From contig JBHIAE010000005.1 of assembly GCA_046758445.1 (NCBI GenBank), positions 40,465 through 104,464 of the forward strand: a stretch of DNA of 64,000 nucleotides, read 5' to 3'. The notes below the pieces were generated by a model. That model saw only the letters and a list, made by a program, of their open reading frames with translations, was not told where the DNA came from and ran no database searches. Below, one piece after another: positions 1 through 64,000 of this stretch. Made by a program: the position numbers and the translations under genes. The stretch's first letter is position 1. Each line of letters begins with the position of its first letter. The DNA comes from Candidatus Thorarchaeota archaeon (GTDB taxonomy: Archaea > Asgardarchaeota > Thorarchaeia > Thorarchaeales > Thorarchaeaceae).

Positions 1-1813
1 CGAGAAAGTCCACGCTCTCTATGTCGTTTCCATACTTGTCCGGATCATTCTCAAGGCGGACCCGAAGGTCCTCATGACCTTCAAAGTTGGTTGCAAGAGC
101 ATCAAGCATCTCTTCCATGGGGATACTCTTCTCTTCAAACACATGTTTCCTTAACATCGAAAGAGAATCTGCAACAATCCCAACTCCAACCCCCATTATG
201 CCTCCGGAGTTGTATCTGACGCCTCCGTCTTGCATTGTCATTCCGTTTTCAAGGCAACCGTCAAGAAGTGCAGATATGAAGGGGGTTGGTGTCATCTTAG
301 AAAGCATACCAGCCGCGATTCTGTCAGCTCTCGTGAGGAGTTCGATCGCATGGTCAATCTGCTTCTCATAGGCCCCCCACAGTTCATCGAACGATTTGAA
401 CTCGTTCGGATCACCAGTTTCTAGCCCTACGAGCGTTCTGCTTCGGGGGTCCCTTCCGTTGTTCAGAGTTATCTCAAGTATCTTAGGCAGATTCACATAA
501 CCGATATTCTGTCTGGCATCTGTCTTGCCTTCGATAATTGGTTCGACACAGCCCAGAATTGAGTAGTTGTGAGCCTCATCCAGGTCTGTGCCCTTGTCAA
601 TCATCGTTGGTATTATGACCTCATCGTTGAAGATCCCTGGCATTCCAAGCCCCTTAGAGACCACATCGACAACTTTCAGCTTGAACTCTTCCGGCGTGCC
701 TTGATGCCATCTGAAAGAAACTGTTGGTTGGGTGACTCTCACGTTCGCCGTCACTTCGAGGACCAAGTCAGTCAGTTCATTACATACGTCTTTCCCTTCT
801 GCGTCCTGACCCCCAATGGTCAGGTTCTGAAACATAGGGAACCCTGCAAAGGCAACACTGTAGTACTCGTTTCTCAGTTTGATGAGCGAGGCGAACTTGA
901 TCCACAGCATTTCAAGAAGGGCAACTGCATCGTCCCTTGTCAGTTCCCCTGAATCGATACTCTTCTTGTAGAGAGGATACAAGTACTGATCGAATCTACC
1001 AGTCGAAATGGAATGGCCATTTGACTCGGTCTGCACCAACAATTGAATGAACCAGAACGACTGTATTGCCTCACGGAAGGTTCTGGCAGACTTGGCTGGC
1101 ACCCTTCGACATATCTCTGCTATCTTCAGTAGCTCTTCTCTTCTGTCCGCATCTTCCTCTTGATGGGCAAGACTCTCAGCCAAGTCAGCAAACCTGTGTG
1201 CGTAGTGAATAATCCCTTCCATAGCAATCTCGACAGACTCGTAGAAATGTTTCTGATTTGTTTCTTCGGCCCGCTTCTTTCGGTCAGATGCTTCCTCGGC
1301 AATCGCTTCAAGGCCTTCCTCTATTACTCTCTGATAATCAACAATGACATGGCCTATTCCCGTTCCAGGAGCTCCTATCGTGAACAGTCCGGCTTTCGAA
1401 GCGCGCTGAGACTCCATCGGCATTTCTTCTTTGCACAGCTCGGAGGTGCTCTTTCCACGCCAATACTCGAACACCTCTCTCAGTGCTTCTTTGTCTTTCT
1501 CGCCTATCTCAAATCTCTCTGTCCTTCTCTTGTTGAATCGGTCCAACTCTTGATTGATCCATGTCCAACTGTATTCCGGGAAGATCTGACAAGAACGGGG
1601 AGTGGGTCCCATGTTTCCAACTATGATCTCTTCCGGCTCTATACGGAGTGTCATGTTGGCGAGAACATGTGAGAAAGCCTTGGCAAGTCGAATCTGTGTT
1701 GGTTCCTCTTCATGACTCATGACGTAGTCTGTGAACCGCCTGGCTCTCTCAGATGATATTGTTGGCTGAGCCTCTAACATTCTATCGCGCAAGCGACCGG
1801 TCCGAGAGTTCAT
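1..1813 (-). CDS. Glycyl-radical enzyme (PFL2/diol-dehydratase-like), 3' end beyond the left edge
   Basis: Manual translation from ATG 1813 (MNSRTGRLRDRMLEAQPTISSERARR...) is open to the window edge. It contains FPEYSW, TGIGH, ESNGHSISTGRFDQY, FAGFPMFQNL and catalytic GCVEP (Cys codon 548-550). Absent from the ORF track because it has no stop in the window. Confidence 0.93.
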   Translation of the reverse strand, partial: MNSRTGRLRDRMLEAQPTISSERARRFTDYVMSHEEEPTQIRLAKAFSHVLANMTLRIEPEEIIVGNMGPTPRSCQIFPEYSWTWINQELDRFNKRRTERFEIGEKDKEALREVFEYWRGKSTSELCKEEMPMESQRASKAGLFTIGAPGTGIGHVIVDYQRVIEEGLEAIAEEASDRKKRAEETNQKHFYESVEIAMEGIIHYAHRFADLAESLAHQEEDADRREELLKIAEICRRVPAKSARTFREAIQSFWFIQLLVQTESNGHSISTGRFDQYLYPLYKKSIDSGELTRDDAVALLEMLWIKFASLIKLRNEYYSVAFAGFPMFQNLTIGGQDAEGKDVCNELTDLVLEVTANVRVTQPTVSFRWHQGTPEEFKLKVVDVVSKGLGMPGIFNDEVIIPTMIDKGTDLDEAHNYSILGCVEPIIEGKTDARQNIGYVNLPKILEITLNNGRDPRSRTLVGLETGDPNEFKSFDELWGAYEKQIDHAIELLTRADRIAAGMLSKMTPTPFISALLDGCLENGMTMQDGGVRYNSGGIMGVGVGIVADSLSMLRKHVFEEKSIPMEEMLDALATNFEGHEDLRVRLENDPDKYGNDIESVDFL

Positions 1814-1866
1814 CCCATGCAGTATCTCCCAGAGAGCTATTTACTCTTCCTCTTGCGGTCTTTCTT

Positions 1867-3027
1867 CTACTTGAGAAGCTTTGGAACGTAGGAATCCAAC
1901 CGCTGGATGGCTTCTTCAATCACTTCAGTAGACATGGCGTAGCATATGCGCAGGAATCCTTCGCCGTACTTGCCGAAGGCAGAGCCATGGACGGTAACAA
2001 CACCTGTTTCTTCCAGAAGTCTGATTGCCAAGTCCCAGCTGGCCAATCCATACCTTGAAACATCAGGGAACACATAGAAAGCTCCGCCTGGTGGACTCAG
2101 TTCTATTCCTTCTATTGCCTGAAGCCCCTTGGTAATGGTATCACGGCGTCTTCGGAACGTATCTGTCATCCTCTTCACAGAATCTTGGGGCCCTCTTACT
2201 GCCGCCTCGGCCGCCTTCTGAGATATTGAGGTTGGCATGGACAGGACGTGTTCTTGTAACTTCACCATACTCGATATTATCTCAGATGGCCCAGTCGAGA
2301 AACCAATTCGCCATCCAGTCATCGCGTAGGTCTTAGAGAATGAGAAGAGCGTAACAGTTCTCTCCTTCATTCCGGGCAGAGAAGCAATGAACAAGGGCTT
2401 TTCATCATCCCATCGGAACTTCTCGTATGCTTGGTCGGATAAGACCACGAGATCGTTTTCAATGGCAATCTCAGCCACTCTCTTCAGTTCCTTCGCGGGC
2501 ATTGTGCCCCCTGTAGGATTGTTCGGGAAGTTGAGTACGAGCAGCTTCGTTTTGTCTGTGATAAGGGGTTCAAGATCTTCTGCTTTGAAGGAGAACCCAA
2601 GGTCTCTCTTGAGCTGCACAGCGATACCTTTGCCGCCACACAAAGTGACATGCGCCGGGTGGCTGACAAATCCGGGATCAGGATAGATTACTTCGTCGCC
2701 GGGGTCGACAAGCACAAGGTTTGCGAGAAGCAGAGACCCCATCCCACCACCCGTGCAGATAATCTCGGTCTTGGGATCCGCCTCTATTCCGTTGTCTCGT
2801 TTCAGTTTCTCCGCAAATGCCTCACGGACTTCCAGCATTCCGGCATTCAACGTGTATTTTGTGTATCCCTCATCGATGGCTCTCTTGGCAGCATCTTTGA
2901 TATACTGAGGTGTGTCGAAATCTGGAAGTCCAACTGTCATGTCGAGTGCGTTCTCATGTCCTTTGGCCATGTTGAACATCTTGCGAATTTCGCTTGCAAC
3001 AATCATTTGGTTCCTCTGAGCGAGCAT
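1867..3027 (-). CDS. Class I/II PLP-dependent aminotransferase (aspartate aminotransferase-like)
   Basis: GLPDF, NFPNNPTG, SDQAY, SFSKTYAMTGWRIG (PLP Lys), GEGFLRI. Start moved to ATG 3027 (MLAQRNQ), preceded by GAGGAG. Confidence 0.93.
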   Translation of the reverse strand: MLAQRNQMIVASEIRKMFNMAKGHENALDMTVGLPDFDTPQYIKDAAKRAIDEGYTKYTLNAGMLEVREAFAEKLKRDNGIEADPKTEIICTGGGMGSLLLANLVLVDPGDEVIYPDPGFVSHPAHVTLCGGKGIAVQLKRDLGFSFKAEDLEPLITDKTKLLVLNFPNNPTGGTMPAKELKRVAEIAIENDLVVLSDQAYEKFRWDDEKPLFIASLPGMKERTVTLFSFSKTYAMTGWRIGFSTGPSEIISSMVKLQEHVLSMPTSISQKAAEAAVRGPQDSVKRMTDTFRRRRDTITKGLQAIEGIELSPPGGAFYVFPDVSRYGLASWDLAIRLLEETGVVTVHGSAFGKYGEGFLRICYAMSTEVIEEAIQRLDSYVPKLLK

Positions 3028-3058
3028 GGGACATCTCCTCGAGCACGCGGAGCCTTGC

Positions 3059-3136
3059 CTCTTTATATAATATGTCAATGGGGTCCGATTCAGAGGTCAG
3101 AGATTGAAGACAATGCGTCAGAGTAGATTTAAGGCA
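3059..3136. promoter_or_regulatory. Divergent promoter region with TATA-like boxes
   Basis: TTTATATAA at 3062-3070 and TTTAAG at 3128-3133 between divergent genes. Confidence 0.5.
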
Positions 3137-3180
3137 CTTGTCGGACGTGGCGCAGTATCTCTACAAATGGAGGCCACCAT

Positions 3181-3849
3181 GTGACCAGCAAGAAGACAAA
3201 GATAATCGATAGGACCCTTAGACTGTATGTAGCAGCGCTATCCGACGCGGCTGATGAAGTTGGGATTGGAAGGGTATGTATGGATCGCGGTATTGTCCCA
3301 CTGACCATCAACAAGAGGATGGCCGGATTTGCTAGAACTGGAAAGCTAGTAAGACCTCCAGCTCAGCGGCCATATGATGAGGCACAGCTAGACATGTTCA
3401 TGAGTCTCGCAACAGAGGCCCAGGTTGATGATCTGGTCGTAATCGATTCTGGAAAGGCCGATGATTGCTCTGTCTGGGGTCAGATCCTCACGAAAATCGG
3501 GATAGCAAAGGGACTAAGAGGGGCAGTCGTGGACGGGACCTCACGCGATATCGATGACATAGACAAGACAGGATTCGTAGTCTTTGCGCGTGGGTTGCAT
3601 CCTGGGACCATGAGGGGACGCCTTGACATGGAGTCGATTAGTGAGCCGATTGTTTGCGGTGGCGTGACTGTCCATCCGGGTGATCTTGTCTTTGCTGACG
3701 CTGATGGTGTTGCTGTCATTCCTCAAGACAAGATAGATGCGGTTCTTACGCATGCCGAGGAAGTTGTAGACACAGACAGCTGGTGGGCAAAGAAGCTGGA
3801 TGACGGCGAGGACCCCCACGACCTGCACAAAGAGAAACCGATACCCTAG
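3181..3849 (+). CDS. RraA / HMG-aldolase family protein
   Basis: ALSDA, DLVVID, WGQIL, VVDGTSRD, VCGGVTVHPGDLVFADADGVAVIP; GGAGG before the GTG start. Confidence 0.9.
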   Translation: MTSKKTKIIDRTLRLYVAALSDAADEVGIGRVCMDRGIVPLTINKRMAGFARTGKLVRPPAQRPYDEAQLDMFMSLATEAQVDDLVVIDSGKADDCSVWGQILTKIGIAKGLRGAVVDGTSRDIDDIDKTGFVVFARGLHPGTMRGRLDMESISEPIVCGGVTVHPGDLVFADADGVAVIPQDKIDAVLTHAEEVVDTDSWWAKKLDDGEDPHDLHKEKPIP

Positions 3850-3858
3850 CAGCAACGA

Positions 3859-4989
3859 TCACAAGTCAATTGGATACCGACCTCGTTTCTCGGCGTAGTC
3901 ATACATCTCCAGGACCTTCTCAGGTGTAGAGTCTGGCTGAATGTTGTGCGCAGGTGCTAGGAGATAGCCGCCTCCGGGAGCGAGTGCGTTTAGCCGTGTA
4001 TCAATCTCAGATCTGACATCCTCAAGCGTACCTCGTTCAGACATTGCGCGCTGAAGATCTATGCCACCATGGAAGGTCAATCGATCTCCGTACTTCTCCT
4101 TGAGGGTAGCGGAGTCCATGCCCTTTGCCAGGGGCTGGATAGGATTCAGAATGTCTACGCCCACGTCGATCAAGTCATCAATCATGGGCTCTATCGCTCC
4201 GCAACTGTGAAAGAGAACCTTAACATTGGGAGCTCTCTTGTGAATGTCACCGTAGATCTTCTTGTGCCGCGGTTTGACAAGTTTCCGATACATTCGTGGG
4301 CTCATTATCAGTCCATCTTGATGCCCCAGATCATCGCCAACCTGTACAAGGTCAAGGTACTCACCAACCTCATCTAGAAGCACGCGGTTCATGTCGAGGG
4401 CGAGCTGCATCGCCTTTTCCATCATTGCCTCTGCAAGTTTCGTGTTTTGACCTAGATCAATCAAGAATCTGTCAAACCCACGCATGTAGTGTTCCAGGAT
4501 CTCGAAGACGCCCCACGGTCCTCCTACCATTCCCACAACTGCAGTATCGGTCTTCTCATGAAGATGCTTTGCCCATTCAACCACTCCCTCCATCCTGGAA
4601 GAATCGTCGGCGTCTGGCCACTCGTACTCCTCGATTTGCTCTACTTCTTCAAAGTCAGCCCAAGGAAAATGAGTCACTTCCCAATAGTAACCGACGTATT
4701 TTCCCCGGAATCCATACTCTGTGTCTGTGGAACCGTCAGGATAGGTCTTCATCTTGAAACTAGATGATTGTTTCATGTATACTCGACGGAAATCCACATG
4801 GAGTCGACGAAGCATCTCTTCGGAGATGTTCCAAGTTTCCATTATCCCCCACTCTTGGTCCTCTGTGGCGGTCACACCAAGGTGGTTTCGCAGACTCCTA
4901 TAGGCCGCAGATGTGGTCCAATAGTCGATTGGGACTCTATCTGGTTCTTCGTGGCTTACGGCTCTATGGAATCTTTCTCTCGGCTTCAT
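3859..4989 (-). CDS. Uroporphyrinogen decarboxylase / MtaA-CmuA methyltransferase family protein
   Basis: N-terminal PRER...EPDRVP, GDDLG, FHSCG, LNPIQ, FHGGID, GGYLLAPAHNIQ. Confidence 0.88.
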   Translation of the reverse strand: MKPRERFHRAVSHEEPDRVPIDYWTTSAAYRSLRNHLGVTATEDQEWGIMETWNISEEMLRRLHVDFRRVYMKQSSSFKMKTYPDGSTDTEYGFRGKYVGYYWEVTHFPWADFEEVEQIEEYEWPDADDSSRMEGVVEWAKHLHEKTDTAVVGMVGGPWGVFEILEHYMRGFDRFLIDLGQNTKLAEAMMEKAMQLALDMNRVLLDEVGEYLDLVQVGDDLGHQDGLIMSPRMYRKLVKPRHKKIYGDIHKRAPNVKVLFHSCGAIEPMIDDLIDVGVDILNPIQPLAKGMDSATLKEKYGDRLTFHGGIDLQRAMSERGTLEDVRSEIDTRLNALAPGGGYLLAPAHNIQPDSTPEKVLEMYDYAEKRGRYPIDL

Positions 4990-5131
4990 GTTCCTTTGAC
5001 TCCTTGTGTGTCACACAATGTACTGACTCGCAGTTTAACTTCCCGTTGAGATGCAATCTCTATTAAACCTTCAGCGGAAACGTTTATCTAGCTCACGGAG
5101 TTCAAGCGTCTTCCTAAGGAGGTTGTGCAAG

Positions 5132-5287
5132 ATGGGAAAGATGAAGGTCGCGATTCTCTGTTGTCCAGAGGATTTCAGGATGGAATCGGTTGAAATCTGG
5201 AAACCGGGCCCGAGATGGCTCCTGATAAGCGTAGGACCTGTTAACGTGGGCAAGTATTTCGGACACGGGATGTATGAAGAATGGTAG
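5132..5287 (+). pseudogene. Possible N-terminal remnant of a Zn-dependent (MDR) alcohol dehydrogenase
   Basis: MKVAILCCPEDFRMESVEIWKPGPRWLLISV resembles the MDR start MKA-v-l-GP-D-r-EEv-P-PGP-evLI-V. GGAGG lies upstream; homology is lost after about 30 codons. Confidence 0.45.
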
Positions 5288-5751
5288 CACCATCTGCTGA
5301 TGATGTTAGAGTAGTTGGTATGTCGACCGTTGCCTCCGCACATGTTGTCTACGTGGAAACCGTTCGGGCCGCCTTTGGTAAGAAGGGACTCGAAGCGCTG
5401 GCCGAAGCGAATCGTCTACATGGACTGGAGCTCGGGGAGCAGGGTGTCAAGGACGGAGGTCTCAGAAAGGGTGATTTGAATTCAATTCATGACTTCTTTG
5501 CAGCTGCATATCCGTACTTCGGATTTGTCCTGGAGATTGCTGATGCATCCGATCGACTGTTGGATCTGAAAGTGACTGAATGTCCATGGATTGACACTTT
5601 CCGTACTAAGAACGCCAATGATGATATCTGCCACTGGGTCACGAAGATTGACGAAGGAATCGGTCAGGCCGTAGATCCCGGTCTCAGGATGACTCTTCCA
5701 ATGTGTATGATGCGAGGAGATGACCACTGCATCTACAGATGGGAAAAATAG
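5281..5751 (+). CDS. ATC-hydrolase / V4R-like small-ligand-binding protein
   Basis: VTECPW...C...ID.GI...CMMRGDDHCIYRW cysteine pattern. Confidence 0.75.
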   Translation: MVAPSADDVRVVGMSTVASAHVVYVETVRAAFGKKGLEALAEANRLHGLELGEQGVKDGGLRKGDLNSIHDFFAAAYPYFGFVLEIADASDRLLDLKVTECPWIDTFRTKNANDDICHWVTKIDEGIGQAVDPGLRMTLPMCMMRGDDHCIYRWEK

Positions 5752-5923
5752 CATCTGAGTAAGTCAAATCGACTCAAATCCAACAGGCATCTTTGCCTAC
5801 GAGGTCCGCGGCCACGTTCCGTCTTCAAACGACTTTAAATCAAATTAAGACACACCGGAGCTCTTAATTAACACCTTCTGAATCACCAGTGATTTGAGGA
5901 TGATTGTCTGCAGCTAGACACTT

Positions 5924-7321
5924 ATGGAGAGCCTTGTCATGGTCGATGTGAAGAAGATCACTCAACTTTTGTCCGATGCTACTAGTCCCGACAGGGTCAC
6001 TGACAAGGACTTCGATCTCATTTCCTATAGCAGAGATTTGAGCCCCGCGAAGCAGAAACTTCCATCTCACGTTGTACTGGCAGAAACCCGGGAGGAGATT
6101 CAGAAGATTCTTGCGATTGCGAACAAGAATGATGTCCCGGTCTATATACGGGGCGGAGGCACTTCCCATTGGGATGCTTTTTTGCCTCAGGAACCAGGCA
6201 TTATGGTTGACCTAGCACGTATGAATAAGGTCCTTGAAATAAACGAGAGAGACCTTGTAGTGACAGTGCAGCCGAACTGCACCTGGGCGAAGATGGATGA
6301 AGAACTACGGAAGAGAGGCCTGACGTATCTTTGCAGTGAAGCCGGAGGCCCGGCTATGACCGTGGGCGGTTCTGTCATGAAGGCAGGTGGCGGACCACAT
6401 TCCACGGCCAAGTTCGGCTTCCACGGCAACCAAGATGTGATTTGTCTGGAGATGGTGCTACCCAATGGCGACGTTGTCCAGACTGGTTCCGCGGCTTGGC
6501 CGAGTGCAGGGAAGTTTGAGCGACAATGCCTTGGACCAGACTTGGCTGGAATGTTTCTAGGAGCTGAAGGAATACTGGGTGTTTGCACCGAGTTGAGTCT
6601 TCGGATTCGTCCAGCCGTTGATTTCAAGGAACGATTGAGCGCAGTCTTACCCACACTTGACGATGTAGTTGAGTTTGGCCATTTCATAAACAGGCATGTG
6701 GGCGACGAGTACCTACAAGGAATCTACCTATGGGTTGCCCCAGACACCCCAGATCTCTTCTTCATAATGATGGACATCTTCGGATATGAGCCTGAGATTG
6801 TGAAGCACCGCAAGAAGAAGATACTGGACAAGATTGCTGAACTGGGTGGAGAGATTGCAGACCGTGCTCCAGCAGACGACTATTATGACCGCATTCTGAC
6901 AGGGCTCACAGACTTGTTCACTGCTGGTGTCTGGCACTTCTTTGGTGCTGGGTCTCTCAGAATAGATGACATCAAGTTCCTGTACAAGATATGGCGAGAG
7001 GAGTTACTTGAGAAACGTGGCTACACGAAGGCTGGATTCGGTGGACAGGTCCTACCACGAAGATGGCTGGCTTTCATGGTCACTAACTACAAGGAGCCAG
7101 AGGAATGGGAGGAACTTGTGAAGATGGCCGACGAGATCGACGAGATGACCTTGAAAGGCCCGGTAGTACCCTACGGAGTGGGAGGACGAGACGGGCTTCG
7201 CCAATTCGTGGCTTCGCATGATACAGGCTACTATCGATTGCTCAAGACACTCAAGCAGACTTTGGACCCAAAGAACATTCTACAGCGAGGCATATTCATC
7301 CCGGAGGAGGAGTTGCAGTGA
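5924..7321 (+). CDS. FAD-binding oxidoreductase (GlcD / VAO-PCMH fold)
   Basis: RGGGTS, TVGG, LEMVLPNG, GPDLAGMFLGAEGILGV, C-terminal LKQTLDPKNIL. Confidence 0.9.
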   Translation: MESLVMVDVKKITQLLSDATSPDRVTDKDFDLISYSRDLSPAKQKLPSHVVLAETREEIQKILAIANKNDVPVYIRGGGTSHWDAFLPQEPGIMVDLARMNKVLEINERDLVVTVQPNCTWAKMDEELRKRGLTYLCSEAGGPAMTVGGSVMKAGGGPHSTAKFGFHGNQDVICLEMVLPNGDVVQTGSAAWPSAGKFERQCLGPDLAGMFLGAEGILGVCTELSLRIRPAVDFKERLSAVLPTLDDVVEFGHFINRHVGDEYLQGIYLWVAPDTPDLFFIMMDIFGYEPEIVKHRKKKILDKIAELGGEIADRAPADDYYDRILTGLTDLFTAGVWHFFGAGSLRIDDIKFLYKIWREELLEKRGYTKAGFGGQVLPRRWLAFMVTNYKEPEEWEELVKMADEIDEMTLKGPVVPYGVGGRDGLRQFVASHDTGYYRLLKTLKQTLDPKNILQRGIFIPEEELQ

Positions 7322-8514
7322 GAATCGAGGAATTCAAGGATATGATCTATGCCTGCGGCAGGTGCAACTTCTGTAGAGGCACAGATTTCAATGAGCGCTG
7401 CCCAGAGGTGTTCACTCAGTTGTGGGAATCATCCACACTCCGCGGTCGGATGGCGATTGCCAGAGGAATCCTTGAGGGTCAACTTGACTATTCAGACGAC
7501 TTGGCTGAGCGCATCTTCGGATGCTTCATGTGTGGGCGGTGCAGAGAGGAGTGCAAGAAGGCTGCTCAGATTGATGCTATTGCCATCACTAAAGCAATGC
7601 GAGCAGATTTTGTCGATAAAGGTGTCAAGATTCCCGAGGGTGGCACCAACATGGTAGATACTGCCATAGACTCAGGTAACATCTTCGCTGACACTCCTGC
7701 TAGACATACGAAGTGGGCTGAGGGATTGACATTCAAGGAGGGCTCAGGGACTCTATTCTATCCCGGATGTCTGGCAAGTCATAGATTCAAAGAGAAGACT
7801 AACATCTTGGTCAAAGTCCTACAAGCCGCGGGATACGAGCTCGACTTCCTGGGCGACGACCAGACATGCTGCGGTACACCATTTTGGATATCAGGAAAGG
7901 TCGGGAATGCGAAGGAATGGGCCGAGAACTACCTCAAGAAGCTGAATGCACGCGGAGTGAAGGAGATCATTACTCCATGTCCGAGCTGCTTCAGAGCTTT
8001 TGATGAAGAGTATCCAGCTCTGTTGGGACTGGAGGAGTTTCCAATCCGAATCAGGCACACCAGTGAAGTGCTCGAAGAGATAGTGGACAAGAAGAAGCTG
8101 AAGTTCAAGGTTTCTCTTGACAAGCGTGTCACCTATCACGATCCATGTGAGATTGGACGGTATAGAGAGATCTATGATCCTGGTAGGAAGGTTTTGTCCT
8201 CACTGCCAGGAGTAGAGTATGTGGAAATGTCAAGATACCGTGAGGAGGCATTCTGTTGCGGTGGAGGTGGCGGTGTCAAGATCATGTACGAGAATCACTC
8301 AAACAAAGTCGCCGAGGAACGAATCAATGACTTCATCGACACGGAGGCCGACATTCTAACTACAGTTTGTCCTGCCTGCGAAATGAACCTTACTCATGGC
8401 ACCTATGCGGCGGATGTCGAGGCGAGAGTTCTGGACATTGCTGAACTGATTGCGGTTGCCGCAGGAATTGTAGACAAGGGAATCCTTGAGCCAGACTATT
8501 TCCCAGAAGATTGA
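7318..8514 (+). CDS. Fe-S oxidoreductase with CCG domains (GlcF/HdrD-like)
   Basis: CGRCNFC...CP, CFMCGRCREEC, YPGC, TCCG, TPCPSC, YHDPC, CCGGGGG, VCPAC. GTGA overlap with the upstream gene. Confidence 0.92.
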   Translation: MRIEEFKDMIYACGRCNFCRGTDFNERCPEVFTQLWESSTLRGRMAIARGILEGQLDYSDDLAERIFGCFMCGRCREECKKAAQIDAIAITKAMRADFVDKGVKIPEGGTNMVDTAIDSGNIFADTPARHTKWAEGLTFKEGSGTLFYPGCLASHRFKEKTNILVKVLQAAGYELDFLGDDQTCCGTPFWISGKVGNAKEWAENYLKKLNARGVKEIITPCPSCFRAFDEEYPALLGLEEFPIRIRHTSEVLEEIVDKKKLKFKVSLDKRVTYHDPCEIGRYREIYDPGRKVLSSLPGVEYVEMSRYREEAFCCGGGGGVKIMYENHSNKVAEERINDFIDTEADILTTVCPACEMNLTHGTYAADVEARVLDIAELIAVAAGIVDKGILEPDYFPED

Positions 8515-8568
8515 CTGCACGGAAGCTGATCCCTGTCGCAATCCTTGATGCAAGAAGCTGCAACAGCA

Positions 8569-8859
8569 CTACCCGCCGACGGCTGCTATCATGAAGACAA
8601 TGAGGTCTCCTTTTGAGAGCTTGGTCCTCTCTCCCTGATGTGCGACCATGTTCTTCCCATTCACAAGAACGATTGCGTCGCGCCTGAGTCTTCTACTCCC
8701 CTTCTCTTCAAGGTAGGGTTCAAACCTGTCTTCAAACTTGTCCTGTAGCTCGTCAATCAGGTCTCTCACGGTCGCTCCCTCTTTAGTTTCAAAGCTAAAC
8801 TTATCATGTTCGTGGGATTTCAATCCGCGATTCATGAGCTTCACGAAGACTTCAGTCAT
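8569..8859 (-). CDS. MoaD/ThiS/SAMP ubiquitin-like sulfur carrier
   Basis: 96 aa beta-grasp pattern (ATVRDLI, VLVNG, LSKGDLIV) ending in AVGG. Confidence 0.9.
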   Translation of the reverse strand: MTEVFVKLMNRGLKSHEHDKFSFETKEGATVRDLIDELQDKFEDRFEPYLEEKGSRRLRRDAIVLVNGKNMVAHQGERTKLSKGDLIVFMIAAVGG

Positions 8860-9106
8860 TTGACCACACCTTTGGCCTTGTGGTCTAGATACCTAAAGTT
8901 TAAGTTAAATATGACGGAGCTGGACTCTAGCAGGCAGGCATTAGACATATTCTAGGTCTTAAAGTGTTGAATCCTCTACTGAGTGTTGAACAATGCGTTG
9001 CTTTGTCTGCACGAAAGAGATATAGCCTATTCATGGTTCGCGCATTGTACAAACGAGAACAGGGAATTAGCCACTGACAGGGAAAAGCGAAGGTTGCTGG
9101 TCTACG

Positions 9107-9892
9107 TTGACTGAACCGAACGGACATAGAACTACACTGAGGGAATGGCTTGCGGCTCACGCACGCTCTGAGCCAGTCCATTATAGGAAGATTGCTGAAG
9201 CTTTAGGCAGAGATGCTGCATCCGTTTCAGCATCGCTCTCAATTGAGCGAAAGCAAGCTGAGGAAGACAATCGGCCGCCTTACTTCGTCCGAGTCGGATC
9301 TGGACTATATCAGTACAATGATCTATGCGAAGGGGCTGTCGACGAGGACCTCATCAGGGAGGTCCGGGCTCGCGCCGACGAGTTCAATCTCGTTACGCGA
9401 AGGGAAATGCGGCAAAGAATCTCAAAGCTCAGCCTTGATAGTTTCGAAGAGCTCGCTAAGATAGTCCTTCTGAATATCCGTGCCCGTGTAGAAGAGGCGA
9501 GGGTGGTCCGAAGGTATGACAATACGGTAGTAATGACTGTATCTTGGCGAGATGATGGTGGCCGTTCTCCTGTTGTGGTCTATGCGAAGAAGTGTAGATT
9601 CGATGAGAAGATCGAGAGCGATACGATACTGGAGATTCGAGGTTCCTTGCCGACCTACCAGGCAAACCAAGGTGTACTAATAACCAATGGCATTGTATCC
9701 GCTCAGGCAAAGAGTGAGGCATTGGGATATGCTGGTACCGATGTGAAGGTTTCCGTGCCTCCAGTCCACTTGATGGATATCGACATTCTACTGAATGTGC
9801 TTCTCGAGAGCAGGACTGGTGTCAGAACGAGAAGCGTGGAAGTGCTGCTCCCGGACGATGAGTTCTGGGAACACTTGACGAGCCGGGGCTAG
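9107..9892 (+). CDS. HARE-HTH plus Mrr-like restriction-endonuclease-fold protein
   Basis: N-terminal PVHYRKIAEAL...ASVSASL...YFVRVGSGLY; C-terminal FEEL...YAKK...IRGSL...QGVLITNG...A..EA...VHLMD. Confidence 0.75.
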   Translation: MTEPNGHRTTLREWLAAHARSEPVHYRKIAEALGRDAASVSASLSIERKQAEEDNRPPYFVRVGSGLYQYNDLCEGAVDEDLIREVRARADEFNLVTRREMRQRISKLSLDSFEELAKIVLLNIRARVEEARVVRRYDNTVVMTVSWRDDGGRSPVVVYAKKCRFDEKIESDTILEIRGSLPTYQANQGVLITNGIVSAQAKSEALGYAGTDVKVSVPPVHLMDIDILLNVLLESRTGVRTRSVEVLLPDDEFWEHLTSRG

Positions 9893-10137
9893 TTCTCATA
9901 GCCATAACATTTTTATCAGGGGTCAGGTGGAGCACAGTCAGTTTTCGGCTCATTGCGGCTTCGAGGCAAGAGATTTGTTTTTGTCGATTCGATTCTCGAC
10001 AATTCCTAGATGATTGTTAATCTTTCATAATCAAAACGCGCCTTAAGGTTTTAATAGAGGAGACGCACTACTTCTGGTTCATCACGGAGAGAGAATTAAC
10101 GATTCACCGTGAGAAAACAAATGGAGAAGAACGCAAA

Positions 10138-11679
10138 ATGGGCGAGGAAGAAAAACTTCTTTTCGTGCGTGAAAGCTCCGGCCTAGTGAAGGAAGTAGGT
10201 ACGGGCTTCGCCCTCATTCTTCCGATAGCACTGACTCTTGGACCGTGGTTCCACTACTTCGGACCGCAGGTTTCAACCTGGTATGCAGGCGCGCATCTCA
10301 TACCGATGTACTCCATCGGTGCAGCAATTGTCTTCTTTGAGGCAATCAGCCTCATGGTCTTGATGCTTGCTATGCCGAGATCAGGAGCCTCCTACCACTT
10401 TACAGGTAGAGGTCTGAGTCCGATCTTTGGTGTTATGGAAGGCTGGCGAAGTGTTATCACAAACCCCGTCTTCAGAGGCACTGGCAGCTTCTTTGCAGTA
10501 CAAATCTTCGCAGGCGGTCTTACTGTTGTTGGAACAGCAACCGGCAACACCGGTCTTGTAGACGCAGCAGCATACCTAGGATCAGATCCCATTGCGCTAT
10601 TCGTAGCAGCAGCCGCGATGATCTTCATTGGATTCATCTTTAGCTATCTCAGCGTCAGGATGCTGGGCTGGTTTACGATAATCCTGGGAATCATCAGCAT
10701 ACTTGCGCTACTCGTAGCAGACATGGTTATGCTAGCGACTCCGATAACTCAGAGTGTCTGGGAGAATGCGATGGGTACCGGTACGTGGGCCCCAATAGCT
10801 GCATTTGACAATAGTGCCTATGTAACCTTTAAGCCGGCTGCGGTTGGCCCGGCGCTCCTTCTGACAGTTGGAGGTATGTGGCCATATCTGATAATGCCTG
10901 TAGCGGGTGAAGTGGCTCAGCCCAGTAGAAACATCCCCCTGAGCAATCTGGGAGGTTGGGCTGGTATCGCCTTCTTCTTCCTGCTGTCGGCCTTTGCGGT
11001 CGAGGTCAGCATGGGACCCTATCTGTACGGCATAAACTCTGTCGGTGGAGTGTTCCCGGGATTCGGCAACTATGCTGCAGTAATCTTGGCTGACAACCCG
11101 CTGGCTTGGTTTGTGATACTATGTCCAATCTATGCGAGTGTGCTAGACTCCCCGAGCAATGCTCTGTGGGTAACTAGACCGATGCACTCCATGGCAATGG
11201 ACAGGTTCTGTCCTGAGGCATTTGCTAGTGTCCATCCGAAGTATCATGTGCCACACATCACACTGTACTTCTGGCTGATACTGTCGCTAGGAACAGTTGC
11301 CTACGCTACTATCCTAGTGATGTTCTTCGGAACAGCATTGTCAGCACTAATAGGCGTGGCCTTCACGTACGTGTTCATCAGATGGCAGATGCAGCTAGCT
11401 GCAGTGTCATTACCGTACTACCGGCCTACCTTATGGGAGCGAAGTGGTGCCTGGAAGTTCCTAGGTATACCGCTTGTGGCCATTGGTGGCCTTGTAGCTG
11501 GTGCAGCATTCTTCTATGCTATGATAGCATACATACCTGATCCCAATGTCGCTTTCGAGGTCTGGTTCACCGTAATCGTGTATCTGATTGGTCAATTGGC
11601 ATACATGTACTACGGAGCCAAGAACAAGGCCAAAGGCATAGAGATGTCTGCCATATTCGGACAACTTCCACCAGAGTAG
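10138..11679 (+). CDS. APC-family amino acid permease
   Basis: LFVRESSGLVKE, AMPRSGASY, AGEVAQPSRN, MDRFCPEAFASVHPKYHVP, C-terminal LPPE; at least 12 hydrophobic segments. Confidence 0.92.
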   Translation: MGEEEKLLFVRESSGLVKEVGTGFALILPIALTLGPWFHYFGPQVSTWYAGAHLIPMYSIGAAIVFFEAISLMVLMLAMPRSGASYHFTGRGLSPIFGVMEGWRSVITNPVFRGTGSFFAVQIFAGGLTVVGTATGNTGLVDAAAYLGSDPIALFVAAAAMIFIGFIFSYLSVRMLGWFTIILGIISILALLVADMVMLATPITQSVWENAMGTGTWAPIAAFDNSAYVTFKPAAVGPALLLTVGGMWPYLIMPVAGEVAQPSRNIPLSNLGGWAGIAFFFLLSAFAVEVSMGPYLYGINSVGGVFPGFGNYAAVILADNPLAWFVILCPIYASVLDSPSNALWVTRPMHSMAMDRFCPEAFASVHPKYHVPHITLYFWLILSLGTVAYATILVMFFGTALSALIGVAFTYVFIRWQMQLAAVSLPYYRPTLWERSGAWKFLGIPLVAIGGLVAGAAFFYAMIAYIPDPNVAFEVWFTVIVYLIGQLAYMYYGAKNKAKGIEMSAIFGQLPPE

Positions 11680-11845
11680 AACGCACTTTAGCTGAAGAGA
11701 GCAGCAAGCTCTCTTCTCCCCTTTCTTTTATCATATCAACAGCAGGACTACTCGGCACTCTATCGTACTGAATTGTCATCCGCCATAGCTAATGGAATTC
11801 CGTTCGATTCCGAGACTAGCAGACTGAGCTCTGAAGTGGCTACTC

Positions 11846-12772
11846 CTATTCAACGAAGTCATAGATAGGCGGGAACCTGTTTCTACTGGCTTTCGAGGAG
11901 AATGCGTCAAGGTCCTTCCAAGTCTTATGGAATCGTGACGGGAAGGATCTAGGTCTAATCAGAAGCAATTCATCGACATCCTCTGAAGCCCTATAAGATT
12001 CAAGAGCACTCTCTGCCTTGTCACAGAAATCGCGTCGGTCTTCGTTATCCAATACCTGTTGTCGATATGTATAGGAGTCCTCGTGCCACTCATAGCGGAC
12101 TTCGAACTCGTAGTCGTCCGAGAAGACTCTCCTGATTAGTTTCCATGGCCAGAATGTGGACATCTGTTCAAGTTGTTCTCCAGTTCCATAGAGGTCAATT
12201 GCCATTCCCTCTTTGCAGTAAACATAGTCTGGACCTCTCTCTCTGAACTTCTCGTTGGGCTTTGCCATGCGCCCTTTCTTAGCCCAATCATACCATTGGG
12301 CTCTCTTCTTACCAAGAACTTCACAGTTGTCCACGATATATCTGACTGCAGCAGCTGTTCCGTGATGTGCCAATCCCGGTAGAGGCGGACGCTCTAGCCG
12401 TTTCTCCAAGAGGTCCAGAACTGTTGGCACGTCCTCAATCGGAATTGCGCCCCATATCGGAAAGAATGCCTGGCCTAAGGGCATCAAGTAGAGATACAAC
12501 AAACCAGCGGTTCCAATCGGTTCGTAGCCTTCTGGTAACTCTTCATCCACTGGCCACGTTTTGTCGCCTTTACAGTAGAGCACATTACATACCTCAAATG
12601 AAACGACTTCATCCAGGTTTGCATCAAACATTGCTTCATACTGCTTTTTCCTCTTCTCGCGCGGCAAAATGAACCTCGCTTGTTGGCGATTGATCTGGAC
12701 TTCGCTCTTCCTTTCACTGAAGGGGTCGATTCCTAGGTATTCAATATCCGGCAGTCTTTCATCTTTAGTCAT
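11846..12772 (-). CDS. Hypothetical protein
   Basis: 308-aa ORF filling the gap, with protein-like composition; no family recognised. Confidence 0.7.
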   Translation of the reverse strand: MTKDERLPDIEYLGIDPFSERKSEVQINRQQARFILPREKRKKQYEAMFDANLDEVVSFEVCNVLYCKGDKTWPVDEELPEGYEPIGTAGLLYLYLMPLGQAFFPIWGAIPIEDVPTVLDLLEKRLERPPLPGLAHHGTAAAVRYIVDNCEVLGKKRAQWYDWAKKGRMAKPNEKFRERGPDYVYCKEGMAIDLYGTGEQLEQMSTFWPWKLIRRVFSDDYEFEVRYEWHEDSYTYRQQVLDNEDRRDFCDKAESALESYRASEDVDELLLIRPRSFPSRFHKTWKDLDAFSSKASRNRFPPIYDFVE

Positions 12773-12931
12773 TTCGTTGATGTCCCCCTGTCATTGGGAG
12801 TTCCAAACGGAGCACCAATATGAGGTCGTGGACCTGTTTCCGGATAGTACGCTCTTAAACGAAGCGGTTCTCACAATAGTAAACGTTATTTGACGGTTGT
12901 AACGAGGCTCCGAACAAGAGGACTTTTCACC

Positions 12932-13630
12932 ATGAGTCGTCGAAAAAAGCGAGAGAAGCGTGCGCCCTCGATTTCGCTTGACAACTTTGAGTTTGATCCT
13001 TCAGGACTTGACCTGAAGCACAGTAGGAACCTGATGACCGTGCTGGATGCCTACCGCATCAACAGGACTTACGGCTTGGATTTCATCGACAAGGGGATCA
13101 AGGAGGGCAAGTTGCCAAGGTCCTTCATCCAGCAATGGGGAACAATCAAGTCTGTTCTCCACAGATTAGCTGCTATTGGACCGAAAGTACCTGGAGTGGA
13201 GTCCTCTATGAATAGGCGACAGACCGTATCCTTTGCCGCAATGGCCCTGCTCACCATTACGGCACCAATGCTTCTGTTAACTTGGGTATTCCAGCTAGAC
13301 GTTCTTCAGCCAATAGCTTTGCCGCTTGCAGTCGTTGCAATGGCCGTAGTCCTCATAAGCTGGCTCACATCTGCCTGGTACAATCGCAAAGTAGCATGGG
13401 CGATCCATAACTACTTGGAGGAGCACCCGGAGGTGGGAGCCAAGGAAAGACTCCACCTTCACAAGTGGGTTCAAGTCCTCATCTATCATACTGCTCGCTT
13501 GCTACGGATCGGCAATGTCGACCCTGAGAAGAAACTTGTCAAGTTCTTTAATGACGATTACAAGGGAATAATCGTGATGAAGGAACCACAGGGCATGAGA
13601 AAGAACTACGTTGTCAAGATCAGAGTATAG
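12932..13630 (+). CDS. Hypothetical membrane protein (2 TM)
   Basis: ATG 12932 downstream of GAGGA; two adjacent hydrophobic helices mid-protein. Confidence 0.75.
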   Translation: MSRRKKREKRAPSISLDNFEFDPSGLDLKHSRNLMTVLDAYRINRTYGLDFIDKGIKEGKLPRSFIQQWGTIKSVLHRLAAIGPKVPGVESSMNRRQTVSFAAMALLTITAPMLLLTWVFQLDVLQPIALPLAVVAMAVVLISWLTSAWYNRKVAWAIHNYLEEHPEVGAKERLHLHKWVQVLIYHTARLLRIGNVDPEKKLVKFFNDDYKGIIVMKEPQGMRKNYVVKIRV

Positions 13631-13735
13631 GCTAAAGTACAAGGAGATACTCACAATGCAGTCCTAGATACAGCTCGATCAGTGTGAAGAGATGGTTAAC
13701 CTATTAGTTTCAGTTGGACGTCATGCACTCCTGTT

Positions 13736-14851
13736 TCACACTAGATCTTCTATTGGTTTGTAGTCAAGGTCGAAATCAAAGTGCCTTGGACCCAGAACAT
13801 TGAGTCCCTTAGGCTCCCGGAAGATCTTCTCAGCCTTCATCCCAATGACGCTGACTTCGTCGCCTTTCTTTATGTCTGTGTTAGTGATGGGCTCCCCAGA
13901 GTTTGCGTCGATTATCTCGATAATGTCTGGACTTGTCACCCAAGGCTTGCCATCTAGCCAAGTAATATGGTTCTCGTTCTTGAACCACACTTTCAGCTTG
14001 TTGCCCGGCTTCGCTCCACTTCCTTCAATCAGCGTTTCACCCCACATGTAGCCAGCACGATTTTCCCATTCCCTCTCAACTACCTTGCCCCTAAAGAGAA
14101 CCCATCCACCGACACTCTCAATGATCTTGTCAGCCGGGTCATCTCCCGACTCTCGACTCTCTCGGATTATCTTACCCACTTTGTAGCTCTTTGAGAGGGT
14201 TCCCGGGATGATTGCTTCATGGAAGTCAGAACCCTTCAGAGGAAACGCAACGTTTCCAAGGCGACCCCATGCAACCTCACTCAAAGCCTTTGAGATGCGT
14301 TCACCCATCTCATAGTTGATGACATGCGTAACAACCGCCTTGTTCCCGTACCAATCGATGAGTGCCATGGGCGCCATGGAGAAGCCCTTTATGCAGACCG
14401 TGTTCTGGCATATCTCGGGAACCGCTCTTGCTGAGTAGTCTCCATCAACACACGGAATTCCATGCTTCACTGCAGCATCAATGGGTGCTGGTGTGTTCAC
14501 TCCACCAAGCTCAAATGGAGCCGCGGCGGAGAATTTGATGTCCATGTACTCCTCAAGTGCAGCCAAGCCTGCAGCCAGCTCTTTCTCGTAGAAGTCCCAA
14601 GGAAATCGCGCGCGCAGGGCTTCTATCTTAGGAGTCGGGGGGGCAATTGTTCCTGAGTAATATGGACACGCCACCCAATTGTCATCCTTCACCCTGTCGA
14701 CATCAATTATCTCGATTCGCGTTCCAGCATCTACATGCGGATATAGCATGTTCAGCCCGAGTTCCTTGGAACCACCTCCGCCGGTCCCAAAGAACGTACA
14801 ACCTATTGTGAGATCCTCAACATCTGTCCTAGTCTTCAAAACCAGTGTCAA
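13736..14851 (-). CDS. DUF917 family protein (S-methyl-thiohydantoin desulfurase-like), paralogue 1
   Basis: FFGTGGGG, PFELGGVN, VDGDYSARAVPE, WFKNEN, SPDII. Confidence 0.9.
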   Translation of the reverse strand: MTLVLKTRTDVEDLTIGCTFFGTGGGGSKELGLNMLYPHVDAGTRIEIIDVDRVKDDNWVACPYYSGTIAPPTPKIEALRARFPWDFYEKELAAGLAALEEYMDIKFSAAAPFELGGVNTPAPIDAAVKHGIPCVDGDYSARAVPEICQNTVCIKGFSMAPMALIDWYGNKAVVTHVINYEMGERISKALSEVAWGRLGNVAFPLKGSDFHEAIIPGTLSKSYKVGKIIRESRESGDDPADKIIESVGGWVLFRGKVVEREWENRAGYMWGETLIEGSGAKPGNKLKVWFKNENHITWLDGKPWVTSPDIIEIIDANSGEPITNTDIKKGDEVSVIGMKAEKIFREPKGLNVLGPRHFDFDLDYKPIEDLV

Positions 14852-15006
14852 TCAGACCCAGCCTCTGTTTAAGCTTGTTAAACTCCAGTTGACTCCACTG
14901 CTATATATTTCCAATGGAGAGAATGGACTGGTGTCATTTACTAGGTGCCGTACAGAAGAAGGAAGGGAGGTGTTATGTGCACTCTCCCCACACGTGAAGG
15001 CCAGAC

Positions 15007-15948
15007 TTAGAGCTCAACTCGTCCTGCGTTAACCTTTCCATCCTCGATGTTGATTACGAAACCCTTCAGGATTCCCTCTCTGTACTCGGAGCCGGGATTG
15101 ACACTGAGTGTTCTTCCTATTCTCCTGTACCCAACCGATTCATGGATGTGACCATGCATTCCGAGCAACGGTTGATACTTCTCTATGACTGCCCTGACGG
15201 ATTTGCTACCTACAGGAACCATTAGTTCATGTGCGCCTGCCTTGGCCACTCTGTGGTCTTCAGTCAGCTGCGGCGCAACATCGAGCCCTGAGTTATATGG
15301 AGGGTCGTGAAAGTTGCATAGCACATTTGAGTAGTCATCTGTTTCCAAGCGGGCAAACTCTGCTTCCAGCTTTTCCAAGAGTTCCTCATCAGGGCATTCT
15401 CTGTGAGTGTCCCATGGAGTGGAGTTGACCCATTCCAAGCTTATCATAGGGTAGCCTCGCACATCGATGACTTTCTTGAGAGGATAGATCACTCTCGGGT
15501 CCTTCGCGATGACCTCATCGATGGAGTAATCGTCATCATTCCCCGGATTGACTACAACCATTACTTCCTCTGGGATTCTCTCATTAGCCATGTCCATCCA
15601 TTCTTGGATTCTCTCAACCATCAGAACTTGGAAGAGCTTGGTGATTGATCCCGGAGTTTCTCGAAGCTGAGCAAGCTCTTCCTGAGTAAGGATCTTAGGG
15701 TAGTATCCCTCATCCTTTGTGAACTTGATGAAGTTATCGAGATCTTTCTGCTTCTTGAATGTCTTTTTGCTGCCATGCGGTTGTACATACCATCTATCTT
15801 CTTTCTCTTGAATGATGGGCATTATCGCTTTACCAGTGAGATCTCCACACATCATCGCAACATCAGCCTTGAAGACCTTAGGAGCACGGCACATCTTCTC
15901 CCAAGTCTGTTGTGATCCGTGCGGGTCCGCAGCTAGGAATATCCTCAT
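15007..15948 (-). CDS. Calcineurin-like metallophosphoesterase (Icc-related)
   Basis: DPHGS, GDLTGK, PGNDD, HDPP, HGHIHE, NPGSEY. Confidence 0.9.
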   Translation of the reverse strand: MRIFLAADPHGSQQTWEKMCRAPKVFKADVAMMCGDLTGKAIMPIIQEKEDRWYVQPHGSKKTFKKQKDLDNFIKFTKDEGYYPKILTQEELAQLRETPGSITKLFQVLMVERIQEWMDMANERIPEEVMVVVNPGNDDDYSIDEVIAKDPRVIYPLKKVIDVRGYPMISLEWVNSTPWDTHRECPDEELLEKLEAEFARLETDDYSNVLCNFHDPPYNSGLDVAPQLTEDHRVAKAGAHELMVPVGSKSVRAVIEKYQPLLGMHGHIHESVGYRRIGRTLSVNPGSEYREGILKGFVINIEDGKVNAGRVEL

Positions 15949-15989
15949 ATCATTACCTCGCCTATTTGTCTTCGTGAATCCTGTCAGAG

Positions 15990-16110
15990 TTCATTGACTT
16001 GACAATATCAGATTGTCGATTCGAGAGAAAGCGTCGGTTTAAAATCTAATGGTACAACAGCTTTTACTAACTTTAAGATAGCACGACAGTCGTGCCATGG
16101 CACAACATAT
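15990..16110. promoter_or_regulatory. Divergent promoter with palindromic operator candidates
   Basis: GACAAT-N5-ATTGTC (16001-16017), TTTAAAAT (16038), TTTAAGATA (16072), perfect GCACGAC-A-GTCGTGC (16081-16095) overlapping GTGCCATGGCAC (16092-16103). Confidence 0.5.
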
Positions 16111-16173
16111 TAATGTCATCCATCTACCTCTTCGACGATAGTTCAGATTACCATCTTTGAGGTGAGGACGCAT

Positions 16174-16974
16174 TTGACAGGTAAGTACGGCCCGATTCTC
16201 GAGGACTTCTTGGAGGAAGCGATGAGACTGGAGAAAGCGGCCGAGGAGCATAAGATACCTCTTCGGCTTATTGGATGCCTGGCATTCAGAATAAAGGCTC
16301 CAGAATACGTCGATCTACACCGGAGCATGGGACGGGAAGTCACAGACATTGATTTCATTAGTTACTACAAACATCACAAGAAGCTACGGAACTTGTTCAG
16401 GGACGAACTAGGATACCATTGGGTGCCTCCAGGTTTCGCACGTGCAACAACACTTAGAGACCTCTTCATTGACAGAGAGCGTGAAAGGAAGGTGGATGTC
16501 TTCTATGATTTTCTTGATTTCAACCATAATATCGACTTCAAGAAGAAAGACAGACTGTGGGTTGATGAGCCAACTATAGCGTTGGCTGAGCTCTTCCTAG
16601 AGAAGACACAGATTGTTGAGATCAATGCCAAGGACTTGAAGGATCTTGTGATAACCTTCCTTGCCCACGACGTATCCGCTGAACATGACGATACCCAAGT
16701 AAATGGTCATTACATAGCCAGTCTTCTCTCTGATGACTGGGGTTTCTACTACACGGTGACTACTAATCTCAAGAAGCTTGTTGACTTTGTTCCAACAATC
16801 GAACAGCTCAATCAGGAACAAAAGGATCTCGTGATATCCCGCGCACAGAAGCTGTGGGACATCATTGAAGAAACACCAAAGACACGAAAATGGAACAGAC
16901 GCGCCGCGGTGGGCGCCAAGAAACGCTGGTTCAAGGTAGTACACTCGATGGAAGGAACGAGAAACGCGGAGTAG
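16174..16974 (+). CDS. Pol-beta-superfamily nucleotidyltransferase-fold protein
   Basis: LRLIGCLA (hG[GS]-like), TDIDF (DxD), KVDVF (third Asp), EKTQIVEINAKD. TTG start chosen after GAGGTGA. Confidence 0.7.
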   Translation: MTGKYGPILEDFLEEAMRLEKAAEEHKIPLRLIGCLAFRIKAPEYVDLHRSMGREVTDIDFISYYKHHKKLRNLFRDELGYHWVPPGFARATTLRDLFIDRERERKVDVFYDFLDFNHNIDFKKKDRLWVDEPTIALAELFLEKTQIVEINAKDLKDLVITFLAHDVSAEHDDTQVNGHYIASLLSDDWGFYYTVTTNLKKLVDFVPTIEQLNQEQKDLVISRAQKLWDIIEETPKTRKWNRRAAVGAKKRWFKVVHSMEGTRNAE

Positions 16975-17015
16975 CATCAGCCTGAGATTTCCCGGCGAAA
17001 GAGGAGAGAGAATCA

Positions 17016-18134
17016 ATGGAGATGTCCAAACAGAATGCGTACGACATGCTAACTGGAGTTGGAATACTAGGTACTGGCGGTGGGGGTGACCCTGTAGCCT
17101 TCGGAAAGCCAATGGTTGATTGGGACTATGAGCGCGGCAGAGTGTATGAACTGACGCCCCCGGACGAGATTAGAGATGACGCCTTTATCGTCTGCGGCGG
17201 ATACATGGGTTCTGTCCAAGCGTTCACCTCCATCGGGGACATGCTGGAAGCTTGGGAGGAGAGGTACGAGCTTCACGAGGCCATGAAGATCTCAGAGAGA
17301 ATCTCAGGAAAGAAGGTCAACCATCTTGTTCCCTTCGAGCTCGGAGGCACGAACACAACAGTGATGCTCTCACTGGCCGCGAGAGCTGGCATTACAACGG
17401 TTGATGGTGATGGTCTCGGCCGGTCTGCTCCAGAGAGCCAGATGATTACATTTGTTGGCTATGGAATCGAGCTTTGCCCGATGCCACTCGTCACCAAGAA
17501 TGGAAGTGTCGTAGTAGTGGACAAGGCGACATCCCCTGCACTGGCTGATGAGATTGGCAGGTTTGCTGTGGTTCAAGACGGTGGAGCTGGTGCCAACAAT
17601 CACTACCATCAGACTGGAGCACAGCTGAAGAAGGCAGTCATTCCGAACAGCATCACCAAATCAGTCGAACTCGGTGAGGCAATTGATGATGCCAACAAGA
17701 GTGGAAAGAATCCGATAGATGCTTTCCTAGACATCATGGGTGGACAGACGCTCACTCACGGACGAGTCGAGGAGGTCAAGGGTGAAGACCGTGCCGGACA
17801 TTGGCATGTACGTGTCAGAATCAAACCGGAGAGTCTGAAAGGCCGTTTCGAGGTTGTTGTCAAGAATGAATACATGATGGCTATGAGCGATGGGAATCCT
17901 GTTGTGATGTTCCCTGATCTCATTTGCATGCATTACCCTGATACTGGTCATGGTGTGATGAGTGCCTCACTGAAGGAAGGCATGGATGTTGTTGTCACGG
18001 CTGTTCCGGCCCACGAGAGGCTTCGATATGCGGGAAGTACTGATATCGGTAGGAAGGCCTTCTCACCTGAAAGGTATGGTCACCCTGAGCATGAATACAG
18101 ACCGATGGAAGAGATTATCGGGAATCTTGCATAA
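17016..18134 (+). CDS. DUF917 family protein, paralogue 2
   Basis: ILGTGGGG, PFELGGTN, VDGDGLGRSAPE, VKNEY, FPDLI. Confidence 0.9.
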   Translation: MEMSKQNAYDMLTGVGILGTGGGGDPVAFGKPMVDWDYERGRVYELTPPDEIRDDAFIVCGGYMGSVQAFTSIGDMLEAWEERYELHEAMKISERISGKKVNHLVPFELGGTNTTVMLSLAARAGITTVDGDGLGRSAPESQMITFVGYGIELCPMPLVTKNGSVVVVDKATSPALADEIGRFAVVQDGGAGANNHYHQTGAQLKKAVIPNSITKSVELGEAIDDANKSGKNPIDAFLDIMGGQTLTHGRVEEVKGEDRAGHWHVRVRIKPESLKGRFEVVVKNEYMMAMSDGNPVVMFPDLICMHYPDTGHGVMSASLKEGMDVVVTAVPAHERLRYAGSTDIGRKAFSPERYGHPEHEYRPMEEIIGNLA

Positions 18135-18193
18135 TTCATAGGAGAGGGACACACGCTGTCCCTACGCATTCTATTGCCTGCTGGTGGTGGATA

Positions 18194-18958
18194 ATGAAAC
18201 GCATTGCTCTGATTGGAGCGACTGGAGTTGATTGGTGGGAAGACGAGAAGAAGAGGTCATTTGTTGAGTTGCATACCCCCGAGGGGTATAGCATAGACAA
18301 CTTCACACCCCGATATGGAACTCACAGTGTAGAGTCTTTTGTCGATGAGGCATACAACGCACCGTTCATCCTCGAACAGGTAGTAAGAGCCAGCAGAGAG
18401 GGCTATGATGCCATAGTGATTGACTGCGCCTGCGATCCGATACTTGAAGCTGCACGAGAGGTCACGACAATTCCAGTTGTAGGTCCCAGGAATTCTTCAC
18501 TTCATGTTGCTTTGACTCTGGGTACGAGATTCAGCATCATCACGGTTCAGGGTGAGTCTCTAAGGCGATGTCAGGAAGCAGGTGTGAGAAAGGAGGACCT
18601 TGAGCAGTTCTGCGCGAGTGTCCGGTACTTCACTATGTCCGTTCTAGACATAGCAGAGCGCCCTGAAGCAGCTCAGAAGGAAATCCTTGAGCTTTGCAAG
18701 CTGGCCGTGAACGAGGACGGCGCAGATGTTGTGGTTCTTGGGTGTACGGGCCTCTCTCATCAAGTCGATTTGAATCCCATCATGGAAGAAGTGGGGATTC
18801 CAGTACTTGATCCATTTGTCATCGCTATTCGAATGGCCCATCTGTTAGTTGAATCAGGTCTCCGTCATAGCAAGGTGGCATACCCAACTCCTCCAAAAAA
18901 GGGCATTACAGAAGCCCCAAGCCTCAAGGGTGCTTTTGATGATGCACTGAAGCAGTGA
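18194..18958 (+). CDS. Asp/Glu/hydantoin racemase family (hydantoin/allantoin racemase-like)
   Basis: Both catalytic Cys present: IDCACDP and LGCTG; IPVLDP, SKVAYPTP. Confidence 0.9.
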   Translation: MKRIALIGATGVDWWEDEKKRSFVELHTPEGYSIDNFTPRYGTHSVESFVDEAYNAPFILEQVVRASREGYDAIVIDCACDPILEAAREVTTIPVVGPRNSSLHVALTLGTRFSIITVQGESLRRCQEAGVRKEDLEQFCASVRYFTMSVLDIAERPEAAQKEILELCKLAVNEDGADVVVLGCTGLSHQVDLNPIMEEVGIPVLDPFVIAIRMAHLLVESGLRHSKVAYPTPPKKGITEAPSLKGAFDDALKQ

Positions 18959-18972
18959 GCAGTCCAGGTCGA

Positions 18973-20202
18973 CTACCGCCTATCCCTGACAAGGAGTGGT
19001 AGGATGCCTATGAAGACAACAATCGCGAGAACGGTGCACATCAGATATGGAAGTGATCCGCTTACATCCATGAGCCATCCTCCGACAATTGGACCTAGGA
19101 ACAATCCCACACCCCCCATACTCTCCACAAGTCCAGCATGAGCTCCCTTCTCCACATCCGTTGCGGAAACTATCAGATAGAGTGCACCGAGATAACCGAA
19201 GCCGACTGCGACACCGGATAAGGACATTGCAAGGACATAGACTAGCATGTCAACAAACACGTAGAGCAACGAACAGGAGATTGCAGACAGTGCGGCACCT
19301 GTGGCAATGACAGCACCCATCATCCGTTCTGGTAGTCTTGCACAGATGATGAACGTTACAGTCCGAACTCCATTCCAAGTCAGTAGAAGCGTTCCCCAGT
19401 CTTCACTCACAAATCCTGGGAAACTCTCAACATAGGATGGAAACAGTACAAGAATGACTGTGGATACAACTCCCCAAAGCATCACTGACAGGTATGAAGC
19501 GATGAACCTGGGGCTTGTCTTGGAAGGTCTTGCGGCCTCTAGCTTAGCTTCCGTAATCTTTGAAGAATCAGTCAGAGCAATAGATTTCCGGCGGTATCCC
19601 TGCAAGAATCCACCGATTATGCCAAGCGAAACTAGCTCGATGGCGATGACGACATAGATGCTCGCCATGGGGCCATAGAAACCCTGTGTGTATGCAATGG
19701 CAATTGGGCTGAATATCATTCCTGCACTCCAGGATGTTGAGAAATTGCCTAGGACCTCACATTCGGCCTCTGGTGTGAGCTCGGCAACCATCCCCTCTAC
19801 TGAGGGGATAATGAAACCGTACACGAATCCCTCAAGAGCTCGAATGAGGATTAGGTAGAGAGGAGAGGAAAAGGGATTCAAATACAAAGTAATGACGCCC
19901 ATGTAAGCAATCGTCGCAATTACGAGAGACCTCTTTCTTCCTACTCTGTCCGAGAAGCGTCCTCCTATCGCAGGAAACAGCATGTAGACGACTCCAAATG
20001 AGCCCATAGTCCAACCTAGCTCGAAGCTCGAGCCCCCAAGTATGTCCGCATACCAAGGTGCGAATATCTCAGGAGTGCCAATTGAGAAAGTTACAAGGAA
20101 TGTGGTCAGGTATGCGACGAGTCTGTTCCTTCTCTTTGCAGCCGCCGGCAGATCTGTTTCGGCAGAATCGTCTAGGCAGAAGGGCTCTTGTAGATGGACC
20201 AT
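18973..20202 (-). CDS. MFS transporter
   Basis: Motif A GRFSDRVGRKR, RALEG, 12 TM; start codon uncertain (20202 or 20235). Confidence 0.9.
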   Translation of the reverse strand: MVHLQEPFCLDDSAETDLPAAAKRRNRLVAYLTTFLVTFSIGTPEIFAPWYADILGGSSFELGWTMGSFGVVYMLFPAIGGRFSDRVGRKRSLVIATIAYMGVITLYLNPFSSPLYLILIRALEGFVYGFIIPSVEGMVAELTPEAECEVLGNFSTSWSAGMIFSPIAIAYTQGFYGPMASIYVVIAIELVSLGIIGGFLQGYRRKSIALTDSSKITEAKLEAARPSKTSPRFIASYLSVMLWGVVSTVILVLFPSYVESFPGFVSEDWGTLLLTWNGVRTVTFIICARLPERMMGAVIATGAALSAISCSLLYVFVDMLVYVLAMSLSGVAVGFGYLGALYLIVSATDVEKGAHAGLVESMGGVGLFLGPIVGGWLMDVSGSLPYLMCTVLAIVVFIGILPLLVRDRR

Positions 20203-20247
20203 TATCTGTTCTCCATGACATGCCTCTCTGTGCACTGAGGTCTCTGT

Positions 20248-21261
20248 CTAGCCCAGCTGCGGGGCAACTTTCTCTCCTATGACCTTGGCTGTTTCTATCG
20301 GGTCCGTACCAGGGACAGGAAACGCCACCGGTGTGTTAGCACCTGCATCAACTATCTCTCGAATCTGCTTGATACAAGATTCCACGTCTCCAACCACACA
20401 GAGTGACTGAACCATCTTGTCGGTTATGAGCTCAGAGAGGAGGTCGTCTTTTCCCTTTTCAACTGCCTGCCTGAAAGCTTCGGTGTCCTCGGCCTTAACA
20501 CCTGCGTGCTCCATAAGTGGCCCACCTGCCTGCGAATGTGGGAGATACAGCTTGGAGAACTCTCGGGTAATATTCAACGCCTTGTCTAGGTCCTCGTCAA
20601 TCACAACAGGGAGGTACGCGACCATCTCGAACTTGTCCAGCTTGCGGCCTGCGACTTGAGCTCCTTTTGCGACTCTCTCCCATGCGAACTTGATATAGCT
20701 GGCAGTTGTGAAGATCGAAGTAATGGCACCGTCCCCAATCTCTCCTGCGAGTTTCAGTCCCATCTTCCCCTCAAATGCTAGGTAGATGGGCACCTCCTTC
20801 CTCACGGGTTCGAAGATGAGCTTCACGTCTTTGCAGGTATAGTACTTGCCATCGTGGGTGACGCTGCCGCCAGTCATGATCTTACGGATAACTTCAATGC
20901 ATTCACGAGTTCTAGATATTGGCTTCTTGTCCCAAAGACCCATCTGATCCATCCAGAACGGGACGCCAGACCCTAGACCAAAGACTGTACGCATGTTGCA
21001 CATCTCGTCAATCGTGGCAAACTCCATTGCAGCAAGTGCAGGATGTCGAGAGTAAGGGTTAATGACACCGAGACCAAGTCGGATCTTATCAGTAGCCATT
21101 GATGCTGCCGCCATGTAGGGTATACCACCTCTGAAGAAGTAGTCCTCAGCGAACCAAACAGAACCAAGACCGGACTCCTGAGTGGTCTTCGCTAAGTCCA
21201 CACCTTCTCTGACCGGAAAGACTCCTGTCATGGCCATTCCAAACTCTTTGTAACCTTTCAC
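20248..21261 (-). CDS. LLM-class (probably F420-dependent, Mer-like) oxidoreductase
   Basis: VWFAEDY, LGLGVINPYSRHP, GLGSG, PIYLA...LAGEIGDG. Confidence 0.88.
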   Translation of the reverse strand: MKGYKEFGMAMTGVFPVREGVDLAKTTQESGLGSVWFAEDYFFRGGIPYMAAASMATDKIRLGLGVINPYSRHPALAAMEFATIDEMCNMRTVFGLGSGVPFWMDQMGLWDKKPISRTRECIEVIRKIMTGGSVTHDGKYYTCKDVKLIFEPVRKEVPIYLAFEGKMGLKLAGEIGDGAITSIFTTASYIKFAWERVAKGAQVAGRKLDKFEMVAYLPVVIDEDLDKALNITREFSKLYLPHSQAGGPLMEHAGVKAEDTEAFRQAVEKGKDDLLSELITDKMVQSLCVVGDVESCIKQIREIVDAGANTPVAFPVPGTDPIETAKVIGEKVAPQLG

Positions 21262-21315
21262 TTGCGTTTCACCATCCTTGCGAATTGGAAGGACAGAGGG
21301 AATGTCTTCCCGCTT

Positions 21316-23235
21316 CTAGGGCAGTTTGCCAATCTTCTCAAGGTAGTCAGCGACGTCCTTGAGTCCCATCTTCTCATACGTTTCCCGGAAGGGCCAGCTA
21401 GTCTTCGGGTCCCATTCATGCAGAGCATAGTATTTGTCTAACATCTCATCAAGCTCTTCTTGCGAGTTCATCTCTCCCTTGAGTGGACCAGACGCGGCGC
21501 CTTCATTCATGAGACGCCATGGGAGATTGTCGTGTTCCCTAGTGGCACCACGAGTCACGTTGAAAGCCTTCTCAAGTGTCACGACCCTTCGCCCAGTGAA
21601 CATGAGCTCATCTGCGGTCATTGATATGCCTGTGGCAGCCTCAAACATACGTGCCATGTTATCTGGGTTGACTCCGTAAGCCGCAGTTGATGTGAACACA
21701 CAGAAACCGAGAGCCTCCGTGATTTCATAGCAGTCTTCATGCCATCGTACAATCTCTGCTCTGTATTCGGTGAAGTGAGGAGAGGCCCACTTCTTGTCAC
21801 CAGTGACCTCCTCAATGACAGCCACAGCCTCTGGACTTGCTCCAAACTCAGCAAAGGTTTCCGTCATCAAGTGATCGTTTCCTCGGGGATTGACAGCAAA
21901 TGCCAGCGCATAGGCCTTCGCAGACCGAGTTTCCACGTTCGACTGTTCAAGACCCTTGGCGTTCATGATTGCCCACTTATAGGAGTCTTGACCAACCTTC
22001 TCAGCTGCAATCTTGAGTCCATCGCCAAGTAGGTTACCCAGCTTGCCTTTGCGCAGGGCCAGGGCCTCAACAGTCTTGAGCGTTTCATCGAGCTTGCCCC
22101 ATCCCAGATCGAGTCCGTCAGTATCATCCTTGCTGAGAACGCCTCTCTCGTAGCTCTCGATAGCCCATTGAGCAACAGTTCCCGCGGTAATTGTGTCCAA
22201 TCCTAGCCGATTGCATAGCTCATTCAGAAGCAGGACTCCCTCGGTGTCGATGATACCAGGACCGTTTCCAAGTGCTCCGAAGGTTTCATACTCTGGACCT
22301 CCGCTTTGAATTCCCTTGTTGGGTCCCTTCTCGATAGTGGAGTACCGATGGCAACCTATGGTACAGCCAAAGCATGCCACCCTTCTCTTGAGGTAGCCCA
22401 ACTCAACCAATGCTTGACCTGTGATTGGATGAACATTCTCAGTGTACCCTGTCTGCCAGTTCTTGCCTGGGAATGCATGTAGCTCGTTCACAGCTGCAAT
22501 TGACCCTGATGTACCGTAGTCATGGAGTCCAATAGCACCACTGTCCGCCCTCAGGAGTTCTCTCTGCTCCTTAGCTACCTCTGCGAACTTCTTGGGGTCT
22601 TTGACTCTGATGGGCTTGGTTCCCTTAACAGAGATCGCTTTCAGCTTCTTCTTGCCCATAACTGCGGCACCGCCACCTCTGCCTGCAGCGTGGTAAAGCG
22701 AACACTGAATGGAAGAGGCTCGAACAAGCTTCTCACCCGCAGGGCCGATATAGAGGCCCTTCGAGTCATTTCCATGCCATTTCTTGAGTAGCATGTCTGT
22801 TTCGACGATGTCCTTACCCCACAGCTCTTTCGCGTCCTTGATTTCGACATGGTCGTCTACGATGTTTATGTAGGATGGCTTGTCGGCGACCCCGTGCACA
22901 ACTAGGTGGTCGTAACCTGCGAACTTCAGCTCTGCACCCCAATGACCACCAGTGTTGCTCTTTAGGTAGAGGCCGGTGGTGCAGCCTACAGTTGTAACCG
23001 ATGTTCTCCCTGAAGCTGGAGCGGTGGTACCTGTTACTGCGCCCGGAGCGAAGATAATGACATTCCTTGGGTCGTCCCATGTTATCTCTGGATCCTTGCA
23101 GTAGTTCCACAGGAGTTTTGCATTGATACCTCTGGAGCCCACGTACATACGTCTCCACTCCTCTGGAATGTACTCCGTCCAGATCTTCTTATTCGAAAGG
23201 TCAACGTGTAGTATCTTGCCTTGATGCCCGTACAT
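21316..23235 (-). CDS. aor: Tungsten-dependent aldehyde:ferredoxin oxidoreductase family
   Basis: ILHVDLS, IGPAGE, AAGRGGGAAVMG, CFGCTIGC, GPEYET, LGLDTI, GFCVF, YYALHEWD. Confidence 0.93.
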   Translation of the reverse strand: MYGHQGKILHVDLSNKKIWTEYIPEEWRRMYVGSRGINAKLLWNYCKDPEITWDDPRNVIIFAPGAVTGTTAPASGRTSVTTVGCTTGLYLKSNTGGHWGAELKFAGYDHLVVHGVADKPSYINIVDDHVEIKDAKELWGKDIVETDMLLKKWHGNDSKGLYIGPAGEKLVRASSIQCSLYHAAGRGGGAAVMGKKKLKAISVKGTKPIRVKDPKKFAEVAKEQRELLRADSGAIGLHDYGTSGSIAAVNELHAFPGKNWQTGYTENVHPITGQALVELGYLKRRVACFGCTIGCHRYSTIEKGPNKGIQSGGPEYETFGALGNGPGIIDTEGVLLLNELCNRLGLDTITAGTVAQWAIESYERGVLSKDDTDGLDLGWGKLDETLKTVEALALRKGKLGNLLGDGLKIAAEKVGQDSYKWAIMNAKGLEQSNVETRSAKAYALAFAVNPRGNDHLMTETFAEFGASPEAVAVIEEVTGDKKWASPHFTEYRAEIVRWHEDCYEITEALGFCVFTSTAAYGVNPDNMARMFEAATGISMTADELMFTGRRVVTLEKAFNVTRGATREHDNLPWRLMNEGAASGPLKGEMNSQEELDEMLDKYYALHEWDPKTSWPFRETYEKMGLKDVADYLEKIGKLP

Positions 23236-23238
23236 TGT

Positions 23239-23730
23239 CTATGCAGCCTCCTTCCTTATGTCGCGATACATAGCCATTCTTGCCGATCGCAACCTCTTCT
23301 TCTGTTTCATCATGTCATCAGTAGCATCCAACCATTGAATTGCGCCTGGCACACAGTGCTTTGCACAATAGGGATCACCTCCGCAGAGGTCACAGATCAG
23401 AACCTTCCCTGTTTCAGGATGCAGTCTAATCCCATTGTAGGGGCATGAATCGACACATGTTCCACAATCATCACAGGTCTCAGCAAGTACTGTGATAACA
23501 CCAGTATTCTCGTCTCTTGACAGAGCCCCCTCTGGACATGCTTCGATGCACGGATGCGCGTCGCATTGCTCGCACAGAAGCTGTATCCCTAGGGCAATGT
23601 CTTCCTTCTTGTAGACCTTGACTCTTCCTCTGTATGGATCGAATAGGTCTTCCTTAGTCAAAGAACAAGATAGAGAACACTGCTTGCAGCCCGTACACTT
23701 TTGCATGTCGACTAACAGCGATTTGGCCAT
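23239..23730 (-). CDS. 4Fe-4S polyferredoxin subunit (AOR partner)
   Basis: Four CxxCxxC...CP-type motifs; directly upstream of aor. Confidence 0.92.
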   Translation of the reverse strand: MAKSLLVDMQKCTGCKQCSLSCSLTKEDLFDPYRGRVKVYKKEDIALGIQLLCEQCDAHPCIEACPEGALSRDENTGVITVLAETCDDCGTCVDSCPYNGIRLHPETGKVLICDLCGGDPYCAKHCVPGAIQWLDATDDMMKQKKRLRSARMAMYRDIRKEAA

Positions 23731-24061
23731 ATTCACCAGCGTCCATCGTTTTGAAAGTTAAACTGCGATAGTACCTCAAGAACCGCCATTTTAATCCTGC
23801 CATTCTCGTTCTGTCCGACTCGACATATCGAATGGCGATGATGAGCTTGGCGGCCACAGACTGGGAAACCCTTCTCAGAAAGGCCGTCTCAGGTCCAAAT
23901 ACTACGACTAGGAGCCATATCATGAAGTGAAGGTCATTGATAGTCGAAAGATACATCTTGCAGGATGTCTATGCATTGGATGGCATGAGCGATTACACTA
24001 GGACGAGATGTAGTTTAAGAAATGCTAGTGCTAGTTTAAGATTCAGAGAGTAGTGACTTGA

Positions 24062-26266
24062 TTGACTACTAGCTCGGTTCAGATGATTCGAGAGGTCATG
24101 AAGGCGAGAGACACTTTAGCAGCAAGTGGTGCAACGCCCACCCTCGCCAATCTCGTCTTGGAGAGGATGTTCTTCGTCAGACTACTCTCGGCTCTAAGAC
24201 TTCTACCTGAGAGGGCCCTGTCAGATGCCATATCAGAAACCAGCCGGTTCAGCCATTTGTTCTCCCTCATAGTAGAAGGAGCCCGGTCGAGGAGTTTCAG
24301 CACTCCAAGACGTAGTGCAATAGCAGGTGGAATTCCAGACCTCCGTCTATTCGTGCCTAAACACGACGGGAACACACCTATTTCTCAATTTGAGCATGAT
24401 ATACTATTGCATTGTGCTGAAACTCTGGACACTATCGACCTCGGGGTAGCAAACGGAAATGCAGCTGTTGACAGGCGTGTCCTTCTCCTTGGCCTTGTCC
24501 ATGAGGCCCTCAAGAATCCCAAGGGAAGAAAGAGGACGGGAGTATTCTATACTCCCTTTGAGTTGGCAAAGACCATATGCACTCTAAGCCTTGAGTCGTA
24601 CTTGGAGGACCGTGAGAAGAGTCAAGCCTTGCCGAATGGTTCAGTCGATGTGATATCACCGGTGCGCGTGCTCGACAACGCTTGTGGAGGAGGAGTCTTC
24701 ATCCTGGCGATGCTTGAGAAGTTGATTTCTCTTTCTTTGCTTCAATCCAAGGACCAGAATCCGTTCTATTCAGTTCTTGACAAGCAGGGAATCGATTCGA
24801 CTGATCCAGCTTCTGTAGCAGCGTTTGCCGTCGAGCATTGCCTGTTCGGAGTGGACCTGGATCGATGTGCGGTGAGTGTGACAGAGGCTCAACTCTGGAC
24901 AACTGTCGCTTGTCTCAGAGGCAAGTTGCTTGAAGGGGTCTGTCGCACGAATCTATTCGTCGGGAACTCCCTGCTTTCACAATGGCCTGATGGAACTGAA
25001 TTCGACATCATTGTGGGAAACCCTCCGTACATGCGATTGTCGGCGCTTGATGCTTCAGATAGAGCAGAGCTGAAGGAAAGGTATGCCACCGCCAGAGAAT
25101 ACAACACTCATGCGATATTCATCCAAGCGTCTCTGAACAGACTCAAGAAAGGCGGTGTCTTGGGTTATCTCATACACAAGAACCTCCTATCTCTTGATAC
25201 CTACGCCGGCCTTAGACAGATGCTGCTCACTGAGAACAGTCTTAGACACGTTTCTGACTGCGGCGCTGGTGTCTTCAGGAGAGCAACGGCAGAAACTAGC
25301 ATTTTGGTTCTCAGAAAGGGGAAACAAGAGGCCAATTCCAGAGTCGCACTTTCGACCTATGATTCAGACCGGGCCGACTGTGTACCAGGTTTGAATATCA
25401 CACTACTACAATACCTGGACTTGGTAAGTCCTTGGAACCACAGGTTTCTGACACGGATCACCAGAAAGGATGTGGATATACTGGACTCATTGAAGACCCT
25501 TCCAAGACTAGAAAGTCTAGCATCAATCAGTAGAGGCATTGAAACGGGAAGCAACAGGAGATTTGTTTCTTCCAGGCCCGATGATGGTAGGAACTGGCAA
25601 CCTGTTGCAAGAGGACGGGACATAGCACATTACCGGGCGGATGTAAGAGTATTTCTGGACTACGACCGAAATCAACTTGCAAAGCCGGGCAGGTCCGGAC
25701 TGAGGGAGATCCCTAAGGTACTCGTTCAACAGAATGCCCGAAACCCAATTGCCTGCTATGATTCGGGAGAGTACCTAGCACTCAACTCAGCAACCTACTT
25801 GGCTGACGCACCAGAGGACGTTCTCAAGTCTCTCTGCCTGCTGATTAACTCTCAACTGGTGGCATGGTTCTTTCGGACAGTAATGACCAACAATGCAAAA
25901 CTGACTGTCAATCTGCTACCCTGCAACCTTGGAGCAATCCCTGTGCCTCGGCTAATTGACACGAAACTGCTAGGAGCTCTGTGTGATGTTTTGACATCGC
26001 TACGTTTGGCGGTAGAGGATTCTCACTATCCCCATGGCGTATTCTCCACATGGTATGAAGTCATCGCCGAAGCCACCGTTCTGGATGCTTATCACGAGCA
26101 TCAGAACCGGACTCGGGCGACAACAGAAGGTGTACGAGCCCTGCTAGACGACTCTCTTGAGATCTCGGAACTCGCAGACCTCAAGCGCAACACGAGCCTA
26201 GTGAAGACGGCCCAGAACACCATCAAAAGGCTGGGTGTTTCTGCACTATTGAAAGGACTCTCTTGA
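24062..26266 (+). CDS. N6-adenine DNA methyltransferase, Eco57I/TaqI-like (gamma class) with C-terminal TRD
   Basis: GVFYTP, motif I LDNACGGGVF, FGVDLD, motif IV IVGNPPY, TaqI-C-like PKVLVQQ...INSQL...IPVP. Confidence 0.88.
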   Translation: MTTSSVQMIREVMKARDTLAASGATPTLANLVLERMFFVRLLSALRLLPERALSDAISETSRFSHLFSLIVEGARSRSFSTPRRSAIAGGIPDLRLFVPKHDGNTPISQFEHDILLHCAETLDTIDLGVANGNAAVDRRVLLLGLVHEALKNPKGRKRTGVFYTPFELAKTICTLSLESYLEDREKSQALPNGSVDVISPVRVLDNACGGGVFILAMLEKLISLSLLQSKDQNPFYSVLDKQGIDSTDPASVAAFAVEHCLFGVDLDRCAVSVTEAQLWTTVACLRGKLLEGVCRTNLFVGNSLLSQWPDGTEFDIIVGNPPYMRLSALDASDRAELKERYATAREYNTHAIFIQASLNRLKKGGVLGYLIHKNLLSLDTYAGLRQMLLTENSLRHVSDCGAGVFRRATAETSILVLRKGKQEANSRVALSTYDSDRADCVPGLNITLLQYLDLVSPWNHRFLTRITRKDVDILDSLKTLPRLESLASISRGIETGSNRRFVSSRPDDGRNWQPVARGRDIAHYRADVRVFLDYDRNQLAKPGRSGLREIPKVLVQQNARNPIACYDSGEYLALNSATYLADAPEDVLKSLCLLINSQLVAWFFRTVMTNNAKLTVNLLPCNLGAIPVPRLIDTKLLGALCDVLTSLRLAVEDSHYPHGVFSTWYEVIAEATVLDAYHEHQNRTRATTEGVRALLDDSLEISELADLKRNTSLVKTAQNTIKRLGVSALLKGLS

Positions 26267-26346
26267 TCATGCAGCCGTGCTACGGGTACAATGGTCCAAC
26301 AAAAACAGAGATAAGACAAGTCTGGGGCCCTCTATGGGAGATTCCA

Positions 26347-26877
26347 GTGACCTCAGAACAAGAACCAAGGATGCATCCAGACGAACTAGAAATCGATGCA
26401 TCAGCCTGGACCAGCAGCGAAGAGATACGTGAATCTCTCCATGTGATGCTGTCACATCATCCTCCATCCATGTATGGCCATTGTCTTCGAGTATCTTTCC
26501 GAGGTCGATCGCTCTATCTCTGTGGTCGCTGCGCTGGCATCTATACGGGGCTTGGCTTGGGACTCGGTTTCCTGTTCTTAGTCGGGTTCAATCGTGACCC
26601 ATCATGGTTCTGGTTCTTTGTATCACTTGCGATTGGGTTCTCAACTGTGGTCGATTGGATCAGTCAGAGACTAACACCTCGGAAGACTACAAACACGATT
26701 CGTGCCGCATCCGGCTTTCTCAGCGGTGCTTCGCTTGCAATGATTCTGTACTTGGCGAACCTGCTCTATATGCTGGTTGCGCTCATAGTAATGGGTACGA
26801 CCATTGGCGGTGTAGGTTTCATCGAGAACCGAAGACGACAGAGGAAGAAGACGACACTGGACGATGATGGCGAGTAG
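26347..26877 (+). CDS. DUF2085 membrane protein
   Basis: SHHP...HC...LCGRCAGIY, DWISQ, TTNTIRAASG; start uncertain. Confidence 0.8.
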   Translation: MTSEQEPRMHPDELEIDASAWTSSEEIRESLHVMLSHHPPSMYGHCLRVSFRGRSLYLCGRCAGIYTGLGLGLGFLFLVGFNRDPSWFWFFVSLAIGFSTVVDWISQRLTPRKTTNTIRAASGFLSGASLAMILYLANLLYMLVALIVMGTTIGGVGFIENRRRQRKKTTLDDDGE

Positions 26878-26940
26878 TGCACTTCTTTTTCTACCAAACC
26901 ATTTTAACGGGGTGACCTCTCACTGCGATTGTGGAAGAGG

Positions 26941-28077
26941 ATGATTCCAATCGCAGAGCCTATCATTAATGGTAAAGAGATATCGGCGGTAAGTGAAGTC
27001 CTTCAGTCGGGTATGCTTGCCGAGGGCAGAGTGTCCCGCGAGTTTGAACGGAAATTTGCAGAGTACACCGGGACCAAGTACGCTACTGTCACAAACAACG
27101 GGACAACTGCCCTGAGTACTGCCTTGGAGGCCATGAACATCCAACCCGGTGACGAGGTCATCACTACCCCCTTCACATTCATCGCTTCCGCCAACACAAT
27201 AGCGATGATTGGGGCTGTTCCTGTCTTTGTCGATGTCAAACTGGATACATACAATATTGATCCTGATTTGATCGAGGCAGCCATCACAGATAGAACAAGA
27301 GCAATCATGCCAGTCCATATCTTCGGCATGCCGTGTGAAATGAATGCCATCGTGGAGATAGCAGAGAAACACAACCTACTAGTAATCGAGGATGCCTGCC
27401 AAGCCCATGGTGCAACTGTAGATGGCAAGATGGTAGGATCAATTGGACATGTTGGCACCTTCTCATTCTATGCGACCAAGAACCTAATGACTGGTGAGGG
27501 TGGCATGATCACCACTAATGATGAAGAGCTATTGGATCGTTGTCTAATGATTAAGAACCACGGTAGAGGTCCTGAGGGAGGATATACCCACTACAGAATC
27601 GGCTATAACAACCGAATGTTGGATTTCGTTGCCGCGATCGGCTCAGTACAACTTGGGCGCATGGGTGAAGTTGTCATGCGTCGCAGAGAGAATGCAAAAC
27701 TGTATGATGAGTTCTTTGCAGAGTTTGACCAGGCAAGTCCTCAAGTTACACTCGACGGAATGAAATCCGCTTACCATGTCTATGCGCCTCGACTCTGCAC
27801 AGAAGCTATCCAGAGAGATCAGCTGGTTCAGAATCTCAAACAAGAAGGCATTGGGTCCAGACCTGTCTATGCAATTCCATGTCATAGACAAGAAACGTAT
27901 CGAAGAATATCAGATTGGAGATGGGCCAGATTTGTCGATTATCCTGACTACTCATCAATTGGCTTGCCAAACTCAGAGGAGATTGCCGCCCAGCACTTCG
28001 AGATTCCAGTTCATCCCGGTGTCAGCGAGGAAGACATAAGTCACATCGAAGGGACTCTCCGCAAGATGTGGTCGTAG
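26941..28077 (+). CDS. DegT/DnrJ/EryC1/StrS sugar aminotransferase
   Basis: NGTTAL, PFTFIASAN, IEDACQAHG, FSFYATKNLMTGEGG, GYNNRM. Confidence 0.95.
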   Translation: MIPIAEPIINGKEISAVSEVLQSGMLAEGRVSREFERKFAEYTGTKYATVTNNGTTALSTALEAMNIQPGDEVITTPFTFIASANTIAMIGAVPVFVDVKLDTYNIDPDLIEAAITDRTRAIMPVHIFGMPCEMNAIVEIAEKHNLLVIEDACQAHGATVDGKMVGSIGHVGTFSFYATKNLMTGEGGMITTNDEELLDRCLMIKNHGRGPEGGYTHYRIGYNNRMLDFVAAIGSVQLGRMGEVVMRRRENAKLYDEFFAEFDQASPQVTLDGMKSAYHVYAPRLCTEAIQRDQLVQNLKQEGIGSRPVYAIPCHRQETYRRISDWRWARFVDYPDYSSIGLPNSEEIAAQHFEIPVHPGVSEEDISHIEGTLRKMWS

Positions 28078-28194
28078 CCCCTTTACATCTCAATCATCTC
28101 GATCTGATTCTAGAAACATGACTGCAGCAAATACGGCTGAACAAAGGACAAAAGGGGAAGTCTTTGCTGAAGAACTAGTAGGAGCCCAGCTTGC

Positions 28195-29355
28195 ATGAAA
28201 TCCTTTGTCAATGAACCACGTCGCAGAGGCGGAGTAGTCAATGAGATCCGACGGCTCGGTGGAAGACGGCGGAGCGACAAGGACCTGAGTTTTGAGATTG
28301 GCAAAATGCCACGAAGCATATTGAGTGAGATGCTCGTGGTCTGTGGAAGAGTCGGTTCTGAAGCTTCTGCAGCCTACGAAGCTAAGGCGAAGGAGCTAGA
28401 GGCTGATTTCATCTCCGAAACAGGGCGTTCCTGGGTCCTTGCCCTAAAGACTCTTCAGAAGAACTACGATCCTGGTACGCATTCTGGAGTCCTGCTAATA
28501 GGCACAAACAAAGAGCTCCCAGCCACACAGATCTCACATGGAGGTTACTACGGGTTCACTGATTGGTTCATTCAAGATGTTGACGGCGATGGAGCCCCCG
28601 ATACTCCTGTTGGACGTATATTTGGCCCCCCTGAAACGGTTCTTTACCACATGGACCCTATGATAATAGATAGCAATATCGCCGTTGTCTTCGACTCACA
28701 GCCGGGGCGTTCCACGCGACATGTGGAAGGCCTGAAAGAACTAGGATTTGAGGTCGAAGTATTGCGAGAGTTCTCCGAGGAAGACTCTGGATTACTCTCG
28801 GTATGTGAGTTCATCCTTCAATTCTCAGATGGAATGTTTGACATGAGAATCCACGGCACACCGGAGAAGTGGGCATCGCACAACTCAGTCATCCTGGACC
28901 ACACACAGGCCTCTTCAATCAAGTTTGAAGGATATCCTGTTGTCTACTCGGAAGCCTGCAGTACTGCACAAGAGGGGCCGCTATTGAGAGCCTTCCTAGA
29001 TCAAGGGGCCTGCTACATCGGCGCCACTCTGGATACGATGAACAACCTGGAGCCCTTTGACGACTGGCGAGAGTGTGCATATGCAGACGGGTGGAAATTC
29101 GGGTTCTTGGATCTCCTTGACACACATGAATTGATAGGAACGGTGAAGATAGGCGTGGACAGAGCCATCTACGACAATCTGGCTGATAGCGTAAAGAGAG
29201 AACTAGAGGATGTCAGATCTGGAGAGAACGTTGAGATTGCCACAGACAATGCTCTTTCTGCGGCTGAATGGGTCATCTTTGGCAATCCCTTGCGAAGAAC
29301 AACGGTTGGTCCCCAAGCAGACTTCACGCCTGGCAAGTTGCTTGTTGACACCTGA
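28195..29355 (+). CDS. C25 (gingipain/caspase-fold) cysteine peptidase-like protein
   Basis: VLLIG...LP, TDW..DVDGDGAPDTPVGRI, IHG, YSEACSTA, GACYIGAT, terminal IFGNP. The true start may be near 28306. Confidence 0.65.
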   Translation: MKSFVNEPRRRGGVVNEIRRLGGRRRSDKDLSFEIGKMPRSILSEMLVVCGRVGSEASAAYEAKAKELEADFISETGRSWVLALKTLQKNYDPGTHSGVLLIGTNKELPATQISHGGYYGFTDWFIQDVDGDGAPDTPVGRIFGPPETVLYHMDPMIIDSNIAVVFDSQPGRSTRHVEGLKELGFEVEVLREFSEEDSGLLSVCEFILQFSDGMFDMRIHGTPEKWASHNSVILDHTQASSIKFEGYPVVYSEACSTAQEGPLLRAFLDQGACYIGATLDTMNNLEPFDDWRECAYADGWKFGFLDLLDTHELIGTVKIGVDRAIYDNLADSVKRELEDVRSGENVEIATDNALSAAEWVIFGNPLRRTTVGPQADFTPGKLLVDT

Positions 29356-29357
29356 TG

Positions 29358-29711
29358 CTATTTGCCTGAATTCATGGAAAGTCTTGATGCAACAGTGCCA
29401 CCAATAGCCCCTCCAAACGCACCTACTAATGACAGGATGAAGACTGCCTGGAGGATTACCAGCGGATCGGACATCGAGCGTTGAAGGACATCGAGAAAAC
29501 CAATCAGCAATGGATAGACGAGTAGAGCACCCAGCAGGCCAACAAGTGTGCCTGTTCCTACTCGCGACGCTAGGTAGCCGCCGATGGCTCCTGCCACGAA
29601 AGGAGCAAGCACAAAGAGGACTACGTAGAGCCCAGCATTAAGCAGGGCCACTGCAATTACGATTCCGGAGAGGCGGACCAGCTCGGCCCGAAACGTTTGT
29701 CGTTGAGTCAA
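29358..29711 (-). CDS. Small Gly-rich membrane protein
   Basis: 117 aa, 4 hydrophobic helices with GxxGG motifs. Confidence 0.7.
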   Translation of the reverse strand: MTQRQTFRAELVRLSGIVIAVALLNAGLYVVLFVLAPFVAGAIGGYLASRVGTGTLVGLLGALLVYPLLIGFLDVLQRSMSDPLVILQAVFILSLVGAFGGAIGGTVASRLSMNSGK

Positions 29712-29896
29712 GATGAGCCATCAGTTGCGCATCCGAGGTGGGTTATAACCATGCCGTTCACCCATGCACTGTCACTGTAGCCCGGCTCGTCATGAAAGGA
29801 GGAGTAGAAGTGACGAGAATCAAAGTGAGATGGGAACAATGAGGAGGGTTTAATATTCATTTCTGGATTTCTCGGGCTCATCAGGAGAAGCCTGGA

Positions 29897-30820
29897 TTGT
29901 CAATGACTATGGCGGTGCCCAAGGGATACGACTTGTTAATGTCCGTTCATTCATGGATATACCCCGACGTCCAACCTGTTCCCGAGAAGACAGGTCCTGA
30001 ATGGTATGGACGAGTTCTCACCATAGACCAATTGAGATGCCCAACAGTTGTCAAGCAGCCCCGACCTGGAAGTCGTCTTAAAGTGTCCTTCTCGTCTGAC
30101 AATCTTAGCGGGAAAGAAGTGGCTCGAAAGGTCAGAAGAGTCTTGGGATTTGACATTGAGACTCGACCAGCCCTCGACAGGATCCTTGAGGACGATGCCA
30201 TTTCCTATGTCGCTACGAAGATTCAGGGGATACGTCCCTACATTGCAGACAGTCCTTTTGAAGCACTTGTCAAGTCGATCATACAGCAGCAGATCTCTTA
30301 CAGAGCCGCCAATCTGATTACGAAGCGATTGATCCTCGGTCTGTCTAGCCCTAAGCCAGCTGAAGGCGAGTACCTCTATATGTTCCCAGAAGCTTCATCG
30401 TTGAAGGACTGCGGGATTGACCGACTGAAAGGTTATGGCCTGGGATATAGGGCTGAATACGTCAACAACGTGTGTACTCTGGTCGAAGCCGGCAAGCTCG
30501 ATTTACAAAGACTGCTCGAAGTGCCATGTGAAGAAATCCTTGAAGCATTATCTGGCATTCGTGGAGTGGGAGAGTGGACAGTTCAGACGTTCATGATTGC
30601 AGGAATTGGAAACCTCAGCATCTTTCCTTATGGGGATCTTGGTACCAGGAATCTTCTGGGGCGAATCTACAATGCTGGCAAAAGGATGAGCGCGCAGGGA
30701 GTCATTGAAAGAAGCAAGGCTTGGGGTCAACACGGACCAATGATACTCTATTTGCTAATGTGTGCAGATGTGCTAGGACTTTGCGAGAGTGCAAGCAGGC
30801 CGAAAATGCATAAAAGGTGA
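29897..30820 (+). CDS. alkA: AlkA-like DNA-3-methyladenine glycosylase (HhH-GPD)
   Basis: PFEALVKSIIQQQIS, FPEA, GLGYRAEY, HhH LSGIRGVGEWT, FPYGDLG. Confidence 0.88.
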   Translation: MSMTMAVPKGYDLLMSVHSWIYPDVQPVPEKTGPEWYGRVLTIDQLRCPTVVKQPRPGSRLKVSFSSDNLSGKEVARKVRRVLGFDIETRPALDRILEDDAISYVATKIQGIRPYIADSPFEALVKSIIQQQISYRAANLITKRLILGLSSPKPAEGEYLYMFPEASSLKDCGIDRLKGYGLGYRAEYVNNVCTLVEAGKLDLQRLLEVPCEEILEALSGIRGVGEWTVQTFMIAGIGNLSIFPYGDLGTRNLLGRIYNAGKRMSAQGVIERSKAWGQHGPMILYLLMCADVLGLCESASRPKMHKR

Positions 30821-30857
30821 CGAGTTGCTGGTGACCTGGGCACCTGGGTGAAGCTCT

Positions 30858-32018
30858 TTGACTGTGAATAACAAGAAGAAGAACACCAAGCAGTGGCGCA
30901 TATACTCGATGTTCCTCAAAGAGTTGCGGCTCATCCAGAATGACAAGTTCGCTCTTCTCCTCATCTTCGCACTGCCAACGATGATTATGGCCACTATGTA
31001 CGTCGCCATTAACCAAGGTGGCGCAGGATTCATTCCAGCAGATGCTGCTGGCAAAAGTGAGGACGCTATCAGTCTAGGGGTAGTTGATGTTGATCCGACT
31101 GATACATTCCCTGGTCAGGATCTTTCTGCAAACTTCACATGGTATCTGCAGAACAGTACTGACTTCATTGTCGTGATATTTAGCAATGAGAGTGAAGCTC
31201 TCAACGCACTCTACTACGACAGCATTGATGCGTATGCAGTAATCCCTTACGGCTTTGAAGGAAACATAACCGGAAACATACCTGCTTTCGTCAACCTTCA
31301 TATCAGCAGCACAAACTTTCAGAGCCAATCAGCTGTCTTCTCAAGCTTCAGCTCGGTCGTAGCAGAATTCAGGTATGACCATGGTTGGATAAGGAACGAG
31401 GTGGACCTCGACACTGTGCGAGAGTTTGAACCTTCAGGGAACTACACCGCAGCCACCTTTGGTGTCTTTATGATGGTGTTCGCAGTGTTCATCGCTACCG
31501 CAGCCACTGCTGCTCAGGCGATTGTGGGGGATGTACCGCTCAATAGGATGTTGTTGACGCCGGCCACAAAAATGGAGGCAATCCTGGCCAAGATCCTCGC
31601 CTACTTCTCTGTCGGCTTTGTCCAAAGCTGGTTCCTGCTGTTCATGTGGCTGGGGCTCTTCAACATAGTTCCAAATACTGACATACTTACATTGGATGCA
31701 GTTCTGCTTCTGATGTCCATCTCGGGATCAGCATTAGGTGTTGCGATATCGACGCTTGTGACGACTAGGCTGCAGGCGAATCAATCATTCCTGTTCCTCT
31801 TGTTTGGATCGATGATTGTAGGAACAGGCTTTATGGATGTGGGGATAATAGATGACGTCTATCCTCTGAACTTGGGACGAGTGATGATCATTGATACCGC
31901 CTTCAAAGGCATCGAACTCAGTCAATTCATGAACGACATAGTCACGATAGCGATATTCACAGCCTTCTCCCTCTTGTTTGCCTGGGGAGTCTTCTCTAAG
32001 AGAACAAGCCTCGCCTAG
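30858..32018 (+). CDS. ABC-2 type exporter permease
   Basis: KELRLI..DK, extracellular loop with IP.GF, RMLLTP...ILAK, 6 TM; no adjacent ATPase. Confidence 0.85.
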   Translation: MTVNNKKKNTKQWRIYSMFLKELRLIQNDKFALLLIFALPTMIMATMYVAINQGGAGFIPADAAGKSEDAISLGVVDVDPTDTFPGQDLSANFTWYLQNSTDFIVVIFSNESEALNALYYDSIDAYAVIPYGFEGNITGNIPAFVNLHISSTNFQSQSAVFSSFSSVVAEFRYDHGWIRNEVDLDTVREFEPSGNYTAATFGVFMMVFAVFIATAATAAQAIVGDVPLNRMLLTPATKMEAILAKILAYFSVGFVQSWFLLFMWLGLFNIVPNTDILTLDAVLLLMSISGSALGVAISTLVTTRLQANQSFLFLLFGSMIVGTGFMDVGIIDDVYPLNLGRVMIIDTAFKGIELSQFMNDIVTIAIFTAFSLLFAWGVFSKRTSLA

Positions 32019-32062
32019 CGCACCCGCTTGAGTTGTCTATTGAGAGTACTCTGACGGCAGAT

Positions 32063-32869
32063 TCAGATTCCGAGATAGGCCAAGATTACGAGAGCGGCGT
32101 TGTTGAGGCCATGTGCCACAGTGGGGCCCATAATTGAGTAGTTCCTCTTCTGAGCCAGGCCTCCAAGGAAGAGTCCAATTACAAGACGTGTTGGAAAGCC
32201 AAGTGGTTCAAGATGCATCAAAGCGAAAACGATGCTTGTGACTATCAGTGCATAGAGCTGGGGTCTTGACTGTCGCGAGCTGAAGTACAATTCCATACGT
32301 CGCTGCAGGAATCCTCTGAACAGCAACTCCTCACTAAACCCAACGATAAGGAACATGGCAGCAATCCACACAGCTGCTTCAAGACCACTTGATATGACGA
32401 AAAGTGACTCATCGCCAATTCCGGGTCTTCCAGCAATGAGGTCGATGAAGAATGTGATAGTATAGTTGGCAAAGAGAATCAATATGCCCACGCCAAGTCC
32501 GATTACTACTTCCTTCGCTGAACCTAATCTGGAAAGCCCAATCGACTTCAGACTGAGCCCATTCCTTCTTACATACCATAATGGTGGAAATATGAGGCCT
32601 ATCTCCGCGAAGGTTATGAGCAAGAGAGCAGCGGGGTCGATTATGATGGTCATGGTCACAACATCAATGTAGATCAGCCCGGCAGCCATCATAGGGACCA
32701 TCATTACGAATGTGAGGAGGATGGTCAAGCCAAACGCCACGCCAGTAAGAACGAAGATATGGAAGAGTCTGTCCCAATCGATCTCGCGTTCCATCTCGGC
32801 TCCTGGAACGAAAATGTCAATGCCTGAGTATTCTTTCATCTCCGCGGAATCTGGATCATAGACTGCCAA
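32063..32869 (-). CDS. CPBP (Abi/CAAX) intramembrane metalloprotease
   Basis: EELLFRG, FALMH, AHGLNN. Confidence 0.9.
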   Translation of the reverse strand: MAVYDPDSAEMKEYSGIDIFVPGAEMEREIDWDRLFHIFVLTGVAFGLTILLTFVMMVPMMAAGLIYIDVVTMTIIIDPAALLLITFAEIGLIFPPLWYVRRNGLSLKSIGLSRLGSAKEVVIGLGVGILILFANYTITFFIDLIAGRPGIGDESLFVISSGLEAAVWIAAMFLIVGFSEELLFRGFLQRRMELYFSSRQSRPQLYALIVTSIVFALMHLEPLGFPTRLVIGLFLGGLAQKRNYSIMGPTVAHGLNNAALVILAYLGI

Positions 32870-33002
32870 ATGGAGTTACACCGTGAGCTGGGGGATTATG
32901 TGTTTTGATAAGGGTTTAGTTCGGTATCAGATTCTTGCTGCATTCGATACACTTTATCAATACCCTATCATCCATGTGAGAGCTGGGTCGGGACTGTAAC
33001 AG

Positions 33003-35015
33003 GTGGTGAGTCTACAATTGGATGGAGATGCTGAGCCAACACCCGTGAGGGGGACTGCACTCCTAGTTATCACCATCATCATTGTCGCTATTTCTCTGGG
33101 CGCCGCCGTACTACCACGAAATGGACCTACACCGGATCTTAGAGTTAGAGTTGCAGTCATTGACTCAGGTATCACGAAAGACGGAGAGCTTCTTGCGAGA
33201 GTTGTGGCAGAAACGAGCTTCATAAACTCAACCTTCGGCTACAATGCAGTGGACAACTCAACTGAGGATAGCCAACCTAATGGTAGTCCGCATGGAACAT
33301 ATGTTGCAAAGATACTCTCGCGCAAAGCCCCGGATGCCGCCATTGTCAATGCGAAGGTCGTAACGGCGAACAACACCGCAACTATTGAGGGCATCATCAG
33401 CGCGATTCGCTGGGCTGTTGACGAGGAGAACTGTAGCGTCATCAACATCAGTCTCGGCACTCTTCCAACCACGAAGAGTCAACTAGGTGAAGTGGTGAAA
33501 TGGGCATTTGAGAGGGGTGTTTCGATTGTGGCGGCTGCCGGAAACAACGGCATGGGTGGGGTGGCTGGGACCTCGATCGAATCCCCTGCAGTCAATCCAG
33601 AGGTTATTGCAGTGGGTGCGACTGATGACAGAAACAGAATATACGATTTCTCGGCGAGAGGACCCCTCTGGGACCGGACCATCAAACCTGACATAAGTGC
33701 ACCCGGTTTCTATACAGAAAACGGGGTTACCGTGTTCGGGACTAGCTATGCTACTCCTGTAGTTTCAGCGGCCGCCGTCAGACTCATCGAGTTCTGCGAA
33801 GAGAATGACCTATCTTGGACACCGGGTATGATAAAGGCCACATTACTGGCAAGTGCAACTCATCTCTCCGTAGAAGAATGGGAAGTAGGGGCGGGTGTTG
33901 TTGACTTGGTTGAAGCCCTGTCCTTGATCGAGAACGCAATGGAAAGCGAAGGCCTTCCACAGATTGCAGCACTCTCTCCAACCTCCGGTCCTTTTAGCTT
34001 TGAACGTTGGTTTGTGAATTCTACCACTCACGTGTCTCTATCAGTGTTTTGCAGCAACATCACGACATTCTCGATTCTCTATGCAGGCTCTGCTTCGGAA
34101 TGGGTGACGGGACCCCAAAACGTCACCGCTAATCAGATCGGCAAATTCCACTTTGAAATCAGAGTCGTGGCGAACGAAACTCAAAACGATCTCGACCTAG
34201 AAGTAGTTCTCATCTCTCCCGGCTACAGCTTCCTCAGAGCAAGTTTCACCTTTGACGCAGCATCTCCTCAGGCAAGGATTGCATTTGATTTTAGTCATAC
34301 TCCATGGCTCATTGATTCCATCTATGGACAGTTCAAGAGTATGTACGAGCTGATTACACAGGCAGGAATTGCAGTCGAGGAGATCAGGTTTCCACAAGAG
34401 ATCATTTCAAAGAATCTCACCGAGTATGATGCAATCTTCATCGTGGATCCTAGTGCTTGGTACTATTCAATGCTCGACAACGAAACCATTCCCGCTCCTA
34501 TTTTCTCATATTCCCCGGCGGAGATTACATCGTACACGGACTATTGGAATGCAGGTGGAAGCCTCATTGTTTTGGGACTTGGGAACTCCAGCCTCAACCT
34601 ATCATCAGCGAACGAGCTACTTTGGCCATTTGGATTTCAATTGAATTACGATCAGATACCGGCCGTCACAATTGTTGTGAATGGAGTATCCTCCACCGAA
34701 TTGATAACGGACATACAGGAGCACAACGCGACCTCTGGAATAGGTTCTTTCGATTTCAACGGTTGCTCAGTGAACTACACTGGAGGAGCCTACTCTCTGG
34801 CTCAGACTGAGGTCAGCTTTCTTCTTACCAACGGTTCGCTGAGTCAGGAGAACCGAACGGTCATGGCTGCACTAGAAGGAGCAGGTGGAGGAAGAATGAT
34901 TGTGTCTGGCAGCAATTTCCTGTTTGACAATTGGGGAATATCAGGCGGATACCAATCCGATCAGAATGCGCTTTTTGTTCTTCAGATTACAAAATGGTTG
35001 ACAGGCATTATTTGA
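33003..35015 (+). CDS. Membrane-anchored S8 subtilase with C-terminal GATase1-like domain (site-1-protease-like architecture)
   Basis: N-terminal TM; triad VIDSG / PHGT / GTSYATP and oxyanion AAGN; C-terminal IAFDFSH...GGSLIV...NELL...GGGRMIVSG. Confidence 0.88.
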   Translation: MVSLQLDGDAEPTPVRGTALLVITIIIVAISLGAAVLPRNGPTPDLRVRVAVIDSGITKDGELLARVVAETSFINSTFGYNAVDNSTEDSQPNGSPHGTYVAKILSRKAPDAAIVNAKVVTANNTATIEGIISAIRWAVDEENCSVINISLGTLPTTKSQLGEVVKWAFERGVSIVAAAGNNGMGGVAGTSIESPAVNPEVIAVGATDDRNRIYDFSARGPLWDRTIKPDISAPGFYTENGVTVFGTSYATPVVSAAAVRLIEFCEENDLSWTPGMIKATLLASATHLSVEEWEVGAGVVDLVEALSLIENAMESEGLPQIAALSPTSGPFSFERWFVNSTTHVSLSVFCSNITTFSILYAGSASEWVTGPQNVTANQIGKFHFEIRVVANETQNDLDLEVVLISPGYSFLRASFTFDAASPQARIAFDFSHTPWLIDSIYGQFKSMYELITQAGIAVEEIRFPQEIISKNLTEYDAIFIVDPSAWYYSMLDNETIPAPIFSYSPAEITSYTDYWNAGGSLIVLGLGNSSLNLSSANELLWPFGFQLNYDQIPAVTIVVNGVSSTELITDIQEHNATSGIGSFDFNGCSVNYTGGAYSLAQTEVSFLLTNGSLSQENRTVMAALEGAGGGRMIVSGSNFLFDNWGISGGYQSDQNALFVLQITKWLTGII

Positions 35016-35018
35016 AAC

Positions 35019-35402
35019 TCATAGGAGCGGTGCGATGTTCTCACAAGCAGTTTTTGCAGCATATACTAGAAGCCCTGTCTTCATACTCTTACCTGCAGCA
35101 AGAACTAGAATCGCCTTCTCACCTGCGCTCTTCATTATCATCAGGCCAGATTCGTTCGTGAGAAGGACCTCCTCTAGAAGCCCCTGGTCCATCCTCTCTG
35201 CGGCCAAGTCGGCGACTCCCAGAATTGATGCCGCCATCGCTGCAATCTCCGCTTCCTCAAGTCCCTGTGGCACAGCACATGCGATAGGTAGGCCCTCCTT
35301 GGAGAGAAGCATCCATGCTCTTATTCCCGTGGCAAGCGAAGTGGCCTCTTCCATTATCTGACGAAGTTTTCCCTGCAGTTCCTCGAATGCGGGGTCGAAC
35401 AC
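35019..35402 (-). CDS. Roadblock/LC7 domain protein
   Basis: LLSKEGLPIA, IAAMAASILG, LDQ-like MDQGLLEEVLL, KSAGEKAILVL; GGAGG before the GTG start. Confidence 0.92.
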   Translation of the reverse strand: MFDPAFEELQGKLRQIMEEATSLATGIRAWMLLSKEGLPIACAVPQGLEEAEIAAMAASILGVADLAAERMDQGLLEEVLLTNESGLMIMKSAGEKAILVLAAGKSMKTGLLVYAAKTACENIAPLL

Positions 35403-35648
35403 GGTGGCCTACCTCCTCACTATCCTTACGGCGGAAAGGTGAAGGAAATGCGCATTAATAAAGTTTGATAACATAGCTTCATGGAACAAAACAAGATGGC
35501 CCAGTTTCACGAAACAACATGTGCGTTGATTGTCAGACATGATGGATGATATGCCATTGAACCAGGAACGACTCTATTAGGGGGCGTGCCTGGCTCTAAC
35601 CTATGTTTCAAGATAGATATAATGTCCTCATGAAATGGCCAAGATGTG

Positions 35649-36485
35649 CTATGGTTCTACCCAGAACATCCTATCCCTGATCTCTTCAATTGGAGTTGAC
35701 CAAGTGTGGTCCTTCAAATCAGCTTGAGCCATCAACGGAACTTCATCATCAATCATGAATGACTCAAGATGTCCGCAAAAGAAGAGTGACGTGATATCCA
35801 CTGTCTTCATCAAGTTGTCACTGATGTCCAGCCAGAGCAGGTTCTCGCATTCCATCAGTGGAAGCAGATCGATCTGCAGTATCTTCGTATTCCGCAGCCA
35901 GAGGCCTTCAAGCGATGCGCAGCTCCTGAGTGGCGAGATGTCTATTTCATCAAATCGGTTATTCTCCAGAAACAACTCTTGGAGGTTTGTGCATTTCGAC
36001 AATGGTCGCAAGTCCACGCCAATCAGTTCATTGTTGTCGAGTCTCAGGAATCTAAGAGCTGAGCATTTGCTGAGAGGTGACAGGTCTAGGATCGAAAAGC
36101 TATTGGATTGAAGATTGAGTTCTTTCAGACGTTTGCACTTCATCAAAGGTGTTAGATCAATTCGCTGTAGTCTATTCATCTCTAGTGAAAACGTGTCAAG
36201 GCTCTTGCACTTCCCAAGGGATGTGATATCAATTAATGCGAGGAGATTTGAGCCGAGAGAGAGTATTTCGAGGTCCTGACATTTTCCGAGTGGTTCTAGG
36301 TCAATGCTGCTGATAGAGTTGCTTGACAGATTCAGCTCTCGTGGATTCGGGCATTCTGCTAGGGGTGAAAGATCGACTCCTACTATGTTTCGACCAGACA
36401 GATCCAATTCGGCCGTGTCATCACCCTTATCGAGATGCAGCTCCTCTCCACTTTCATTCGTGAAGTTGACACGTATATCAGGCAT
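35649..36485 (-). CDS. Leucine-rich repeat protein
   Basis: About 9 repeats of 22 aa, LxxLxLxxNxlxxiDlxPLxxCxx. Confidence 0.92.
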   Translation of the reverse strand: MPDIRVNFTNESGEELHLDKGDDTAELDLSGRNIVGVDLSPLAECPNPRELNLSSNSISSIDLEPLGKCQDLEILSLGSNLLALIDITSLGKCKSLDTFSLEMNRLQRIDLTPLMKCKRLKELNLQSNSFSILDLSPLSKCSALRFLRLDNNELIGVDLRPLSKCTNLQELFLENNRFDEIDISPLRSCASLEGLWLRNTKILQIDLLPLMECENLLWLDISDNLMKTVDITSLFFCGHLESFMIDDEVPLMAQADLKDHTWSTPIEEIRDRMFWVEP

Positions 36486-36881
36486 GCGGGGAGCCTCAGC
36501 TAGTTTCTTCCTTTGTTTCGCAACGTTCGCAGGATGAATGATTAGGTTTCACTTTCTGATTCATGTGGAACGCGTCTTGACTCATGTACGCACTCGCCAT
36601 TCTCTAACGCATCTCTGGCTGAATCGGGGACCTCGGACCCGTCTTATAAGACTGTGATAGCCTTTCTATGTCTGACATTCTCTCAAAAGAATTCGTTGGG
36701 AATTAATCTGGGTAATAGCTCAAGCTGAAGCCATTTGAGCGCCATACACGACAAGGATAGAAGAAATCGACCCGCCCCTTCTGATGATCGGGGGTAAGAC
36801 ATCGTTCCATCCAATCCTTCACAATTGACTGCGCTTCAATTCCTTGCAGGAGTAGACTGTGGATAGGGCGGAGCCAAGGCA

Positions 36882-39800
36882 ATGAGAAGAAATGGATTAG
36901 TCTTCATGTTTACTGTTGTCCTATTTGGATTCATTTTGTCAATGCCAACTAGCTCCTTCGTGTCTATTGGAGCACAGAATCTTGATCAGCGTCCTTATTC
37001 GAAGTATGAATTGTCGGGGTTTGGCGACAACCTAGAGGACTTTGTGGATCAGACTTCAGACCTTCACGCACCGGCGGACTTGGGCACACACTCGACATTT
37101 TCGGATATCCAAGACTATGGAGTCAACTACGACCAAATGCAGGAAGAAGACACAGGTGGCATAGGTGGCGGGGTCCTAGTTGAAGACTACCTAGATCAGA
37201 CAAGCGACGTTGATATTTCGCCAGACTTGGGCAGTCACGGTGCATTTGCAGACCTTCAAGATACCGATGATACCTACGACCTGCTGTCAGAGGCTCTGCC
37301 TACGGCGCCTCCTGTTTTCCAAAGCAGTGCAGAGTCTTGGTCTGCAGTAGGTCAAGCTGGCCACAGTTTCAACTACACTCTTACTACCTTTTCTGGCGAT
37401 AATCGACTTGTTGTTGTTGGAGTCGCTTGGGAAGACGCCGAGGCAACTGCAGATGTTACAGATATCACTTTCAACTCTGTATCAATCGCTACAGAACAAA
37501 TCGCAGAGATAGTCGCTGATGTAGGATTCTCTACGTATGTGGCTGGTTGGTATATACTTGACGCGAATCTGCCTTCAAAAGCTGGGTCCTACAACATAAC
37601 TGTCACTGTAAGTGAAGCTATAACAAGAGAGATCATGGTGTTTGTAGCAGAATACACCGGAGTCGAACAAGAGGCGCCTGACGACACAGGAAGTCACCAG
37701 ACACCGAATCCAGGTGATACGACCTTCACAGTCACCGCGAACGAGGACAATGCATTGATTGTTGCTGTTGGGTGTACTGGGGGAACAACCTCCATGACAT
37801 CGGTGACTGGTGGTATCAGCAACCACGAGGATGTATCCGATCCTACAGTTACTTCAGAGGGTGGTGCAATAGCGGACTATATTGGTGCAACATCAGGTGA
37901 CCACACTGTTGGTTGGACTGGACTTGCTACCAGAGCCTGTTCGATCGGTGGTGTCTGGAGTGGTGCTGCCAGTTCATCCGATTATCAGATGGACCTAGAG
38001 GTTCAGTTCACGACAGTTGTCGATTTCTTGATAACTGAAGAGTTGTGTATTAAGACGGGGACATTCTCAGGCTCAGAGGACATCAATGTCACATATTGGA
38101 GCGGGTCTTCTTGGACAAGCATTGCCTCCGATTTGACTGCTAGTCAGTGGAACAACTTCACAGTCTCATTGACAAGTTCAACCTTCGCAATCAAGTTTGG
38201 TGGATCGTCCACAACCTCTGATGCAGTGTTAGACACTTGGAACATTGATTCAGTCCTACTTCAGGTTTCAGGAGCTGGATCGAAAGAGGACGTAGTGGAT
38301 GTACAGAGCGATGTAGATGGTTCTGCTGATGTTGGGACTCACAGCTCATTTGCAGAGATGCAGACCGCCGACCTCACGTATGATACATTGACGGAAATCG
38401 ACACCGCCGGTTCACTGTCAGGAACTGTCGGCTACACGTTTCCAGGCTTCACCGATCTAAATCAACTTGAGATAAATGAGATAATACTCTGTCAGTTCTC
38501 TCTTGGAGAAGACAATGTCAACGTGTATAGCATGAGTGCTTACGGAAGGATTGATGCCGGCTTTGGTACAGAAGTAGTCAGATATCTGATATACGCTGAC
38601 AGTGCTGGTTCCCCTGGGGCCTATCTAGGCCCAACCAACCAGGGCACTTGGACCGCATCAGCAAGTTGGACTACATTAGATATGGAAACGAATCTCACTT
38701 TGAGTTCTGGCGATTATTGGCTGGGCCTATGGAGCAATGACGAGATAAGGCCCTACTATCAGTTCGGTGCAGCTGGTCAGACTGCCATGAACGTGAGTAG
38801 CAGTAGCTATCCTGCACAGCCGGATCCATTCGGTTCCGTCACTGAATGGCATAATCGGGAGGTTTCAGTGTATTTCAGTTGGGACAAGGATCTTCCAAAT
38901 AACTATGAACTCGATCTTGAGGTTCAATTCACTGATATTCCATATCTGTTGCCTGTTGAGAAGCTCTGCATTTACGCGGGAGCCGTTGATGCCGAGGACA
39001 TTATTGTTCAAATTCGGACTGATGGTGGCACATGGTCAAACGTAACTACTGATCTGACGGGCTCATCTTGGAACAATCACACGATCAAACTCAATACCAC
39101 CACCCTGACCATACGTTTCATCGACGGTACGCCGACCGGTGATACTAGTCAGGGAACATGGCAGATTGACATCGCTCTGATGTATCTCGAACATCCAGGT
39201 GGCGGTGCTGGCTCCATTTCATTTAGGGCCTTTGCAGCCGCAGTCGGACAAGACACCACTTCTGTCATAATCAATAAACCCAGTGGAACGATACAGAACG
39301 ATGTGATGGTGTGTACGGTCTTAACTACCGGTGGAACTGGAGTGACTTTCACGCTGACAGGATGGACTATCATTCAACGACACGATAGCGGAACAACACT
39401 CGCTCAGGCACAGTATTACAAGGTCGCAGGTGCAAGCGAACCAGCAACATATACCATTTCATTCAGTCCACAAGTTGTTGGAGCGGCTGTTGGTATCGCA
39501 ACCTACATTGGAGTGGACACCACAACTCCAATAGACGCGTACAGTGGGCAGGTAAATGCTGCATCCACAAGTGTCACAGCCCCTTCTATCACTACGACAT
39601 CAGCAAATGCTATGCTAGTAGGAGGATTTGGGACTTTCGTACAGACTACTATCACACCAGCCACAGGCATGACAGAACGCTATGATATTGTCGGTGGAAT
39701 CGGTGGTGACGACCAAATAACGGATGAGGTAGCTGATGAAGTAAAAGCCACAGCAGGCGCAACTGGAACACGAGTAGCCACTGCAGGACTAAGTGCGGTT

Positions 39801-42800
39801 AGTATCGGACAACTGATTGCTCTGAAACCCGCTGCACCGACTAACTACATGCTAGACCTAGAGGTTGGATGGACGGCAGCCGATTTCGATGAAACGAATG
39901 AGGAATTATGTATCTATCCAGTCACAGGTGGTGGTTGGCCTTCTGAAGACATCAAGGTGGATGTCTGGAATGGTGCATGGACCAACGTGATAGCAGATCT
40001 CACTCCTGACCAATGGAACAATGTGAGCATTAGCAATTATCTTGCGGGGATTACATTTGAGATTCGTTTTCTTGGTGGAACTGAAACAAGTGATACAACT
40101 CAGGATACTTGGGAGATTGATGCAGTTCTGCTTCATACATGGACACTCAGCTACGCTCCGGCGAATGATCAAGCACCAACTTTGGACAATCCAAGCGACA
40201 CTGACAATATGTATGCTCAATATCTAGAGTATCAGGTCACAGTCTTTGTTTCTGACCAGAATGGTTTCGCAGACATAGACTACCTAGAGATCGGATTATG
40301 GGACAATAGTCAAACTACAGAATACTGTCGATTCAGATACGATGAGGATACAAATACATTCACTGAGGAATATGATGGTGGGACCTATGTGTCCCTCAAT
40401 TCAGGAGGCTCCTCGGCAGTTGAGAGTGGTAATGACATTGATGCAACTTTCTACTTCACTATAGATTGGGACTTCCCTGATGCCACAGATCTTGATGCAC
40501 AATGCTACGTCATTGATACACAGACGGAATCAACCAACACATGGTTTGAGGTCGATTGGGACGTGGAAACACGTCTGGACTACTCTGTCACTCCAAGCAT
40601 AGATGATGGCCTTGGTACACCTGACAGAGGCAATCTAGACGGTTCCTTCTCATTGACTGGAACCGTTGTCTACTACATGTCAGTAGATGACAATCCATCA
40701 TCCGCTATTGTCGATGTATTTGTATCAGGTTCTGAATACGGAACAAACGCAGGCCCCTGGAACGATTTGACACTTAGTTCGGGGGTCTTTGATGTAACGT
40801 GCTATGCAGACGATCTAGTAGGTCAAGATACTTACACAGTCAAGGTTGTTGAGGAAGGAGCAGGTGCGGGCGGCACGGACCTTTACTACTCAACAAGTGT
40901 TACGGACACATACATAGCAGATAGTGTTCAGGTTCAATCCTACTCTGTTGGTGATGATAGAGTAAACGTAAATGATAATGTGAATATTGATGTGACTCTG
41001 TACTATGACTACGATGATACAGTTGTTACAGATGGGGCAGTGACAATCAATACTATATCCGCGACTCACCAGGGTGCAGGTGTCTGGAGAATCACTGACT
41101 CAGAAGCAGCTGTAATGGCGAATACCTACGACATTGTTGCATATTCTGGTGGAATCCATGGACTCGCCAATGTTGACCAAAATGGACAGTCCCAGCAAGT
41201 AATCTGGGATCAGATTGTGGTGCAGACAACCGTTGCTGATGATACACGTGTCAACATCAATGACAATGTTGAGGTGCGAGTCACTCTCTGGTTGGCCTAC
41301 AACAGCTCATTCCTTGGAGCTGGAGATAGTGTCACACTTGACGATACACCAATGACTTGGGATGCAGCCAACTCTTGGTTCGATCTGACTGTATCACAGA
41401 CATCTGTTGGTCTATGGACCTACTTTGTCAATGCAAGCACCGAAGCTACCTTTGGAATCACAGCCATTGACACTAACAGTCAGAGCGTGGATGTCATCTG
41501 GGATAGAGTCCTCGTAGCATCCATAGCGATTGATGAAACCTACGTAGACCTGAACGAATTCGTACAGGTAACAGTCCAACTTGAGCATGAGTATGACCGT
41601 AGTTCAGTATTGAGTGGAACATTCGGCATCAACGGTGAAGCGATGACTCACGTAGGCTCAGGAGTCTGGACTGCTGATGTAATGAGGTCTGCATATCAAT
41701 CATTGTCCTTTGATGACTTCACGGAATGCAACGCCGACGCGTACGGAATTACGGGGTATAACATGGATGGCAATAGCGCTACAGCCTACTGGGATAGAAT
41801 CGAATTCTATAGCGGACAGGCCGTCGATGCAAGAATCAATGTTGGCAGCGACGCGACTATCATTTGGGAGGTCCGCCTGGAAACTGCAGGAATCTCAATC
41901 ACCTCCGATCTAACGGCAGTCGCAAGCGGGTCGCTGCCGTTGGTCTTCGTGACTGATAGCTGGAGGATTTCAGACTCACAAGGAAACGTCGGAAGTGCTT
42001 CTTTCTCAATCACATCCGCTTCATTCGGAGGAATTGATGCCTTTGTGCAGACCATAGCAGATGTGACTGTGATATGGGACCGCGTGATAGTTGAAACCAC
42101 AACCGCTACGCCAGTATCTGTCGAAATCAACCAGCCTCTAGAAGTGCATGTGATGTTAGCTTATGAATATGACAATACGCCGGTGACTGATGGACTTGTC
42201 AGTCTTGATGTAGAAGGTGATTCCATTGGGATGACCTACTCGTTGGGAAATGGCTATTGGTCTGCTGATGTTACAAAGTCAGTGGCTGGTGATTACTCAA
42301 TCGTGGTCGCAAGCGTTTCAGGCAATAGCCACGGCATCACCGCACTTAATGTGGATGGAAAACAGGTCGTTGTGCAATTCAGCGGAACCGTCGCCACTCC
42401 TGGAAACCCCTTGATGCTGCAGATTGCCGTAGTAGGTGGTGCTGGGATTGGTTTGGTCGGCACGGCCATCGTGCTAATGCGACGGCGAAGCGCCAGACCT
42501 GCACCCGCCTTAGGCGAAATTGACCCTATAGCGTTTGGAGTAGGTGACCCAACAGCAGCCGAAGCGACTCCTGAGGAGGCCTTTGTAGAGATAACAGCAG
42601 TTACGGTTACTGAGCCGGAGGAGGTTGGAGCTGTTGTGGCGCAGAAGCCGGTCGTTCAGCCTGAGGTTGACACTGAATCCATAGTCGGCGAAGTTGCGGA
42701 ACTAGATGCGGCTGAGGTTTCTCCTGAAGCTCTGGAGATGGAGGAGGCGACTGTTGTCGAGAAACTAGAAGTGACTCCTGAAGAAGTTCCGACTCCCAAG

Positions 42801-42959
42801 GAGATTCCCTCAATTCCAAGGAATCTGGCACGACTTACTAAGAGGGAGCTTTTTGACCTCCTTCCTGATGATATCAAGTCGGCTGCACCAGAGCTCAACA
42901 AGCTCAGAAAGAGGGAGCTACTAGATCTCGTCCGGTCACTCATCAGGCCTGAAGAATAG
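36882..42959 (+). CDS. 2025-aa cell-surface protein: signal peptide, nested beta-domains, Ig-like repeats, TM, acidic tail, HeH motif
   Basis: MRRNG plus hydrophobic leader; three A and three B repeat halves; about 5 repeats ending (V/Y)IWD; TM LQIAVVGGAGIGLVGTAIVLM-RRRS; E/P/V-rich tail. Confidence 0.9.
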   Translation: MRRNGLVFMFTVVLFGFILSMPTSSFVSIGAQNLDQRPYSKYELSGFGDNLEDFVDQTSDLHAPADLGTHSTFSDIQDYGVNYDQMQEEDTGGIGGGVLVEDYLDQTSDVDISPDLGSHGAFADLQDTDDTYDLLSEALPTAPPVFQSSAESWSAVGQAGHSFNYTLTTFSGDNRLVVVGVAWEDAEATADVTDITFNSVSIATEQIAEIVADVGFSTYVAGWYILDANLPSKAGSYNITVTVSEAITREIMVFVAEYTGVEQEAPDDTGSHQTPNPGDTTFTVTANEDNALIVAVGCTGGTTSMTSVTGGISNHEDVSDPTVTSEGGAIADYIGATSGDHTVGWTGLATRACSIGGVWSGAASSSDYQMDLEVQFTTVVDFLITEELCIKTGTFSGSEDINVTYWSGSSWTSIASDLTASQWNNFTVSLTSSTFAIKFGGSSTTSDAVLDTWNIDSVLLQVSGAGSKEDVVDVQSDVDGSADVGTHSSFAEMQTADLTYDTLTEIDTAGSLSGTVGYTFPGFTDLNQLEINEIILCQFSLGEDNVNVYSMSAYGRIDAGFGTEVVRYLIYADSAGSPGAYLGPTNQGTWTASASWTTLDMETNLTLSSGDYWLGLWSNDEIRPYYQFGAAGQTAMNVSSSSYPAQPDPFGSVTEWHNREVSVYFSWDKDLPNNYELDLEVQFTDIPYLLPVEKLCIYAGAVDAEDIIVQIRTDGGTWSNVTTDLTGSSWNNHTIKLNTTTLTIRFIDGTPTGDTSQGTWQIDIALMYLEHPGGGAGSISFRAFAAAVGQDTTSVIINKPSGTIQNDVMVCTVLTTGGTGVTFTLTGWTIIQRHDSGTTLAQAQYYKVAGASEPATYTISFSPQVVGAAVGIATYIGVDTTTPIDAYSGQVNAASTSVTAPSITTTSANAMLVGGFGTFVQTTITPATGMTERYDIVGGIGGDDQITDEVADEVKATAGATGTRVATAGLSAVSIGQLIALKPAAPTNYMLDLEVGWTAADFDETNEELCIYPVTGGGWPSEDIKVDVWNGAWTNVIADLTPDQWNNVSISNYLAGITFEIRFLGGTETSDTTQDTWEIDAVLLHTWTLSYAPANDQAPTLDNPSDTDNMYAQYLEYQVTVFVSDQNGFADIDYLEIGLWDNSQTTEYCRFRYDEDTNTFTEEYDGGTYVSLNSGGSSAVESGNDIDATFYFTIDWDFPDATDLDAQCYVIDTQTESTNTWFEVDWDVETRLDYSVTPSIDDGLGTPDRGNLDGSFSLTGTVVYYMSVDDNPSSAIVDVFVSGSEYGTNAGPWNDLTLSSGVFDVTCYADDLVGQDTYTVKVVEEGAGAGGTDLYYSTSVTDTYIADSVQVQSYSVGDDRVNVNDNVNIDVTLYYDYDDTVVTDGAVTINTISATHQGAGVWRITDSEAAVMANTYDIVAYSGGIHGLANVDQNGQSQQVIWDQIVVQTTVADDTRVNINDNVEVRVTLWLAYNSSFLGAGDSVTLDDTPMTWDAANSWFDLTVSQTSVGLWTYFVNASTEATFGITAIDTNSQSVDVIWDRVLVASIAIDETYVDLNEFVQVTVQLEHEYDRSSVLSGTFGINGEAMTHVGSGVWTADVMRSAYQSLSFDDFTECNADAYGITGYNMDGNSATAYWDRIEFYSGQAVDARINVGSDATIIWEVRLETAGISITSDLTAVASGSLPLVFVTDSWRISDSQGNVGSASFSITSASFGGIDAFVQTIADVTVIWDRVIVETTTATPVSVEINQPLEVHVMLAYEYDNTPVTDGLVSLDVEGDSIGMTYSLGNGYWSADVTKSVAGDYSIVVASVSGNSHGITALNVDGKQVVVQFSGTVATPGNPLMLQIAVVGGAGIGLVGTAIVLMRRRSARPAPALGEIDPIAFGVGDPTAAEATPEEAFVEITAVTVTEPEEVGAVVAQKPVVQPEVDTESIVGEVAELDAAEVSPEALEMEEATVVEKLEVTPEEVPTPKEIPSIPRNLARLTKRELFDLLPDDIKSAAPELNKLRKRELLDLVRSLIRPEE
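37035..40142 (+). repeat. Intragenic repeat halves A1, A2, A3 and B1, B2, B3
   Basis: A (EDxxDxxSDxxxxxDxGxHxxFxxxQ...YD) at 37035, 37182, 38286. B (YxxDLEVxxT...ExLCI...ED...WNN...W.ID) at 37983, 38904, 39846. Confidence 0.85.
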
Positions 42960-42998
42960 AAGTTTCGAAGGGTTAATGAACGACTCATTCCACGGTGT

Positions 42999-43676
42999 GT
43001 GTGTTCAGATCTTCTAGATTGGCAACCGAAGTCGGAAGTGGTCATATTGCTAGATATCCATGAGCTAGACTCAGAACTTGGGCTTGGGGATGTTGGTGGT
43101 TGGAAGCGGGGAGTAAGGGTTCTTGGAGTTTCGGAGAGCTTTCTCCGTTCAGACCTGAAGAGCAATGTCGCAGGTGTTGTCATGAGGGGCGACATGCGAA
43201 TCGATGGCGTAGGATTCTGCGAACCAACGGTCGGAGGAACAGATGCAACTGACCAGCTCATATTGATGTTCAATCGACTGGCGCGGGGAGACATTAGGGC
43301 CTGGATGCTGGGGGGCTGTATCATTTCGTGGTTCAATACTGTAAACTCGGTGAGGCTCTTTGAAGCGACAGGAGTCCCTGTAGTGTGTGTTTCTTACAAT
43401 CCGTCGGAAGGGATTGAGAAATACTTGCGCGAGTATTTCCCCAACAGCTGGCAGGAGCGAGTCAGTCAGATGGACAGAGGAGGTCCGAGAGAACAGGTTC
43501 TTCTGAAGACCGGTCATGAAGTGTTTGTCGCGACAGCAGGGCTTACCACCAAGAAAGCACACCGTCTGGTGGATCAGTTCACTCTAGATGGAAGAATCCC
43601 CGAGCCGATTCGTGTTGCTCGTATCCTAGCCTCAGCCCTCAAACGGGATTTCAGCCTGGTCAGTGAAAGAACCTAA
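42999..43676 (+). CDS. DUF99 family (endonuclease V-like) protein
   Basis: RVLGVSESF, AGVVMRGD, VGGTDATD, GCIISWFN, GRIPEPIRVA; true start uncertain. Confidence 0.85.
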   Translation: MCSDLLDWQPKSEVVILLDIHELDSELGLGDVGGWKRGVRVLGVSESFLRSDLKSNVAGVVMRGDMRIDGVGFCEPTVGGTDATDQLILMFNRLARGDIRAWMLGGCIISWFNTVNSVRLFEATGVPVVCVSYNPSEGIEKYLREYFPNSWQERVSQMDRGGPREQVLLKTGHEVFVATAGLTTKKAHRLVDQFTLDGRIPEPIRVARILASALKRDFSLVSERT

Positions 43677-43696
43677 GAGTCAAGGCCAGGGTGATA

Positions 43697-44311
43697 CTAC
43701 GTACTCTCACCAACTCTTGTTGACCCATGCTCTTCTTCAAGTTCCTTGCACAGATCCATCGCGAACGCTATGCCCAACTCCTCTAATCGATCCCTGCCCG
43801 AGTCATAGAACCCTTGAAGAAGACTAGGGGAAACTCCAGATCTCTCCATTGAGATAGCGTGCACAAGCATGTCCAATACATCTGCCGAGCCAACGATCCT
43901 TGCTTCTAGCGAGATTCCTTCACGGTACACGCCCCACTGGTCGCGAAGAATACCTCCCAGGTCGCCCAGGGGAGCCACAATTGATTCTAATGCTCTCGCT
44001 TCAAGGGCTGACTTCTCAACTACGAATCCTTTAGTATACACTGTGTCCGGTGCGGATGGAATATCGGAAACAACTGCCTCCCCCAAGTCATGAAGAATGG
44101 CCATAGCGAGTGTTTCTCCCAAATCAATTTCCTTTCCCTCTTCTTCGAGTTTCTTTGCGAGTAACAACGAAATCAATGCAGTGCCATAGGAGTGCTCTGC
44201 TACCGACTCGAAGACAAGACAGTCTACTCCTGCAGTCGCCCATCCAGCTCTCTGCAGGCTCTTCAGAATCTCTCCTTTCATGAAGAAGGAAATGGCATCC
44301 AGAGCTATCAT
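43697..44311 (-). CDS. HD-domain hydrolase (YfbR/HDDC2-like 5'-deoxynucleotidase)
   Basis: LKSLQRAGW, ESVAEHSY, LHDLGE, ADVLDM. Confidence 0.9.
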   Translation of the reverse strand: MIALDAISFFMKGEILKSLQRAGWATAGVDCLVFESVAEHSYGTALISLLLAKKLEEEGKEIDLGETLAMAILHDLGEAVVSDIPSAPDTVYTKGFVVEKSALEARALESIVAPLGDLGGILRDQWGVYREGISLEARIVGSADVLDMLVHAISMERSGVSPSLLQGFYDSGRDRLEELGIAFAMDLCKELEEEHGSTRVGEST

Positions 44312-44378
44312 ATCGAGCAGTTTGAGAGCATTAGTTATAAGTAGTGGAGGTGCAAGAGCCTTCGCACCGATTTGAGAG

Positions 44379-45104
44379 ATGAGGGATATGCCGGAAAAGA
44401 CTCTCGCAGAGGTGGCAACACTTCTTGAGGAAGCACTTGAGCTTCATAAATCTGTAAGGCAAGTCGTTCTCTCAACCAGGGAAGGTGTCGTCGTGGCTTC
44501 GGTTGGCCGAGACGAAGAGCTTGACTCGAAAGTACTCTCGACCATCTCTGCTGCTCTTGTTTGGGCCGGTTCAACCGCTCTCGATAGCATTGGTTCAACG
44601 AAACCAAAATACCTCATCCAATCTACGAGCATTGAACGTATTCTCACAATACTGGAACCGAACTATTTTCTCGTGGTTGTGATCTCAAAAGCCGCTGATG
44701 CTGGTGCAGATATGGATGAGTTGTTGTCCAAGTTCCAGTCTGTTGCGACAAGGATGGAGCTATTGATGAGCTCAACCAGCGACTTCGGACAGCAAACAAC
44801 CATTGGACGCATTCTTGAGGAACTCCCAGGGATTTCTCAGGCAATGCTCCTGACTGAGGAAGGTATGCCCTTAGGATCAGTGGGGTTTGAAGACCCAATA
44901 GAACTCGCTGGACTCGCGAGTTCAATATTCTCGAACGGGCTCACCTTTTCGCCAGACACCGATTACATAACAATGACTGCTGGGGAACTTGAACTGATGG
45001 TCGCCCGAGCAGATGAGAGTCGGCTGGTCATGGTAGCTAGCCGGGGCCAGAATCCAGCTGAATTGGCGCAGAAAGTGCGAAACATCGTCGAGGGTCTGAG
45101 CTAG
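44379..45104 (+). CDS. Tandem (two-domain) Roadblock/LC7-like protein
   Basis: Two halves: VVLSTREGVVVAS...LSTISAAL and MLLTEEGMPLGS...LAGLASSI. Confidence 0.75.
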   Translation: MRDMPEKTLAEVATLLEEALELHKSVRQVVLSTREGVVVASVGRDEELDSKVLSTISAALVWAGSTALDSIGSTKPKYLIQSTSIERILTILEPNYFLVVVISKAADAGADMDELLSKFQSVATRMELLMSSTSDFGQQTTIGRILEELPGISQAMLLTEEGMPLGSVGFEDPIELAGLASSIFSNGLTFSPDTDYITMTAGELELMVARADESRLVMVASRGQNPAELAQKVRNIVEGLS

Positions 45105-45814
45105 GCTCCTTTTGCCTCTGCCTCTTCCAAGGGCCTATCTGTTTCTGTTATGGACTCATCGTCCTCAACATCTCGAAACTGCCATTCTGTCAAGTTGATG
45201 GTTATGAAGCAGTCCTTTCCTCGTTCAGGGCAGTCGATTCGTATCGTGACGTGGTCTTCCGTTGATTCTCTGATTTCAGGGTTCAAGCATCCGTCTTCAA
45301 GCTTCTCCATCAAGAACATTACAAATGCTTCGGAAATCGTGTTTAGACTTCCCTTGAGAAGTGCTTGGCCGAGTTCATCCAAATAGTGTCTCTTCTTACG
45401 ACCTTCTTTCTTGACCTTGACCAGGCCTACCTCTTCCATCCTTGAGACGTGCCATCTCACCGTATCATGATGTACGCCAAGGGTTTCGGCCATTTGTTCC
45501 TGGTAACACGAAGGGTTGTTCACGATATAGGCAAAGATATTCTGAGCAGTTTCACTTCGCATCGTGAGGTATGCCATCTCTGCTTCTCGAGACCTCAACA
45601 TCTTTGGATAATAGAGTCGTTTTCCCGCGAACTTGATTGACTTCACTAGTCCCTCCCGTTCTAGAATCCTGAGATGCCACGTCAAGGTGCCTAGAGGCGA
45701 TTCGAGTAGCTCCACTAGTTCGAGAAGGTAAGTTCCCGGGTTCTCACATAGAACTTGGTACAAGTCGCGTCGAAAGGGATGAAGAAGTAGTGCCATGCGT
45801 TTCTGACGACCCAT
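45101..45814 (-). CDS. Double winged-HTH transcriptional regulator (ArsR-like)
   Basis: RRDLY...NPG...LTWHLRILEREGLV and NNP...VRWHVSRMEEVGLV. Confidence 0.88.
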   Translation of the reverse strand: MGRQKRMALLLHPFRRDLYQVLCENPGTYLLELVELLESPLGTLTWHLRILEREGLVKSIKFAGKRLYYPKMLRSREAEMAYLTMRSETAQNIFAYIVNNPSCYQEQMAETLGVHHDTVRWHVSRMEEVGLVKVKKEGRKKRHYLDELGQALLKGSLNTISEAFVMFLMEKLEDGCLNPEIRESTEDHVTIRIDCPERGKDCFITINLTEWQFRDVEDDESITETDRPLEEAEAKGA

Positions 45815-46063
45815 TGTACCGGCCTCTCGTCCTGCTCCCTGACATTCATGAGTGAAGGGTGATTAAAATGCTTCGACAAGCGATTATAGACTCCCGTGAT
45901 ACTGAATCCTATACTTCAATCATTGGGTGATTCCTGCTTTCTAATGGCCTTGATGAGGAGGCCACGTGAGCGGAACTACAAGAGGAATCGCTCAGCTCAT
46001 GCTCAGTGATATTGGAGTCAATCCTGGCTTGCCGCGAAACATGTCAAAAACACTTGGCGGGGA

Positions 46064-46450
46064 TTAATCTCTATCGCCTGTTTCCCCAATTCTGATTGCC
46101 CTCATCTCAGAGGCAATCACATTCCCAGCTTCAAACCCTTCTCGGATGTTTACTGCGTCTTCATCCTCTAGTTCAAAGACACCAATCAACTGGTTCCTGT
46201 CCGACAACGCCCACTGCCCGTAGACGGTGATTCCCGAATCAGTTTCGCATTCTAGAAGACCTAGAGTCCCGGAACTCGACCACCAACTCAGGCACTTACC
46301 AATGAAACCAAGTCTTGAGATGAGATCGTTCCATAGGTTTGCAAGTTTCGTTGGACCAAACTTGTTCCTGAATGTAATGAGGAAGTGTCCTTCCTTTCCT
46401 TGAATCTCTCTCTCAATAGTTTCTATCTCATTCTTTGTAAAGAGTGCCAT
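46064..46450 (-). CDS. Hypothetical protein
   Basis: 128-aa ORF, TATA-like TTTTAA upstream, divergent from the ATP-grasp gene. Confidence 0.65.
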   Translation of the reverse strand: MALFTKNEIETIEREIQGKEGHFLITFRNKFGPTKLANLWNDLISRLGFIGKCLSWWSSSGTLGLLECETDSGITVYGQWALSDRNQLIGVFELEDEDAVNIREGFEAGNVIASEMRAIRIGETGDRD

Positions 46451-46543
46451 TGATGGTCTTGTAAGGCAACGTAGACTGAAGTTAAAAGCACCGCGCTATG
46501 GATAAAAGGCAGCATTACTGTGTCGATGAGAGGCTGAGAGATC

Positions 46544-47443
46544 TTGACGACCAAACGCATTTCCCGGATTGGACTATTCTCATCTGATCCATGGTCTTCT
46601 CGGGTCGACAGTCTCGAAAAAGCCCTTCAGGGTCTTGGCGTGGAAGTACTTAGAGTAATACCTTGGAAAGTGTCGAGTCATAGTTCCTCACAGAGCCATC
46701 GCATTGTATCGGGAGATCATGATCTCTCTGAACTGGACCTTCTACTCGTCCTTGACTTGGGGGCGAACGACATTGGTACTTTCTTCAGTCGGGTTGGATT
46801 CCTTTCAGCTCTTGCAGAATTGGGTGTTCAAATCGTCAACTCGGTCAACTCGATCCTTCTGATGCGGAACAAGGCTGAAACGATGAGACGGCTCGTATCT
46901 GCAGGCCTGCCTGTGCCCAAGACACTCATAACTGAGTCAATTGAGGATGCGGCAGATTTCATTAGAGAACACTTCCCGTGTGTACTCAAGCCAATCACCG
47001 GTTTTGGTGGACTCGGCGTCCAGTTAATTGATAGAGAGTTCGACCTGGAGAACGTCTATGATTACCTCAAGTTCCACAGCCAAATGTTCGGAAAGGGAGC
47101 GTACCTCCTTCAGGAGTACGTCCGGGGACCCGGGTTCGATATCAGAGCATTCGTTATGGACAAACATGTTGTCGCAACTATGCAGAGAGTAAGCAGTGAT
47201 GGCTTTGTCACCAACATTCACGCAGGAGGAAGACCGAGGCCGAACGATGTTGACGTCACCGACCTTGCAGTACGTGCCGCAGTTTCCGTCAGGGGACGCA
47301 TGGTCGGAGTGGACATCATCCCAGATCAGGAAGGTGATCTTTGGGTTCTCGAGGTGAATGCCACACCCGGATGGACCGGTCTACAGAAGGTCACTGGCAT
47401 TGATATTGCAGGCAAAATCGCAGAATCATTGACGAGAACCTGA
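46544..47443 (+). CDS. RimK-family ATP-grasp ligase (CofF/MptN/LysX-like)
   Basis: RNKAET, LPVPKT, VLKPITGFGG, LQEYV, DIR, TNIHAGG, GVDI, LEVNATPGW. Confidence 0.9.
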   Translation: MTTKRISRIGLFSSDPWSSRVDSLEKALQGLGVEVLRVIPWKVSSHSSSQSHRIVSGDHDLSELDLLLVLDLGANDIGTFFSRVGFLSALAELGVQIVNSVNSILLMRNKAETMRRLVSAGLPVPKTLITESIEDAADFIREHFPCVLKPITGFGGLGVQLIDREFDLENVYDYLKFHSQMFGKGAYLLQEYVRGPGFDIRAFVMDKHVVATMQRVSSDGFVTNIHAGGRPRPNDVDVTDLAVRAAVSVRGRMVGVDIIPDQEGDLWVLEVNATPGWTGLQKVTGIDIAGKIAESLTRT

Positions 47444-47601
47444 CTTGTCATGTTCTGACTGGGACTCATCCATAGATTTTTAAGAGAGCCCTAGAGCGAG
47501 AGGAATACGCCAGTACCTCCAGGGCACGGATTTGTGCTCAAGGGGTCGGAATCCGCCCTGCTTGGCAGGGACCGCAAAACGAAATTCTGAGGCTACAGAG
47601 T

Positions 47602-48657
47602 TTGACAGAAGCAGCCGAAGCAAAGCCAGAGGATATTGAGTACCTCAGGGCCCGCTTGAGAGAGCTCAAGACACAGGCACGTGGGGACCTTGAGGTGTTG
47701 AGAAGAAATCGCGACAAGATGCGCGAATACAAGACTATCAGGGACGAGCACAACAAGGAAGTCCGCAGTCTTATAGAATCAGTGAAGGCTGAAAGAGAAG
47801 AGCGAGATCGAATCAACAAGGAGATCAATGAGGCCAAGCAGCGGCGAACGGCGATTCACGCACAGCTCAAGAGCATCTACGAGGAGATACGTGAGCTTCG
47901 AAGCAATATCGTTGGAAGCCCTTCCACAGACCAACGTAGGATGATGCGCCACGTCGAAGAATTGGAATGGCGTCAGCAAACAGAACAACTCTCAATGGAT
48001 GAAGAGCGGTCGATTGTTGAAGAGATTGCTCGAATCGAAACCAAACTCGTCAAGATTGGCCAGGAGAAGGAGAAACAGGATAGGATCAGTGAGCTAAGAA
48101 GGCTTGCGCGCCGACTGAAAGGAGAGGCATCGGATGCCCACGCAAAGGTTCTGGACTTGTCGGAGCAGTCTCAGGTTCATCATCAAGAGGTTGTCAGAAT
48201 AAGGCCTCAGCTAGAGGAGTTCAAGCGGTCTGCAGACACAGCACATCAGAACTTCGTGGAATGGTTGAAGAAGGTGAAAGAGGGCGAAGCAAAGCTCAAG
48301 GAAGTCCGCGACGAGATTGACGACACTTATGGCAAGATAAGAAAGCACGAGTCTGAGCAACGGGACAATGCTCGCTCCGAGAAGCGCGAGATTCAGAAAG
48401 CTCAGGAGCAAGAGCGCCAGGACGCAGCAGTCGAGAAGCTCCAGGCTGGCAAACGCCTAACCTTCGACGAGTTCATTCTTGCCCAGCGCGGAGTCGCTGA
48501 TGATAAGAAACAGTCCAGGAAGCGAAGAGATCGAGATGAATCAGCTGATGAAGAGGTTTCCAAAGAAACTCCAGAGGGACCATCCAAAGTTGAAGCCCCA
48601 GTTGAAGTGACTGAGGCCGGAGAATCATCAACTGAAGAAGTCGACAAAGAGGAATAG
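47602..48657 (+). CDS. Archaeal long coiled-coil protein (COG1340-like)
   Basis: Heptad-rich; LEWRQQT..LS...E, AHQNFVE, KLQAGKRLTFDE. Confidence 0.85.
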   Translation: MTEAAEAKPEDIEYLRARLRELKTQARGDLEVLRRNRDKMREYKTIRDEHNKEVRSLIESVKAEREERDRINKEINEAKQRRTAIHAQLKSIYEEIRELRSNIVGSPSTDQRRMMRHVEELEWRQQTEQLSMDEERSIVEEIARIETKLVKIGQEKEKQDRISELRRLARRLKGEASDAHAKVLDLSEQSQVHHQEVVRIRPQLEEFKRSADTAHQNFVEWLKKVKEGEAKLKEVRDEIDDTYGKIRKHESEQRDNARSEKREIQKAQEQERQDAAVEKLQAGKRLTFDEFILAQRGVADDKKQSRKRRDRDESADEEVSKETPEGPSKVEAPVEVTEAGESSTEEVDKEE

Positions 48658-48808
48658 TTTAGCTAGTTGTTTCCAGTTGCAGCAATCCTCCACCATAGGT
48701 CCTACCACCCGAATACCTTAATACGTGCCACTTTTAGCAGGCGCAATGCTGAGGAGCGTGGACCAAAGAGAAGCGTTTCTTTCTTGCTCACGATGGTTGC
48801 TGATATCT

Positions 48809-49762
48809 ATGGTGGCAGAGAACATCGAGGTCAAAATATCTGGGCTAACAAAGAACTTTGACGAAATCATTGCCGTGGACCACATGGAGTTGGATGTTCC
48901 AGAGGGCTGCATCTTCGGTCTTCTAGGACCCAACGGGGCCGGCAAGAGTACTACAATTCGCCTTCTATGTACACTCCTCAAGCCTGTAGAAGGTACAGCA
49001 GAGGTAGCAGATTTCGACATCTTGCAAGCACCAGTGGAAGTACGTCAGGCAACAGGTGTCCTTCCCGAGGAGGCAAACCACACGCTCTATCCAAACATGA
49101 CTGCCTACGAGAATCTGGAGTACTTCGGTAGACTATATGGAGTTCCAGAGGATGAGATACCTAGACGTATTCAGGAGCTCTTGGAGTTCATGGAGCTGTG
49201 GGAGCGAAAAGATGACAAGGCGGGGGAGCTTAGCACCGGCAACCGGCAAAGACTAGCTCTCTGCAGGGCACTTCTGCACAAGCCGCAAGTGCTTCTTCTA
49301 GATGAACCAACTGCCGCACTGGACCCTATCGCGGCGAAACGTGTAAGGGAACTCATCCTGAATCTTTCAAAGCAGTCTGGGCAGACGTTCTTCATAAACA
49401 GCCACAATCTTGCAGAAGTCCAACGAATATGCGACAGGATTGCAATCATAGACGAAGGGAAGATTCTGCTTGCTGGGAAGACAGCTGAGCTTCGTGAGAA
49501 ACTGCAGGCTCAACAGGAGTTTAGGATTAGAGTACATGGTGACTTGAGTGAGGCGGAAGCCATAGCAAAGTCAACCGACTATGTCGAGTCAGTTCAGACA
49601 GAGGTGGATTCGCTTCTTGTGGTGATCACTGATCCCATCAATAACAACTCGAGGCTTATGAGAACCCTTCTGGATGCGGGGGTCAAGATTGTCGAGTTTG
49701 CCGAAGAAGAGGCCACACTGGAAGACCTCTACCTTGAGGTCATCAAAGGAGGTGGCAATTAG
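48809..49762 (+). CDS. ABC transporter ATP-binding protein
   Basis: Walker A GPNGAGKS, signature LSTGNRQR, LLLDEPT, SHNL; start moved to ATG 48809. Confidence 0.95.
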   Translation: MVAENIEVKISGLTKNFDEIIAVDHMELDVPEGCIFGLLGPNGAGKSTTIRLLCTLLKPVEGTAEVADFDILQAPVEVRQATGVLPEEANHTLYPNMTAYENLEYFGRLYGVPEDEIPRRIQELLEFMELWERKDDKAGELSTGNRQRLALCRALLHKPQVLLLDEPTAALDPIAAKRVRELILNLSKQSGQTFFINSHNLAEVQRICDRIAIIDEGKILLAGKTAELREKLQAQQEFRIRVHGDLSEAEAIAKSTDYVESVQTEVDSLLVVITDPINNNSRLMRTLLDAGVKIVEFAEEEATLEDLYLEVIKGGGN

Positions 49763-50520
49763 TGACCCGCAATAAGTCCATGGTTGTCGCGATGGCTGAC
49801 TTCAAGGCTGCGATGGCTCTTCGTTTTGTGAAGTTTGGTCTGATTGGATTGGGGGCTCTTGGACCAATCATGGCTGTCTTCACGGTTGTGAGTGTGGTGT
49901 TATTGATGCCTCCGGGTCCTGAGCTTGACTTGATTATACGGTTCTTGGCTCCAATGGTGGCAACATTTCTCGCAATATTCGCCATAATCCCTGCCTCAAT
50001 GATCTCGGCCAATTCTTTCGTCGGTGAAAAGGAGCAGAACACCTTGGAACCGCTTCTGGCAACCCCATTGACGGATAGAGAGCTGTTGGTGGGCAAGATT
50101 CTGAGTTCTCTGATTCCCAGTGGCATCTTGCTCTTTGGCGGGACAGCTGCGTCAATCTTGGCTGAGAACGTGATTCTCATGGCCTTCGGTCGTCCATTCA
50201 TTCTTTTGCCCGATGTCCCTGGGATTATCTTCGTATCGCTCGCAGGACCACCAATGATCTTGGCTGTAGTGTCGTTCATGATTCTAATCAGCGGACGCGT
50301 AGGCCGTGTCTATGAGGCCTATCAGATGAGCATGTTGGTAGCCATAGTCATCATAGCCCCAATGATCGTGCCATCCTTGTTTATCGAAGCAGGACTCGAC
50401 CAGTCAGTTGTGATGATGACATACATCGCAACGATTTTGATTGCTGTGGTGCTTATGGTGGTGACCATGGCTCTTGCTGTTAGGCGATTCAACCGGGACA
50501 CAATGATAAGAACGGTATAA
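49762..50520 (+). CDS. ABC-2 permease
   Basis: SFVGEKEQNTLEPLLATP...GK; 6 TM; coupled to the ATPase gene. Confidence 0.9.
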   Translation: MTRNKSMVVAMADFKAAMALRFVKFGLIGLGALGPIMAVFTVVSVVLLMPPGPELDLIIRFLAPMVATFLAIFAIIPASMISANSFVGEKEQNTLEPLLATPLTDRELLVGKILSSLIPSGILLFGGTAASILAENVILMAFGRPFILLPDVPGIIFVSLAGPPMILAVVSFMILISGRVGRVYEAYQMSMLVAIVIIAPMIVPSLFIEAGLDQSVVMMTYIATILIAVVLMVVTMALAVRRFNRDTMIRTV

Positions 50521-50559
50521 TGGAAGTGAGGGCTGCCAGTCCTCTCCTCCCTTTCATTG

Positions 50560-51093
50560 CTAGTCTTTCAACTTCCTGAGCCCTGCAGGATATCTCCTTG
50601 CGAGATCGCGATAGATTTCCTTGAATCTTCTCAATTCTTCCTTGTGATGGTCTTTGACATCACCTATCACCTTGGCGGGCACACCAACTGCAATCTTCTC
50701 AGCAGGAATCTCAGAATACTGCCTGACAACGGCGCCCTCACCAACTATCGCCCACTTGCCCACGACAGCATAGTCTGAAACAATAGCCCCCATGCCAATA
50801 ACTGCTTCGTCTTCTATCGTCGCATTATGTACTATGCAGCCGTGTCCAAGAGTGACATTGGTCCCGACTGTAGTAGTTTCATCTGGTCTGGCATGGATGA
50901 TAACGTTGTCTTGAATGCTACACCCATCACCAACACGAATCTCACCATAGTCTCCCTTGACGACTGCCCCGGGTGCCACATAACACTCCTCTCCAAGAGT
51001 CACTCTCCCAAGGACAGACGCCGAATGGCTAACATAGGTGTTCTTACCGATTTCAGGAATCCGACCTTCAAATTCGTACACGGTCATCGTCAA
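50560..51093 (-). CDS. Gamma-class carbonic anhydrase family protein
   Basis: Hexapeptide repeats; IQDNVIIH, GHGCIVH, GVPAK. Confidence 0.92.
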   Translation of the reverse strand: MTMTVYEFEGRIPEIGKNTYVSHSASVLGRVTLGEECYVAPGAVVKGDYGEIRVGDGCSIQDNVIIHARPDETTTVGTNVTLGHGCIVHNATIEDEAVIGMGAIVSDYAVVGKWAIVGEGAVVRQYSEIPAEKIAVGVPAKVIGDVKDHHKEELRRFKEIYRDLARRYPAGLRKLKD

Positions 51094-51262
51094 GACCTGG
51101 TTTCGTTCTATTCATTTCCGTTATTAGATTGAGGGTTTCTGAACAGACATTAAGGCTAAGATGCGCCATTGCGTCGTACTCCGAAGCCCTCCGAAACGTT
51201 AAAGGCCTACCCCTGCGAAGGTCTGTCGGAAGGCTCGTAGGAAGAGTCGGAGATGTTACCAG

Positions 51263-51661
51263 ATGCCCCAAGAGAAACTGAGTCCCGATGAGATTCCTCT
51301 TTTCCCAATCCTGAGGGGAGAGTCTGTTGGTCAAGATGGCGAATTCTCAGGTCACGTTTTCATTGTCCGTAGACCAGAGGACACTGATCGGGAGTGGGCT
51401 TCTGATGACATTGCAGTACTAGACAGCGAAACAGAGTCCTTCTTCAATGAGAATCCAGGAGCTTTGGACAAACTCTTTCAGAATGTTTCGGCAGTACTTT
51501 CTGAGTTCGGAGAGGCAATGGGTCAATTCTCGTCCATAGCCTATGAGCGAGAGGCCATTTGTGTTGTGAAGGTGCCAGATGCAAGCCATGTGCTTGAAAA
51601 TGGGATGCACATTCGTGTTACCGCCACGGAGAATCAAGGTGACATATACTTCATCGATTGA
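51263..51661 (+). CDS. Stand-alone PEP-utiliser swivelling-domain homologue lacking the phospho-His
   Basis: G.SVG..G.FSG.V.IV, DIAV, SAVLSEFG, SIAYERE.ICVV, LENG..IRV...G.IY. Confidence 0.65.
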   Translation: MPQEKLSPDEIPLFPILRGESVGQDGEFSGHVFIVRRPEDTDREWASDDIAVLDSETESFFNENPGALDKLFQNVSAVLSEFGEAMGQFSSIAYEREAICVVKVPDASHVLENGMHIRVTATENQGDIYFID

Positions 51662-51739
51662 AACGTTCGCAAATCATCAAGGATTTATGTCACGTCTAGT
51701 TCAAGACTCGCGTGCACTTGCACAAGTGGAGCGAGGAGT

Positions 51740-52756
51740 TTGAGATCACGCTACATCCTACTTGACTGGTCTGGTGTCAGGCGGATTCAGTTTCGTGTAG
51801 TTCTTGGGAGTGCTTTGCTCTTCATCACGTATAGTATCATACTTCTGCTCTACTGTTCAGTCGCCCAATGGATTCTCCTAGCGTTTCTGCTGGTTTCAAC
51901 CCAGATTGGCGTTGGACTGGTCTTCACGCGATACTACCAGACGGTAGGCATGCTGGCCAAGGAGAAACTGACCTTCTTGGATTCTTCCGAATTGGCCGGC
52001 GAGTGGGAGTCCGTGGAGGAGGAAGTCAGTATCGAGGAGATGCCGCGTATCTTTCAGGAGCTTGATGAGAGGTTGGGAGGTTTGGAACCGCAGGTAGATG
52101 ACATTCTAGACCTCGCTTGGTTCTTCATTATCGTATGGGCTGCGGTTTCAACAGCTCTGGTAGTATTGTTTGGCAGTTCTCCAATTCTGTGCTTGAGCCC
52201 TTCTCCGATTTTGGCCATGATATGTGTTGCTTGCTACTACAACGGTTATCAGAGTGGGAAAGGCGAAATATCCGCAGACCATCTGGAGCACTTGGAACAC
52301 CTTGCGCTCTCAAGGCTGTCAGCAATTCAGTCGATAGCGTCAAACAGTTTCTTTCAACCTTTTGTCCAGTGGATGCAGAAGCAGGAGTTCCGTGTCCTGT
52401 CAGACCTTGGAGTCCATTTGATCGGTTCCGCTGTGGAGGTGACAGGTGCAGTTATCAGATATTCAGTTGGATTCTCATCGGGCGATAAGGAGCATATCGA
52501 GGTACTGCTCTCGGAGGTGCCTGATCCTGATTTCCAAAGCGCAGTAACACGCCTGGATTCCGATTTGGGTTCAAGATGGATTCTAACAACGGATTCAGGA
52601 CCACAAATGCACAAGTTCCGTTTTGCAAATGCCATTGACAGTCCCAGCCTGAGAAGACACGCGTCACTGATCCGGAGTCCTTCTGAGCAGGAGAAGGCAA
52701 CGCGAGTAGTAGCCAAGATACTAGAATCGTTGCTGCAGCTCGTAGGCCCTGAGTGA
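51740..52756 (+). CDS. Hypothetical membrane protein (about 4 TM)
   Basis: Two hydrophobic hairpins plus a soluble C-terminal domain. Confidence 0.7.
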   Translation: MRSRYILLDWSGVRRIQFRVVLGSALLFITYSIILLLYCSVAQWILLAFLLVSTQIGVGLVFTRYYQTVGMLAKEKLTFLDSSELAGEWESVEEEVSIEEMPRIFQELDERLGGLEPQVDDILDLAWFFIIVWAAVSTALVVLFGSSPILCLSPSPILAMICVACYYNGYQSGKGEISADHLEHLEHLALSRLSAIQSIASNSFFQPFVQWMQKQEFRVLSDLGVHLIGSAVEVTGAVIRYSVGFSSGDKEHIEVLLSEVPDPDFQSAVTRLDSDLGSRWILTTDSGPQMHKFRFANAIDSPSLRRHASLIRSPSEQEKATRVVAKILESLLQLVGPE

Positions 52757-52841
52757 ATACTCCTGTGATGGAGATAAAGACTCTGTCAGTCCCGCGATAT
52801 ACATAAGGGTCCTTACTCTAGTGATGCCAAGTGCATGCTCG

Positions 52842-54176
52842 ATGAAGGTCAAGCTAAAGATAGAAACACAGTGGCTTGAGCTAGAGAGAAAGAGCATGCT
52901 GAAGATGCTTGAAAGATACAGGTCATGGGAACGGGAAACCCTTCAGAGAGCCAGGGACGCCAAGGATCTGCGAGGACTAAGGGATGTGTTCTACGAGCTT
53001 GGCGATAGGTGGGAGTGGGCACAGACAGCTGGAGCATGGTTGTCAAGTGGTGTGCCCCTTGATACTATAGGTTTAGTCATTAGAATGCCTGGTCTTCAAC
53101 CGAACAAGGAGAGATACGTCGTCTACGCTGTGATGGCCTATTCCAAGGGTGTTACGAAGAAGTTCGATCATCTTGGAGACAAGGAACGAGTGATTATAGA
53201 GCGTGATGTCGAAAGTGGTCAGATTGTATGTTGGTCAACGACTGGACACGGTGCGGTAGACATCTTTCCCATTGATGTCACCAAATTCTCTACCGTAGAG
53301 ATGGCGCTTGATGGCTGCTATTTGGTTGCTCAGCCAGGGGATCATGCCCTTAGACTTGAGTGCCCAACCATCGAAGGAATCATCCCGATGCTAGCACACC
53401 GCCTGTGGGAGATTGCAGGAGGTGACAAGTCATTCTCGCTAAGAACGATAGATGTTCTCGATGCAAGTGATGTTGAAGAGTTTCTTGACTTTAGGTTCCA
53501 TAGATTTGCCAAGGCTGTTATTGAGCTGGAACGCATCTGGACGACTCTGAGTGGCGGGACAGTTGCTAGAGCCCGAGAGGCAGTTCTTGACCAAGTTCCA
53601 GATCATATAGAGAAACGGAACAAGGAGATTCTTAGAAGGATTGAAGGACTTCTTCATGTTCTGTGGTTCAAACCACCATCTAAGCAACTCCAGTCAATCC
53701 GAACGATGTACGAAGAGATTGTGTCCGAACCAACTCCCACTGAGGTTCAACGCGAGCTCCAACCACATCTAGGCGAGCTGCTCTATAGCCTGACCGATGT
53801 TCTTGAGAAGGCCAAGTTCCTCAAGTGGAGAAGTGTCCTAGAGAGAAGAGAATTCACAGAGAGTGATGTGTTTCGCAACTTAGAATTGTCTGCTTTAGCG
53901 AAGGAGGCATTGGCGGCCGCACTAGAGGACATCCTAGTAGATCATTCTCTTTCATACATCGGATATCCAGAGCGGGCAACGATTAGAAAGAAGATTGTAC
54001 GCACTTTCTTTGGCGTGGCTGCTCTTCCAATCCGCCTGGCGTTCTCCTTCAAACATTGGCTAACGAAAACGATCCTCCGACTATTGCCCAAGAGAACCGA
54101 AGAAGAGGAAGAGAACTCGAGTGAGAAGAGTGCTGAAGAGCAGGATCCTGATTCTCAACAATCACCTAGTGCTTAG
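52842..54176 (+). CDS. Hypothetical protein with NPP1/Vps62-like motifs
   Basis: YAVMAYSKG...DHLGDKERVII...WSTTGHG...VAQPGDHAL. The ORF is secure; the family call is tentative. Confidence 0.6.
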   Translation: MKVKLKIETQWLELERKSMLKMLERYRSWERETLQRARDAKDLRGLRDVFYELGDRWEWAQTAGAWLSSGVPLDTIGLVIRMPGLQPNKERYVVYAVMAYSKGVTKKFDHLGDKERVIIERDVESGQIVCWSTTGHGAVDIFPIDVTKFSTVEMALDGCYLVAQPGDHALRLECPTIEGIIPMLAHRLWEIAGGDKSFSLRTIDVLDASDVEEFLDFRFHRFAKAVIELERIWTTLSGGTVARAREAVLDQVPDHIEKRNKEILRRIEGLLHVLWFKPPSKQLQSIRTMYEEIVSEPTPTEVQRELQPHLGELLYSLTDVLEKAKFLKWRSVLERREFTESDVFRNLELSALAKEALAAALEDILVDHSLSYIGYPERATIRKKIVRTFFGVAALPIRLAFSFKHWLTKTILRLLPKRTEEEEENSSEKSAEEQDPDSQQSPSA

Positions 54177-54930
54177 GGAGGCAGTCTAAGCGGAGTATTA
54201 GGTCCCTTGAAGATGTCCAGAAGTTCGAGCGGTGATTCAAGAAGAATTGCCCTTCAGGTGCTTTCTTGGCTTCGTGCGGAGTAGCCCATGTGAGAAGGAC
54301 GGGCAGCATCTCAGCCCGAATAGCTGCTTTGATGTCAGCTCCCACATAATTGCCGACGAATGCACACAATCTTGGGTTGACTCCCAGTTTCTGAGAAGCT
54401 CTGAGAAGAGTATAAGGACTGGGCTTGGCGTATCCCGGTATGCCAGTCCATTCGACTACTGAGAAGATGTCTTGAAGGCCGCTCCTCTCTATTACTCCAA
54501 TTGGATTATCATGCCTCCGCGCGCAGATTCCTAACTGGTAGCCTCTTCGATAGAGCTCATCCAGCGCCTGAATTGACTCCTCTATGAAGAACTCAAAGTC
54601 TGTGCTAGTTGTCACGCGTTTCCACTTAGACTCAATACTCATCAAAAGGTCGTCTGGTAGTTCCTTGAATCCCAGTGTTTCAAAAGCAATGCCAACTGCA
54701 GGAACCCAATGCTCTGGGAGTTCGCCCCAAGACGGTTCCACATTCTCTTTTACTTGGTACTCTTGTAGCCACTCCTCCGCTTTCAGAAATGCGTCATTTA
54801 GCTCGTCGTCACTGAAAAGTGAGAGGTCAAGTTCGTGTTCCTTTGAGATCCTTCTCATCAGTGACTGTAGACTCTCTTTCAACTGCGTCAAGGTGTGGTG
54901 GAGATCGAAGAGGAGAGCGGCGATGTGCAT
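54166..54930 (-). CDS. HAD-superfamily hydrolase with atypical motifs and a probable C-terminal frameshift
   Basis: LLFDLHHTL, YAKPSP, FVGNYVGADI. The alternative frame after 54250 reads AILLESPLELLDIFKG. Confidence 0.82.
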   Translation of the reverse strand: MHIAALLFDLHHTLTQLKESLQSLMRRISKEHELDLSLFSDDELNDAFLKAEEWLQEYQVKENVEPSWGELPEHWVPAVGIAFETLGFKELPDDLLMSIESKWKRVTTSTDFEFFIEESIQALDELYRRGYQLGICARRHDNPIGVIERSGLQDIFSVVEWTGIPGYAKPSPYTLLRASQKLGVNPRLCAFVGNYVGADIKAAIRAEMLPVLLTWATPHEAKKAPEGQFFLNHRSNFWTSSRDLILRLDCLPKH

Positions 54931-55055
54931 GCCTACGAAGAAACTGAGCCTCTCTTAGGTTCATTTTGGTATCGTAGAGCCGCTAATACTGTAAAGCAGA
55001 ATAAGCACGGTCAGATTAAAATAGCAGCCGTCAGAAGCCCGTTGGAGCTAATGCG

Positions 55056-56243
55056 ATGACCAAGCTTGGGATAATTGGGAATGGAGTCGCAGCCACCTCC
55101 GCCATTCGAGAGATTAGAAATCTGGACTCAGAGGTTGAGATTGACGTCTACTCGGATGAACGTCATCCATACTATCCAAAACCGAATCTCATGGAGTACA
55201 TGAGCGGAGAACGTACCTTGAAGGAAGTCATACGGTACGATGCTGACTGGTACGATCAGGTCAATGCTAATCTGCGTCTATCAACTCCGGTGACGCACAT
55301 AGATTCAGGGATACGAGGTCTCTCTACTCCTTCTGGAGTCTTCTCCGGCTACGATTCACTTCTTATAGCAGTCGGGTCGATTCCCTTCGTTCCGCCTTTC
55401 GAAGGAATGAACAAGAAGAATGTACATGTTCTCCGGACTCTTGACGATGCAATTGACATAAAGGAGGCAGTCAAGGGCGCAGGGAGAGAGATCATAGTTG
55501 GTGGAGGAATCCTAGGGATTGAGCTGGCCGCTGCTATCAAGAGAATCGGGGGTGATCCCATAGTTGTGACCAATGTTGACAAACTACTTCCGATTCAGCT
55601 TGACGGTGGCGCGAGTGAGATTCTTCGTCGACATCTAGACAAGATGGGAGTTCCAACTTTGTTGGGTTTCACATGCAGGGGAGTGGTTGGTGGCGACTCT
55701 GTTGCCGGAGTCATATCCACTTCGGGCGACACAATTGAAGGAGACCTCGTTGTGGTGGCCACCGGCGTGCGCTCCAATGTGGAGCTCGCCAGAAGTTCGA
55801 ATCTAAGCATAAATCGTGGCATTGCTGTGGATGACTTCATGAGGACTTCTGCTCCCGGCATCTATGCAGCGGGGGACTGCGCAGAGTGGAATGGCTCATG
55901 GTTTGGGATAGTCCCATGGGCTCTATCAACAGCGAAGATAGCAGCTCAGAACATGATTGAATCGGGAAGCGCCAGATTCAGTGGAATCACACCATCTAAC
56001 ACTCTACAAGTCGCAGGTATCGACCTGACATCAGTAGGAGTCGTGCACGTAGATTCACCTGACTATGATCAGATAGTTTCTGTGGATCGTGACAATGGAA
56101 GATACTACAAGGCCGTGACCAAAGAGAATACTGTCGTTGGAGGAATTGCTCTAGGGAATCGGAAAGTCGCAATGAAGCTCCGCACCTTCATCTCGCAGAA
56201 GACCGACATATCCGACATTCGAGAATCAATCTTCGAGGTGTAG
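55056..56243 (+). CDS. NAD(P)H:FAD oxidoreductase (NADH:rubredoxin oxidoreductase / NirB-N-like)
   Basis: IIGNGVAA, LRTLDDA, VGGGILGIE, ATGVRSN, TSAPGIYAAGDCAE. Confidence 0.9.
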   Translation: MTKLGIIGNGVAATSAIREIRNLDSEVEIDVYSDERHPYYPKPNLMEYMSGERTLKEVIRYDADWYDQVNANLRLSTPVTHIDSGIRGLSTPSGVFSGYDSLLIAVGSIPFVPPFEGMNKKNVHVLRTLDDAIDIKEAVKGAGREIIVGGGILGIELAAAIKRIGGDPIVVTNVDKLLPIQLDGGASEILRRHLDKMGVPTLLGFTCRGVVGGDSVAGVISTSGDTIEGDLVVVATGVRSNVELARSSNLSINRGIAVDDFMRTSAPGIYAAGDCAEWNGSWFGIVPWALSTAKIAAQNMIESGSARFSGITPSNTLQVAGIDLTSVGVVHVDSPDYDQIVSVDRDNGRYYKAVTKENTVVGGIALGNRKVAMKLRTFISQKTDISDIRESIFEV

Positions 56244-56404
56244 TGAAGGACCACTGGCCTGCTTCTTCGAAAGGTAGGTGTTCTGAGATGCGACCAGAAG
56301 TCATGCTGAAATGAGAGTTCTATCTCCCATGAAAAAGCGATTTCTCGGCCCTTAAATCGTAACCTCTGACACATGAGGACAGTCTATCCTGCCGATGAGG
56401 TGTA

Positions 56405-57316
56405 ATGCTGATGACGATTACAATGACAGAGGGGGCCGAATCCTTGAGTGAGTCGAGTAGCATCTGGTCTCGCCTAGACCTTCTCACGGTAGGGGCTCTG
56501 ATGTTGACTATCGCGGCTGTCTGGCGAATCGTGGATGTCTTTGTACTGGGTTTAGGGAACACATGGGTCAATATTCTACCTTCAAAGCTGTTTCCTATGC
56601 TGATCCTAGTTGGATTCTTCTGGTTCTACAGAAGAGGAGAAACTCAAACCGTCCTTGGACTGTCAGGAAACCGCTTCCGTACGAGTGTAATTGTGGGATT
56701 CTTGGTGGGGGTAACAATCTACGTCTTGATTGATGCTGGAGCCATTGTGCTCTATGGGCTCTTCGTCGATCCTAGTTATCCACTTGAGTTCTCTATCCCC
56801 TATACCGAACTTCTCTGGTATCAATTATTGTTCTTCTCCACCAATGCAGTCTTGGAAGAAACATTGTTCCGAGGGCTGATTCAGAATGGGCTCAAAACTC
56901 GAATCTCTGTCAGATGGTCAATATTGACATCTGCATTCCTCTTCTCAGTCTGGCACTTGGTCTGGCCAGTGGTCAACGCAACGCCAGATGGATTCAGCGT
57001 ATCTGAGGCGGTTGGTATCATGGTGTTCTCACTTGTCTTTGGCGCTTTCCAGGGAGTGTACTACGAACACTTCTCTGATGGCAGTAGTCTTGTTGGTCCG
57101 ATAGTTGCTCACACATTGGTCAACTTCTTCAATGAGAGCTTTAGGATTGGCCCTGAACCATTGATACAGGGACCAGATGTGGCATATTCAAGTCCGGTCC
57201 TCACAGGCATGATGTTAGTCATGTTCTTGCTTACTATGACGATATTGTTGATTCTGATGTCGAAGTACCGCGTCGATCAGGTCGATTCACTCCGAGAGCG
57301 GATGAGAGGACATTGA
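56405..57316 (+). CDS. CPBP intramembrane metalloprotease
   Basis: EETLFRG, FSVWH, AHTLVN. Confidence 0.88.
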   Translation: MLMTITMTEGAESLSESSSIWSRLDLLTVGALMLTIAAVWRIVDVFVLGLGNTWVNILPSKLFPMLILVGFFWFYRRGETQTVLGLSGNRFRTSVIVGFLVGVTIYVLIDAGAIVLYGLFVDPSYPLEFSIPYTELLWYQLLFFSTNAVLEETLFRGLIQNGLKTRISVRWSILTSAFLFSVWHLVWPVVNATPDGFSVSEAVGIMVFSLVFGAFQGVYYEHFSDGSSLVGPIVAHTLVNFFNESFRIGPEPLIQGPDVAYSSPVLTGMMLVMFLLTMTILLILMSKYRVDQVDSLRERMRGH

Positions 57317-57402
57317 AGCTAACGTTGCGGGATTGATTCTCTGGGCTTAAATCAGCTTGTCGGAACTAGATTGCGTTCATAGATCATATGCGGTGGACAA
57401 CA

Positions 57403-58077
57403 ATGCAGACACTAAGCGATGTTACTGTCACCTCGGTCTTGGTCACAATAGGCCTCTCAGTTCTGATGGCCGCCTACCTGATTCGAATGTGGTTTCATCA
57501 GGAACATAGGCTCAATACAGACCTTCCGCTGATGTTTGGGATTGTCTTCATGGCGCAGGCTGTGAATAATCTGATCAGGCTGCTTCCCATGGTCGGCATT
57601 CTTGAGATGACGCTGGAGCTGTTCAGAGTACGAGCACTAGTCATCATAGCCACTTCGTTTCCTCTCCTTGGAGTTGTGTTACACATATGGCTACCCGGCA
57701 TCCGCAGGCATCACATGAAGATACTAGGTGCTCTTGTGGCATATTGGGTGACTGCCGCCCTTCTTGGGCCAACCGAGGAAACGATCATCCTACTAGTTAT
57801 GCCTGTCATTCTCACATTGACCATTGGGATGGTTCTTACGTTTGCGGTTACTTGGAAGACCGGTCGTTTGAAGGAAGTGAGAAGCGATCTCATGGTAGTC
57901 TCTTTCATCTTTGGGATTCTGAGCCAAGTCGTAGCCACAGACATCCTTCTCAACAATGTCTTGACAGCTGTGGCAACTGTAGTGGCGACCCTTGGGCTCA
58001 CCAATCCATGGAGAAGCCGAAAGACCAGGGAAATGACAACGCGACCTGCAATCGTCCCTCGTAGCAGGTTGGCTTAG
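57403..58077 (+). CDS. 7-TM membrane protein, paralogue 1
   Basis: Seven hydrophobic segments; TDLPLMFG, FRVRAL, LHIWLP, TWKTGRLKEVRSDLMV, NPW. Confidence 0.8.
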   Translation: MQTLSDVTVTSVLVTIGLSVLMAAYLIRMWFHQEHRLNTDLPLMFGIVFMAQAVNNLIRLLPMVGILEMTLELFRVRALVIIATSFPLLGVVLHIWLPGIRRHHMKILGALVAYWVTAALLGPTEETIILLVMPVILTLTIGMVLTFAVTWKTGRLKEVRSDLMVVSFIFGILSQVVATDILLNNVLTAVATVVATLGLTNPWRSRKTREMTTRPAIVPRSRLA

Positions 58078-58176
58078 TCGTCAAATGAATCTTGATCTCC
58101 GATTGGTCAATCATTCTACGAGCTCATATCCAGCCTGGATGACGAACTATCGATGCTGACTATTAGGTGCAGACTC

Positions 58177-58836
58177 ATGCAAGTCGTCTTTGATACTAGT
58201 TCCATTGCAAGCATCATAGCATCACTGTTGTCAGGAGTTCTGGCCGTCTACCTTATCAGATTCTGGTTCCGACAGGAGAGTCGGCTGCTCACTGACTTGC
58301 CACTGATGTTCGGAATCGCATTCATTGCACATGCGTTAAACCAGTCAATGGTCTTGTTCCAGGGCTCAGGGTACTTTGAGGTCACACTCCAAATGTTTCG
58401 CATAAGAGCCCTAATCGTGGGTGGAATAGCCCTCCCCCTAGTGGGAGTTGTGCTTCACATTTGGCTTCCCAGAATCAGCAAGTTTCACATTCGTATCATA
58501 GGGCTAGTAGCAGCCTATTGGGTCTCAGTAGTGTTCTTGGGACCGTTTCAGGATACTATAATGCTGCTCCATCTCCCCGTGATTGTAGTACTCATGGGCG
58601 GCATGATTGTGACATTTGCTGTAACTTGGAAGATTGGCAGGCTCAAAGAAGTCCGCAGTGACCTTATGGTCTTCTCATCTGTGCTTTCTTTGGTGGGTCA
58701 GCTGACCCTCGTATCCTTTGCGGCATTGGGATTGGGAATCGCTTCGAGCACGATTGCCGTGATTGCGACTCTTTGTGCGACTCTAGGCCTTGTTAATCCA
58801 TGGTATACTGAGCCGACTCCTGTGTCCCCCATCTAA
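58177..58836 (+). CDS. 7-TM membrane protein, paralogue 2
   Basis: Same blocks: TDLPLMFG, FRIRAL, LHIWLP, TWKIGRLKEVRSDLMV, NPW. Confidence 0.8.
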   Translation: MQVVFDTSSIASIIASLLSGVLAVYLIRFWFRQESRLLTDLPLMFGIAFIAHALNQSMVLFQGSGYFEVTLQMFRIRALIVGGIALPLVGVVLHIWLPRISKFHIRIIGLVAAYWVSVVFLGPFQDTIMLLHLPVIVVLMGGMIVTFAVTWKIGRLKEVRSDLMVFSSVLSLVGQLTLVSFAALGLGIASSTIAVIATLCATLGLVNPWYTEPTPVSPI

Positions 58837-58969
58837 CGGCCGCGAAGAAGATGGGCGAGTGTCAAAACCAGCAAAGTCAAGGTTCCAAATGTCGATTGTT
58901 AATAATGTCTGCAGAGGTCAAAGCTTCAATTACTCAATCTTTGGAATCGTGGAATATCGATCTGTCTTC

Positions 58970-60571
58970 TCAGACGGCGAGTGCCGTAAGACTCCAGTTG
59001 ATGTAGAACACTGATTTGGTGTGATGTCCTGAAATTACATTGTCTGTCAGGCGAACTGTGAAAAGAACCTGCCAGCCTTGCTCTAGTTCTGTCGCCCATG
59101 GCCAGAACCACGCGTCGAATGTAACAAGATAGTTCGACCCCCTTTCCCTGATGTAGATGAGTTTTTCCCGGGGTGTCATGTTCAGGTGTACCATGTCTGG
59201 TGTTGTTAGTCCCACGAGATCAATGGTTGTCCTATTGCTGAAGAATGCAATAGCTCCAGCATCAACCATTGCTATGACTGCATCTTCAGGAGTGTTCTCT
59301 TGAAGCCACTTTCCAATCACGACTTGCTGCTCATTGATGTTCTTGATGGAATTGCCGTAGAGGTCTGCTTGATCCATGTATCCAACTGTAGAAGGAACAA
59401 TCAACAATAGGACTAGGACAATTCCCAGGATCCTAATGTCACGCGCGTATTCGGGTTTCTTAACATCAACTGTGAGTCCCTCGATGCCTACTCCTACCCC
59501 TGCTACGGTCAGCAACAAAAGAAGATTGAATATTGGGACTAGGTATCTTGCATTATTGATGAGGGCCTGCATTGGCATACTTAGTCTGTAGGCTCCGGTT
59601 AACCCTGCAGCAAAGGCCCACATGGTGGCACAACCGGTCTTCCCTTTTGCCATCAAATACGCTCCTCCAACGAAGCCTCCCATGATGAATGGAAGCTCTA
59701 TCAACCATACCCTCCACCAGAAGCTCCATACCTCAATGTCCCATTGCGTCGGCCCGTGTACCTTGGCAAAGAAGGTGTCTGGAAGTGGAGTTCCGTTGAT
59801 AGATATGCAATGAAGGATCCAAGGAGAAGCCACAATCAACGAAACCGCAAGCATAGCTCCGAGTGATTGAGCTCTCTTCATAGTAAGCTCCCCACTTTCC
59901 CATACTCTGACGATTCTCATCGGAAAACACAATGCGACCAGTAACATTCCCTCTGGTCGGGAAAGGTAGATTAGTCCACAGGCAATGCCAAGGAGAATGT
60001 CATACCTCCTCCCTGGAATCTCAAGAAGTACAAGGGCAAGAAGAATCGTGAACATGAAAATGGGCAGTTCCATTCCTGACAACATAAGCCACGTGTTCCG
60101 AGGTACAAGGACAAACCCAACAATCGCTGGAACGCTCCAAATGTAGCGACCAGTGTAACGGAACGCAAGGAGGCCAACGAGGAAGGAACTCCCGACATAT
60201 AATATAGCTGAAACGACATACACGCCAAAGATGATACTTGTTTCATCCTGTGCAAAGACGAAGACTGACGAGAGAATCACTGCCCATAAGGGGCTTGTCG
60301 CTCCTGCGCTGGGAACTCCGGAAGAATACTCCCAAGCTCTTCCTTCAAAGACTGTTCTTGCATACTGAAGATGTATCCATGAGTCATCCAAGGTGAAACC
60401 TACGTCTGTCCACGCAAACAACGTCAAGAGATAATGGATACATGAGAGCAGCGTCACCACTGCTGCAATCAAAAACAGGTGGATGTTCGGATTGATGGAC
60501 CGAATTCTGGCTACGAACCTTAGGAGCCTCTCCAGACTAGGATTCTGCTTCCATCCCTCGCCTTGAACCAA
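58970..60571 (-). CDS. GT-C fold membrane glycosyltransferase-like protein
   Basis: LDDSWIHLQYAR, GATSPLW, SGME, RPEG, LPDTFFAK, DAGAIAF...DLVGL. Confidence 0.8.
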   Translation of the reverse strand: MVQGEGWKQNPSLERLLRFVARIRSINPNIHLFLIAAVVTLLSCIHYLLTLFAWTDVGFTLDDSWIHLQYARTVFEGRAWEYSSGVPSAGATSPLWAVILSSVFVFAQDETSIIFGVYVVSAILYVGSSFLVGLLAFRYTGRYIWSVPAIVGFVLVPRNTWLMLSGMELPIFMFTILLALVLLEIPGRRYDILLGIACGLIYLSRPEGMLLVALCFPMRIVRVWESGELTMKRAQSLGAMLAVSLIVASPWILHCISINGTPLPDTFFAKVHGPTQWDIEVWSFWWRVWLIELPFIMGGFVGGAYLMAKGKTGCATMWAFAAGLTGAYRLSMPMQALINNARYLVPIFNLLLLLTVAGVGVGIEGLTVDVKKPEYARDIRILGIVLVLLLIVPSTVGYMDQADLYGNSIKNINEQQVVIGKWLQENTPEDAVIAMVDAGAIAFFSNRTTIDLVGLTTPDMVHLNMTPREKLIYIRERGSNYLVTFDAWFWPWATELEQGWQVLFTVRLTDNVISGHHTKSVFYINWSLTALAV

Positions 60572-60769
60572 TTTCCTCTCTCAATCGCGTCGTATAGGCA
60601 AGTGCACTTATTCCTTCTCCTATTGGTAAGGACCAGTTGCAGTTGCCTTTTGTCATTAGTCCCACTCGTCAGCCAGTGCTAGCAGGTTCTCCTTTCTTCT
60701 CCACAGAATGGCTCCAATTTCCGATGCAACTATACCACCGCCAGCCATTGACCCTGTCCCGTTGACGGC

Positions 60770-61862
60770 CTAGGATGAAGGGATCTCTTGTGGCATGTGT
60801 CGCTTTCTGTTCTTTAAGCCATTTCACAGGGAGGATGACATCGATTCAGATGAGCTGCTTTATTAGAAGCGAATAATGAAGAAGGGCTGGCTGTCGTGCG
60901 CGTTCACCTCCGTCGACAGCTTCTAGCTTGATGGTGTGAAGCCGACCTGGGATGCAAGACCCAGTCTGCCTTTCAACATCTGCTGAGCTGATTGGTTGAA
61001 GGCATGACAGCCACCTGCCCTCTTTGTTCAGGGAGATATATCATCGAGTAATATCCAACGCCGCTGGCCAAGCATCTTCAGTACCGTTCAGGTCGAGCCA
61101 CATCCAAGTCATGTTGGTCCAGATCCGAGATATAGCTTAGAACTGCCTCTGTTGGCGGTGCCCGAATGTGGATAGGCTACATGCTACAGCACCCCGACAA
61201 CACAAAGATCCTCGATGGCACCATGATAATGTTCGTGCACCATCTGTAACAGTCGAGATTGAAGGTATAGAATTGGCGATCTCGTCACCCTCACCCGGAT
61301 TAATCCTCATATGGTTCGATAAGTCTCACAAAAGGGCAACATCGTGAACCTCGCAGGAGAGAAGCTCAGCGAGGCGCACGTGATAAACGCAATGGCAGAG
61401 GCGTGTCGAAAGACTGGTGCTCAATTGATGGACTACTCCGTGGCGGGGGAAGTAGGCAAGGATATACCACACTATACCATAGCAGCGATGTCCAATGGAG
61501 GGGTGGATTCCTCGGACTTTGTCCATGCCTTTGAGGAGGCAGTTGGAAATGTGGACTGGGAATTCATCAACTTAAGAGGAATGGGTGCATTAGGTCCCAC
61601 TGTCCTCGTCAAGATGAGAACATCACAGCATGAGGAGATTGTCAAGAGCACCCATCTTCAGGCGAAACCTGTGCCGCTGACTACAGATAGGTCGGTGTTT
61701 GAGGTGTGCGAGGAGGCAACGCAAGAAGAGCCTTTTGAAACATGTTCCCATGGTTTGCAAGCGGTTTCGTTCTGTGGCTTCCCCTTGCCACATAAGCTAG
61801 TGAAATCTGAATTTCAGAGAGAAGATGGCTCAGCGCAGCTAAGAAGAAAAAAGGGGGTGTGA
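60770..61862 (+). pseudogene. Decayed GH3 (acyl-acid amido synthetase) family gene
   Basis: From 61263, in frame with the 61344 ORF: RYRIGDLVTL...VR*(TAA 61320)VSQKGNIVNLAGEKLSEAHV. Upstream fragments (WIGYMLQHPDNTKILDGTMI) are broken by stops. The 5' boundary is approximate. Confidence 0.75.
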
Positions 61863-62371
61863 CTTGGGCAATCATTGAGACCACCCAAGTACGATCGATT
61901 TACCAAGGTCCTGCTGGATAATGAGCGGGGTTTCTTGACTTCATGGTAGTTCGAAGTCTTGTTCACATTCATATGCTGAATGTCTGTGATGAGAAACTCG
62001 GACACTTGGAATGGATGACAGTTCAATTGTCTCGCAAAGACAAGAGCGTTGGATACTTAGACTTCTGTGGGACCATAAATAGCCAAATCCAAGTAGGTAA
62101 ACGGACCGTGTGTTACACACTTACTTTAGTGAGAACTCCAAATCGATGGCAGCGGGGCCTGCAGGAAGGATTTGTTTTGCACAAACTCTCTATCCTCCCC
62201 CCCAACACTTAGAATACACACCCTTACCCCCAACGACAGCGCTGCTGGCTCCGCTCACTCTTTCTTTCCAATAGACCTACCAAGGAGCTCAATGGATAGT
62301 GTTGGTGGGAAAGCGAAAAACAGTGTTAGCCTTGACCCGTAAACTAGGCCAAGGCTTCACGTTCGTTAGAA

Positions 62372-62959
62372 CTAGTATTCCTTGAAATGGAGCATGAAGT
62401 ACCCTCTGTCATGCTGACATGCCGGGCACTTATCTGGTGGGGAGTCGCCTTCGTGGATGTACCCACAATTGTCGCAGCGCCACTCGACTTTCTCCTTCTT
62501 CTTGAAGATTGACCCGTCTGCGATCTGCTCTGCAAGAGCGATGTAACGGCGATGATGCCATGATTCGGCATGGGCAATTGACGTCCAAGCGTGGGCGATG
62601 TTCGGAAAGCCTTCCTCCTCAGCAATCTTGGCAAATCCTGGATACATCTCTGTGTATTCGTACTTCTCACCAGCAGCAGCATGTCTGAGAATCTCCTCAG
62701 TACTCTCGTAACTGCCACTTGTTGGGAAGTCCCATTCTACCTTGATTGCTTCCGTGGCTCCACCCTCCTTCAGAAACTTGAAGAACCTCTCTGCATGCTC
62801 CTTCTCATGGCCGGCAGTCTCCAAGAAGATGGCAGATATATGAGCATAGCCCTCCTTCTTGGCAGTCTTGGCAGCCAACGTATACCTGTTGCGCGCCTGT
62901 GACTCTCCAGCAAAAGAAGTGAGCAGATTCTTTTCGGTCTTGGTTCCCTTGAGTTTCAT
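62372..62959 (-). CDS. rbr: Rubrerythrin
   Basis: FAGESQARNRY, EKEH, GEKYE, ESWH, C-terminal CDNCGY...CPAC. Confidence 0.95.
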   Translation of the reverse strand: MKLKGTKTEKNLLTSFAGESQARNRYTLAAKTAKKEGYAHISAIFLETAGHEKEHAERFFKFLKEGGATEAIKVEWDFPTSGSYESTEEILRHAAAGEKYEYTEMYPGFAKIAEEEGFPNIAHAWTSIAHAESWHHRRYIALAEQIADGSIFKKKEKVEWRCDNCGYIHEGDSPPDKCPACQHDRGYFMLHFKEY

Positions 62960-63105
62960 TCGTTTCTCCTCCGTCGTTCGAACTTGTGCAACCCTCTGTG
63001 GTCACCAAGTTCGTATCGAACAACGACTGGTTGGACTGCTGCTTTCGCTATTAAAGAGTACTCTAGGACCAAATCCTTTGGCCGCTTGTCTGTAATGCAT
63101 CGACT

Positions 63106-64000
63106 CTACTTGACTATCTTTGCAATCCTCTTGGCAAGTTCCTTGATTGCCCTACCCTCCTCTTTAGTGGGTCGAGCCCGACATCTTATCACAGGATCAA
63201 GCACTTCGAATCTGGCGTTTTCCAATTGGGTCTGAAGTTTCTTCACTCCACCACCGCCCCAGCCATACGTTCCGAAAAGGCCAATAGGTCTCTTAGGGAA
63301 TCTCTTCCCTTCCATCTCATTCACAAAAGCCCAGATCTTTGGAAACGGATATGCGTCGTAGGTTGGAGTTCCGATGATCAACACTCCTGCCCTGACTGAG
63401 TCTGTGATGACTTTGCTCATGTCGCTGTACGATATGTTGTGGATCTTCACCTCAATTCCCAGCTGCACCAACTCCTTCTTGAGAGTATGAGCGAGCCGGA
63501 GTGTGTATCCATACATTGACCCAAAGACAATTGTCACATACTTCTCCAGCTCGGGGCTGCTGAACTTGTCATAGTGGTCTATGACCCACATTGGATCTTT
63601 CCTATAGACTGGGCCATGGCTGGGTGCAATCATCTTTATGCCAATGCCCAAGTCCTTTACCTTCTGGATTCCCCTCTGAACGAACCTGAAGAAAGACGTG
63701 ATGATTGTGGAGAGATAACGCCTGCTCTCCATCTCAAACAGCCGCATGTCTACCTCATCATCATAGAGCTTGCCGTTCAATGTTCCATAAGATCCAAAGG
63801 CATCACACGAGAACAGAATCTCATCCTCCATGAGGTATGACATCATAGTTTCTGGCCAGTGCAAGAACTGGGCATGAACAAACTTCAGAGTCCTCTTCCC
63901 GAGAGATATCTCTTCGAGGTCCTCAACGATCTTCTGCTCTAGGGGTACATCAAAGAACGAGTCGCACATGGGTGCAGCTTTTGGTGTAAAGACCAGAGTA
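63106..64000 (-). CDS. fprA: Flavodiiron protein (FprA), 5' end beyond the right edge
   Basis: LHWPETM, SCDAFG, APSHG, SMYGYT, GTPTY, FGTYGWGGG; frame open to the window edge. Confidence 0.93.
   Translation of the reverse strand, partial: TLVFTPKAAPMCDSFFDVPLEQKIVEDLEEISLGKRTLKFVHAQFLHWPETMMSYLMEDEILFSCDAFGSYGTLNGKLYDDEVDMRLFEMESRRYLSTIITSFFRFVQRGIQKVKDLGIGIKMIAPSHGPVYRKDPMWVIDHYDKFSSPELEKYVTIVFGSMYGYTLRLAHTLKKELVQLGIEVKIHNISYSDMSKVITDSVRAGVLIIGTPTYDAYPFPKIWAFVNEMEGKRFPKRPIGLFGTYGWGGGGVKKLQTQLENARFEVLDPVIRCRARPTKEEGRAIKELAKRIAKIVK

Follow-up and report, generated by a model that had tools for sequence, protein, structure and literature searches.

Probable nested split domains in the head of a Thorarchaeota surface protein

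No known organisms are more closely related to eukaryotes than the Asgard archaea, whose cell surfaces and contacts between cells are poorly understood. Within the window analyzed here, a 64,000-nucleotide stretch of DNA from the uncultured Asgard organism Candidatus Thorarchaeota archaeon, an open reading frame (ORF) at positions 36882..42959 of the plus strand encodes a surface protein of 2025 aa. Three copies of a 39-aa motif (A) and three of a ~98-aa motif (B) are arranged in it with three further modules in the order A1 A2 X B1 A3 Y B2 Z B3. The question raised by this locus is whether such an order strings independent modules together or reflects a single type of domain, cut into two pieces and inserted into itself.

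Layout of the protein

The A and B repeats, their counts and their order, as proposed in a first-pass annotation of the DNA, are confirmed by windowed self-BLAST and by HMMs built from the copies, and the range that it gave, 37035-40142, runs exactly from the start of A1 to the end of B3. Pairwise identity is 48-52% among the A copies (E 1e-4 to 1e-6 by self-BLAST, domain E 1e-15 to 1e-18 by HMM) and 34-51% among the B copies (E 1e-16 to 1e-20 and domain E 1e-33 to 1e-40, respectively), which these searches place at aa 367-462, 674-768 and 988-1087. Two Gly-rich linkers singled out in that annotation are likewise found in the translation: TGGIGGG (aa 91-97, 37152..37172, plus strand, as are all features below) forms a seam between A1 and A2, and PGGGAGS (aa 772-778, 39195..39215) lies between B2 and Z. 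No Pfam or NCBIfam family matches the whole protein or its pieces at E<=1, and a sequence search of the PDB returns no chain at E<=1. Family members named in the source records are all labelled 'hypothetical'.

Upstream of these repeats is a putative signal peptide or anchor (aa 1-32, 36882..36977), recognizable as a hydrophobic stretch that follows MRRNG and peaks in Kyte-Doolittle hydropathy at aa 4-24. Downstream is a stalk (aa 1088-1835, 40143..42386) with some five ~97-aa repeats, which lie in tandem over aa 1327-1832 between the head and the membrane anchor (self-BLAST), as in the layout of fibrillar adhesins. The stalk has no match in Pfam; its comparison with the ESM Atlas yields archaeal Big_3_5/MG4 Ig-like clusters at 0.90-0.92, a recognition below the usual mark that serves as a lead only. 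It is followed by a transmembrane helix (aa 1844-1866, 42411..42479), evident from a hydropathy peak and the sequence, by RRR, and by an acidic, E/V/A/P-rich cytoplasmic tail (aa 1867-2025 and the stop codon, 42480..42959). The tail carries two L-x-K-R-E-L-x-D-L motifs (aa 1985-1994 and 2008-2017), to which DNA repeat D6 corresponds. A repeat stalk had been anticipated, and it is borne out together with its anchor and tail. With this topology of signal-like N-terminus, C-terminal transmembrane helix and acidic tail, which is read from sequence and hydropathy, the gene product is probably a type-I membrane-anchored surface protein whose head spans aa 50-1088.

Pairing of A and B within the chain and across homologues

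The order of the motifs reads as balanced brackets, in which each A would be completed by a distant B. An AlphaFold2 model of aa 45-1095 agrees with this parsing (aligner ranges below run from the first to the last aligned residue in model numbering). The pTM values obtained in the modelling are modest (0.51 and 0.39); in this model, pLDDT is mostly 80-95 for A1, A2, X, B1, A3, B2 and B3 and below 50 for Y and Z. Piece A, which is short and acidic, is modelled as several short strands and a helical turn. Inner host 2 would consist of A3 (aa 469-506, 38286..38399; A-HMM E 2.6e-18) as its N-terminal piece and B2 (aa 674-771, 38901..39194; B-HMM E 4.2e-33) as its C-terminal piece. Single-domain carbohydrate-binding modules (CBMs) and jelly rolls match this pair across model residues 421-425..724-729, the alignment to CBM86 (6sgf_A) running over 423..727 with Z 11.7, 123/129 residues and an rmsd of 2.9; the pair also aligns to CBM29, CBM32 and CBM8. 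Inner host 1 would similarly be formed by A2 (aa 101-138, 37182..37295; A-HMM E 2.7e-15) and B1 (aa 367-466, 37980..38279; B-HMM E 1.5e-36), matched by single-domain targets across 52-56..418-420, for example CBM6 (2cdp_D) over 56..418 with Z 8.7, 118/130 residues and an rmsd of 3.4. The outermost host would then be closed by A1 (aa 52-90, 37035..37151; A-HMM E 1.6e-16; pLDDT 78-90) and B3 (aa 988-1087, 39843..40142; B-HMM E 1e-40), matched across 1-5..1044-1050 by 1pgs_A, 6bye_A, 6ddt_A and 8wab_B (Z 8.2-8.6, 116-130 residues). Every structural alignment of an A+B pair takes in more residues than B alone holds; a few of the aligner's rows give odd ranges (338..725 and 19..724, for instance). 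The pairings A2/B1, A3/B2 and A1/B3 are thus predicted as first proposed, and with them a CBM-like beta-jelly-roll fold of the galactose-binding-domain-like type.

This resemblance is one of predicted fold. The A+B pair superposes on CBMs (CBM86 6sgf, CBM29 1gwk/1wcu, CBM6 2cdp, CBM32) over 115-125 residues at ~3 A with Z 8.7-11.7, but shares with them only 4-15% sequence identity and matches no CBM family model; it is of the sugar-binding type by predicted fold, and searches of Pfam and NCBIfam place it by sequence in no curated CBM or discoidin family. The most conserved residues of the host look structural.

Comparable architectures occur among homologues, 135 of the 205 retrieved containing A and B. 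All 56 with equal A:B counts and at least four units are balanced, whereas shuffled unit orders give on average 15 balanced and never more than 26 (2000 trials). The most frequent architectures are AABB (29) and AABABB (27), followed by AB (13) and ABAB (8), with deeper forms represented by AAABBB (3), AAAABBBB (4) and six A followed by six B (3); nesting ranges from one level, in the simplest form A-X-B, to six. The search suggested in the annotation for contiguous A-B units or differing inserts turned up both: A is fused directly to B with a gap of 0-4 aa in P0092, P0122 and P0136, and the cargo falls into at least 29 BLAST-level clusters, any one of which may recur at different nesting depths. 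Unbalanced counts with invariant inserts, which the annotation held would tell against a split domain, are found in part only: the inserts vary and the equal-count proteins balance throughout, but of 93 homologues that seem untruncated, 26 fail to balance when the strict HMM threshold is applied, many of them traced to divergent A copies, intact B-like cores or truncated ORFs. In the model of P0195, a four-level homologue (mean pLDDT 78), CBM matches span 3..764, 53-54..661-662, 103-104..557-558 and 151..453, and a 160-aa core at 199-224..344-352 is also CBM-like, giving four concentric pairs around an intact core; no aligned ranges cross among its single-CBM matches. Together, the bracket grammar, the A-B fusions and the CBM superpositions support reading A+B as a single split beta-sandwich able to take up cargo, its own copies included.

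Completion in trans would be a different solution, the A of one chain completing the B of a neighbor in a manner akin to donor-strand exchange and yielding a polymer or lattice in place of an intramolecular nest. It is possible in principle for split beta-sandwiches, A1 and B3 lie ~900 residues apart in sequence, and pilin-like class III signal peptides are apparent in P0087, P0112 and P0224, as read off the alignment only. Against it, A and B counts match within each of the equal-count chains and their nesting is always balanced, in the monomer models every pair is closed within the chain at good local confidence, and contiguous A-B units occur, making this arrangement very improbable.

It is harder still to credit a linear series of independent modules, in which A is an acidic and perhaps calcium-binding spacer, B folds as a sandwich by itself and the bracket order is a by-product of segmental duplication. 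The shortness and acidity of A would suit this, as would the B-only arrays of some entries (e.g., P0085, P0133, P0153, P0154). However, P0085, P0133 and P0154 look N-terminally truncated, because they start directly at B, and other extra B-like matches belong to intact cores of ~150 aa whose N-terminal piece is a different one. The balance of all 56 equal-count proteins, where ~15 are expected, also argues against independence, as do structural alignments to single CBMs that use residues of both A and B.

Cargo modules and their turnover

The split-domain reading leaves X, Y and Z as cargo. X (aa 139-366, 37296..37979) is a beta-rich module with pLDDT mostly >85 that resembles phage minor tail proteins; Y (aa 507-673, 38400..38900) is also beta-rich, ~166 aa long and poorly modelled; Z (aa 776-985, 39207..39836) has no bracket of its own and would sit directly in the loop of the outer host. 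At the BLAST level, X belongs to cargo cluster 0 (32 members) and Z to cargo cluster 1 (30 members), whose other members, unlike Z, usually lie directly between A and B. The first-pass annotation took the three modules to be distinct, which holds for Y and less fully for the other two. Y is a BLAST-level singleton that hhalign links (92.1%) to cargo cluster 6, of ~164 aa, and belongs to a different cargo group (~160 aa) from X and Z. The X family, in contrast, shows a profile-level relationship to the Z family (hhalign 94.5% over 223 columns), and the C-terminal ~65 aa of X together with B1 align to the C-terminal ~60 aa of Z together with B3 at 35% identity (BLAST). Matches in BFVD, assigned to X by size and confidence, are caudoviral proteins of 218-257 aa (TM 0.66-0.79), and the nearest ESM Atlas clusters to Z are viral proteins of 209-224 aa. 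X and Z are thus distant homologues that resemble small phage tail proteins. Elsewhere in the family, P0008 carries LamG-type cargo.

Comparison with the closest orthologue, P0247, offers a view of how such cargo changes. The alignment of P0247 covers aa 1-775 at 74.5% and aa 988-1147 at 86% identity and leaves out Z, which is a clean indel of ~210 aa at the HPGGG seam between B2 and B3; since P0247 does without Z, cargo turns over in evolution. This is the sole recent cargo change documented, and it falls in the Gly-rich linker, outside the A and B repeats. Least probable of all is a programmed form of the surface diversification proposed in the annotation, in which cargo would be swapped at high frequency by homologous recombination between A and A or B and B, within the gene or with silent cassettes: homologue cargo does differ widely, P0247 differs by one entire cargo, and the gene sits in an 8-kb segment that is missing at the same locus in four congeners, but the copies are too divergent in DNA to favor it (60-70% identity over 50 nt for A, 68-76% over 25 nt for B), with no long identical tracts between them and no tandem DNA repeats, no further A, B or Z copy was found in the 92.7% complete genome as a donor, and the Z indel has its boundary in the linker. 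The neighboring genes that were scanned code for an LRR protein, a subtilase, an Endo_dU endonuclease, an HD-domain protein and an Rce1-like protease, none of them a recombinase, reverse transcriptase or invertase.

Proposed architecture and its known counterparts

The best explanation as a whole, and a likely one, is a nested-insertion head of split CBM-fold hosts that bears cargo on an anchored stalk. The host would be an unnamed beta-jelly-roll of ~137 aa with a carbohydrate-binding-module fold, in which the first ~39 residues (A) precede the opening and the other ~98 (B) complete the domain. The loop of the outer host A1/B3 would hold A2/B1 with X, A3/B2 with Y, and the unbracketed Z; with this nested insertion, the chain would therefore go out and back, gathering X, Y and Z as binding-type modules at the far end of the stalk. 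By analogy with the split domains of RTX adhesins, the host may act as a socket that projects its cargo. From fold resemblance and the adhesin analogy, the only grounds for it, we infer that the cargo binds glycans or other surface ligands. On an evolutionary timescale, the family would diversify as cargo is gained, lost and exchanged at Gly-rich seams, with no programmed switch.

A broader reading, which we hold tentatively and at somewhat less than even confidence, is that A/B is a socket domain dedicated to self-nesting in Asgard and Bathyarchaeota archaea, forming an out-and-back arm one to six levels deep. Because such sockets would take one or several modules at Gly-rich seams, multi-headed binders could be rebuilt quickly by module gain and loss. 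If this is true, recursive nesting would be a general route of cell-surface diversification in uncultured archaea, beyond one protein. The family itself indicates that Asgard archaea build surface binders by a systematic Russian-doll grammar, around an unnamed host domain with at least 29 kinds of cargo and as many as six levels of nesting. Programs that call domains linearly will misread such proteins, since the two pieces of each host lie far apart. In protein engineering, a host that in nature tolerates insertion of whole domains, its own copy included, could be a useful scaffold, and the Z indel between close orthologues provides a concrete case of how nested heads evolve.

The mechanism had been thought possibly undescribed, but split hosts and recursive nesting are both published (PMC12077191, PMC10865825, PMC7893114, PMC10895346, PMC13114784). 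In the RTX adhesins AhLap of Aeromonas hydrophila and FrhA of Vibrio cholerae, a ligand-binding domain buds out of a split beta-sandwich, and this cargo binds fucosylated glycans (PMC12077191, PMC10865825). As predicted for the archaeal protein, a beta-sandwich is cut near its N-terminus, a whole domain, in RTX adhesins a ligand-binding one with adjacent termini, buds before the host is completed, and the split domain resides at the distal end of a long repeat stalk. In RTX adhesins the host has an Ig-like fold that is interrupted after a single strand, whereas the archaeal host is predicted to be a CBM-like jelly roll split after ~39 residues. The archaeal host is, in addition, nested in itself, as often as six times in homologues, and one host can hold several inserts. 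RTX adhesins are type-I-secreted by Gram-negative bacteria; the archaeal protein has a signal-like N-terminus, a C-terminus made up of a transmembrane anchor and an acidic cytoplasmic tail, and no Pfam match to an RTX family.

The tip pilins RrgA/GBS104 of Gram-positive sortase pili (PDB 2WW8) have the order D1a-D2a-D3-D2b-D1b, with the adhesive domain at the tip (PMC7893114). The two-level nest of RrgA has the same topology as AA-X-BB members of the archaeal family. Its two hosts, however, differ from each other in their Ig-type folds instead of repeating one domain, its cargo is a vWA domain, and it is sortase-anchored; deeper recursion and several inserts per host are, unlike in the archaeal family, not described for it (PMC7893114).

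In Si3 of the cyanobacterial RNA polymerase beta' subunit, copies of one small beta domain, the sandwich-barrel hybrid motif (SBHM), are inserted one into another, forming an elongated out-and-back arm seen by crystallography (PMC10895346), with six-level nesting (PMC13114784). In Si3 as in the archaeal family, host and insert belong to one domain family through several levels: two in the archaeal protein, one to six in its homologues, and four as concentric ranges in the P0195 model. Si3 is cytoplasmic, lies in the trigger loop of an enzyme and is without exchangeable cargo or surface display, whereas the archaeal host has a predicted CBM-like fold, distinct from SBHM, and belongs to a membrane-anchored surface protein. 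The nested design is known from bacterial adhesins, and here it is probably built from an unnamed domain family.

Module order in the surface protein

A single ORF on the plus strand (36882..42959; 2025 aa) encloses the entire arrangement. Its product begins with a signal-like hydrophobic segment, and sequence and hydropathy place a TM helix at aa 1844-1866, with RRR directly after it, ahead of an acidic C-terminal tail of 159 aa. The tail carries two helical L-x-K-R-E-L-x-D-L motifs (window 42834-42932; aa 1985-2017). At the DNA level the motifs appear as a repeat of 21 nt; a search of the surface-protein gene for tandem DNA repeats found none. Windowed self-BLAST resolves three copies of the ~39-aa opening motif A (aa 52-90, 101-138 and 469-506), three of the ~98-aa closing motif B (aa 367-462, 674-768 and 988-1087) and about five C-terminal repeats of ~97 aa each in the stalk, and profile HMMs made from the A and B copies recover each of them at E 1e-15 to 1e-40. 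With the cargo modules X (aa 139-366), Y (aa 507-673) and Z (aa 776-985), the order is A1 A2 X B1 A3 Y B2 Z B3, as the first-pass annotation had it. Both Gly-rich seams lie where it had placed them, TGGIGGG at aa 91-97 and PGGGAGS at aa 772-778. Piece A has a conserved acidic motif, SDVD...D.G, which may point to calcium dependence.

Searches of Pfam and NCBIfam with the whole protein, X, Y, Z and the stalk gave no meaningful family match, and a PDB sequence search with the 2025-aa protein and its pieces returned no usable chain. The nearest database relatives are “hypothetical proteins” in Candidatus Thorarchaeota MAGs, and remoter ones occur in Promethearchaeota, Heimdall-, Hod- and Odinarchaeota and Bathyarchaeota.

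Bracket grammar among the homologues

When 1.84 billion representatives were scanned in full with HMMER, 6113 relatives emerged at E<=1e-3, a large share of which match via Z only; among 205 retrieved homologues, A/B is present in 135. HMM calls in the retrieved set give the architectures AABB (29 proteins), AABABB (27), AB (13), ABAB (8), AAAABBBB (4), AAABBB (3) and six A, a core and six B (P0002, P0031 and P0080). All 56 homologues with equal A and B counts and at least four units form balanced bracket strings, as compared with a mean of 15 and a maximum of 26 of the 56 when unit order is shuffled within each protein, which bears out the earlier reading of the order as balanced brackets. 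Homologues with contiguous A-B, sought as a check on that reading, were found in P0092, P0122 and P0136, in which A is joined straight to B (gap 0-4 aa), so that A+B also occurs uninterrupted, as a plain domain of ~137 aa.

Three causes, checked in part, account for the surplus of B that certain homologues seem to have: divergent A copies that fall below the HMM threshold, truncated ORFs, and intact innermost cores of ~150 aa whose C-terminal part is B-like and whose N-terminal piece is different. Remote homology to A+B is also seen in two cargo clusters of ~155 aa (hhalign 94.6% and 71%). A short form, in which a single split host surrounds an intact ~150-aa core, is seen in the “A-50-B.B” proteins (P0233-P0241 and others). 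Their ~50-aa gaps were considered as divergent A copies and rejected, since a different conserved motif, LWLYVNADDE..TDWTRVGTNPYLDAIDY, replaces A in the N-terminal piece of the core; the gap and the next B-like stretch together make up that core.

The pairing of A with B could be nested or parallel. When similarity among the A copies is tracked against that among the B copies, nested pairing is favored in three- and four-level proteins (mirror-similarity r 0.68-0.97 for nested versus -0.78 to 0.59 for parallel pairing), and neither pairing is favored in the six-level proteins. The proteins compared are mutually related, and the comparison lends nested pairing weak support.

Two further features were seen among the homologues. 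In P0007, P0067, P0070, P0079, P0162, P0244 and P0245, B is followed by an insert of ~134-139 aa and then by a second partial B match covering profile positions about 32-99, an arrangement that points to another insertion-tolerant site within piece B. Separately, the N-termini of P0087, P0112 and P0224 resemble, in alignment, an archaeal class III (pilin-like) signal peptide, with a basic stretch, then A/G-V/I-S-P/E-V-L, then a hydrophobic run. This start is absent from the window's protein, and the nested head may also be mounted on pilus-type proteins.

Predicted structure of the head and its cargo

An AlphaFold2 model of aa 45-1095, built from a 40-sequence alignment (mean pLDDT 69.9, pTM 0.51), is confident for A1, A2, X, B1, A3, B2 and B3; Y and Z are poorly modeled. 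Pairings were read from the ranges that the structural aligner gave rather than from coordinates, a model residue being the protein residue minus 44. Over model 421-425..724-729, corresponding to A3+B2, CBM86 (a carbohydrate-binding module; 6sgf_A, 129 aa) aligns with Z 11.7, 123 residues and rmsd 2.9 Å, and CBM29, CBM32 and CBM8 also align to this pair. A2+B1 is matched by CBM6 (2cdp_D, 130 aa; model 56..418, Z 8.7, 118 aligned, rmsd 3.4 Å) and by 6gff_E (model 52..420, Z 8.6, 116 aligned, rmsd 3.3 Å). For A1+B3 (model 1-5..1044-1050), the ranges extend across the entire model, with 1pgs_A, 9euf_H, 6bye_A, 6byg_A, 6ddt_A and 8wab_B aligning at Z 8.2-8.6 over 116-137 residues (rmsd 3.0-4.2 Å). 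The aligned lengths exceed the ~100 residues of B alone at ~3 Å rmsd, so that the A residues would belong to the same compact domain. Tandem CBM-like targets of two domains (F-lectin 3cqo, the CBM22 tandem 4xup and allantoicase) cover 52-55..726-729, that is, A2/B1 together with A3/B2. Foldseek with the whole model against PDB gave low-TM, uninformative multi-domain matches (reelin repeats, TM about 0.1). A complex prediction of A1 and B3 as separate pieces, run without controls, scored 0.01, which speaks neither for nor against their pairing in trans.

Similar ranges were obtained for P0195, a homologue whose 162-aa core is preceded by four A and followed by four B, modeled at mean pLDDT 78. 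Single CBMs align over 3..764, 53-54..661-662, 103-104..557-558 and 151..453, and CBM36, CBM35 and CBM15 align to the core alone (199-224..344-352). These ranges match the four concentric pairs A1/B4, A2/B3, A3/B2 and A4/B1, which enclose an innermost domain that is intact; ranges expected under parallel pairing are absent from the P0195 model alignments. Structure prediction thus supports nested A/B pairing, including the pairs A2/B1, A3/B2 and A1/B3 that had been put forward for the window's protein.

BLAST sorts the modules enclosed by A and B into at least 29 clusters, with sizes near 155, 215-225 and 350-460 aa, in keeping with the expectation that homologues would carry differing inserts, and one cluster can occur at several nesting depths. 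The cluster of X has 32 members and that of Z 30; all but two of the other members of Z's cluster are directly flanked by A and B. X, Y and Z had been described as distinct, which holds for Y, a member of a separate cargo group of ~160 aa. X and Z are instead distant homologues: their families are related (hhalign 94.5% over 223 columns), and their C-terminal ends with the adjoining B pieces share 35% BLAST identity.

In the ESM Atlas, the clusters closest to Z consist of hypothetical proteins, 209-224 aa long, from viruses (Uroviricota; score 0.96). Stand-alone caudoviral proteins 218-257 aa long, among them a mycobacteriophage minor tail protein, match the head model (TM 0.66-0.79, rmsd 2.5-4.1); no aligned range was reported, and the match is attributed to X because no other confident domain has that size. 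The X/Z module family (window 37296-37979 and 39207-39836) is very widespread, with the majority of the 6113 relatives matching via Z; it lacks a Pfam model and resembles stand-alone tailed-phage proteins of 210-260 aa, one of which carries a minor tail protein annotation. One homologue, P0008, has a LamG-type cargo. By analogy at the fold level, the cargo looks like a set of recognition modules.

Cargo exchange and relation to known systems

The closest orthologue, P0247, is a partial Thorarchaeota protein of 937 aa; identity is 74.5% across aa 1-775 and 86% across aa 988-1147. In a protein-level comparison it lacks exactly Z: HPGGG and three residues connect its B2 to B3, where the window protein has HPGGGAGS, ~210 aa of Z and B3. 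Z is therefore a recent whole-module gain or loss, placed by these sequences at the Gly-rich seam inside the putative loop of the outer host. The best relatives of Z elsewhere are at most 58% identical and lie in unrelated proteins, and no further B or Z copies were found in the organism's own genome (3.25 Mb, 92.7% complete).

At the locus, ~560 bp separates the subtilase gene (33003-35015 in the window) from the Endo_dU gene (42999-43676) in four congeners, and the 8-kb segment between them (35016-42998), with a minus-strand LRR-repeat protein gene (window 35649-36485) and the surface-protein gene, is therefore absent there. The four congeners carry B-bearing genes of their own on other contigs. 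The segment, whose GC is 0.48 (flanks 0.49-0.50), has the look of a variable accessory island. Of 24 further genomes searched within the family, 13 yielded the host domain; 16 genomes representing other families in the phylum yielded none.

The first-pass annotation had further proposed that recombination between A copies or between B copies switches cassettes. At the DNA level, identity is 60-70% between A copies (over 50 nt) and 68-76% between B copies (over 25 nt). This mechanism is not supported: DNA comparison within the gene found no long identical tracts among either, the same genome holds no donor cassettes, and no recombinase occurs among the neighboring genes scanned. Cargo exchange over evolutionary time is real, and nothing points to a programmed process. 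The architecture itself is confirmed, and the idea that A+B is one split β-sandwich accepting cargo, including its own copies, is supported by sequence grammar and prediction.

The A/B host shares its working principle with the “split domains” of RTX adhesins (PMC12077191, PMC10865825). A two-level nest with an adhesive domain at the tip has been solved in the tip pilins RrgA and GBS104 (PMC7893114), and in cyanobacterial Si3, an insertion in RNA polymerase β′ of solved structure, one domain is recursively inserted into itself (PMC10895346); a survey of 2.7 million domains gives Si3 as a six-level example (PMC13114784). A literature search found no description of the A/B family in Asgard or Bathyarchaeota surface proteins. 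New relative to these systems are an unnamed archaeal host family that is predicted to be CBM-like, systematic self-nesting of one to six levels in surface proteins, several inserts per single host, and a cargo indel documented between close orthologues.
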